DNA from: Escherichia coli
GTDB lineage: Bacteria; Pseudomonadota; Gammaproteobacteria; Enterobacterales; Enterobacteriaceae
Reading direction: 5' to 3' (one strand)
NCBI RefSeq assembly: GCF_001677475.2
Contig: NZ_CP015229.1
Length of the DNA stretch: 64,000 bases
The position numbers were made by a program, and so were the translations under genes. The notes beneath the pieces were generated by a model. It ran no database searches. It was not told where the DNA came from and worked only from the letters and a program-made list of their open reading frames with translations. This document shows, in pieces, positions 1 to 64,000 of this stretch; positions within the stretch are counted from its first letter, which is position 1; the number at the start of each line of letters is the position of its first letter.

Positions 1-15
1 GTGTTGTTCCAGTCC

Positions 16-114
16 CTACGGCGCATTGCCGACGACCACCACCACACGCACGACGACCACTGCGGCGGATGGCGCAGTTGGTAGTAGTTTTGCGTTGAGC
101 ATGGAAGTAGTCAT
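16..114 (-). CDS. ivbL: ilvB operon leader peptide (32 aa, MTTSMLNAKLLPTAPSAAVVVVRVVVVVGNAP)
   Basis: Reverse-complement translation gives a 32-aa peptide with the Val/Leu-rich run typical of the ilvB attenuator leader; the + strand ORF 26..391 is its antisense artefact. Confidence 0.8.
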   Translation of the reverse strand: MTTSMLNAKLLPTAPSAAVVVVRVVVVVGNAP

Positions 115-240
115 TGGGGACCTTGTTGGTTTTGTGTTTAACAATATTTATACAAGCACAGCTTTACAGGGGAGACAATGGAAAATTTTTCAGCAAGGGA
201 AAATTGAGGGGTTGATCACGTTTTGTACTGTACTGCAGGT

Positions 241-316
241 AACAAAAAACCCCGCCGGAGCGAGGTTTCGTCAGCCGCCCGCGGCTGGTAACCGCAAAGC
301 ACACTGTATTATGTCA
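241..316 (-). ncRNA. istR: IstR-1 antisense sRNA (antitoxin RNA of the tisAB/istR type I toxin-antitoxin locus)
   Basis: Reverse complement of 241..320 reads GTGTTGACATAATACAGTGTGCTTTGCGGTTACCAGCCGCGGGCGGCTGACGAAACCTCGCTCCGGCGGGGTTTTTTGTT, ending in a GC hairpin plus U-run; it sits divergent from tisB. Exact 5' end not determined. Confidence 0.6.
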
Positions 317-426
317 ACACTGAAAGTATACGTGTTCCGCGCAGAACGCGCAATTTCGGCACGAATTTTGACGTATTTAGGGCATAGTTGAGTATCGATC
401 ACAGTTTGCGTTTTGTCCAAATATTA

Positions 427-442
427 CTGTTTATTTATACAG
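427..442. promoter_or_regulatory. LexA (SOS) box CTGTTTATTTATACAG upstream of tisAB
   Basis: Perfect CTGT-N8-ACAG palindrome in the tisAB promoter region. Confidence 0.6.
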
Positions 443-678
443 TAAACTTCTATAATATCACTGTACGCAATGTGTTATGCGGGGGCCGCATCGTTACCCG
501 GCGCACTAAGTCCTGGCTGAAACGGGTGGTGCCGTCAGCGCCTTAACCCCGCGTGAGCACACTGTGTTATGTCAACAAGCACAACGTTTCTCCTTGAGAT
601 ACCGCGTGCACAACAGCTGGCAACAGGCAGCGGAAAGGTACGTCAGCTGGCAGTGCTCCTGAACCACAGGAGACGCGT

Positions 679-768
679 ATGAGCCTGGTGGATATCGCCA
701 TTCTTATCCTCAAACTCATTGTTGCAGCACTGCAACTGCTTGATGCTGTTCTGAAATACCTGAAGTAA
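679..768 (+). CDS. tisB: Type I toxin TisB (29 aa, MSLVDIAILILKLIVAALQLLDAVLKYLK)
   Basis: Small hydrophobic ORF not in the supplied ORF track (below size cutoff); translated by hand; followed by a terminator. Confidence 0.85.
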   Translation: MSLVDIAILILKLIVAALQLLDAVLKYLK

Positions 769-788
769 TTCAGATTCAAGTCGCACCA

Positions 789-820
789 AAGGGGAGCGGG
801 TAACCGCTCCCCTTTTATAT
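789..820 (+). terminator. Rho-independent terminator after tisB
   Basis: GC-rich hairpin GGGGAGCGGGTAACCGCTCCCC followed by a T-run. Confidence 0.6.
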
Positions 821-1047
821 TTAGCGTGCGGGTTGGTGTCGGATGCGATGCTGACGCATCTTATCCGCCCTACCATCCCTTCCGGCAACATTTATTGCCG
901 CTTTTGTTTACATATTCTGCCGCTAAACAATTCCCCATTCCTGGCGTATATCTGGCTAACATTCATCAATGTGATAGATTCCTCTCCCGCATTTATGGGA
1001 ATGCGTAGTGACTTATTCTAATTATTTTTATAAAAGCATCCGTGATA

Positions 1048-2232
1048 ATGAAAAGGCATAGAAACGTCAATTTGTTATTGATGTTGGTATTACTCGTGGC
1101 CGTCGGTCAGATGGCGCAAACCATTTATATTCCAGCTATTGCCGATATGGCGCGCGATCTCAACGTCCGTGAAGGGGCGGTGCAGAGCGTAATGGGCGCT
1201 TATCTGCTGACTTACGGTGTCTCACAGCTGTTTTATGGCCCGATATCCGACCGCGTGGGTCGCCGACCAGTGATCCTCGTCGGAATGTCCATTTTTATGC
1301 TGGCAACGCTGGTCGCGGTCACGACCTCCAGTTTGACGGTATTGATTGCCGCCAGCGCGATGCAGGGGATGGGCACCGGCGTTGGCGGCGTAATGGCGCG
1401 TACTTTGCCGCGTGATTTATATGAACGGACACAGTTGCGCCATGCTAACAGCCTGTTAAACATGGGGATTCTTGTCAGTCCGTTGCTCGCACCGCTAATC
1501 GGCGGTCTGCTGGATACGATGTGGAACTGGCGCGCCTGTTATCTCTTTTTGTTGGTTCTTTGTGCTGGTGTGACCTTCAGTATGGCCCGCTGGATGCCGG
1601 AAACGCGTCCGGTCGATGCACCGCGCACGCGCCTGCTTACCAGTTATAAAACGCTTTTCGGTAACAGCGGTTTTAACTGTTATTTGCTGATGCTGATTGG
1701 CGGTCTGGCCGGGATTGCCGCCTTTGAAGCCTGCTCCGGCGTGCTGATGGGTGCGGTGTTAGGGTTGAGCAGTATGACGGTCAGTATTTTGTTTATTCTG
1801 CCGATTCCGGCAGCGTTTTTTGGCGCATGGTTTGCCGGACGTCCCAATAAACGCTTCTCCACGTTAATGTGGCAGTCGGTTATCTGCTGCCTGCTGGCTG
1901 GCTTGCTGATGTGGATCCCCGACTGGTTTGGCGTGATGAATGTCTGGACGCTGCTCGTTCCCGCCGCGCTGTTCTTTTTCGGTGCCGGGATGCTGTTTCC
2001 GCTGGCGACCAGCGGCGCGATGGAGCCGTTCCCCTTCCTGGCGGGCACGGCTGGCGCGCTGGTCGGCGGTCTGCAAAACATTGGTTCCGGCGTGCTGGCG
2101 TCGCTCTCTGCGATGTTGCCGCAAACCGGTCAGGGCAGCCTGGGGTTGTTGATGACCTTAATGGGATTGTTGATCGTGCTGTGCTGGCTGCCGCTGGCGA
2201 CGCGGATGTCGCATCAGGGGCAGCCCGTTTAA
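1048..2232 (+). CDS. emrD: MFS multidrug efflux transporter EmrD
   Basis: ORF 1042..2232; protein starts MKRHRNVNLLLMLVLLVAVGQ and is polytopic throughout; start trimmed to the second Met. Confidence 0.9.
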   Translation: MKRHRNVNLLLMLVLLVAVGQMAQTIYIPAIADMARDLNVREGAVQSVMGAYLLTYGVSQLFYGPISDRVGRRPVILVGMSIFMLATLVAVTTSSLTVLIAASAMQGMGTGVGGVMARTLPRDLYERTQLRHANSLLNMGILVSPLLAPLIGGLLDTMWNWRACYLFLLVLCAGVTFSMARWMPETRPVDAPRTRLLTSYKTLFGNSGFNCYLLMLIGGLAGIAAFEACSGVLMGAVLGLSSMTVSILFILPIPAAFFGAWFAGRPNKRFSTLMWQSVICCLLAGLLMWIPDWFGVMNVWTLLVPAALFFFGAGMLFPLATSGAMEPFPFLAGTAGALVGGLQNIGSGVLASLSAMLPQTGQGSLGLLMTLMGLLIVLCWLPLATRMSHQGQPV

Positions 2233-2239
2233 GCTCACG

Positions 2240-2737
2240 TCACCGCAGCATCGTCATCAGCTCCATGGGAGAACGATGCTGCTTTATCAGATCACGCATT
2301 ACCCGCATATGCGGTGCGGAGTAAGAATAAAATGCCTGATAGCCCGCACAAAGCACGTTGTCTGGCGTCTCCTCCCGAGCGTGCGGACACAGCCGATGCC
2401 AGTCGCACGCCTGGCAGTCACGGCGCGATTGCGGGTTTTCGCTGCCACACCATTTTTGTAGGGTGGCGTCAAAAAGCTCAATCGAAATACGACTGATATC
2501 TGCCCGCACCCAACACTCAAACAGGGCAATTAAAAATTTCCCCCACAGCTCTGCTGTCACCGAAGCGGCCGTCATATCGCCCCGGTCATCAAATTCAAGA
2601 TGGGGAATGAGCTGTACGGAGCGGATGCCCCGTTGTTTGAAATTGTGATAAAAATCGGCAGGTTGCAGAGCATCCTTGTACTCTACAACCAGTTTATGCC
2701 TGTCCTCTTCAGCATCAATGACCTGACTTCCTGTCAT
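2240..2737 (-). CDS. yidF: Conserved hypothetical protein YidF (165 aa)
   Basis: ORF in the expected position and length after emrD; Cys-rich. Confidence 0.75.
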   Translation of the reverse strand: MTGSQVIDAEEDRHKLVVEYKDALQPADFYHNFKQRGIRSVQLIPHLEFDDRGDMTAASVTAELWGKFLIALFECWVRADISRISIELFDATLQKWCGSENPQSRRDCQACDWHRLCPHAREETPDNVLCAGYQAFYSYSAPHMRVMRDLIKQHRSPMELMTMLR

Positions 2738-3096
2738 GCGACTCTCTCAATAAATACGATAAGTTGATGTATATGCGTTACAGCAAACAGTATTGCGAGA
2801 GATAACACCGCGAGGGAGATCAAAAATTTGTCACGGACTACGTGAAATTGGGAAAAATCGCTATTCGTGACATCCATTAAATTGCGATTACGGGTGTAGT
2901 GCCAGAGGATCAGCGCCACGATGGCGAGGATGCCAATCGAAATCCAGAATAACATGCCCGCCTGGTGCCAGTTGTGTTTGATAGCCAACGCCATCAACGC
3001 GCCGTAGCCCAGCATGGTACGAAACCACGCCAGTGATGTGCGCTCCGGCTGCAGCCCTGGGTCGGCAATGCGTCTGGCTTTGCGGCTATCCGGCAT
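2734..3096 (-). CDS. yidG: Inner membrane protein YidG (120 aa)
   Basis: Hydrophobic 120-aa ORF overlapping yidF by 4 nt. Confidence 0.75.
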   Translation of the reverse strand: MPDSRKARRIADPGLQPERTSLAWFRTMLGYGALMALAIKHNWHQAGMLFWISIGILAIVALILWHYTRNRNLMDVTNSDFSQFHVVRDKFLISLAVLSLAILFAVTHIHQLIVFIERVA

Positions 3097-3433
3097 ACAA
3101 CACCAGTCCCATAACGATCACCGCCACGACCATCAATATTAAGCTGATGATTAATAAGCTGTTGGTATAGGGCAGGTCCTCTTTCAGACGCATCGCTTTT
3201 TCATTGCGTAACCAGCGCAAGTAGCCATACATCGCTAACCCGCCGGAAAACAGACACAACAACAACGCCAGCAGTTCGCGAATGACGGGCGTGGCGAAAT
3301 CTGGCGCAAGTTGGTCAAGCCCAACCCCCGCCGCCAGAAATCCTAGTGCGGTACGGATCCACGCCAGAAAAGTACGCTCATTAGCCAGCGAGAAGCGGTA
3401 ATCGGGCGCTTCTCCGAGGCGGGAAATTTTCAT
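3086..3433 (-). CDS. yidH: Inner membrane protein YidH (DUF202, 115 aa)
   Basis: Hydrophobic 115-aa ORF overlapping yidG; operon-like arrangement yidHGF. Confidence 0.75.
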   Translation of the reverse strand: MKISRLGEAPDYRFSLANERTFLAWIRTALGFLAAGVGLDQLAPDFATPVIRELLALLLCLFSGGLAMYGYLRWLRNEKAMRLKEDLPYTNSLLIISLILMVVAVIVMGLVLYAG

Positions 3434-3603
3434 TGTTGCTCCTTTGCAATTTCACTAACGCTCTATCTTTAGCGGTTTTTTTTAAGAATTTCGTCCGCCC
3501 GTTTCCTGATATGCTTTTGCCATCCGCTGCAAGGAGGTCAGATGGGTATCATAGCGCAAATTGACATCCTCCACGCCCTGAAGGACGAGGATCCCTGCTA
3601 CGT

Positions 3604-4812
3604 TCAGGCTGTCGCCTGAATCATTTCGGTGGGTTCCTGCTTCAACGAGCGGCCTGACTGCACCATCTCTCCACAGGCAAGAACGGCGTGCCCCGCCGCT
3701 AAAATGTTACGAGCGCCATTTACATCGGCGTTCGCTGTATATCCACATACCTGGCATCTGAATTTACTTTGTGACAGGCGATTTTCTTTCGCTGTATGAC
3801 CACAGCACGCGCAACGCTGGCTTGTGTACGCTGGCGGAACAGCAAGCACCTGACCGCCACTCCAGAGCTGCTTGTACTCAAGCTGGCGGCGCATTTCATA
3901 CCAGCCCTGATCCAGTATCGTACGGTTTAAACCTGATTTTGCCCGGACATTGCGCCCCGGCTGGCTGACCGTACCCGCTGCTGACTTTGACATGTTGCTG
4001 ACCTTCAAATCCTCAATGACTATCATTGCGTGGTTTTTACTGACGGTCGTTGTGACTTTGTGAAGGTAGTCCCTGCGGATATTTGCGATACAGGAATGCA
4101 GTCGCTGTATTTTGCGTTTCTGCTTCTGCCAGTTGTTGCTGAATTTGACCTTGCGGCTTAACTGTCGCTGAAGTCTCGCCAGCGTCTTCTGGTTTTTCTG
4201 AAAACTGTTTACAGGCCCAAAGACTGTGCCATCTGACAGCGTGGCGAGTTTAGCCACGCCAGCATCCAGCCCGACCATTGATGCTGAAGGGTGAACCGGA
4301 GTTGATACTTCACTTTCAGTCTGAATACTGATGTACCACTTACCGCAGGACTGGCTGACAGTGACATTTTTCACAACACCCGTGACCTGACGGCTATTCC
4401 GGTAGCGCATCCAGCCAAGTTTCGGCAGAAAAATACGGCTTTTTTCCTGATCGAGCTTAACGCCCTGCGGGTAGCGGAATGCATCATTCTGTCCCCGCTT
4501 TTTGAATCGGGGAAAAGCAGCCCGCTTCTGGAAGAAGTTTTTGTAAGCCCGCTCAAGGTCTTTCAGTGACTGTTGCAATGGCTGTGAGGGCGAATCTTTA
4601 AGCCATTGCATTTCAGTGGCGTTTTTCCACTCAACCAGCCAGGAAGCCATTTTCCCGTAAGGGATGTATTTATTACCGGCCTCATGATTCTCATTCTGAA
4701 GCGCCAGAGCACGATTGAAAACGAAACGACATGCGCCTGCGAAGCGCCTCATTTCACGCTCCTGTTGGCCACCTGGTCTTAACTGGAATTTAAATGCCTG
4801 TAGTCGTTTCAC
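3604..4812 (-). CDS. tnpB: TnpB (OrfB) of an IS200/IS605-family element, RuvC-like with C-terminal zinc finger; putative RNA-guided nuclease
   Basis: 402 aa; N-terminus [17 protein letters not shown] (the KxYKFRLxP-type start), C-terminal CxxC...CxxC (CACCGH...CQVCGY). Confidence 0.85.
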
Positions 4813-4882
4813 AGGCCAAATGATACTTTGGTCTGTGAATAAAGAAACCGATATCCGACGGGGAAGGCATTGTGTTTTCCTG

Positions 4883-5251
4883 ATGCATGTTCACCTGGTC
4901 TTTGTCACCAGATACCGACGTCAGATTTTTGACTATGACGCGACAGAAAAACTACGCACTTACTTTTCAAATGTATGTGCTGATTTTGAAGCTGAACTGG
5001 TTGAAATGGATGGCGAACCAGATCACGTCCATTTGTTAATTAACTATCCTCCCAAACTGGCGATATCCAGTCTGGTAAACAGCCTCAAAGGCGTATCGGG
5101 TAGGTTACTGCGACGAGATCGACCAGATATTGCAGTCAGGTATTACTACAAAGGCGTTTTGTGGAGTCCTGGCTATTTTGCCAGTAGCTGCGGAGGTGCG
5201 CCAATATCCGTCATCCGCCAATACATTGAACAAAAGCAAACACCTGGTTAA
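4883..5251 (+). CDS. tnpA: IS200-like Y1 (HuH) transposase TnpA
   Basis: Contains MHVHLVFVTRYRRQ and HVHLLINYPP (HuH motif) and the C-terminal Tyr region; start uncertain (ORF opens at 4715 but that would overlap tnpB; Met at 4883 chosen). Confidence 0.7.
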   Translation: MHVHLVFVTRYRRQIFDYDATEKLRTYFSNVCADFEAELVEMDGEPDHVHLLINYPPKLAISSLVNSLKGVSGRLLRRDRPDIAVRYYYKGVLWSPGYFASSCGGAPISVIRQYIEQKQTPG

Positions 5252-5381
5252 GTGGAAAACCTCGCCTTATATCCCCGCCCTGAAGGACGGGGTTTTACGG
5301 CGCACCGGATAAATTTGGTTATGCGCCGTCAGCCGTGCTGAAGAATAGGGACCAGCACCCAACGGATGCCAGTCCACACAA

Positions 5382-8320
<2,939 letters not shown>

Positions 8321-8615
8321 TTCCACATCCTCTTTTCTCAATTCTGTAAGTAGGAAGCCTGATTGGTTATGCGGCAGGCCTGGAGCGAGGATAGGAAGAT
8401 GCGATCGGCAGAACATGACGACCCAATGGGATTCGTGATCGCTTTCATGCTTTTCGTTGGGCGGTAGAGATCTACGTTTTCGCGAAAAAGTAGACATCTG
8501 TGAGCACTGGTACACAGCATCGAACACATCTTTAAAAAAAAGATGTTTTTTCAATCGATTAAGCAGAACTTGTGGGCGCATTACCCAGGCTTGCAGGCAA
8601 AAAAGAGATCTAGAG

Positions 8616-9332
8616 ATGATCTACAAAAGCATTGCGGAGCGGTTAAGAATTCGACTTAATTCCGCAGATTTCACGCTAAACAGCCTTCTTCCCGGTGAAA
8701 AAAAGCTGGCGGAAGAGTTTGCGGTATCGCGGATGACCATCCGTAAAGCCATTGATCTGCTGGTAGCGTGGGGGCTGGTGGTCCGCCGCCACGGTAGCGG
8801 CACTTACCTGGTGCGCAAAGATGTACTGCATCAAACCGCCAGCCTGACCGGGCTGGTGGAGGTGTTAAAACGCTAGGGAAAAACGGTCACCAGCCAGGTG
8901 CTGATTTTTGAAATCATGCCTGCGCCTCCGGCCATTGCCAGCCAGTTACGGATTCAAATCAACGAGCAGATCTACTTCTCCCGTCGCGTTCGTTTTGTGG
9001 AAGGGAAACCGCTGATGCTGGAAGACAGCTATATGCCGGTAAAACTGTTCCGTAACCTTTCGCTGCAACATCTGGAAGGGTCGAAGTTTGAATATATTGA
9101 ACAAGAGTGCGGGATTCTGATTGGCGGTAATTATGAAAGCCTGACGCCGGTGCTCGCCGATAGACTGCTGGCGCGGCAAATGAAGGTAGCGGAACACACG
9201 CCACTGCTGCGGATCACCTCGTTGTCATATAGCGAGAGCGGGGAGTTTTTGAATTATTCAGTGATGTTCAGAAATGCCAGCGAATACCAGGTGGAGTACC
9301 ATTTACGGCGACTCCACCCGGAAAAGAGTTAA
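8616..9332 (+). pseudogene. yidP: GntR-family transcriptional regulator YidP (HTH + UTRA) interrupted by an in-frame amber codon at 8874..8876
   Basis: N-terminal winged-HTH part (8616..8873) and UTRA-domain part (8877..9332) are in the same frame, separated only by TAG; combined length 238 codons. Confidence 0.7.
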
Positions 9333-10990
9333 CCGATACTCCAGAAGAGCACCGCCAGTAATTGGGGGGTGATAATGCGCAGGAACATCACTAACGGATA
9401 GACAGTGGCGTAAGAGAGCGCCGCCGCACCGCTAGTTGGATGAAGATTATTAGCAAACGCCAGCGCCGGAGGATCGGTCATGGAGCCAGCCAGCATCCCG
9501 CACATGGTCAGGTAATTCATTTTGGCTAACATCCGCGCCAGAATGCCAACAGTAATCAGCGGAACGGCGGTGATCAGGGCACCATAACCAATCCAGCTTA
9601 GCCCTTCGCCATTGACCAGGGTATTCACAAAATCCCCACCAGATTTCAGACCAACGACCGAGAGGAACAGCACGATCCCCAGCTCCCGCAGCGCGAGGTT
9701 GGCACTTGGCGGCATAAACCAGTACAGCTTGCCGATACTGCCGATACGCCCGAGGATCAACGCCATAATCAGCGGACCGCCCGCCAGCCCCAGTTTCAAC
9801 GCGGCCGGGAATCCTGGCACAAAGACGGGAATAGAACCTAACAATACGCCAAGCCCGATGCCAATAAACACTGGCAGCATCTGAACCTGTTGCAGTTTTT
9901 GCTGCGCATTCCCCAGCACATTGGCAACGGCATCAATTGCGGACGGACGCCCCACCAGGTTGAGAATATCGCCGAACTGCAGGCTGATATCGCCACTGGC
10001 GACCAGTTCGACCCCGGCACGGTTCAGGCGCGAGATAACAACGTCATAGCGTTCTTTAAAGTGCAGGTCGCGAATACGTTTTCCGAGCACGTTTTCATTG
10101 GTGACCACCACACGCTCGACGCGCAAATCAGTGCCTTTCGTGGACAGCGAAGTATCGACCTCCTGACCAATCACCAGTTGCGCATTATGTAAATCCGCTG
10201 GCTGCCCCACCAGATGCAGCAAATCGCCCAGTTGTATAATGGTATCTGGCGAAGGTACTTTTAGGGTTTCTTCGCGTTTCAGACGCGAGCAGATAATTTT
10301 GTCGCCGTTGAGAATCGGTACATCTTTAATGGCTAAATCATGCAGGTTAGGGTTCTCAACGCGAATATTGATAGTCCTGATCAGCGCGCCGCCATTGGTG
10401 CGTGAAGACTCGTGCTGCTGGGCTTCTGTCTCGACATTGACGCGGAAAATAACCCGCAACATCCACATGGTGAACAAAATCCCGCAAATGCCGAATGGAT
10501 ACGCCATCGCGTAACTCATCCCCATCTGATCGACCATTTCCATTGGTGTACCCAGGTCGCGCAAGATCTGCTGCCCTGCCCCCAGTGCTGGCGTATTGGT
10601 TACCGCACCGGAGAAAATCCCCAGCACTACCGGCAGTGGAATATCAAACAGTTTATGCAGGATGGCGGTAACCAGACCACCGATGATGACGATCAGAACA
10701 GCAAACAGGTTGAGGCGTAATCCGGAGACGCGCAATGAGGCAAAGAAGCCCGGCCCTACCTGAATCCCGATAGTATAAACGAACAGGATCAGGCCAAATT
10801 CCTGAATAACATGCAGCATATCGCTACTTAATGTCATCCCCGCCTGAGAAACAAAATGGCCGACGATGATCCCACCAAACAGCACGCCGCCAATACCTAA
10901 TCCTATGCCGCGAAATTTGACGTTGCCGATAAACAAACCGACGACTGCCACCAAAGCCAGAATACTGACCGTTAATGCTATATCACTCAT
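9329..10990 (-). CDS. yidE: Putative AAE-family transporter YidE
   Basis: Two hydrophobic halves separated by a soluble TrkA-C-like segment; start set at MSDIALTVS. Confidence 0.85.
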
Positions 10991-11146
10991 CGTCCATTTC
11001 TCTTGAGATAACATTTTAATTGCTACGGATTATGGCTGAATCGGTGAAGCAGATTTGCCTTATAGCGCACATTATCACGGGAAAGAACGTGCCGAAATAT
11101 CTTAAACAGGCGAAATTTAATGCATTGTTAAAGAAGAAAGACAAAA

Positions 11147-11176
11147 AAAGCCCCACCAGAATGGCGGGGCAAAGAG
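11147..11176 (-). terminator. Rho-independent terminator downstream of ibpB
   Basis: Minus-strand hairpin GCCCCGCCATTCTGGTGGGGC followed by a T-run. Confidence 0.6.
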
Positions 11177-11185
11177 AATAGCTAG

Positions 11186-11614
11186 TTAGCTATTTAACGC
11201 GGGACGTTCGCTGATAGCGATACGCTGCGCTGCGATGGGTTCAGGCTCATTACGAATTAAATCAATATGCAGTAAACCGTTTACGAAGGTTGCACCAGAG
11301 ACTTCCATATTTTCAGCCAGCGTAAAGCTCAGGCTAAATGGCTGATTCATAAGCCCTTGATGCAGCCATTTTTTCTCTTCTTTTGGCTGCTCCGGCGTGC
11401 CTTTTACGCTCAGGCGCGTACCTTCCAGTTGAATCTCTAAATCTTCCTGACGAAAACCTGCCAGCGCGAGGGTAATGCGGTAGTGGTTATCGTCGCTTTT
11501 CTCAATGTTGTACGGCGGGAAGCTCTGGCTTTCACCGGCGTTTTGCAGTGCGTTGGCCAGTTTGTCAAAACCGATCCATTGACGCATCAGTGGGGATAAA
11601 TCGAAGTTACGCAT
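11186..11614 (-). CDS. ibpB: Small heat shock protein IbpB
   Basis: Alpha-crystallin family; starts [19 protein letters not shown]; 142 aa. Confidence 0.9.
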
Positions 11615-11725
11615 AGTCATTTCTCCTTCTAAGAAGCGAGTAATTACCTGCAAATCCGAAGATTCGCATATGCTCCCTGACGGCGAGCATGGAGATGCCA
11701 GGCCGCGCCAGGCGGCCTTAGGGAA

Positions 11726-12139
11726 TTAGTTGATTTCGATGCGGCGCGGTTTTTTCGCTTCCGGAATCACGCGTTCGAGATCGATATACAGCAGACCATT
11801 CACCAGGTTAGCACCACGAACATGAATGTTCTCAGCTAACTGGAATTTACGTTCAAAGTTGCGTTCAGCGATGCCCTGGTACAGATAGGTGCGCTCTTTT
11901 TGTTCGTCGGCGTGAGCACCTTTCACCACCAGAAGATTATCCTGGGCGGTAATTTCCAGTTCGCTCTCAGCAAAACCAGCCACAGCGATAGCAATGCGGT
12001 AATGGTTTTCGTCTACCAGTTCAACGTTATACGGAGGGTAGCCGCCATTACTCTGGCTCTGGTTGTTTTCTAAGTGGTTAAACAAACGGTCAAATCCAAT
12101 AGCAGAACGGTAAAGCGGGGATAAATCAAAGTTACGCAT
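11726..12139 (-). CDS. ibpA: Small heat shock protein IbpA
   Basis: Starts [19 protein letters not shown]; paralog of ibpB; 137 aa. Confidence 0.9.
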
Positions 12140-12260
12140 AATCAATAGCTCCTGAAATCAGCGAGAATGTAAGACCTTCCACAATGGACAGGTCAGGTAG
12201 CCAGAACCCCCATCAGGCGCGTCCTCATCGGCTACGATGTAAAAATGGGTCTGGAAATGA
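12140..12260 (-). promoter_or_regulatory. ibpA 5' leader / heat-shock promoter region (sigma-32 promoter and ROSE-like RNA thermometer expected)
   Basis: Position upstream of ibpA; called from known biology of ibpA rather than from a motif resolved here. Confidence 0.4.
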
Positions 12261-12444
12261 ACTTTTCAAGCCTTATCAGCGGACTTTTTTTTGCAGTTTA
12301 TGGTCTATTGCATAGACTGAGGGGGCAGCACGAAACGTTAAAGTGCGATAGCCGCCACAGTGCGACGTAATGATGATGTTATTTTCAGCAAGGGATCGCT
12401 ATAACTCATCAGGCCAACACCCACGATCAACAGATGAATTTATT

Positions 12445-12777
12445 ATGATAAGAAATGTGTTGTTAGCGTTCATGATATGCAGCGGAATGACATTACTCGG
12501 AGGATGCTCCAGCGTGATGTCCCATACCGGGGGGAAAGAAGGAACGTATCCTGGCACCCGCGCCAGCGCCACCATGATTGGCGACGATGAAACCAACTGG
12601 GGCACTAAGTCGCTGGCGATTCTCGATATGCCGTTTACCGCTGTGATGGACACGCTTTTACTGCCGTGGGATGTGTTCCGCAAAGACAGCTCGGTGCGCT
12701 CGCGCGTTGAAAAAAGCGAAGCCAACGCGCAAGCCACCAATGCGGTTATTCCACCCGCCAGAATGCCTGATAACTGA
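12445..12777 (+). CDS. yidQ: Lipoprotein YidQ (DUF1375)
   Basis: Starts MIRNVLLAFMICSGMTLLGGCSS (lipobox LLGGC). Confidence 0.8.
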   Translation: MIRNVLLAFMICSGMTLLGGCSSVMSHTGGKEGTYPGTRASATMIGDDETNWGTKSLAILDMPFTAVMDTLLLPWDVFRKDSSVRSRVEKSEANAQATNAVIPPARMPDN

Positions 12778-12778
12778 T

Positions 12779-14029
12779 TTAGCGATCAGTTTCGGTGATC
12801 CACAGCTGGCCACCTTCCATCCACGCCAGCCACTGACCATCCGGCGAGAAGACCACGGCGTCCGCAGAAGGTGGATTGGCGTGGTTTTCGGTTAAATACT
12901 CAACCTCGCCGCTTTGCGCATGGGCGCAAGCAATTCGATTATCCAGCACAAAGCCCAACCATTCTCCTGACGGATGCCAGTTAAATGCAGACTGAATATC
13001 CGTTTTGTTATGGGTTAACTGGCGCGGCTCGCCGCCTTGTGCCGAGATAAGCCACAGTTGCACAATGCCGTTATCATCACGCATTAAAAACGCGATTTGC
13101 GTACCCTGCGGATTACAGCGCACCCAGTGGCGCGGGACGTTGACTAACCCCGGATAAGCCCGATGGTGGGTAAAGGTTAAACGTCGCTGCACGACGCCAC
13201 GCGGTGGCGCGGGCAGGGTTGTTTCCGTTCCACTTAACGGCGCATCACCTGCCGCTTTCCAGCCAGCTTCATCTTGCGGTAACTCAACGATAAACAGCTC
13301 CGGCACTTTCTCGCCCTTTGGCGAAAGTGTGTCGCCAATAAACGCCAGCGCGTGATTTCCTACCCATCCTTCTTCATAAGCACGATTGATTTCATCGCTG
13401 CCAGGCTGCGGCGTGGGCGTTGTTTTACTCACCAGCACACACCAGTGGCTACCGCTGTATTCACGCGGATGCTGCTTTTGTACATTGACCGGGCCAAACG
13501 GTGCAGCAACACCGACGTTTCGCAAATCCAGCGCCGGATCGAGTTGATGCATTACATGGTCGTTATAGGTAAAGCTCACCCTTTCACCGTTCGGGTTAAA
13601 GACATGCACATGGCTGCCACCGCGCAGCGCCCCTGGCGTATACGGCGCGGTAATATCCATCGCATCAAGGTTACTCACCTTGCCGCCTTCAACAATCACT
13701 CCGCGCCGATGATGGAAGTCGTAATGCCATGTTTCATCAGGATTTTCCGGGCCGTGAATGAAGACATATTTTTCTGACTTCGGATGAACGGTCACCACGC
13801 CGACGTGTGCGCCCTGTGACGCGCGATAGATAACCTCGACCTCGCCGGTATGGATATTCACACGCTCAATGGTCTCGCCGGTAAACGACGCCCCAGAAGG
13901 ACGCACGTCAAATACCAGCCACTGGCTGTCGGGCGTCCAGGTATTGGTATTGGTGAGCAGGTGATTACGGGGAGCAAAGGTTATCTGTTTCATGGCGCGG
14001 TCCTGATACAAAACGGTTCCCGCCATCAT
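12779..14029 (-). CDS. yidR: Conserved protein YidR (DUF3748, beta-propeller-like)
   Basis: 416-aa ORF in the expected position; exact start uncertain (alternative Met 12 codons in). Confidence 0.75.
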   Translation of the reverse strand: MMAGTVLYQDRAMKQITFAPRNHLLTNTNTWTPDSQWLVFDVRPSGASFTGETIERVNIHTGEVEVIYRASQGAHVGVVTVHPKSEKYVFIHGPENPDETWHYDFHHRRGVIVEGGKVSNLDAMDITAPYTPGALRGGSHVHVFNPNGERVSFTYNDHVMHQLDPALDLRNVGVAAPFGPVNVQKQHPREYSGSHWCVLVSKTTPTPQPGSDEINRAYEEGWVGNHALAFIGDTLSPKGEKVPELFIVELPQDEAGWKAAGDAPLSGTETTLPAPPRGVVQRRLTFTHHRAYPGLVNVPRHWVRCNPQGTQIAFLMRDDNGIVQLWLISAQGGEPRQLTHNKTDIQSAFNWHPSGEWLGFVLDNRIACAHAQSGEVEYLTENHANPPSADAVVFSPDGQWLAWMEGGQLWITETDR

Positions 14030-14093
14030 ACTTCACAAGGACTTCACTTTCAGACAATAGTCTTTTGCCATCGTGATGAATGTGAGTAAAAAG

Positions 14094-15194
14094 ATGGAAC
14101 ATTTCGACGTGGCGATTATTGGCCTCGGCCCGGCGGGGTCGGCGTTGGCGCGGCAGTTAGCAGGCAAAATGCAGGTGATCGCGCTGGATAAAAAGCACCA
14201 GTACGGTACTGAAGGTTTCAGCAAGCCTTGTGGTGGTCTGCTGGCACCGGACGCGCAGCGTTCTTTTATTCGCGATGGACTGACGCTTCCTGTCGATGTA
14301 ATCGCCAATCCGCAGATTTTCAGCGTCAAAACCGTCGACGTCGCCGCATCGCTCACGCGTAACTACCAGCGGAGCTATATCAATATTAATCGCCATGCTT
14401 TCGACTTGTGGATGAAATCGCTGATCCCCGCCAGCGTTGAGGTTTATCACGACAGCCTGTGTCGAAAAATCTGGCGTGAGGATGATAAATGGCATGTCAT
14501 TTTTCGTGCAGACGGCTGGGAGCAACATATTACTGCCCGCTATCTGGTCGGTGCCGATGGCGCAAACTCGATGGTGCGGCGACATCTCTACCCGGATCAT
14601 CAAATCCGTAAATATGTCGCTATCCAGCAGTGGTTCGCAGAGAAACATCCGGTGCCGTTCTACTCCTGCATCTTTGATAATTCGATAACTAACTGTTATT
14701 CATGGAGTATCAGCAAAGACGGTTATTTTATCTTTGGCGGTGCCTATCCAATGAAAGACGGTCAGACGCGTTTCGCGACGCTGAAAGAGAAAATGAGCGC
14801 CTTTCAGTTCCAGTTTGGTAAGGCGGTGAAAAGCGAAAAATGCACGGTGCTGTTTCCCTCACGCTGGCAGGATTTTGTCTGCGGTAAGGACAACGCCTTT
14901 CTGATTGGCGAAGCGGCGGGATTTATCAGCGCCAGCTCGCTGGAAGGGATTAGCTATGCGCTGGATAGCGCAGAGATTCTGCGTGCGGTGTTCCTGAAAC
15001 AGCCGGAGAAGAGCAACGCCGCTTACTGGCGCGCCACCCGCAAACTGCGTTTAAAACTCTTCGGCAAGATAGTAAAAAGCCGATGCCTGACCGCACCGGC
15101 TTTAAGAAAGTGGATTATGCGCAGTGGTGTGGCGCATATTCCACAGTTGAAAGATTATCCAACGCGCTTCACATCGCCCACCAGCAGGATGTAA
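14094..15194 (+). CDS. cbrA: FAD-dependent oxidoreductase CbrA (colicin E2 tolerance protein)
   Basis: N-terminal FAD-binding [24 protein letters not shown]; the 3' end overlaps the convergent dgoT remnant. Confidence 0.8.
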
Positions 15195-15268
15195 GAGAGT
15201 GCGCCAATCAACGCGACGACGGAGATATAAACCAGTGCAGGCGCGAAGCCATAGCCTTGCAACAGATA
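15156..15268 (-). pseudogene. dgoT: 3'-terminal remnant (about 37 codons) of the D-galactonate MFS transporter gene dgoT; the rest of dgoT and dgoDAKR are absent
   Basis: Minus-strand frame reads [45 protein letters not shown], a terminal MFS transmembrane helix with no upstream ORF. Confidence 0.5.
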
Positions 15269-15404
15269 TTAGTCCACAAAAAAACAACTCATAAGAAAAG
15301 GTCTTATATCGGGCAGAAATCTGAAAAGGGAGATCAGGCGCTAAACAGGAGGGAAAGAAGAGTATGCTTTCAACGGCTTAGCGATCTTGTTTAAAGGATT
15401 AATC

Positions 15405-16061
15405 ATGAATTTGAATTTTAAGGGATTTTTTAAGGCTGCCGGTTTATTCCCACTGGCGCTGATGCTTTCGGGCTGTATCTCGTATGCCCTGGTTTCCCAT
15501 ACCGCAAAGGGTACTTCAGGAAAGTATCAATCGCAGTCAGACACCATCACGGGGCTATCGCAGGCAAAGGATAGTAATGGAACAAAAGGCTATGTTTTTG
15601 TAGGGGAATCGCTGGATTACCTTATCACTGATGGTGCCGATGACATCGTTAAGATGCTCAATGATCCAGCACTTAACCGGCACAATATTCAGGTTGCTGA
15701 TGACGCAAGATTTGTTTTAAATGCGGGGAAAAAGAAATTTACCGGCACAATATCGCTTTACTACTACTGGAATAACGAAGAAGAAAAGGCACTGGCAACG
15801 CATTATGATTTTGCCTGTGGTGTTCAACACTGTACCAGGTCACTGGAAAACCTAAAAGGCACAATCCATGAGAAAAATAAAAACATGGATTACTCAAAGG
15901 TGATGGCGTTCTACCATCCATTTAAAGTGCGATTTTATGAATACTATTCACCCAGAGGCATTCCGGATGGTGTTTCCGCAGCATTACTGCCAGTGACTGT
16001 TACGCTGGACATCATTACTGCACCGCTGCAATTTCTGGTTGTATATGCAGTAAACCAATAA
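15405..16061 (+). CDS. yidX: Lipoprotein YidX
   Basis: Starts [27 protein letters not shown] (lipobox LSGC). Confidence 0.8.
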
Positions 16062-16106
16062 TCAGTAAGCGGGCAAACGCGTTTATGCTGTTTGCCCGTC
16101 CACTGA

Positions 16107-16919
16107 TTAATTCAGCACATACTTCTCAATAGCAAACGCCACGCCATCTTCAAGGTTGGATTTGGTGACAAAGTTCGCCACTTCTTTCACCGAAGGAATA
16201 GCGTTATCCATCGCCACACCGACGCCTGCATATTCAATCATTGCGATGTCGTTTTCCTGATCGCCAATCGCCATGATTTCTTCCGGTTTAATACCTAACA
16301 CGTCGGCCAGTGATTTCACACCCGTACCTTTGTTAACGCGTTTATCGAGGATTTCGAGGAAGTACGGCGCACTTTTCAGCACGGTATATTTCTCTTTCAC
16401 TTCCTGCGGAATACGCGCGATCGCCTGGTCGAGGATGGCGGGTTCATCAATCATCATCACTTTCAGGAACTGGGTATTGGGGTCCATTTTCTCCGCTTCG
16501 CAGAATACCAGCGGAATGGTGGCAACGAAGGATTCATGCACCGTGTAGTAGCTGATATCGCGATTTGCTGTATACAGCGTGGTGCGGTCCAGGGCGTGGA
16601 AATGAGAACCGACTTCGCGAGAGAGTTTTTCCAGGAAACGGTAGTCGTCATAGCTGAGAGCGGTTTGCGCCACGGTGCTACCATCAGCGGCCTTCTGTAC
16701 CAGCGCGCCGTTATAAGTAATGCAGTAGTCGCCCGGCTGTTCCATATGCAGCTCTTTCAGGTAATTGTGCACACCTGCATACGGGCGACCCGTCGTTAGC
16801 ACGACATTCACGCCACGGGCGCGAGCTGCGGCAATCGCATTTTTAACAGCGGGTGAAATGGTGTGATCGGGCAGCAGAAGGGTGCCATCCATATCGATAG
16901 CAATGAGTTTGATAGCCAT
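16107..16919 (-). CDS. yidA: HAD-superfamily sugar phosphatase YidA (Cof-type)
   Basis: Starts MAIKLIAIDMDGTLL (HAD motif I DxDGT); 270 aa. Confidence 0.9.
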   Translation of the reverse strand: MAIKLIAIDMDGTLLLPDHTISPAVKNAIAAARARGVNVVLTTGRPYAGVHNYLKELHMEQPGDYCITYNGALVQKAADGSTVAQTALSYDDYRFLEKLSREVGSHFHALDRTTLYTANRDISYYTVHESFVATIPLVFCEAEKMDPNTQFLKVMMIDEPAILDQAIARIPQEVKEKYTVLKSAPYFLEILDKRVNKGTGVKSLADVLGIKPEEIMAIGDQENDIAMIEYAGVGVAMDNAIPSVKEVANFVTKSNLEDGVAFAIEKYVLN

Positions 16920-17033
16920 GAGTTCCCCAGGTAGATTGGTTCCTGACTCATGCTAACGCGATTCCGCTCAAAAATCAGTACAACACCCGAGGGAAAAGGG
17001 GGATGCAACGCGTGTTGCGTGCTCCCCTTTTGC

Positions 17034-17432
17034 TTAGCGGAAGAGTTTCCCTTTCAGCAGTTCCATACCTGCGGAAAGCAGATCGTTATTGGCTTGTGGT
17101 GACACTTCACCTTGCGGTGAGAGTGCATCAATAATCTTCGGCAATTGCTCTGCCAGTAAGCTGGAAGCCGTACTGGTATCCACGCCCAGTTTTTGCCCGA
17201 GATCGGACACCGCATTTGTGCCGAGCGCTGATTCCAGTTGCTCGCCGCTAACTGGTTGGTTGCCCTGTTGATTACTCAACCAGGTTGAGAGAATGGCACC
17301 TAAACCGCCACTTTGCAGTTTTTCCAGCAGCACCTGGATGCCTCCCTGTTCCTCAACCCAACTTAAAATCGCCTGATATTTTCCCGCATCGCCTTTCAGA
17401 AAGGCACCGACAACTTCATCAAAAAGCCCCAT
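17034..17432 (-). CDS. yidB: Conserved protein YidB (DUF937)
   Basis: About 132 aa ending GMELLKGKLFR; start set at MGLFDEVVG. Confidence 0.8.
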   Translation of the reverse strand: MGLFDEVVGAFLKGDAGKYQAILSWVEEQGGIQVLLEKLQSGGLGAILSTWLSNQQGNQPVSGEQLESALGTNAVSDLGQKLGVDTSTASSLLAEQLPKIIDALSPQGEVSPQANNDLLSAGMELLKGKLFR

Positions 17433-17510
17433 GATAATCACCTGTAAAGCGTTACGTGTTGACCCAAAAAGTATAGATCTGCGGGATGATAATTGCGGAT
17501 TGCAGAAATA

Positions 17511-17543
17511 AAAAGGGCGGAGATGATCTCCGCCCTTTTTTAT
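17511..17543. terminator. Bidirectional rho-independent terminator between yidB and gyrB
   Basis: AAAAAGGGCGGAGATGATCTCCGCCCTTTTTTAT: hairpin flanked by A-run and T-run. Confidence 0.7.
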
Positions 17544-17549
17544 AGCTTC

Positions 17550-17655
17550 TTGCCGGATGCGGCGTTAACGCCTTATCCGGCCTACAAAATCATGCAAATT
17601 CAATACATTGCAGGAGTCTCGTAGGACTGATAAGCGTAGCGCATCAGGCACGCTC
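17550..17655. repeat. REP/BIME element (two REP units)
   Basis: GCCGGATGCGGCGTTAACGCCTTATCCGGCCTAC and GTAGGACTGATAAGCGTAGCGCATCAGGCA match the REP consensus. Confidence 0.75.
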
Positions 17656-17670
17656 GCATGGTTAACGCCA

Positions 17671-21186
<3,516 letters not shown>

Positions 21187-21187
<1 letters not shown>

Positions 21188-22287
21188 TACAGTCTCATTG
21201 GCATGACAACATAGGCAGCCGACTGTGATGCGGCATCTTCAATCTGCACGCTGGAAACCGAATCGGTCAGCATCATGCGGACGTTTTCACATTTCAGCGC
21301 GTTCAGAACATCCAGCACATAGCTGACGTTGAAGCCGATTTCCATCTCCGCACCGCTATAGATAACGTCGAGGATCTCTTCCGCTTCTTCCTGTTCCGGG
21401 TTGTTGGCGGTGATTTTCAGCTGGTTTTCGCTGACATAAAGACGTACGCCGCGGAATTTCTCGTTAGAGAGAATTGCCGCGCGAGCAAACGCCTGCTTGA
21501 GGAGATCGCAACCTGCTTCCAGATGTTTGTCCGGGTTCTTCGGCAGAACGCGGCGATAATCCGGGAAGCGACCATCCACCAGTTTGGAGGTGAAGATAAA
21601 GTCGCCAACGTGGGCGCGAATGTTGTTGCTGCCAATCTGCACGCGCAGCGGACTGTCGCCGCCGTCGAGCATACGCATCAGTTCAATCACGCCTTTACGC
21701 GGTACGATCACCGAATGGCTTGGCAAAGATTGACCTATTGGCATTGAACAGACCGCCAGACGGTGGCCGTCGGTCGCCACGGTGCGCAGTTCTTCACCTT
21801 CGGTTTCAAACAGCATACCGTTTAAGTAATAGCGAACGTCCTGATGTGCCATAGAAAACTGGGTCGCTTCAATCAGACGCTTCATCGTCGCCTGCGGCAG
21901 GGTAAATTCGACTTCGCTCTGCCAGTCATCGAGGTTCGGGAAATCTGCCGCTGGCAGGGTAGACAGCGAAAAACGGCTGCGCCCGGAGCGCACCAGCATC
22001 CGCTCACCTTCCAGCTGCACGGCAATTTCCGCGCCTTCAGGCAGACCACGGCAGATATCAAAGAATTTGCGCGCCGGAACGGTCGTCGCCCCTGGTTCGT
22101 GCGGCTGAACCAGCGCAACGCGTGCCACCATTTCCATCTCGAGATCAGTACCGGTCAGCGACAACGTACCGTCAGCAACCTGTAACAGCAGATTACCGAG
22201 AATCGGTAGCGTAGGACGACCACCTAACGGACCGCTCACCTGTTGTAGCGGTTTTAATAAATGCTCACGTTCTACGGTAAATTTCAT
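21187..22287 (-). CDS. dnaN: DNA polymerase III beta sliding clamp
   Basis: Starts [37 protein letters not shown]; 366 aa; 1-nt overlap with recF. Confidence 0.97.
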
Positions 22288-22291
22288 AGGT

Positions 22292-23695
22292 TTACGATGA
22301 CAATGTTCTGATTAAATTTGAAAAATCTTCTTTGATATCGTGGCTCTCTTCACGCAACTGCTCGATCTTCCGGCAGGCATGAAGCACCGTCGTGTGGTCA
22401 CGACCACCAAACGCATCGCCAATCTCCGGCAGACTGTGGTTAGTCAGCTCTTTCGCCAGCGCCATCGCCATCTGGCGCGGACGCGCCACCGAGCGGGATC
22501 GACGCTTGGAAAGGAGATCCGCGACTTTGATCTTGTAGTACTCCGCCACCGTCTTCTGAATATTGTCGATGGTGACCAGTTTTTCCTGCAATGCCAGCAA
22601 GTCGCGCAGCGCCTCACGCACGAAGTCGATGGTGATCGCCCGTCCGGTAAAGTTGGCGTTGGCAATGACGCGGTTCAGCGCGCCTTCCAGCTCACGTACG
22701 TTAGATCGTAGACGCTTGGCGATAAAGAACGCCACTTCGCCTGGCAAACGAATGTCGTTTTCGTCGGCCTTTTTCATCAGGATCGCCACGCGGGTTTCCA
22801 GCTCTGGCGGTTCGATCGCCACAGTCAGTCCCCAACCGAAGCGGGATTTCAAACGATCCTCAACGCCGTTGATCTCTTTCGGATAGCGATCCGAGGTGAG
22901 AATGATCTGTTGATTACCTTCCAGCAGGGCGTTGAAGGTGTGGAAAAACTCTTCCTGAGATCGTTCTTTATTAGCAAAAAACTGAATATCGTCGATCAGC
23001 AGTGCATCTACGGAACGGTAGTAGCGTTTAAACTCTTCGATCGCGTTATTTTGCAGGGCTTTAACCATGTCCTGAACAAAGCGCTCGGAGTGCATATAAA
23101 CCACTTTGGCATTCGGCTTGCGCGCCATAATGCCGTTACCCACCGCATGCAGCAGGTGAGTTTTACCCAGACCCGTGCCGCCATAAAGGAACAACGGGTT
23201 ATAGGCACCGCCAGGGTTATCTGCCACCTGGCGAGCCGCCGCGCGCGCCAGTTGGTTAGATTTACCTTCGACGAAGTTATCAAACGTGTGTTTGACGTTT
23301 ACGTTAGAACGATAGGTCGGTTCTGCCGGGGCCGGGACGTTATCCCAACCTGAGCGCGTAGAAGGCGCAGCACGTTGCGGCTGCGTTTGCGCCACCTGTG
23401 CAGGGGCCGCGACGTTGCTCGTCACTGCCGCTTGTGGCGTTTGCGTCACCGGTTTGGTGCCCACTTCAAAACGCAGCTGTGGGGCATCCGCTCCGCAGAA
23501 ACTGGTTAGCAGTCCATTGATATTATTAAGGTACTTGTCCCGTACCCAATCGAGGACAAAACGGTTTGGCGCGTACAGGGCCAGCGTGTTATCGCTCAGT
23601 TCCGCCTGCAATGGGCGTATCCACATACTGAATTCTGTGGCTGGTAACTCATCCTGCAATCGGGCAAGACACTGCTGCCAAAGCGAAAGTGACAC
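22292..23695 (-). CDS. dnaA: Chromosomal replication initiator protein DnaA
   Basis: Contains [36 protein letters not shown]+ Walker [17 protein letters not shown] and a C-terminal DNA-binding domain; start placed at the GTG giving VSLSLWQQ. Confidence 0.95.
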
Positions 23696-23904
23696 GGCGG
23701 ACTCCACTCGAACAAAAGTCGATAATGACTAAGGCTGAAACATTCATGATTGTTGACGTACGTCGAAAAGACCCTGCATGAGGGTGACGCACGAACCGCT
23801 GTCTGCGGTTATATGCCCGATCAAGATCCTGCAAAACGATCGGGACCGCGGATCATAGCCTAAACTGCGCAAGAGATCTTCTGTTTCTCACAGATTTTCC
23901 CGAT

Positions 23905-23913
23905 TTATCCACA
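23905..23913. promoter_or_regulatory. Consensus DnaA box TTATCCACA in the dnaA promoter region (autoregulation site)
   Basis: Exact 9-mer in the dnaA upstream region, with multiple GATC sites nearby (23821..23860). Confidence 0.7.
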
Positions 23914-24289
23914 GGACTTTCCAGAACTCGCTAAGTGTAAACGATCCTGCCGCGGGGCGGGCACGATTTACGCCGCATATTGGAAAATTTAATGACCATA
24001 GACAAAAATTGGCTTAATCGATCTAATAAAGATCCAGGACGATCCTTGCGCTTTACCCGTCAGCCCGTATAATCCTCCACCCGGCGCGCCATGCTGGTTT
24101 TCACTGGTGTGAGGCCGTACGTTTTCCCCGCGAAAAGGTGCGGAAAAGCGCGGTAAATAAGGAAAGAGAATTGACTCCGGAGTGTACAATTATTACAATC
24201 CGGCCTCTTTAATCACCCATGGCTTCGGTGTCCATCGTTTCATTTTTCGGCGGATATCCAATAAAGCCATTGAATTTATTCAAGTTTAG

Positions 24290-24442
<153 letters not shown>

Positions 24443-24458
24443 TAAAGCTAACCCCTGA

Positions 24459-24818
24459 GTGGTTAAGCTCGCATTTCCCAGGGAGTTACGCTTGTTAACT
24501 CCCAGTCAATTCACATTCGTCTTCCAGCAGCCACAACGGGCTGGCACGCCGCAAATTACCATTCTCGGCCGCCTGAATTCGCTGGGGCATCCCCGTATCG
24601 GTCTTACAGTCGCCAAGAAAAACGTTCGACGCGCCCATGAACGCAATCGGATTAAACGTCTGACGCGTGAAAGCTTCCGTCTGCGCCAACATGAACTCCC
24701 GGCTATGGATTTCGTGGTGGTGGCGAAAAAAGGGGTTGCCGACCTCGATAACCGTGCTCTCTCGGAAGCGTTGGAAAAATTATGGCGCCGCCACTGTCGC
24801 CTGGCTCGCGGGTCCTGA
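24459..24818 (+). CDS. rnpA: RNase P protein component
   Basis: Starts [29 protein letters not shown]; 119 aa. Confidence 0.95.
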
Positions 24819-25039
24819 TAGCCCTCATTCGGGTCTATCAACGCCTGATTAGTCCGCTACTCGGGCCGCATTGTCGTTTCACTCCAACCTGTTCAAGCTA
24901 CGGAATTGAGGCATTGCGCAGGTTTGGAGTGATAAAAGGCAGTTGGTTGACGGTGAAACGCGTATTAAAATGCCACCCTTTACACCCTGGTGGTGACGAT
25001 CCCGTCCCGCCCGGACCATTTGATACCAGAGAACACTAA
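24782..25039 (+). CDS. yidD: Membrane protein insertion efficiency factor YidD
   Basis: 85 aa with the Cys-containing [17 protein letters not shown]; overlaps the 3' end of rnpA. Confidence 0.85.
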
Positions 25040-25041
25040 CG

Positions 25042-26688
25042 ATGGATTCGCAACGCAATCTTTTAGTCATCGCTTTGCTGTTCGTGTCTTTCATGATCTG
25101 GCAAGCCTGGGAGCAGGATAAAAACCCGCAACCTCAGGCCCAACAGACCACGCAGACAACGACCACCGCAGCGGGTAGCGCCGCCGACCAGGGCGTACCG
25201 GCCAGTGGCCAGGGGAAACTGATCTCGGTTAAGACCGACGTGCTTGATCTGACCATCAACACCCGTGGTGGTGATGTTGAGCAAGCTCTGCTGCCTGCTT
25301 ACCCGAAAGAGCTGAACTCTACCCAGCCGTTCCAGTTGCTGGAAACTTCACCGCAGTTTATTTATCAGGCACAGAGCGGTCTGACCGGTCGTGATGGCCC
25401 GGATAACCCGGCTAACGGCCCGCGTCCGCTGTATAACGTTGAAAAAGACGCTTATGTGCTGGCTGAAGGTCAAAACGAACTGCAGGTGCCGATGACGTAT
25501 ACCGACGCGGCAGGCAACACGTTTACCAAAACGTTTGTCCTGAAACGTGGTGATTACGCTGTCAACGTCAACTACAACGTGCAGAACGCTGGCGAGAAAC
25601 CGCTGGAAATCTCCACCTTTGGTCAGTTGAAGCAATCCATCACTCTGCCTCCGCATCTCGATACCGGAAGCAGCAACTTCGCACTGCACACCTTCCGTGG
25701 CGCGGCGTACTCCACGCCTGATGAGAAGTACGAGAAATACAAATTCGATACCATTGCCGATAACGAAAACCTGAACATCTCTTCGAAAGGTGGTTGGGTG
25801 GCGATGCTGCAACAGTATTTCGCGACGGCGTGGATCCCGCATAACGACGGTACCAACAACTTCTATACCGCTAATCTGGGTAACGGCATCGCCGCTATCG
25901 GCTATAAATCTCAGCCGGTACTGGTTCAGCCTGGTCAGACTGGCGCGATGAACAGCACCCTGTGGGTTGGCCCGGAAATCCAGGACAAAATGGCAGCTGT
26001 TGCTCCGCACCTGGATCTGACCGTTGATTACGGTTGGTTGTGGTTCATCTCTCAGCCGCTGTTCAAACTGCTGAAATGGATCCATAGCTTTGTGGGTAAC
26101 TGGGGCTTCTCCATTATCATCATCACCTTTATCGTTCGTGGCATCATGTACCCGCTGACCAAAGCGCAGTACACCTCCATGGCGAAGATGCGTATGCTGC
26201 AGCCGAAGATTCAGGCTATGCGTGAGCGTCTGGGCGATGACAAACAGCGTATCAGTCAGGAAATGATGGCGCTGTACAAAGCTGAGAAGGTTAACCCGCT
26301 GGGCGGCTGCTTCCCGCTGCTGATCCAGATGCCAATCTTCCTGGCGTTGTACTACATGCTGATGGGTTCCGTTGAACTGCGTCAGGCACCGTTTGCATTG
26401 TGGATCCACGACCTGTCTGCACAGGACCCGTACTACATCCTGCCGATCCTGATGGGCGTAACGATGTTCTTCATTCAGAAGATGTCGCCGACCACCGTGA
26501 CCGACCCGATGCAGCAGAAGATCATGACCTTTATGCCGGTTATCTTCACCGTGTTCTTCCTGTGGTTCCCGTCAGGTCTGGTGCTGTACTATATCGTCAG
26601 CAACCTGGTAACCATTATTCAGCAGCAGCTGATTTACCGTGGTCTGGAAAAACGTGGCCTGCATAGCCGCGAGAAGAAAAAATCCTGA
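25042..26688 (+). CDS. yidC: Membrane protein insertase YidC
   Basis: 548 aa; starts [27 protein letters not shown]; ends with the basic tail LHSREKKKS. Confidence 0.97.
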
Positions 26689-26717
26689 TTCGGTGAGTTT
26701 TCGCTAAAATAAGGGCG

Positions 26718-26745
26718 GTCAGTTGACCGCCTTTTTTCTTTTCGT
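26718..26745 (+). terminator. Rho-independent terminator after yidC
   Basis: AAGGGCGGTCAGTTGACCGCCTTTTTTC hairpin plus T-run; followed by a REP-like GGCGGATAAGCACCGCGCATCCGCC. Confidence 0.65.
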
Positions 26746-26793
26746 AGGGCGGATAAGCACCGCGCATCCGCCACACAAAGCAACAGGAACATC

Positions 26794-28158
26794 ATGAGCG
26801 ATAATGACACTATCGTAGCCCAGGCCACGCCTCCGGGACGTGGCGGTGTTGGCATCCTGCGCATCTCCGGCCTCAAAGCCCGTGAAGTTGCCGAAACCGT
26901 GCTGGGTAAACTGCCTAAGCCACGCTACGCCGATTATCTTCCGTTTAAAGACGCCGACGGCAGCGTGCTCGATCAGGGGATTGCGCTATGGTTCCCTGGC
27001 CCGAACTCGTTTACTGGCGAAGATGTGCTGGAACTGCAAGGTCATGGCGGTCCGGTGATCCTCGACCTGCTGTTAAAACGCATTCTGACCATTCCCGGCC
27101 TGCGGATTGCTCGCCCTGGTGAGTTTTCCGAACGCGCGTTTCTTAACGATAAACTCGACTTAGCCCAGGCCGAGGCGATTGCCGATCTTATCGACGCCAG
27201 TTCGGAACAGGCAGCCCGTTCGGCACTTAACTCGCTGCAAGGCGCATTCTCCGCACGGGTCAACCATCTGGTGGAAGCCCTCACCCACTTGCGCATTTAC
27301 GTCGAAGCGGCAATTGATTTCCCCGATGAAGAGATCGATTTCCTCTCCGACGGAAAAATTGAAGCCCAGCTCAATGACGTGATTGCCGATCTTGATGCTG
27401 TGCGCGCCGAAGCTCGTCAGGGTAGTTTGTTGCGCGAAGGGATGAAGGTGGTGATTGCCGGACGTCCTAACGCCGGTAAATCGAGCCTGTTAAACGCGCT
27501 GGCGGGCCGTGAAGCGGCAATCGTGACTGATATCGCCGGAACCACGCGTGACGTGCTGCGTGAGCATATCCACATTGACGGAATGCCGCTGCATATCATC
27601 GATACCGCCGGGCTACGTGAAGCCAGTGACGAAGTGGAACGTATTGGTATCGAGCGCGCATGGCAGGAAATTGAACAGGCCGACCGCGTGCTGTTTATGG
27701 TCGATGGCACCACGACAGACGCCGTTGATCCGGCAGAGATCTGGCCGGAATTTATCGCCCGTCTGCCAGCGAAACTGCCGATCACCGTGGTGCGCAATAA
27801 AGCCGATATCACCGGCGAAACGCTGGGAATGAGTGAAGTGAACGGTCACGCGTTAATTCGTCTCTCGGCAAGGACTGGTGAAGGCGTGGACGTGCTGCGT
27901 AACCATCTCAAACAGAGCATGGGCTTTGACACCAACATGGAAGGCGGCTTCCTGGCGCGCCGTCGCCACCTACAGGCACTGGAACAGGCAGCGGAGCATT
28001 TGCAGCAAGGTAAAGCGCAACTGTTAGGTGCCTGGGCGGGCGAACTGCTGGCGGAAGAGTTGCGCCTGGCGCAGCAGAACTTAAGCGAAATCACCGGGGA
28101 ATTTACTTCTGATGACCTGCTGGGGCGGATTTTCTCCAGCTTCTGTATTGGTAAGTAA
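26794..28158 (+). CDS. mnmE: tRNA modification GTPase MnmE (TrmE/ThdF)
   Basis: 454 aa; G-domain [17 protein letters not shown]-terminal CIGK motif. Confidence 0.97.
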
Positions 28159-28182
28159 CTCGTCTAAATTGATATAAAGGGC

Positions 28183-28240
28183 ACTGTTCCGTTCTGGGGA
28201 AACTAACTATCAGAACGGAACAGCGCTTGTTTTTTTATGA
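28183..28240 (+). terminator. Rho-independent terminator after mnmE
   Basis: Long inverted repeat CTGTTCCGTTCTG...CAGAACGGAACAG followed by a T-run. Confidence 0.7.
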
Positions 28241-28306
28241 GTATTCTGCACCAAAACTGCATTTGCTACTGGCTGGAGCGACTTTAAACACCTTGCAGTC
28301 CTGTCT

Positions 28307-64000: not shown

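What the first reader, a model, noticed from the sequence alone, without database searches (positions are those of the whole stretch)
241..768. tisB/istR-1 type I toxin-antitoxin locus with visible antisense target
The SOS-induced toxin TisB and the divergent sRNA IstR-1 are both present and were missed by the ORF track because of size. The near-identical direct repeat on the plus strand (CACACTGTATTATGTCAACA at 301..320 and CACACTGTGTTATGTCAACA at 562..581) means the minus-strand IstR-1 transcript is complementary to the tisAB mRNA leader, which is the known inhibitory pairing. A LexA box lies at 427..442.
Basis: partly seen in the sequence, partly recalled or inferred. Interest (0 to 1): 0.3.

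Follow-up and report, generated by a model that had tools for sequence, protein, structure and literature searches.

The report
Known tisB/istR-1 toxin-antitoxin locus

Summary
The finding is correct and already known. Window 244-373 (-) is a full-length match to Rfam istR (147.7 bits against a cut-off of 45). Window 679-768 (+) encodes a 29-aa TisB that passes both NCBIfam TisB equivalog models and Pfam TisB_toxin. The region is about 99% identical to the K-12 ivbL-istR-tisAB-ysdE-emrD locus.

Both quoted 20-mers exist, but at 300-319 and 558-577, not 301-320 and 562-581. The repeat extends to 22 nt (298-319 / 556-577). Its single A308/G566 difference gives a G.U wobble, so the IstR-1 5' end (318->298) pairs without mismatch to the tisAB leader at 557-577, 101 nt before the tisB AUG. 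K-12 has the same pairing.

The LexA core at 427-442 is exact; the 20-mer at 425-444 matches 18/20 consensus positions. All published promoter hexamers and the AGGAGA ribosome-binding site are present.

In 9 further loci (2 other Escherichia species, plus Citrobacter, Salmonella, Intestinirhabdus and the divergent 'Escherichia sp. ESNIH1'), seed and target are the most conserved segments. I found no compensatory double changes.

The only coding difference from K-12 is TisB N2S, already published as the dominant, toxic E. coli variant. Nothing here is new. Expression, SOS induction and toxicity in this strain are inferred, not tested.

The parts
244..318 (-). IstR-1 antitoxin sRNA (75 nt). It has a single-stranded 5' tail, an internal stem-loop and a terminator hairpin followed by a U-run.
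   Evidence: Lies inside the Rfam istR match at 244-373. The fold has MFE -31.2 kcal/mol, z = -2.8, with nt 1-12 unpaired and two hairpins. The 5' end at 318 is inferred: it lies 7 nt downstream of the TATACT -10 box at 330-325, and the published length is 75 nt (own knowledge, Vogel et al. 2004).
244..383 (-). IstR-2, the longer SOS-induced transcript that shares the IstR-1 3' end (about 140 nt).
   Evidence: The Rfam istR model covers 244-373. The promoter-like pair TGGACA (419-414) / 17 nt / GATACT (396-391) places +1 near 383. The same hexamers are tabulated for istR-2 in PMC11264685. The 5' end is inferred.
298..318 (-). IstR-1 5' pairing segment (seed), complementary to the tisAB leader.
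   Evidence: Pairing shown. Identical to K-12. 19 of 21 columns are invariant across 10 loci from 4 genera.
325..330 (-). istR-1 promoter -10 hexamer TATACT.
   Evidence: Found. Same hexamer as listed in PMC11264685.
391..419 (-). istR-2 promoter: -35 TGGACA (419-414) and -10 GATACT (396-391), 17-nt spacer.
   Evidence: PMC11264685.
425..444 (.). LexA operator (SOS box) TACTGTTTATTTATACAGTA, lying between the divergent tisAB and istR-2 promoters.
   Evidence: Core at 427-442. 18 of 20 positions match the consensus. Palindrome found (I5). Mean cross-genus identity 0.93.
451..456 (+). tisAB promoter -10 hexamer TATAAT.
   Evidence: PMC11264685. The LexA box overlaps the position expected for the -35 hexamer and the spacer.
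463..822 (+). tisAB primary mRNA. The ends are approximate: +1 is inferred about 7 nt after the -10 box, and the 3' end at the terminator U-run.
   Evidence: The -10 box is at 451-456 and the terminator at 788-815. With +1 = 463, the published +106 RNase III product would start at 568, inside the 557-577 duplex, which fits PMC6690012.
557..577 (+). IstR-1 target, the ribosome standby site in the tisAB leader. The 22-nt repeat copy spans 556-577.
   Evidence: The site ends 101 nt before the tisB AUG. It is the most conserved segment of the locus, mean identity 0.98.
569..682 (+). tisA ORF (37 codons; its stop overlaps the tisB start as ATGA). Probably not a functional coding gene.
   Evidence: ORF listed. 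No protein-family hit. None of the seven non-Escherichia-genus-like loci (three Citrobacter sp., C. amalonaticus, Salmonella, Intestinirhabdus, Escherichia sp. ESNIH1) keeps a TisA-type reading frame starting at the E. coli ATG.
668..673 (+). tisB Shine-Dalgarno sequence AGGAGA, predicted to be sequestered in structure.
   Evidence: PMC11264685. Predicted P(unpaired) is about 0.15 in the +1, +42 and +106 forms.
679..768 (+). tisB toxin gene, 29 aa, N2S variant (MSLVDIAILILKLIVAALQLLDAVLKYLK).
   Evidence: NCBIfam NF011340 69.9 bits (cut-off 53) and TIGR04459 61.5 bits (cut-off 38). Pfam PF13939 37.6 bits (cut-off 25). RefSeq annotates the same position as tisB.
788..822 (+). tisAB intrinsic terminator: a 12-bp perfect stem with a 4-nt loop, then a T-rich tail.
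   Evidence: (I1).

Best explanation
Window 244-822 is an intact copy of the chromosomal tisB/istR-1 type I toxin-antitoxin module of Escherichia, sitting between ivbL and ysdE/emrD as in K-12. Proposed working, taken from the K-12 literature and inferred here from near-identity: LexA bound at 425-444 represses tisAB and the divergent istR-2 promoter. DNA damage removes LexA and the tisAB mRNA is made from about 463. The primary transcript is not translatable because the tisB SD/AUG (668-681) is buried in structure and the mRNA 5' end pairs with the upstream standby region. Removal of the first 41 nt gives the active +42 mRNA, in which 30S subunits load at the single-stranded standby region (557-577) about 100 nt upstream and slide to the tisB start. 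Constitutively made IstR-1 (244-318, minus strand) pairs through its first 21 nt (318->298) with this standby region. That blocks 30S loading and triggers RNase III cleavage to the inert +106 mRNA. When tisAB mRNA exceeds IstR-1, the 29-aa hydrophobic TisB inserts in the inner membrane, collapses the proton motive force and ATP, and promotes dormant persister cells. Shown here: every sequence element is present, intact, correctly arranged and conserved. Inferred from the literature: transcription, processing, RNase III cleavage, toxicity and persistence in this particular strain.
For: istR passes the Rfam covariance model full-length at 147.7 bits against a gathering score of 45. TisB passes both NCBIfam equivalog models and the Pfam model above their curated cut-offs. 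The first 1100 bases are 99.0-99.4% identical to complete E. coli genomes that RefSeq annotates ivbL / tisB / ysdE / emrD. Against K-12, only 4 substitutions fall in 241-768: 275 and 280 turn U-A into U.G in an IstR stem, 381 lies near the IstR-2 5' end, and 683 gives TisB N2S. Seed and target form 21 Watson-Crick pairs plus 1 G.U over 22 nt, and both arms are identical to K-12. The IstR-1 fold leaves the first 12 nt unpaired, followed by two hairpins. The LexA box, all promoter hexamers and the ribosome-binding site match those tabulated for MG1655 (PMC11264685). In the +1 MFE structure the mRNA 5' end (465-484) pairs with 547-567, covering half of the standby site, and the SD is about 85% paired in all forms. 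Across 10 loci from Escherichia, Citrobacter, Salmonella and Intestinirhabdus, the seed (0.96) and target (0.98) are the most conserved segments, while the flanks drop to 0.57 and 0.40. The target lies 99-104 nt before the AUG in 11 of the 12 loci examined, including the window. The mechanism comes from PMC6690012, PMC4147584, PMC11264685 and PMC2826370.
Against: Nothing in the sequence argues against this. The limits are as follows. No expression or phenotype data exist for this strain. [quoted passage not shown] Thermodynamic modelling reproduces the published +1 versus +42 accessibility switch only weakly: P(unpaired) of the target is 0.39 against 0.46. The cross-species comparison shows conservation and one-sided changes only, with no compensatory double substitutions. 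It therefore supports constraint on both arms but does not prove pairing independently. Some Citrobacter and Intestinirhabdus loci tolerate an A.C mismatch inside the duplex.
Confidence: 0.97

Rival explanations
1. The locus is present but is a decayed, non-functional remnant, for example with a dead promoter, a broken pairing or an inactive toxin variant.
For: There are four substitutions relative to K-12, including one in TisB (N2S) and one near the IstR-2 start. About 20% of complete E. coli genomes lack the module altogether, so it is dispensable.
Against: Every defined element is intact: promoters, LexA box, seed, target, SD, ORF and both terminators. The two IstR stem changes keep pairing as U.G. 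N2S is the majority E. coli allele (85%) and is at least as toxic as the K-12 allele (PMC11264685). The same TisB sequence occurs in other Escherichia species and in Citrobacter.
Confidence: 0.02
2. The 22-nt direct repeat is a relic of duplication or a chance repeat, and regulation of tisB does not depend on it.
For: No compensatory covariation was found across genera. Short additional repeats between the two regions (D4, D7) could hint at an old duplication.
Against: No match occurred in 100 shuffles. Both copies are the most conserved segments of the locus across four genera, more conserved than the toxin ORF itself. The only seed change in Escherichia converts a G-C pair into G.U, which keeps pairing. 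Published experiments show that IstR-1 pairing blocks 30S and S1 binding and translation (PMC6690012, PMC4147584). D4 and D7 are not collinear with the core repeat.
Confidence: 0.01
3. tisA is a genuine leader ORF whose translation is coupled to tisB, as with hok/mok, and IstR-1 acts by blocking the tisA start, which lies inside the duplex at 569-571.
For: The tisA ATG (569-571) lies inside the IstR-1 target, and the tisA stop overlaps the tisB start as ATGA.
Against: The tisA ATG is replaced by ACG in two Citrobacter loci and in Intestinirhabdus. The other non-Escherichia-like loci do not keep a TisA-type frame from that ATG either. tisA has no family hit. The literature attributes repression to standby-site occlusion, not to translation of a leader ORF (PMC4147584, PMC6690012).
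Confidence: 0.02

Closest known systems
E. coli K-12 MG1655 tisB/istR-1 (tisAB / istR-1 / istR-2) type I toxin-antitoxin locus
   Same: Same genomic position (ivbL - istR - tisAB - ysdE - emrD). About 99% nucleotide identity. Identical IstR-1 seed, standby target, LexA box, promoter hexamers, SD, tisA ORF and terminator stems.
   Different: Four substitutions within 241-768. C275 and C280 replace T in K-12 and give U.G instead of U-A pairs in the IstR internal stem. G381 replaces T, about +3 of IstR-2. G683 replaces A and gives TisB N2S. The N2S change also lowers the predicted accessibility of the AUG from 0.31 to 0.10 in silico. N2S is the published consensus E. coli allele (PMC11264685).
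Other SOS-controlled or divergently encoded type I systems of E. coli (dinQ/agrB, shoB/ohsC, zor/orz)
   Same: [quoted passage not shown]
   Different: The toxin and RNA families are different. The window's RNA and peptide match the istR and TisB models specifically.
hok/sok (plasmid R1) type I system
   Same: An antisense RNA represses a membrane toxin, the mRNA is activated by processing, and the duplex is cleaved by RNase III.
   Different: Sok overlaps its target in cis and acts through the translated leader ORF mok. IstR-1 is encoded in trans-like fashion (divergent, with only 21 nt complementary) and occludes a standby site. tisA is not conserved as an ORF.

Membership tests
istR RNA (Rfam RF01400) | Sequence and secondary structure score at or above the curated gathering threshold, over the full model length. 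| tested here: met
   147.7 bits against 45, E = 6.6e-32, model positions 1-130 of 130, at 244-373 (-).
istR RNA (Rfam RF01400) | IstR-1 architecture: a single-stranded 5' tail, an internal stem-loop and a Rho-independent terminator. | tested here: met
   In the fold of 244-318 (-), nt 1-12 are unpaired and two hairpins are followed by UUUUUU. MFE is -31.2 kcal/mol, z = -2.8. A terminator-like site is found at 261-249.
TisB toxin (NCBIfam NF011340 / TIGR04459; Pfam PF13939) | An intact 29-aa ORF scoring above the curated cut-offs. | tested here: met
   69.9 bits against 53, 61.5 against 38 and 37.6 against 25. The ORF at 679-768 has an ATG and is preceded by AGGAGA.
tisB/istR-1 type I toxin-antitoxin system | About 21 nt of complementarity between the IstR-1 5' end and the tisAB leader, about 100 nt upstream of the tisB ribosome-binding site. 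| tested here: met
   Positions 318->298 pair with 557-577: 20 Watson-Crick pairs plus 1 G.U in the 21 nt (22 nt counting position 319). The site ends 101 nt before the AUG.
tisB/istR-1 type I toxin-antitoxin system | Divergent gene arrangement with a LexA operator in the shared control region. | tested here: met
   istR is on the minus strand and tisAB on the plus strand. The LexA 20-mer at 425-444 matches 18/20 consensus positions and lies between the istR-2 -35 (414-419) and the tisAB -10 (451-456).
tisB/istR-1 type I toxin-antitoxin system | Orthologous chromosomal position (between ivbL/ilvB and emrD) and near-identity to the reference locus. | tested here: met
   99.0% identity to a K-12 derivative over 1100 nt, with the same annotated neighbours.
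tisB/istR-1 type I toxin-antitoxin system | SOS-induced tisAB transcription, constitutive IstR-1, 5' processing to +42 and RNase III cleavage to +106. | not testable with these tools
   Established for K-12 (PMC6690012, PMC4147584). Here it is only inferred from sequence identity. The predicted +106 position (568) falls inside the duplex.
tisB/istR-1 type I toxin-antitoxin system | TisB is toxic (membrane depolarisation) and IstR-1 neutralises it. | not testable with these tools
   The N2S allele encoded here was shown to be toxic on overproduction in PMC11264685. It was not tested for this strain.

The most novel reading that the evidence does not exclude
The istR-tisAB module may behave as a self-contained cassette of about 630 bp that is gained or lost as a unit. 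It is missing from 1068 of 5426 complete E. coli genomes. In strain LS4, window positions about 247-879 are replaced by about 100 nt of unrelated DNA, with one boundary right at the IstR terminator. Across genera, conservation collapses just outside the two terminators, from at least 0.88 to 0.57 and 0.40. If the module moves between lineages by a defined mechanism without any mobility gene, that would be a modest new point about how chromosomal type I systems spread. Presence/absence variation itself is already reported (PMC11264685).
Probability: 0.1. Interest if true: 0.25.

Novelty: already known. Interest (0 to 1): 0.05.

Why it matters
It matters only as annotation. A 29-codon toxin gene and its sRNA antitoxin are easily missed by ORF-based tracks, and this window carries an intact copy of a system implicated in SOS-induced, ciprofloxacin-tolerant persister formation (PMC2826370). 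No open question becomes testable through this copy. Its sequence elements are identical to the experimentally dissected K-12 locus, and its one protein difference (N2S) has already been described and tested.

Tried and rejected
(1) Extended pairing or duplication origin. RNAduplex of IstR-1 against the whole tisAB mRNA gave a 70-nt interaction at -78 kcal/mol. Shuffled sRNAs gave -56.8 +/- 4.4 kcal/mol, with a minimum of -75.9. The extra short repeats (D4 248-261/545-558, D7 264-275/528-539) are not collinear with the core and lie in stable IstR hairpins. I rejected this as evidence for anything beyond the 21-22-nt core.

(2) Compensatory covariation across species. None was found. There are only one-sided changes (G-C to G.U in Escherichia), plus an A.C mismatch in some Citrobacter and Intestinirhabdus loci. 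The comparative support is therefore conservation, not covariation.

(3) In-silico accessibility of the standby site in the +1, +42 and +106 mRNAs. The MFE of +1 shows the 5' end pairing with half of the site, but ensemble accessibilities differ little, 0.39 against 0.46. This is weak support only.

(4) The third partial copy of the repeat at 468-479 (CAATGTGTTATG, D1) as a possible second IstR-1 site. It lies in the 5' segment that pairs with the quasi-palindromic standby region in the +1 fold, which probably explains the resemblance. About 0.5 such matches are expected from all-against-all comparison (my estimate). Not pursued.

(5) Family searches for TisA and YsdE found no hits.

(6) An Rfam search of the DNA that replaces the module in strain LS4 found only a sub-threshold REP-like hit.

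(7) Of the 15 pattern hits in genome contigs, two are not native tisB loci: an Acidobacteria MAG is a chance match inside a longer ORF, and a 243-bp 'Bacillus hominis' contig is E. coli-like contamination. Two more (L011, L015) are real tisB loci whose stored DNA stops before istR.

Full report
OBSERVATION. The two 20-mers occur once each in the 64-kb window, at 300-319 and 558-577, with no match in 100 dinucleotide-preserving shuffles. The repeat extends to 22 nt (298-319 / 556-577) with one difference, A308 against G566. The LexA core CTGT-N8-ACAG is exactly at 427-442. It lies in the palindromic 20-mer TACTGTTTATTTATACAGTA at 425-444, which matches the consensus at 18 of 20 positions. A 29-codon ORF at 679-768 (+) encodes MSLVDIAILILKLIVAALQLLDAVLKYLK.

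IDENTITY. A scan of window 1-3000 against all Rfam families gave one strong hit: istR (RF01400) at 244-373 on the minus strand. It scores 147.7 bits against a gathering score of 45, with E = 6.6e-32, and covers the full model. The 29-aa peptide passes both NCBIfam TisB equivalog models (69.9 bits against 53; 61.5 against 38) and Pfam TisB_toxin (37.6 against 25).

The first 1100 bases match 5421 of 5426 complete E. coli genomes. Full-length matches are 98.6-99.4% identical and are annotated ivbL / tisB / ysdE / emrD. A K-12 derivative has exactly this arrangement.

A base-by-base alignment with K-12 shows four substitutions inside 241-768:
- C275 and C280 replace T. On the RNA strand this changes two U-A pairs of the IstR internal stem into U.G, so the stem is kept (structure line).
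- G381 replaces T, near the IstR-2 5' end.
- G683 replaces A, which gives TisB N2S.

Both arms of the antisense pairing, the LexA box, the promoters, the SD and tisA are identical to K-12.

ANATOMY. On the minus strand, the -10 hexamer TATACT (330-325) places the IstR-1 start at about 318. TGGACA (419-414) / 17 nt / GATACT (396-391) places the IstR-2 start at about 383. On the plus strand, TATAAT (451-456) follows the LexA box and places tisAB +1 at about 463. The SD AGGAGA is at 668-673, and a perfect 12-bp terminator stem is at 788-815. These are the hexamers tabulated for MG1655 and found conserved in more than 94% of E. coli loci in PMC11264685.

IstR-1 (244-318) folds with its first 12 nt free, followed by an internal stem-loop and a terminator hairpin plus U-run (-31.2 kcal/mol, z = -2.8). 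The segment 5'-(U)GUUGACAUAAUACAGUGUGCU-3' pairs with mRNA 556-577 through 21 Watson-Crick pairs and one G.U, with no mismatch. If IstR-1 starts at G318, this is the 21-nt complementarity reported in the literature (PMC4147584). The duplex ends 101 nt before the tisB AUG. With +1 = 463, the published +106 RNase III product would begin at 568, inside the duplex.

MECHANISM. This is known from K-12 and inferred here. LexA represses tisAB, and DNA damage induces it. The primary (+1) mRNA is translationally inert. Removal of 41 nt yields the +42 mRNA, in which a single-stranded standby site about 100 nt upstream of the sequestered ribosome-binding site lets 30S subunits preload through protein S1. 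IstR-1 pairs across that site, blocks 30S and S1 binding, and directs RNase III cleavage to the inert +106 mRNA (PMC6690012, PMC4147584). [quoted passage not shown] TisB depolarises the inner membrane and promotes ciprofloxacin-tolerant persisters (PMC2826370, PMC8145889).

In-silico folding of the window's transcripts agrees qualitatively. The SD is about 85% paired in all forms. In the +1 MFE structure the 5' end (465-484) pairs with 547-567, covering half of the standby site. However, ensemble accessibility of the target rises only from 0.39 to 0.46 on +42 processing, so this is weak support.

RELATED LOCI. One DNA-pattern scan of 100,044 species genomes for the TisB C-terminus returned 15 loci:
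- 11 carry a divergent istR above the Rfam threshold.
- 2 are real tisB loci whose stored DNA stops before istR.
- 1 is E. coli-like contamination in a Bacillus assembly.
- 1 is a chance match in an Acidobacteria genome assembled from a metagenome.

TisB is nearly invariant from Escherichia to Citrobacter, Salmonella and Intestinirhabdus. In each species, the IstR-1 seed finds its complement in its own tisB leader with 20-22 of 22 positions paired. The site lies 99-104 nt before the AUG in 11 of the 12 loci examined, including the window.

The Escherichia G.U wobble is a G-C pair elsewhere, a one-sided change in the sRNA that keeps pairing. Some Citrobacter and Intestinirhabdus loci have an A.C mismatch. 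No compensatory double changes were seen.

Measured as identity to the window across 10 non-redundant loci, the conservation profile is as follows:

| Segment | Mean identity |
|---|---|
| IstR-1 target | 0.98 |
| IstR-1 seed | 0.96 |
| tisB ORF | 0.94 |
| LexA box | 0.93 |
| Left flank, outside the terminator | 0.57 |
| Right flank, outside the terminator | 0.40 |

The tisA start codon is not conserved outside Escherichia. This fits the view that tisA is not a functional gene and argues against hok/mok-type coupling.

COMPARISON AND NOVELTY. Every testable defining feature of the istR RNA family, the TisB family and the tisB/istR-1 system is met. Expression, processing and toxicity cannot be tested with these tools. 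The single protein difference from K-12 (N2S) is the majority E. coli allele (85%) and has been shown to be toxic (PMC11264685). The locus is therefore already known.

SIDE OBSERVATIONS. The module is absent from 1068 of 5426 complete E. coli genomes. In strain LS4, window positions about 247-879 are replaced by about 100 nt. In strain B20159 an ISKox3 element sits in the middle of the LexA box, with an 8-bp TTATTTAT target duplication. Some strains carry a 139-bp palindromic insertion just after the tisB terminator. Presence/absence variation of tis/istR has been reported before (PMC11264685).

VERDICT. This is an ordinary, correctly identified, already characterised locus. Interest is 0.05.

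Noticed in passing
window ~247-879, compared with L003 (E. coli LS4) 1747-1846: The whole istR-tisAB module is missing from 1068 of 5426 complete E. coli genomes. In LS4, about 633 bp are replaced by about 100 nt of unrelated sequence. The left breakpoint is at the IstR terminator. The left flank (window 192-246) is homologous but strongly diverged, and the right flank from 880 onward is 100% identical.
   Followed up: partly
L005 (E. coli B20159) ~1185-2500, corresponding to window 431-438: An ISL3-family ISKox3 element is inserted in the centre of the LexA box, with an 8-bp target duplication TTATTTAT. This splits CTGT from ACAG and separates tisAB from its upstream promoter sequences. That strain's tisAB and istR-2 may have lost LexA control.
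   Followed up: partly
window ~843-877, compared with L004 (FDAARGOS_433) ~1140-1310: Some E. coli genomes (rows H8-H11) carry a 139-bp longer version of the tisB-ysdE spacer. It contains a long GC-rich palindrome (CCCTCTCCCCAAAGGGGCGAGGGGA ... TCCCCCTCGCCCCTTTGGGGAGAGGG) in place of the window's REP-like element.
   Followed up: no
window 837-869 (+): A REP-like palindrome just after the tisB terminator. It gives a weak, sub-threshold match to Rfam naRNA4 (22 bits against 59.5).
   Followed up: no
window 895-966 (-): A 24-codon ORF, MNVSQIYARNGELFSGRICKQKRQ, corresponds to the RefSeq-annotated small protein YsdE between tisB and emrD. It has no Pfam or NCBIfam hit.
   Followed up: partly
window 468-479 (+): A third partial copy of the repeat (CAATGTGTTATG, 11 of 12 identical to 560-571) lies at +6 to +17 of the tisAB primary transcript (D1). 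It sits in the 5' segment predicted to pair with the quasi-palindromic standby region in the inactive +1 mRNA. It may be a by-product of that pairing, or chance.
   Followed up: partly
window 569-571 (tisA ATG) and loci L016, L017, L018: The tisA start codon lies inside the IstR-1 target. It is ACG in two Citrobacter loci and in Intestinirhabdus, which creates an A.C mismatch in their duplex (the third Citrobacter locus, L008, has the same target change). The TisA reading frame is not conserved outside Escherichia.
   Followed up: yes
window 683 (tisB codon 2) and 802 (terminator loop): The N2S substitution (A683G) lowers the predicted accessibility of the tisB AUG from 0.31 to 0.10. Together with the change in the terminator loop, it makes the mRNA fold 3.8 kcal/mol more stable than in K-12. 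PMC11264685 reports N2S as somewhat more toxic at low induction.
   Followed up: partly
window 1-20000: The best complete E. coli genomes are only 98.3% identical over the first 20 kb, and they span 24.7 kb for the same interval, an indel of about 4.7 kb. The window therefore comes from a lineage (E. coli or Shigella) not closely represented among RefSeq complete E. coli genomes.
   Followed up: no
window 16-114 (-): ivbL, the ilvB operon leader peptide (MTTSMLNAKLLPTAPSAAVVVVRVVVVVGNAP), is another small ORF that size-filtered ORF tracks would miss.
   Followed up: partly
L009 (NZ_BOQD01000672.1, 'Bacillus hominis', 243-bp contig): This contig is 98.4% identical to window 717-900 (the tisB 3' end and terminator). 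It is almost certainly Escherichia contamination in a Bacillus assembly.
   Followed up: yes

Follow-up and report, generated by a model that had tools for sequence, protein, structure and literature searches.

A complete IS609 copy bounds the deletion of yidI to yidL between yidH and glvA in Escherichia coli

Introduction

How did an insertion sequence come to stand between yidH and the glv-like genes of this Escherichia coli strain, at the place where K-12 carries yidI, yidJ, yidK and yidL? The locus lies in a window (the whole stretch of DNA that was analysed) of 64,000 nucleotides. A sequence-only reading of it had described an IS200/IS605-family element with divergent tnpA and tnpB, both apparently intact, and had suggested that the element may be active and may be associated with the loss of the four genes. 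The present analysis examines what the element is, where it ends and how its junctions with the host DNA are related to the missing genes.

Results

The element has yidH (3086-3433) on one side and a glvA-like gene (5382-6704) on the other, both on the minus strand. Its sequence identifies it as a complete IS609, a member of the IS200/IS605 family with the divergent tnpA/tnpB layout of the IS605 type (Table 1). Compared over its full length with the IS609 annotated in K-12 (NC_000913.3 1503161-1504908), which served as the reference, it shows 97.5% identity along 1754 nt with zero gaps. This match and the gene profiles bear out the family and the position that had been proposed. The extent of 3434-5381 was too wide, and the remainder is host DNA. 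Identical IS609 ends were found at 8 distinct E. coli loci, and the similarity to about 25 relatives in other species breaks off exactly at the right end (RE).

Table 1. Features of the IS609 locus (window coordinates; LE, left end; RE, right end)
Feature	Position	Strand	Remarks
Host DNA, left	3434-3560	plus	yidH-yidI intergenic region and first 19 nt of yidI (3542-3560)
Predicted ωRNA guide	3541-3560	minus	5'-UUUGCGCUAUGAUACCCAUC; RE-flanking DNA, antisense to first 19 nt of yidI
IS609 copy	3561-5308 (1748 bp)	top strand = window minus strand	LE at 5308, RE at 3561
RE cleavage tetranucleotide TCAA	3561-3564	minus	every copy ends GGATGTCAA
Predicted ωRNA scaffold	~3561-3707	minus	last ~34 tnpB codons (~104 nt) and 43-nt non-coding RE
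RE subterminal imperfect hairpin	3570-3591	minus	top-strand DNA fold; helix 9 has compensatory changes in relatives
tnpB (insQ-type, putative RNA-guided endonuclease)	3604-4812	minus	402 aa, GTG start, intact
tnpA (Y1 HUH transposase)	4820-5251	plus	143 aa, intact
LE subterminal hairpin	5273-5292	minus	CCCCGTCC-TTCA-GGGCGGGG (top strand); DNA fold, -11.7 kcal/mol
Target / transposon-adjacent motif (TAM) TTAT	5309-5312	minus	ATAA on plus; TTTAT including 5313; adjoins LE
yidL 3' remnant	5309-5385	plus	77 nt; 5309-5381 of the earlier span is host DNA

The ends have the organization expected of the family. Across the 64 kb window the 14-mer CGCCCTGAAGGACG has exactly two occurrences (0.01 expected by chance), one at 3574-3587 and the other at 5276-5289. 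Both read along the plus strand, and the 14-mer corresponds to the shared motif that had been noticed earlier at both ends in one orientation. Each end carries an imperfect subterminal hairpin, the two lie on one strand and fold as top-strand DNA, and terminal inverted repeats are absent. With both hairpins and both cleavage sites in place the element is complete, and not a partial IS that lacks one terminal hairpin. It was observed that GC skew is negative along the plus strand across the whole window, and thus the top strand of the IS, the minus strand here, is the lagging-strand template. Such a placement is an orientation bias of IS200/IS605 elements and no strict criterion for membership. 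The LE hairpin follows AAAA, the tetranucleotide that presumably directs cleavage to TTAT, and among relatives AAAA mostly accompanies a TTAT flank, and AAAG one of TTAC. TTAT stands directly 5' of the LE at all of the 8 distinct E. coli loci examined. At 4 other IS609 loci, those for which a comparison with K-12 was possible, the insertions are clean, with contiguous K-12 flanks, so that the element inserts 3' of a fixed tetranucleotide without duplication of the target. The TAM listed for the IS609 TnpB is likewise TTAT (PMC12781874, Table S2).

The two genes diverge from start codons that are 7 nt apart, and both retain their motifs, as had been read from the sequence. TnpA matches the profile NF033573 (E=8e-43, 145.7 bits against a cut-off of 55). 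Alignment to the TnpA of IS608 (2A6M) and of ISDra2 (2XM3) shows that the HUH motif (DHVHLL) and the catalytic Tyr in RQYIEQ are kept, as in a Y1 HUH transposase of the family. The tnpA of the window has neither the 1-nt deletion and the GAA>TAA change found in E. coli C/ET201 nor the TGA of yncK in K-12. TnpB matches NF040570 (E=1e-114, 383.6 bits, cut-off 100) and is alignable along 374 residues with the TnpB of ISDra2 (8EXA/8H1J, E=1e-52). It keeps the Asp of GLDAG, the Glu of IEDLK and the Asp of NADVNGA, which align to the split RuvC D-E-D residues of 8EXA, together with the CxxC...CxxC zinc finger of the zinc-finger/TNB domain; the Pfam domains PF12323, PF01385 and PF07282 are recorded for an identical protein. 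Its assignment to the RNA-guided nuclease family thus stands. Among the 10 IS609 copies compared, tnpB is full length in 9. A σ70 consensus scan of the element gave 2 matches against 1.8 expected, none of them placed for tnpA or tnpB.

A structured RNA is predicted at the 3' end of tnpB and the RE. In an RNAalifold consensus of 31 sequences, 30 of which are relatives from other species, 45 pairs were obtained and 16 of the 45 show compensatory changes. The share of paired cells is 96.3% in the scaffold and 36-48% in slid controls; none of 500 shuffles came up to the observed values. The G·U-rich helices are compatible with the tnpB-sense strand only. Overlap of the scaffold with the 3' end of tnpB and with the RE is the arrangement of an OMEGA system. 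Folding of the single sequence (3541-3800) gave z = -2.3, which is suggestive only and is superseded by the comparative analysis. The earlier placement of an ωRNA on the minus strand at the tnpB 3' end and right end agrees with the consensus fold; its limits, 3450-3650, do not, since 3450-3540 lies outside and 3651-3707 was missed. Rfam, searched at E≤1, returned only sub-threshold scores for RAGATH-18 (RF03064; 3634-3677, 29.5 bits, gathering 44.9) and HgcC (RF00062; 3548-3671, 19.3 bits, gathering 50). Membership in either was therefore rejected as mere resemblance, and the ωRNA is not assignable to a curated family. Conservation among IS609 copies and relatives stops at 3561, and the flanks are different at every locus. 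The length of the guide is inferred from the TnpB literature, and the 5' end of the ωRNA is inferred as well. In the genome, TCAA and not TTAT stands in front of the guide sequence, and hence the resident copy is no target.

Comparison with K-12 confirmed that yidI, yidJ, yidK and yidL are absent at the IS site. Window positions 2700-3560 correspond to 2575-3434 of the K-12 segment (L003), in which yidI starts at 3416, and 5309-5611 correspond to 8101-8402, with the end of yidL at 8177. The IS stands exactly in place of 4666 bp of K-12 DNA that begin at nucleotide 20 of yidI and stop 77 nt short of the yidL end; yidJ and yidK are thereby lost entirely, and yidI and yidL for the greater part. 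The yidL remnant carries a terminator-like hairpin downstream of glvA (5375-5349, minus) and is annotated in E. coli C as a 75-nt partial CDS. The RE junction lies directly after a second TTTAT target, as TTTAT forms the top-strand end of the block that was lost. In ET201 a shorter, nested deletion has the same left junction and a right junction after GTTAC in yidJ. The chance of a junction landing after TTAT is 0.006, and that of both junctions landing after TTAY is 1e-4. The ET201 junction follows TTAC rather than the canonical TTAT; among relatives both TTAT and TTAC are in use as targets. The nested, target-directed deletions are the sole slightly unusual point of the locus.

When the yidH-glv junction was compared across strains, as had been advised, the IS-bounded deletion was found in 288 of 5426 complete E. 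coli genomes (~5%, window-type RE junction). The shorter ET201-type junction is present in 16 of the 5426 and the LE junction in 299, and 3971 have an uninterrupted K-12-type yidL 3' end at the insertion site. The yidH-IS609-glvA arrangement also occurs in common strains, e.g. E. coli C and ATCC 8739. The junction expected of a simple insertion is GATGTCAA joined to GTTTAAAGGC, and that of a second copy in yidI is TGATTTTAT joined to CCGGTGCGCC. A simple insertion of IS609 in yidL was found in 0 of 5426 complete genomes and in 0 metagenome contigs, and a second copy at the yidI or the yidJ site in 0 of 5426 each, with 0 metagenome contigs also for the yidI site.

No sign of recent movement of the window copy was found. 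There is no second IS609 copy within the 64 kb window, and exact TnpA and TnpB, a sign of recent transposition when present at other loci, occur at the same locus in all 24 contigs. Between loci, IS609 copies diverge by 1.5-2.5%, which is similar to the divergence of the hosts and suggests that, as far as sequence can tell, the insertions are old and mostly static. A test for gene conversion as a possible source of the intact tnpA gave a mosaic table of variable sites, in which the window copy has 27-32 differences to orthologous and 28-44 to paralogous copies and thus resembles neither group more closely.

Discussion

Taken as a whole, the explanation offered here, a complete IS609 with its TnpA/TnpB mechanism and a deletion history read from the junctions, is one in which we have high confidence. 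The mechanism is drawn by analogy from established knowledge of IS608 and ISDra2. TnpA would recognise the pair of subterminal hairpins, which lie on the top strand (window minus, the lagging-strand template), and would cleave 3' of TTAT on the left and 3' of TCAA on the right. A single-stranded circle would be excised and then reinserted 3' of another TTAT with no target duplication. Excision is predicted to leave a donor joint TTTAT/TTTGCGC (...AAATTTAT/TTTGCGCTATG...) and a circle junction TCAA/CCGG (...GGATGTCAA/CCGGTGCGCC...). TnpB would bind an ωRNA that is transcribed from the 3' end of tnpB together with the RE (scaffold from ~3707 to 3561) and that has the neighbouring host sequence from 3560 to ~3541 as its 3' guide. 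The predicted target is TTAT followed by TTTGCGCTATGATACC (CATC). By cutting such DNA, whether an empty site after excision or an unoccupied allele, the complex could favour the retention of the element.

The junctions themselves tie the loss of the four genes to the IS. Absence of yidIJKL could be ancestral or unrelated, with the IS landing in an already shortened region, and it fits this possibility that a simple insertion with intact yidIJKL was found in no genome. However, 19 nt of yidI and 77 nt of yidL abut the IS ends to the base, the distal breakpoint follows a TTTAT target directly (p=0.006), and the nested variant shares the left junction and has a different right junction after TTAC. 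We consider this explanation extremely improbable and have rejected it, as the gene remnants at the IS ends contradict it; they make the loss a derived one, physically tied to the IS, and the association suspected earlier is upheld. Because the RE junction is immediately 3' of a second TTTAT target, the 4666-bp deletion is, on the evidence of its junctions, IS-mediated. IS609 would have inserted 3' of TTTAT in the 3' end of yidL, and its RE would later have been joined 3' of same-strand sites that resemble the target: GTTAC in yidJ (ET201) and TTTAT in yidI (window). For this joining, direct strand transfer by TnpA, with the RE joined to an in-cis target, is slightly favoured over recombination between two copies in the same orientation. 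Stated in full, it is a tentative and rather doubtful proposal that the nested deletions record TnpA joining the 3'-OH of an unexcised RE to a cleaved target in cis on the same lagging-strand template. If true, the host DNA would be expelled as a circle, in an RE-anchored 'adjacent deletion' made by a single-strand transposase; a narrow literature search found no description of adjacent deletions by IS200/IS605 elements in vivo. Homologous recombination has a somewhat less than even chance of being the route. It supposes copies at the TTTAT of yidL and the TTTAT of yidI (in ET201, the GTTAC of yidJ), of which a single copy with hybrid flanks is left. The junctions that it would yield are precisely those seen here, down to the target motif at the distal end. 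Direct repeats of 1.7 kb recombine readily, and the strand bias of IS200/IS605 elements would make nearby copies direct repeats, with which the orientation seen here is consistent. On the other hand, three independent insertions within 4.7 kb are required of an element that is otherwise at few fixed loci, and the LE joined to the yidI or yidJ site was seen in none of the 5426 genomes, nor was it found in metagenome contigs. As no intermediate was found for any pathway, the two deletion pathways are not separable.

The sequence, with both ORFs intact, allows the suggestion that the element may be active; positive support is absent, and the exact TnpA/TnpB were found at one locus only. There is about an even chance that the window copy is an inert relic in which tnpA no longer mobilises and tnpB with its ωRNA has been kept, selfishly or for a role at the level of the host. 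Apart from the single locus of the exact proteins, it speaks for such a relic that tnpA is a pseudogene in the orthologous copies (E. coli C, ET201) and in most paralogous ones while tnpB is mostly full length, that pN/pS is 0.31 for tnpB and 0.60 for tnpA, and that the copies diverge about as much as their host flanks. Against this, the tnpA of the window is free of lesions, with HUH motif and catalytic Tyr retained, both ends of the element are complete, and an intact 143-aa tnpA is annotated at one further locus at least (SJ7, yeaQ-yoaG).

The element and the yidH-IS609-glvA arrangement are already known, catalogued and ordinary. IS609 and InsQ/TnpB are annotated in K-12 and the TAM is in experimental use, so that the discovery value is small. 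What is gained is a corrected annotation, with the yidIJKL loss as an IS-bounded deletion and not an ancestral absence, and a natural E. coli TnpB locus with intact tnpA mapped for practical use (exact ends, TAM, ωRNA scaffold and guide). In addition, the nested TTAY-directed junctions provide a concrete and testable case for adjacent deletions caused by TnpA.

Among known systems, RAGATH-18 RNAs are known guide RNAs of TnpB (PMC11061315). Their consensus is matched by the core CCUGUGGAG...GAAGCAGGAA of the IS609 scaffold, at 3634-3677, although the window RNA scores below the gathering values of both HgcC and RAGATH-18, from which the reRNAs of IS607 TnpBs derive. H. pylori IS608 shares the Y1 HUH TnpA (2A6M match at E=1e-18), the subterminal hairpins on one strand and an RE finishing in TCAA. 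It differs in its target, TTAC instead of TTAT, in the tetranucleotide 5' of the left hairpin, AAAG for TTAC against AAAA for TTAT, and in having tnpA and tnpB co-directional, whereas they are divergent in the window IS609 as in IS605. The ISDra2 TnpB-ωRNA complex (PDB 8EXA, 8BF8, 8H1J) has the same catalytic D/E/D residues and zinc finger, and here too the ωRNA is predicted to run from the 3' part of tnpB into the RE and to take its guide from flanking DNA; its TAM is TTGAT in contrast to TTAT, and the ωRNA sequences are not alignable by Rfam. Closest is the IS609 of K-12 (insQ and the yncK pseudogene), with the same 1748 bp, ends, divergent layout and 402-aa TnpB. It lies at another genomic site and has a TGA within its tnpA (yncK), whereas the window copy has an intact tnpA and is flanked by the 4.7-kb deletion.

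Results

The element between yidH and the glvA-like gene is IS609, an already catalogued insertion sequence which the sequence-only reading had correctly recognised as an IS200/IS605-family element with TnpB. K-12 MG1655 carries it as 'insertion sequence:IS609' (1503161-1504908, 1748 bp); its genes there are insQ and yncK, a tnpA pseudogene. The minus strand of the window from 5313 to 3560 is 97.5% identical to the K-12 copy over 1754 nt without a gap, a match that extends beyond IS609 itself by TTTAT ahead of its left end and by a single T past its right end. At 8 distinct E. coli loci with unrelated flanks the left end is CCGGTGCGCC, immediately after TTAT (TTTAT at 6 of the 8, CTTAT at 2), and the right end is GGAGGATGTCAA. 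When the tnpB 3' region was compared with relatives from some 30 other species (Citrobacter, Serratia, Morganella, Yersinia, Xenorhabdus, Pantoea and others), the DNA similarity ended at the same right-end base. Since the ends agree with the K-12 copy, the other E. coli loci and the relatives in other species, IS609 is placed at window 3561-5308, and the minus strand of the window carries its top strand. The interval first proposed, 3434-5381, was too wide, as it took in 127 nt of host DNA (3434-3560) and a further 73 nt (5309-5381); with the coordinates corrected the interpretation holds. The same-orientation 14-mer that it placed at both ends is present at just two places in the 64 kb window (3574-3587 and 5276-5289, same strand; chance expectation 0.01). 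In a DNA fold of the top strand both subterminal hairpins form, the left one being CCCCGTCC-TTCA-GGGCGGGG (-11.7 kcal/mol). No further IS609 copy or fragment was found elsewhere in the 64 kb window.

Features of the IS609 locus and its neighbourhood (window positions)
Feature	Position	Strand	Remarks
emrD	1042-2232	plus	in first 9 kb of window
yidF, yidG, yidH	to 3433 (yidH 3086-3433)	minus	in first 9 kb of window
Two-gene mobile element	between yidH and glvA-like gene		in first 9 kb of window
Predicted guide	3560 to about 3541	minus	5'-UUUGCGCUAUGAUACCCAUC; flanking DNA, antisense to yidI start
Predicted ωRNA scaffold	about 3707-3561	minus	RNAalifold comparative fold
tnpB	3604-4812	minus	402 aa; NF040570 'RNA-guided endonuclease TnpB family', 383.6 bits, cut-off 100 (NCBIfam)
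tnpA	4820-5251	plus	143 aa; NF033573 'IS200/IS605 family transposase', 145.7 bits, cut-off 55 (NCBIfam)
glvA-like 6-phospho-alpha-glucosidase gene, intact	5382-6704	minus	440 aa
PTS gene, then yidP	beyond glvA-like gene		in first 9 kb of window

The two genes are divergent, with 7 nt between their start codons, and both matches above the family cut-offs bear out the family assignment. The window TnpB can be aligned to ISDra2 TnpB (8EXA/8BF8/8H1J) over 374 residues (E=1e-52) and keeps the RuvC Asp (GLDAG), Glu (IEDLK) and Asp (NADVNGA) as well as both CxxC pairs. TnpA aligns with IS608 TnpA (2A6M) and ISDra2 TnpA (2XM3), with the HUH (DHVHLL) and the catalytic Tyr (RQYIEQ). The orthologous tnpA copies in E. 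coli C and ET201 have a 1-nt deletion and a GAA>TAA change, and yncK has a TGA inside; the window tnpA has none of these. The open reading frames are intact, as the sequence-only reading had proposed, and judged by sequence the window IS609 is complete and potentially autonomous.

The flanks carry the record of a deletion. Window 2700-3560 matches K-12 through nucleotide 19 of yidI, and the match resumes 77 nt ahead of the yidL stop codon, over window 5309-5611. The stretch that IS609 replaces is therefore exactly 4666 bp, and the absence of yidIJKL is a derived state. Ancestral absence of these genes is rejected, since remnants of yidI and yidL adjoin the IS609 ends. On the K-12 top strand TTTAT stands immediately before the left-end junction. 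A TTTAT likewise closes the deleted block, thus the right end was joined to the DNA following a second target. ET201 and 15 other genomes retain yidI and a 3' piece of yidJ (4128-4763 of the ET201 locus, L002); their left junction is identical to that of the window, their right end adjoins yidJ and their deleted block ends in GTTAC. The chance that a junction falls after TTAT is 0.006, and that both fall after TTAY (TTAT or TTAC) about 1e-4.

Among 5426 complete E. coli genomes, 288 have the window-type right junction, 16 the ET201-type and 299 the left junction in yidL, and in 3971 the insertion site, the K-12-type yidL 3' end, is uninterrupted. E. coli C and ATCC 8739 are among the roughly 5% of complete E. 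coli genomes that share the arrangement. A simple insertion in yidL was found in none of the 5426, nor did any of them have a left end at the yidI or the yidJ site; metagenome contigs were scanned by exact pattern twice, for the junction of a simple insertion and for that between a left end and the yidI site, with no match for either.

Several other features of the neighbourhood were observed. In K-12 glvG is a pseudogene, short of about 490 bp that are equivalent to window 5612-6103 and retained in the window gene. A terminator-like hairpin of 12 pairs lies at 5349-5375 (minus), just 3' of the glvA stop codon and within the yidL remnant. Transcription of tnpB and the ωRNA runs in the direction of yidH-yidG-yidF, with the start codon of these genes 127 nt past the right end, and read-through into the yidHGF operon is possible. 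Window 40001-48000 has 33.3% G+C (GC skew -0.127) against 47-54% in the rest of the window, and looks like a horizontally acquired island.

On the minus strand only sub-threshold Rfam matches were obtained: RAGATH-18 at 3634-3677 (29.5 bits, threshold 44.9) and HgcC at 3548-3671 (19.3 bits, threshold 50). RAGATH-18-derived RNAs have been published as the guide RNAs of IS607 TnpBs (PMC11061315). The last 240 nt of the element were aligned for the window and 30 relatives, and the RNAalifold consensus has 45 pairs in nine helices, 16 of the pairs with compensatory changes. In a separate count standard pairs filled 96.3% of cells, against 36-48% with partners slid by 1-3 columns, and double changes were seen at 16 pairs against 2-9 in the slid controls; 0 of 500 shuffles equalled any observed pairing measure. 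Several covarying helices fall within the tnpB coding sequence. The scaffold fits the tnpB-sense strand alone because many pairs are G·U, and its long-range helix would join 3702-3707 with 3564-3569. An omega RNA at the tnpB 3' end and right end had been suggested from the sequence, and a predicted conserved scaffold agrees with this, at coordinates different from those proposed. The predicted guide sequence occurs once in the window, preceded by TCAA (the right end) instead of TTAT, the TAM of IS609 TnpB as used in PMC12781874 Table S2; the resident copy would therefore be no target.

In several genomes (L067, L069, L075, L076, L078 and L079; Citrobacter, Escherichia whittamii, Photorhabdus, Arsenophonus and others) the right end and the last 30-100 tnpB codons are all that is left, essentially the ωRNA region without the nuclease gene. 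In a second relative group (L034, L036-L039, L041, L052, L053, L072; Photorhabdus, Klebsiella pneumoniae ATCC 13883) the tnpB 3' region is 83-88% identical as far as 71 nt short of the right end, from where it diverges, which suggests that these right ends may be mosaic.

Discussion

The nested pair of target-directed, right-end-anchored deletions is the only feature out of the ordinary here, and it is mildly unusual. TnpA could have cleaved a target in cis and joined the right end straight to it. Recombination between two IS609 copies in the same orientation gives the same product, but it needs three insertions. We slightly favour direct joining by TnpA because one insertion suffices, and the available data do not separate the two routes.

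No sign of recent IS609 movement was seen in the locations of the exact proteins or in copy divergence. The exact TnpA sequence is on 55 contigs, the exact TnpB likewise on 55, and all 24 contigs examined carry them at the same yidH-glvA locus. The window copy differs at 27-32 sites from orthologous and at 28-44 from paralogous copies; this divergence is about equal to that of the host flanks, and the variant pattern is mosaic. When ten copies were compared (window, L001, L002, L004, L007-L012), tnpB was full length in 9 (pN/pS 0.31) and tnpA was an annotated pseudogene in most (pN/pS 0.60). That tnpB outlives tnpA is a familiar pattern.

By analogy with IS608, top-strand cuts by TnpA, one after TTAT and one after TCAA, would free a single-stranded circle, which would then be inserted again behind another TTAT. 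Four other IS609 loci are clean insertions relative to K-12, where their two flanks adjoin to the base, and nothing is duplicated. In the IS200/IS605 family the lagging-strand template is the favoured location of the top strand, and the IS609 top strand is on this template since plus-strand GC skew is negative throughout the window. In IS608 the cleavage site is read by the tetranucleotide just 5' of the left hairpin. Among the left ends of relatives (L013-L059), a TTAT flank goes mostly with AAAA and a TTAC flank with AAAG, as in the IS608 rule; the exceptions are L013 (TTAC with AAAA) and L029 and L050 (TTAT with AAAC-type). IS608 pairs AAAG with TTAC, and the window IS609 has AAAA with TTAT.

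Follow-up and report, generated by a model that had tools for sequence, protein, structure and literature searches.

A nonsense pseudogene of the GntR/HutC-type regulator gene yidP beside an intact alpha-glucoside PTS operon in Escherichia coli

Alpha-glucoside PTS systems have been described that include the cryptic glvCBG of Escherichia coli K-12 (PMC5309279). The pair of genes standing beside the regulator gene yidP, which encode an EIICB component and a GH4 enzyme, is of this type, as are aglA/aglB of Klebsiella pneumoniae, glvA/glvC of Bacillus subtilis and glvCBG itself. On the function of YidP, the only literature found consists of lists of uncharacterised regulators (PMC4797297, PMC6055005). 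Its closest solved structures are those of NagR/YvoA of B. subtilis (E 3e-24) and DasR of Streptomyces (E 1e-13), which have the same architecture of a winged helix-turn-helix (wHTH) domain joined to a UTRA domain. These two proteins repress genes of sugar uptake and catabolism, are released by sugar phosphates, and recognise operators with half-sites of the GGTCTA type (PMC4333415). The isolated DNA-binding domain of NagR (residues 1-75) is stable and specific for the operator, with an affinity in the nanomolar range as against the picomolar range for the full-length dimer (PMC4333415).

A second body of work bears on how such regulators may be lost. Changes of C to T at the second C of CCAGG that create amber codons are a hotspot of 5-methylcytosine deamination, as in lacI, and Vsr very-short-patch repair normally works against it (PMC12606429; PMC2715241).

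Here we analyse a yidP gene interrupted by a single amber codon in the window, the whole stretch of 64,000 nucleotides of E. coli DNA under study. First, we describe the mutation as observed, together with its ancestral state and its context in the sequence, its repeated occurrence, the domain boundary at which it lies and the synteny of the locus. Second, we propose in conditional terms an origin at a Dcm site, an operator for YidP and a direction for the effect on the neighbouring operon. Our reading is that a C-to-T amber at Gln 87 has removed YidP as a regulator, and with it YidP control of the operon, in a case of routine decay; we give this whole account a probability of about 0.85. The genes and parts of genes concerned are the following, with the evidence for each in brackets.

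5382..6704, minus strand: intact gene for a GH4 6-phospho-alpha-glucosidase of the glvA/aglB type, 440 aa (comparison with GMF065 WP_001579287.1)
6704..8320, minus strand: intact gene for an alpha-glucoside PTS EIICB of the glvBC/aglA type, 538 aa (TIGR02005, 958 bits against a cut-off of 607)
8616..9332, plus strand: yidP pseudogene for a GntR/HutC-type regulator, 238 codons including the internal stop (translation, K-12 alignment, PGAP naming)
8616..8873, plus strand: coding part still translated, 86 aa, comprising the wHTH (GntR, 3-64) and linker (Pfam coordinates)
8873..8877: CTAGG, a mutated Dcm site (CCAGG in the CGC CAG GGA allele), in which T8874 replaces the methylatable inner C (sequence context)
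8874..8876, plus strand: in-frame amber TAG at codon 87, ancestral CAG for Gln (K-12 and GMF065 alignment, orthologues)
8877..9329, plus strand: untranslated remnant of the UTRA effector-binding and dimerisation domain, residues 88-238 (ORF list, Pfam)

The yidP frame runs on the plus strand from ATG at 8616 to TAA at 9330..9332, a total of 239 codons, and translation finds exactly one internal stop in it, the TAG at codon 87. A reading made beforehand from the sequence alone had held that the HTH and UTRA halves share one frame and are split only by this TAG, and both the translation and the ORF list, where the halves appear as 8457..8876 and 8898..9332 in a common frame, confirm it. The 238 codons that it gave as the length of YidP are borne out by a gapless alignment of 717 nt to K-12 yidP, 99% identical with 9 substitutions, among them an adjacent pair that turns CGG CAG of K-12 into CGC TAG of the window. 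Its identification of the gene as yidP, a regulator of the GntR/UTRA (HutC) type, agrees with the K-12 alignment and with PGAP, which across thousands of E. coli genomes calls the gene yidP and its product a GntR family regulator.

In intact YidP, Pfam places the GntR wHTH domain (PF00392) at residues 3-64 (E 7e-21), entirely before the stop, and the UTRA domain (PF07702) at residues 87-224, with the result that the TAG stands in place of the first UTRA residue. The truncated regulator without effector domain that had been envisaged is thus what the domain map gives, and the precomputed Pfam assignment of the recorded 86-aa product is GntR. The wHTH domain by which the GntR/HutC family is recognised is present, and the UTRA domain, encoded in frame past the TAG, is missing from the same polypeptide; the window's yidP is a member of the family by descent, with a product that falls outside its two-domain definition. 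Lying at the boundary of wHTH and UTRA, the TAG is predicted to remove exactly the effector-binding and dimerisation domain.

The adjacent PTS genes had been described as divergent and intact, and so they proved. Both are full length; the EIICB protein is identical to the intact 538-aa EIICB of strain GMF065, and the GH4 protein shows 2 aa differences in 440 from GMF065 WP_001579287.1, annotated as a 6-phospho-alpha-glucosidase. The K-12 copies carry an internal stop (EIICB) and a frameshift (GH4). The association is a general one, as EIICB and GH4 lie immediately upstream of yidP and divergent from it in 65/65 of the yidP loci from other species that have enough flank, and Proteus, which lacks the gene's other neighbour yidE, keeps the EIICB-GH4 pair.

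Among 5,426 complete genomes, the intact yidP allele closest to that of the window belongs to strain GMF065, which reads CGC CAG GGA where the window reads CGC TAG GGA and differs at 2 other sites in 717 nt. The yidP genes of K-12 and GMF065 are both intact. In orthologues from other species residue 87 is Gln in 62 of 69, and 68 of the 69 are one uninterrupted ORF of 234-250 aa, nowhere showing the arrangement of a genuine stop followed by a separate gene that would speak for two natural genes. Alignment to the K-12 and GMF065 alleles decides between the two codons, CAG and TGG, that had been guessed as ancestral: by this comparison codon 87 is ancestrally CAG (Gln), changed C-to-T into TAG.

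Counts of alleles in complete genomes were made with 41-mers centred on the variable dinucleotide, for which only exact megablast matches were taken; a 61-mer around the stop was unsuitable, its one-mismatch matches fitting CGC CAG or CGG TAG alike. The exact CGC TAG 41-mer occurs in 0 complete RefSeq genomes, and a one-base substitution is the sort of difference that a sequencing or assembly error yields, in which case base 8874 would truly be C and yidP intact. Against this, the same T is found in two assemblies of the same lineage that were deposited independently and have near-identical flanks, GCA_018682865.1 (L003; 1 mismatch to the window in 12,261 nt) and GCA_002516285.1 (L011; 1 mismatch in 7,548 nt). 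Their yidP genes are identical to that of the window, TAG included, and L003 carries the window's IS200/IS605 insertion too. In NCBI, ENA and Logan, 50 contigs also encode the exact 86-aa product, and the ~40 other genes common to the 64 kb and K-12 are full length, free of frameshift or stop noise. Because the TAG is common to independent assemblies and these neighbouring genes are full length, an artefact is effectively excluded, and we attach almost no weight to it; to judge from the assemblies, the lesion is effectively a real, heritable base change and not sequencing noise. A decaying genome of the Shigella kind was considered as a setting and rejected, given the ~40 full-length shared genes and a single IS (IS200/IS605) in the window.

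The immediate context of the change suggests how it arose. Because codon 86 is CGC in this allele, codons 86/87 of the intact gene form a CCAGG Dcm site, and comparison of GMF065 with the window puts the C-to-T change at the inner C of an ancestral CCWGG. Since the mutated base is that inner C, 5-methylcytosine deamination is its most likely origin, and we favour, with some reserve, the view that the window allele was produced by it. The dcm and vsr genes map elsewhere on the chromosome, outside the window. The CGC CAG allele of codons 86/87 is carried by 592 of about 4,271 complete genomes (~14%), and well-separated lineages with TAG at codon 87 number 4 on this CGC (Dcm) background against 1-3 on the commoner CGG, in small counts uncorrected for clonality; the CGC background makes up 4 of the 5-7 separable codon-87 amber lineages retrieved. 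Two further CAG codons of yidP, 94 and 225, lie in a CCAGG context, and both recur as CTAGG ambers on several backgrounds. Ambers were found on 98 + 190 contigs at codon 94 and on 270 at codon 225, with 0-70 at the non-Dcm Gln codons, contig counts of nonsense alleles being confounded by clonal sampling. The commonest yidP truncation, a stop at W52 (305 contigs), is unconnected with Dcm and speaks against over-reading this excess. CGG TAG alleles, in which codon 87 is amber on a background that has no Dcm site, show that a Dcm origin is not required. The polymorphism of codons 86/87, together with codons 94 and 225, offers a clean natural test of the share of Dcm in gene loss in the wild.

The amber at codon 87 is not confined to this lineage. 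In the complete RefSeq genomes, CGG TAG is found in 2 of about 4,271, LR-25 (NZ_AP027500.1) and PSJ-36 (NZ_AP027648.1), in both of which the PGAP annotation treats yidP as pseudogenic through an 'internal stop' at codon 87. RefSeq already annotates nonsense pseudogenes like the window's yidP, with the stop at the same codon, and the gene in the window should carry the flag for a pseudogene with internal stop that PGAP applies elsewhere. The genes of LR-25 and PSJ-36 resemble that of the window in the codon, the CAG-to-TAG change and the 86-aa product. They differ in their CGG TAG haplotype, in 10 other synonymous or near-synonymous differences, in 43 SNPs per 3.7 kb of flank, in a frameshifted GH4 gene and in a background without a Dcm site, and by these differences their amber and that of the window are to be read as independent events. 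In LR-25 (L012), the EIICB-yidP intergenic region also contains an IS4-like ISVsa5 transposase gene (NZ_AP027500.1, 1842..3050), a second hit on that regulatory unit.

An amber private to the window's strain was considered and rejected, as a look-up of the exact protein finds many contigs and several haplotypes: the 50 contigs noted above stand against at least 1000 with full-length YidP, and the codon-87 amber lies on at least five unrelated yidP haplotypes. Amber-bearing loci differ from each other by 34-68 SNPs per 3.7 kb, and the window stands at a shorter distance from intact GMF065 (37 SNPs per 3.7 kb) than from the other amber lineages. In the amber allele of L008 a SNP lies 11 nt away from the stop, and none of the amber-bearing loci has a secondary lesion downstream of the stop. 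Because the haplotypes are divergent, an intact allele is nearer and secondary lesions are absent, the codon-87 amber must have arisen repeatedly and recently; a single ancient amber spread by recombination was rejected on the same distances, the nearer GMF065 allele, the SNP 11 nt off and the lack of later lesions.

Nor is codon 87 the only site at which yidP is cut short. Ten further nonsense products of YidP can be reached in one step, and nine of them are on record, with 23-305 contigs each, and several of these alleles were verified in DNA on multiple backgrounds. The recurrent stops (L093-L109) include W52 (TAG and TGA), Q94 (AGC TAG GTG) and Q225 (TAC TAG GTG), the last common in Shigella flexneri records, and a 93-aa truncation of YidP on an A45D background accounts for 190 contigs. 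The whole of yidP and the adjacent PTS genes is absent from about 1,140 of 5,417 complete E. coli genomes (~21%). The locus is a weakly selected, accessory one that decays differently by lineage, and the loss described here is routine decay of a regulator.

The same recurrence could be taken as the mark of positive selection, inactivation of YidP being favoured where it turns on an intact alpha-glucoside PTS operon. Independent codon-87 ambers on several haplotypes would fit this, as would the return of the W52, Q94 and Q225 stops on different backgrounds and the intact GH4 and EIICB genes of the window lineage, L004, L008 and L010. Half of the amber loci (L002, L005, L006, L007, L009), however, have the truncated GH4 of the K-12 type and would gain nothing from derepression. 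The nonsense alleles are, moreover, rare, at tens to hundreds of contigs each against at least 1000 for the full-length protein, with the codon-87 amber in just 2 of about 4,271 complete genomes, and with hundreds of thousands of genomes and weak selection, recurrence is expected at every mutable codon. We therefore regard adaptive loss as unlikely and keep to routine decay. Hardly stronger is the case for a wider proposal, that, genome for genome, ambers are several-fold commoner on the Dcm allele of yidP, and similarly at codons 94 and 225, and/or that YidP is repeatedly lost under selection where the alpha-glucoside PTS is intact, enabling use of sucrose isomers or isomaltose; we mention it as speculation.

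The region between EIICB and yidP was compared across about 36 species (loci L016-L081). Three elements stand out in this alignment.

8434..8449: conserved CRP-like site, CGTGATCGCTTTCATG (phylogenetic footprint)
8469..8495: conserved dyad GATCTAC-N14-GTAGAC, candidate YidP operator (inverted repeat 8466-8499, phylogenetic footprint)
8604..8613, plus strand: AGAGATCTAG, the yidP Shine-Dalgarno sequence fused to a third half-site of the GTCTA type (conserved in alignment)

Across the species the dyad reads GTCTAC-N14-GTAGAC; its arms are conserved and its spacer is variable in 36 species from Citrobacter to Proteus, and its half-sites resemble the GGTCTA half-sites of the HutC/DasR type, which makes it a candidate operator that YidP may bind. 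The E. coli half-sites have GATCTA in place of GGTCTA, giving Dam (GATC) sites in two of them. The element before yidP reads AGAG(G/A)TC(T/C)A in most aligned species and AGAGGTATA in Proteus, and the overlap of a half-site with the Shine-Dalgarno sequence makes autoregulation possible. The CRP-like site lies ~60 nt from a conserved -10-like TATCCT (8393..8388, minus strand), which is oriented to the PTS genes. Because a simple consensus scan of 8250..8700 returned no consensus sigma-70 promoter or terminator, the promoter is placed by the phylogenetic footprint, which suggests TATCCT as the -10 element of the PTS genes. Relative to this putative promoter the dyad is upstream of the CRP-like site, where a bound protein would offer no obvious block to RNA polymerase. 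Synteny, the conserved intergenic footprint and the half-sites like those of HutC/DasR together tie YidP to the operon, and make its regulation by YidP plausible.

The course of events would then be as follows. In an ancestor of the lineage, the 5-methylcytosine at CCAGG would have deaminated to thymine and escaped very-short-patch repair, a C-to-T change that made codon 87 of yidP TAG in place of CAG. Translation would stop past residue 86, leaving a winged-helix stub without the UTRA domain, the part by which HutC-type regulators dimerise and bind their sugar-phosphate effector; by analogy with NagR, such a stub might fold and recognise the operator about a thousand-fold more weakly, deaf to the inducer. 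The regulatory function of YidP would effectively be lost, and with it control of the alpha-glucoside PTS operon, most probably in the form of constitutive, CRP-dependent expression. Derepression is to be expected if YidP is a repressor, because most HutC members repress and the PTS operon is intact here. We lean towards it only slightly, because the dyad is upstream of the CRP-like site and a consensus promoter is absent.

The stub need not be null, and might act as a weak, non-inducible repressor that leaves the operon partly repressed and unresponsive to sugar, not derepressed. It retains the whole GntR domain (3-64) and linker, the isolated NagR domain (1-75) folds and binds its operators specifically with nanomolar affinity (PMC4333415), and the half-site copy over the yidP ribosome-binding site may permit autoregulation. 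Without the dimerising domain, however, affinity is about 1000-fold lower (PMC4333415), and both transcripts with nonsense codons and short fragments tend to be unstable in the cell. Nor is there any sign of selection for the fragment, with stops also at codon 52, within the wHTH. An active stub is accordingly doubtful, and effective loss of YidP remains our reading.

Another possibility is that the two halves still cooperate, the UTRA part being re-initiated at GTG 8898 or ATG 8916, or the amber being read through. The mechanical ORF within the remnant begins at GTG 8898, just 22 nt past the stop, and encodes 144 aa, and no amber-bearing locus has a disruption in the frame downstream, gene callers listing this 144-aa UTRA ORF in all of them. 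Yet the GTG has no evident Shine-Dalgarno sequence and ATG 8916 none either, a free UTRA would lack the DNA-binding part just as the stub lacks the dimer interface, and no split orthologue was found among 69 species; each of the independent mutations is young, which accounts for the frame downstream being still intact. As for decoding of the amber, E. coli has no amber-decoding system, and the 64-kb window contains no tRNA or suppressor genes. A suppressor of the supE type inserts Gln at UAG, here the original residue, and would restore wild-type YidP; suppressors are rare among natural isolates. If ribosomes naturally read through UAG at a low level, a little full-length YidP could persist. 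A functional split gene is thus very improbable, and we retain the pseudogene.

Several other features of the window are recorded here in their own right. Between positions 1 and 24000 the best identity among 5,426 complete E. coli genomes is 98.4%, with no close relative there. An IS200/IS605 element at 3604..5251, made up of TnpB (3604..4812, minus strand; a 402-aa RNA-guided nuclease) and the Y1 transposase TnpA (4820..5251, plus strand), occupies the place held in K-12 by yidI, yidJ, yidK and most of yidL. Of yidL, roughly the final 77 nt survive beside the GH4 gene, with the junction near 5309, an arrangement common to the window and GCA_018682865.1. The D-galactonate operon dgoRKADT is missing at 15155..15405: after cbrA come ~105 nt of the dgoT 3' end, and directly after these yidX (15405..16061). 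A 2.6-kb insertion relative to K-12 lies at 28160..30783, between mnmE and tnaC/tnaA, and includes a 728-aa ORF (28307..30493, minus strand) with no NCBIfam match and a marginal PADLOC match to HamA/DUF1837 (E 1e-4), which may be a defence-type accessory gene. At 39885..47300 the K-12 block bglGFBH-yieL-yieK-cbrC-cbrB is replaced by about 7.4 kb, which may be the known polymorphism of the bgl/Z5211-Z5214 locus. The ORFs of this replacement, of 704 aa (40021..42135, minus strand; marginal AbiEii match), 207 aa, 194 aa and 839 aa (44369..46888, minus strand), have no NCBIfam matches, and for the window's other accessory ORFs NCBIfam and PADLOC yielded no matches or marginal ones.

As a single, lineage-specific inactivation of an uncharacterised accessory regulator, the finding is of little significance in itself. 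The lineage is a natural yidP-null with an intact glv/agl-type operon, and as such provides handy material for work on the targets of YidP and on the use of alpha-glucosides (isomaltulose).

Set beside the known systems, the locus shows both likeness and difference. The compact palindrome of 16 bp recognised by NagR and DasR differs from the candidate operator of YidP with its 14-nt spacer. The amber hotspots of lacI at Dcm sites were reportedly found by Coulondre, Miller, Farabaugh and Gilbert in 1978 in laboratory mutation spectra of K-12. The likeness to yidP is close, with an in-frame CAG in which the second C of CCAGG becomes T to give a CTAGG amber, and three such codons in yidP (87 on the CGC allele, 94 and 225) that are all mutated in public genomes; the difference is that those were laboratory spectra, whereas yidP presents standing variation in natural isolates, for which the context points to the mechanism. 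With the glv system of K-12, finally, the relation is one of mirror images: there an intact regulator stands beside broken structural genes, while the window has a broken regulator beside intact structural genes.

Follow-up and report, generated by a model that had tools for sequence, protein, structure and literature searches.

The D-galactonate pathway comprises uptake by DgoT and the activities of the dehydratase DgoD, the kinase DgoK, and the aldolase DgoA. In Escherichia coli K-12, the genes for these proteins and dgoR occupy the interval between cbrA and yidX, in the order dgoT-dgoD-dgoA-dgoK-dgoR on the minus strand. In the gut, D-galactonate serves as a nutrient, and loss-of-function mutations in the gene for the repressor DgoR have repeatedly been selected during colonization of the mouse gut by E. 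coli (PMC7064181). Natural variation in the pathway has been reported to affect growth, and natural isolates that lack the structural dgo genes are known, with the junction not described (PMC12288454). Similarly, array hybridization found dgoTAK to be absent from Shigella flexneri serotype 6; the junction was not described for this case either (PMC3225857). In addition, a dgoT pseudogene is annotated in the O157:H7/O55:H7 lineage (ECSP_RS34270 in strain TW14359, NC_013008.1).

Here we report on a 64-kb stretch of E. coli DNA (hereafter the window, i.e., the whole stretch that was analyzed) in which only about 200 bp are found at the position of the dgo genes. We conclude that positions 15155-15404 very probably represent the scar of a single old 4.75-kb deletion that removed dgoRKADT and its promoter, that this deletion is one allele which has been moved among genetic backgrounds by recombination in its flanks, and that the cell should not use D-galactonate.

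Materials and Methods

Positions are those of the window unless assigned to the K-12 reference locus, designated L001 (NC_000913.3, positions 3866000-3880500). Searches within the species covered 5,426 complete E. coli genomes, and the search with a 70-bp query centred on the junction used an E-value limit set beyond the reach of half-matches. Chimeric queries, in which the deletion-type sequence next to the junction was joined to the K-12 operon interior, were used to search the 5,426 genomes for this sequence in dgo+ alleles. The polarity of the change was assessed by a scan of one genome per bacterial species, anchored on CbrA, which yielded 32 loci. Besides Escherichia, the comparison of the dgoT sequence to the left of the junction included Citrobacter, Pseudocitrobacter, Phytobacter, Kosakonia, Buttiauxella, and Enterobacter spp.

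Results

The genes of the window are ordered ibpA, yidQ, yidR, cbrA, dgoT remnant, yidX, yidA, yidB, and gyrB, i.e., the K-12 order minus the dgo genes (Table 1). BLASTN against K-12 gave two abutting segments, with positions 14000-15268 aligned to L001 3284-4552 (96.1% identity) and positions 15269-16200 aligned to L001 9303-10234 (97.0% identity). The intervening 4,750 bp of K-12 (L001 4553-9302), which comprise dgoT codons 1-393, dgoD, dgoA, dgoK, dgoR, and 141 bp upstream of dgoR, are absent from the window; homology with K-12 thus reaches 114 nt into the 3' end of dgoT, stops at 15268, and resumes at 15269, 141 bp upstream of dgoR. These alignments bear out the original prediction that dgoRKADT is missing between cbrA and yidX where K-12 carries it. 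The predicted spacing of about 190 bp between the two genes also agrees with the 192 bp measured from the end of the cbrA open reading frame (15194) to the first possible yidX start (TTG at 15387; 210 bp to the homologous ATG at 15405), and the junction, expected near 15269..15275, was placed by the K-12 alignment at the near edge of this estimate.

Table 1. Positions of genes and other features around the dgo deletion junction in the window.
Feature	Position	Strand	Description
yidR	12779-14029	minus	
cbrA	14094..15194	+	colicin M resistance FAD-dependent reductase; homologous to K-12 CbrA over 14094-15155
dgoT 3' remnant	15155..15268	minus	114 nt: 37 codons and stop codon; DgoT residues 394-430, last transmembrane helix
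Junction-linked divergent patch (~60-80 bp)	15248..15309		about 19 substitutions and one 1-nt indel
Deletion junction	15268..15269		K-12 L001 4552 joined to L001 9303 (K-12 3,870,551 to 3,875,302)
Retained distal part of dgoR-yidX intergenic region	15269..15404	+	aligns with K-12 L001 9303-9438
yidX, K-12-type allele	15405..16061	+	putative lipoprotein; tblastn with YidX, 98.6% over 218/218 residues

In tblastn, CbrA matches the window at 97% over 354/354 residues. In the window, the K-12 cbrA stop codon TAG is replaced by TAT (15156-15158), which extends the reading frame by 13 codons (39 nt) to 15194, so that it overlaps the dgoT remnant in antisense. This extended cbrA (1,101 bp) is also annotated in the dgo+ strain IPCEC48 as well as in the deletion strains 33F4 and O145, and hence is a standing polymorphism of its own that the deletion did not bring about. 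The retained intergenic segment presumably holds the yidX promoter; a simple scan of 15269..15404 found no consensus sigma-70 site.

The minus-strand peptide next to cbrA, which had been read as the last 37 codons of dgoT after a stop codon, was identified as such, with 35 of 37 residues identical to the corresponding part of K-12 DgoT (tblastn E=1.4e-14 within the window) and an in-frame TAA at 15269-15271 preceding it. It is 92-95% identical to DgoT C-termini across genera, and its position is orthologous; the remnant is convergent with cbrA, with adjoining stop codons, and is collinear with K-12 through cbrA into the dgoT 3' end. A full-length dgoT would have 430 codons for 12 helices, a start codon, and a promoter; in the window only 37 codons are left, the promoter/operator region is deleted, and the remnant, which is without start codon, N-terminus, and promoter, is thus a pseudogene fragment. 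Searches with DgoD, DgoA, DgoK, and DgoR gave no tblastn match anywhere in the 64-kb window, which accordingly lacks dgoD, dgoA, dgoK, and dgoR as components of a functional dgoRKADT operon. The same 114 nt are annotated by PGAP as a pseudogene ("incomplete; missing N-terminus") in all seven E. coli carriers that were fetched (33F4, O157:H7 TW14359, O145 RM8843, XH990, DSM 103246, LR14, and Tig207).

An open reading frame of 35 codons with a TTG start is listed within the remnant (15155-15262), and one could propose that the remnant has been co-opted as a single-helix membrane protein of 35 residues, with the start codon (TTG at 15262) supplied by a deletion-specific change from GCG to TTG that is common to all E. 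coli deletion haplotypes. We consider such a role very unlikely because the dgo promoter is deleted, neither a promoter-like site nor a convincing Shine-Dalgarno sequence is found upstream of this reading frame, the remnant is annotated as a pseudogene, and its amino-acid replacements vary by carrier (K to T in O157, R to H in 33F4, L to F and A to G in Escherichia sp. E1V33, and A to V in the window), a scatter that is expected of unconstrained sequence. Given the carrier-specific replacements and the lost promoter, we treat the 35-codon reading frame as dead.

The two K-12 breakpoints show no direct repeat or microhomology, with at most 1 nt common to both, and a deletion mediated by microhomology or by repeats that span the breakpoints was thus ruled out. 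With no common sequence at its breakpoints, the event was an illegitimate end-joining or slippage-independent one rather than a recombination between repeats. The right breakpoint is located 2 nt outside a perfect 10-nt inverted repeat (L001 9271-9280 and 9291-9300; TGTAGTACAA/TTGTACTACA), which lies inside the deleted segment and which we presume to be the DgoR operator overlapping the dgo promoter; the presence of this palindrome beside the breakpoint is suggestive of a hairpin-provoked break that may have triggered the deletion. With regard to functions created at the junction, no Rfam match was found there at E≤1, and RNA folds were not significant (z -1.6 and +1.1) as well as weaker than that of a virtual K-12 deletion; a known RNA or a selected RNA structure at this site was thus rejected. 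A new promoter or terminator was also rejected, as the scan of the junction yielded no promoter-like site and only a single terminator-like match at chance level.

Among the 32 loci obtained with the CbrA anchor, the K-12-type order and orientation cbrA-dgoT-dgoD-dgoA-dgoK-dgoR was found in Citrobacter amalonaticus, C. youngae, other Citrobacter spp., Pseudocitrobacter vendiensis, Phytobacter massiliensis, an Enterobacter sp., and Buttiauxella agrestis. In these outgroups the operon is followed by yidA wherever the contig reaches that far, and Phytobacter massiliensis keeps a yidX-like gene before yidA. Since outgroup genera carry dgo at the same place and in the same orientation, the operon is ancestral and the arrangement in the window represents a loss; an in-register 37-codon fragment of the dgoT 3' end would be left behind by a deletion only. 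The reverse polarity, with an empty cbrA-yidX site as the ancestral state, dgoRKADT inserted in the K-12-like majority, and the remnant either fortuitous or part of the insertion target, could draw on the lack of dgo at this site in about 7% of E. coli, in E. albertii, and in other Escherichia representatives, as well as on several Citrobacter, Kosakonia, and Pseudocitrobacter genomes in which cbrA is next to yidA without dgo. However, the remnant is the exact dgoT 3' end, at the same position and with the same convergent cbrA overlap as in dgo+ genomes, and encodes a peptide with 92-95% identity to full-length DgoT across genera; had dgo been inserted, 37 codons of one of its genes would not be expected at sites that never received it. 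In addition, the operon lies at the same place and in the same orientation in no fewer than nine outgroup genomes of five genera, and its flanks are without mobile-element features or direct repeats. An insertion is therefore highly improbable, and the in-register remnant has already refuted it in practice.

A 651-bp query across the site was contiguous in 413 of the 5,426 complete E. coli genomes, and the 70-bp query centred on the junction matched over its full length, at one place each, in 405 (~7%). The deleted 4,750-bp segment is present in 5,022 of these genomes and absent from 404; as the number of junction carriers is nearly that of the genomes without any dgo DNA, the carriers keep no dgo genes elsewhere. 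Most carriers belong to O157:H7/O55:H7; among the others are O145 as well as isolates of poultry, pig, primate, human, and water origin. The occurrence of an identical junction in hundreds of independently finished genomes leaves a negligible probability for an assembly artefact (i.e., a collapsed or misjoined contig), for which no observation speaks.

The window has both the identical junction and the junction-linked substitutions of this widespread 4,750-bp deletion allele (O157:H7 type); as judged from these markers, its allele was shown to be identical by descent to that of the O157:H7/O55:H7 lineage, of O145, and of about a hundred further complete E. coli genomes, and the same allele is found in at least one more species of Escherichia. 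By contrast, the original prediction had implicitly framed the deletion as a recent event private to the strain or lineage of the window. In agreement with such an event, positions 1-25000 have a best identity of only 98.4% over 25 kb among the 5,426 complete genomes, and the remnant carries private substitutions (e.g., A to V at GTC); a private origin is nevertheless hardly credible, as the junction nucleotide and about 19 linked substitutions are common to 405 complete E. coli genomes and Escherichia sp. E1V33. The top overall matches of the 25-kb segment are dgo+ strains, and, at this level of identity, the lineage of the window has no close representative among these complete E. coli genomes; with ~97.9% identity to K-12, the window belongs to E. 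coli in the broad sense. The scar is hence a real but ordinary polymorphism that is already known and annotated, since the same 114-nt pseudogene is part of the public PGAP annotation of hundreds of genomes and thus is not new. Our literature search found no paper describing this junction and no report on dgoT, O157, and galactonate.

A divergent patch is linked to the junction (Table 1). Its changes are common to the window and seven E. coli carriers, extend from the junction over ~20 nt on the left side and ~45 nt on the right side, and are absent from all four dgo+ reference alleles. When evaluated in 40-nt windows, deletion and dgo+ alleles differ by 22-23% over 15249-15327, with under 1% divergence within the deletion class; in the cbrA flank, divergence is 1-6% between deletion and dgo+ alleles and similar (about 0-8%) within the deletion class. 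Both of two deeply diverged yidX allele classes occur together with the junction, one in O145 and the other in the other carriers. The carriers thus have diverse flanks, with 2-8% divergence in cbrA within the deletion class and as much divergence within as between classes, and both yidX classes are represented; these features show that the flanks have recombined freely around a single, old junction.

The patch could not be traced to a dgo+ allele. Among about 5,000 dgo+ E. coli genomes, the chimeric queries did not detect it on either side, with best full-length identities of 94.6% (left) and 94.0% (right). The last nine codons of the remnant differ from K-12 at 8 of 27 nt; six of these differences are third-position synonymous transitions, and the other two constitute the change from GCG to TTG. 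This third-position excess, which comprises eight changes (binomial p of about 0.02), suggests that the changes accrued in a functional dgoT. Among the dgoT 3' ends from the CbrA-anchored scan, none matches the left patch at better than 20/27 nt, and differences from the patch at ≥7/27 nt were found in E. whittamii and E. albertii dgoT as well as in 14 dgoT genes of other genera; the Escherichia dgoT genes are K-12-like in this nine-codon stretch. The right half of the patch is intergenic and variable among dgo+ alleles too, and shares some states with IPCEC48 and E. albertii. Because the patch matches neither the E. coli dgoT alleles nor the roughly 20 further dgoT sequences that were compared, the sequence at the junction is not accounted for by the mere deletion of an operon of K-12 type. 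Two metagenome scans for the patch, one of which included the continuation into an intact dgoT, gave zero matches; as the deletion 20-mer is likewise absent from the collection, there was no positive control, and this negative outcome is uninformative.

Related scars were found in two other members of the genus. Over the neighbourhood, identity between Escherichia sp. E1V33 and the window is only about 92%, yet E1V33 has the same junction and an almost identical patch; divergence reaches about 5% in the flanks but only 0-2% in 15229-15347. A 37-codon remnant is also present in the E. albertii type strain, in which homology with K-12 on the left ends 4 nt earlier than in the E. coli scar; 24 poorly alignable nt are followed by clear homology, and the overall spacing is within 1-2 nt of that in E. 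coli (compare the junction sequences ...GCGCCACAAATTCAT... and ...GCAACAGATATTAGT...). Based on this resemblance, the E. albertii scar possibly reflects the same event as the E. coli scar. The adjacent yidX gene (15448-16083) is itself hypervariable, with two allele classes that are 25-33% apart in nucleotides within dgo+ E. coli; compared with K-12, YidX is only 61% identical in E. albertii and E69 and 77% identical in E. whittamii, and the neighbouring yidA product is 99-100% identical. This variability suggests that yidX, which encodes a putative lipoprotein, may consist of old alleles or be under diversifying selection.

One explanation for the patch, which we regard as a genuine possibility that falls short of an even chance, is that a divergent lineage was the place of origin of the deletion, or the source of imported DNA on which it arose, and that homologous recombination brought it into E. 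coli, with its foreign flanks later eroded by recombination to the ~60-80 bp that are still linked to the junction; in a variant of this explanation, the deletion and dgo+ alleles both date from before the split of the Escherichia species and have persisted since. The confinement of the high divergence to 15249-15327 is consistent with such an origin, as are the synonymous changes expected of a functional dgoT, the presence of this junction and its patch in E1V33, a species with about 8% divergence, the end of the E. albertii remnant within 4 nt of that of the window, and the distance between the neighbouring yidX allele classes. However, neither the other taxa nor the dgo+ E. coli genomes yielded a donor, the E. 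albertii remnant is K-12-like in the left patch, the third-position excess includes eight changes only, and E. fergusonii, E. marmotae, E. ruysiae, and Salmonella, which the CbrA-anchored scan did not recover, fall outside the sampling. Most economically, the deletion would date from long ago or would have happened on a haplotype with deep divergence, and subsequent recombination would have cut the divergent flanks back to the shortest stretch that is still linked to the junction. We consider it rather unlikely, and propose only tentatively, that the patch records an ancient presence/absence polymorphism of dgo that has persisted or been repeatedly exchanged across Escherichia (E. coli, E1V33, and possibly E. 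albertii), with its age preserved in the ~22% divergence island beside the hypervariable yidX. If true, an ancient polymorphism would suggest that D-galactonate use has been under balancing selection over the long term or under selection that depends on the niche, or else that the allele came in by introgression from a lineage outside the sampling.

Other parts of the window also vary. Directly after emrD, where K-12 carries yidF to yidL, positions 2240-5300 hold only a truncated fragment of an anaerobic sulfatase maturase gene (yidF-like, 2240-2737) and an IS200/IS605-family TnpB gene (3604-4812); from its gene content, this region looks like a second deletion or replacement. A Shigella origin of the window was considered in view of its best E. 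coli identity of only 98.4%; apart from this one TnpB gene, no transposase was found among the open reading frames that were checked. Large open reading frames without NCBIfam match (728, 704, and 839 aa, plus two of about 200 aa) are located at 28307-30493, 40021-42135, 42717-43900, and 44369-46888, i.e., in the mnmE-tnaA and yieH-phoU intervals, where K-12 carries cbrBC, yieKL, and the bgl operon. PADLOC gave only weak matches for them (HamA/DUF1837, E=1e-4; AbiEii, E=3e-4), and one small open reading frame has a weak pentapeptide-repeat match; these regions may represent variable islands or defence genes.

Discussion

In the course of events that we consider very probable, one old 4.75-kb deletion eliminated dgoRKADT, the operon for D-galactonate catabolism, from the cbrA-yidX interval together with its DgoR-controlled promoter, and the last 37 codons of dgoT survive as a dead fragment. 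Two points without shared sequence were joined, one of them 2 nt from the presumed DgoR operator palindrome, and the deletion allele has moved among backgrounds by homologous recombination in its flanks. A genome with this scar only is without transporter, dehydratase, kinase, and aldolase, and is hence predicted to be unable to catabolise D-galactonate and to grow on it; no second dgo copy is present within the 64-kb window. The scar thus represents a small, predictable metabolic difference and a convenient lineage marker. Its wider interest is evolutionary only, as one deletion allele has apparently been kept and passed among Escherichia lineages for a long time, beside several independent losses; what deserves attention is the age of this allele, its distribution across species, and the sharp divergence island at the junction.

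Loss of dgo has taken other forms as well. E. coli O141:H4 P13-6 shows an IS91-associated loss, E. coli E69 has a dgo junction without remnant, and E. whittamii carries an internal dgoA-dgoK deletion; these losses differ in breakpoint and mechanism, none has the junction 15268|15269, and such differing losses indicate that loss of the dgo operon is recurrent in the genus. Outside Escherichia, cbrA is next to yidX or yidA without dgo in several Citrobacter, Pseudocitrobacter, Kosakonia, Buttiauxella, and Intestinirhabdus genomes, and cbrA has the operon on its opposite side in some genomes, among them those of Phytobacter and one Kosakonia sp. (S29).

Compared with the dgoRKADT operon of K-12, the window has the same chromosomal site, with flanks that are 96-97% identical, and is without all five genes and the promoter/operator, so that the site can have kept no function of the operon. 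By contrast, the dgoT pseudogene of the O157:H7/O55:H7 lineage has the same 114-nt remnant, junction nucleotide, linked substitutions, and flanking genes as the window. Between the window and O157:H7 TW14359, the 70 nt around the junction contain 3 differences, and the 320 nt of 15099-15418 contain 12 (96.25% identity, one gap); these two alleles are further distinguished by the private Ala to Val replacement in the remnant of the window and by cbrA, which is of K-12 length in O157 and 39 nt longer in the window.
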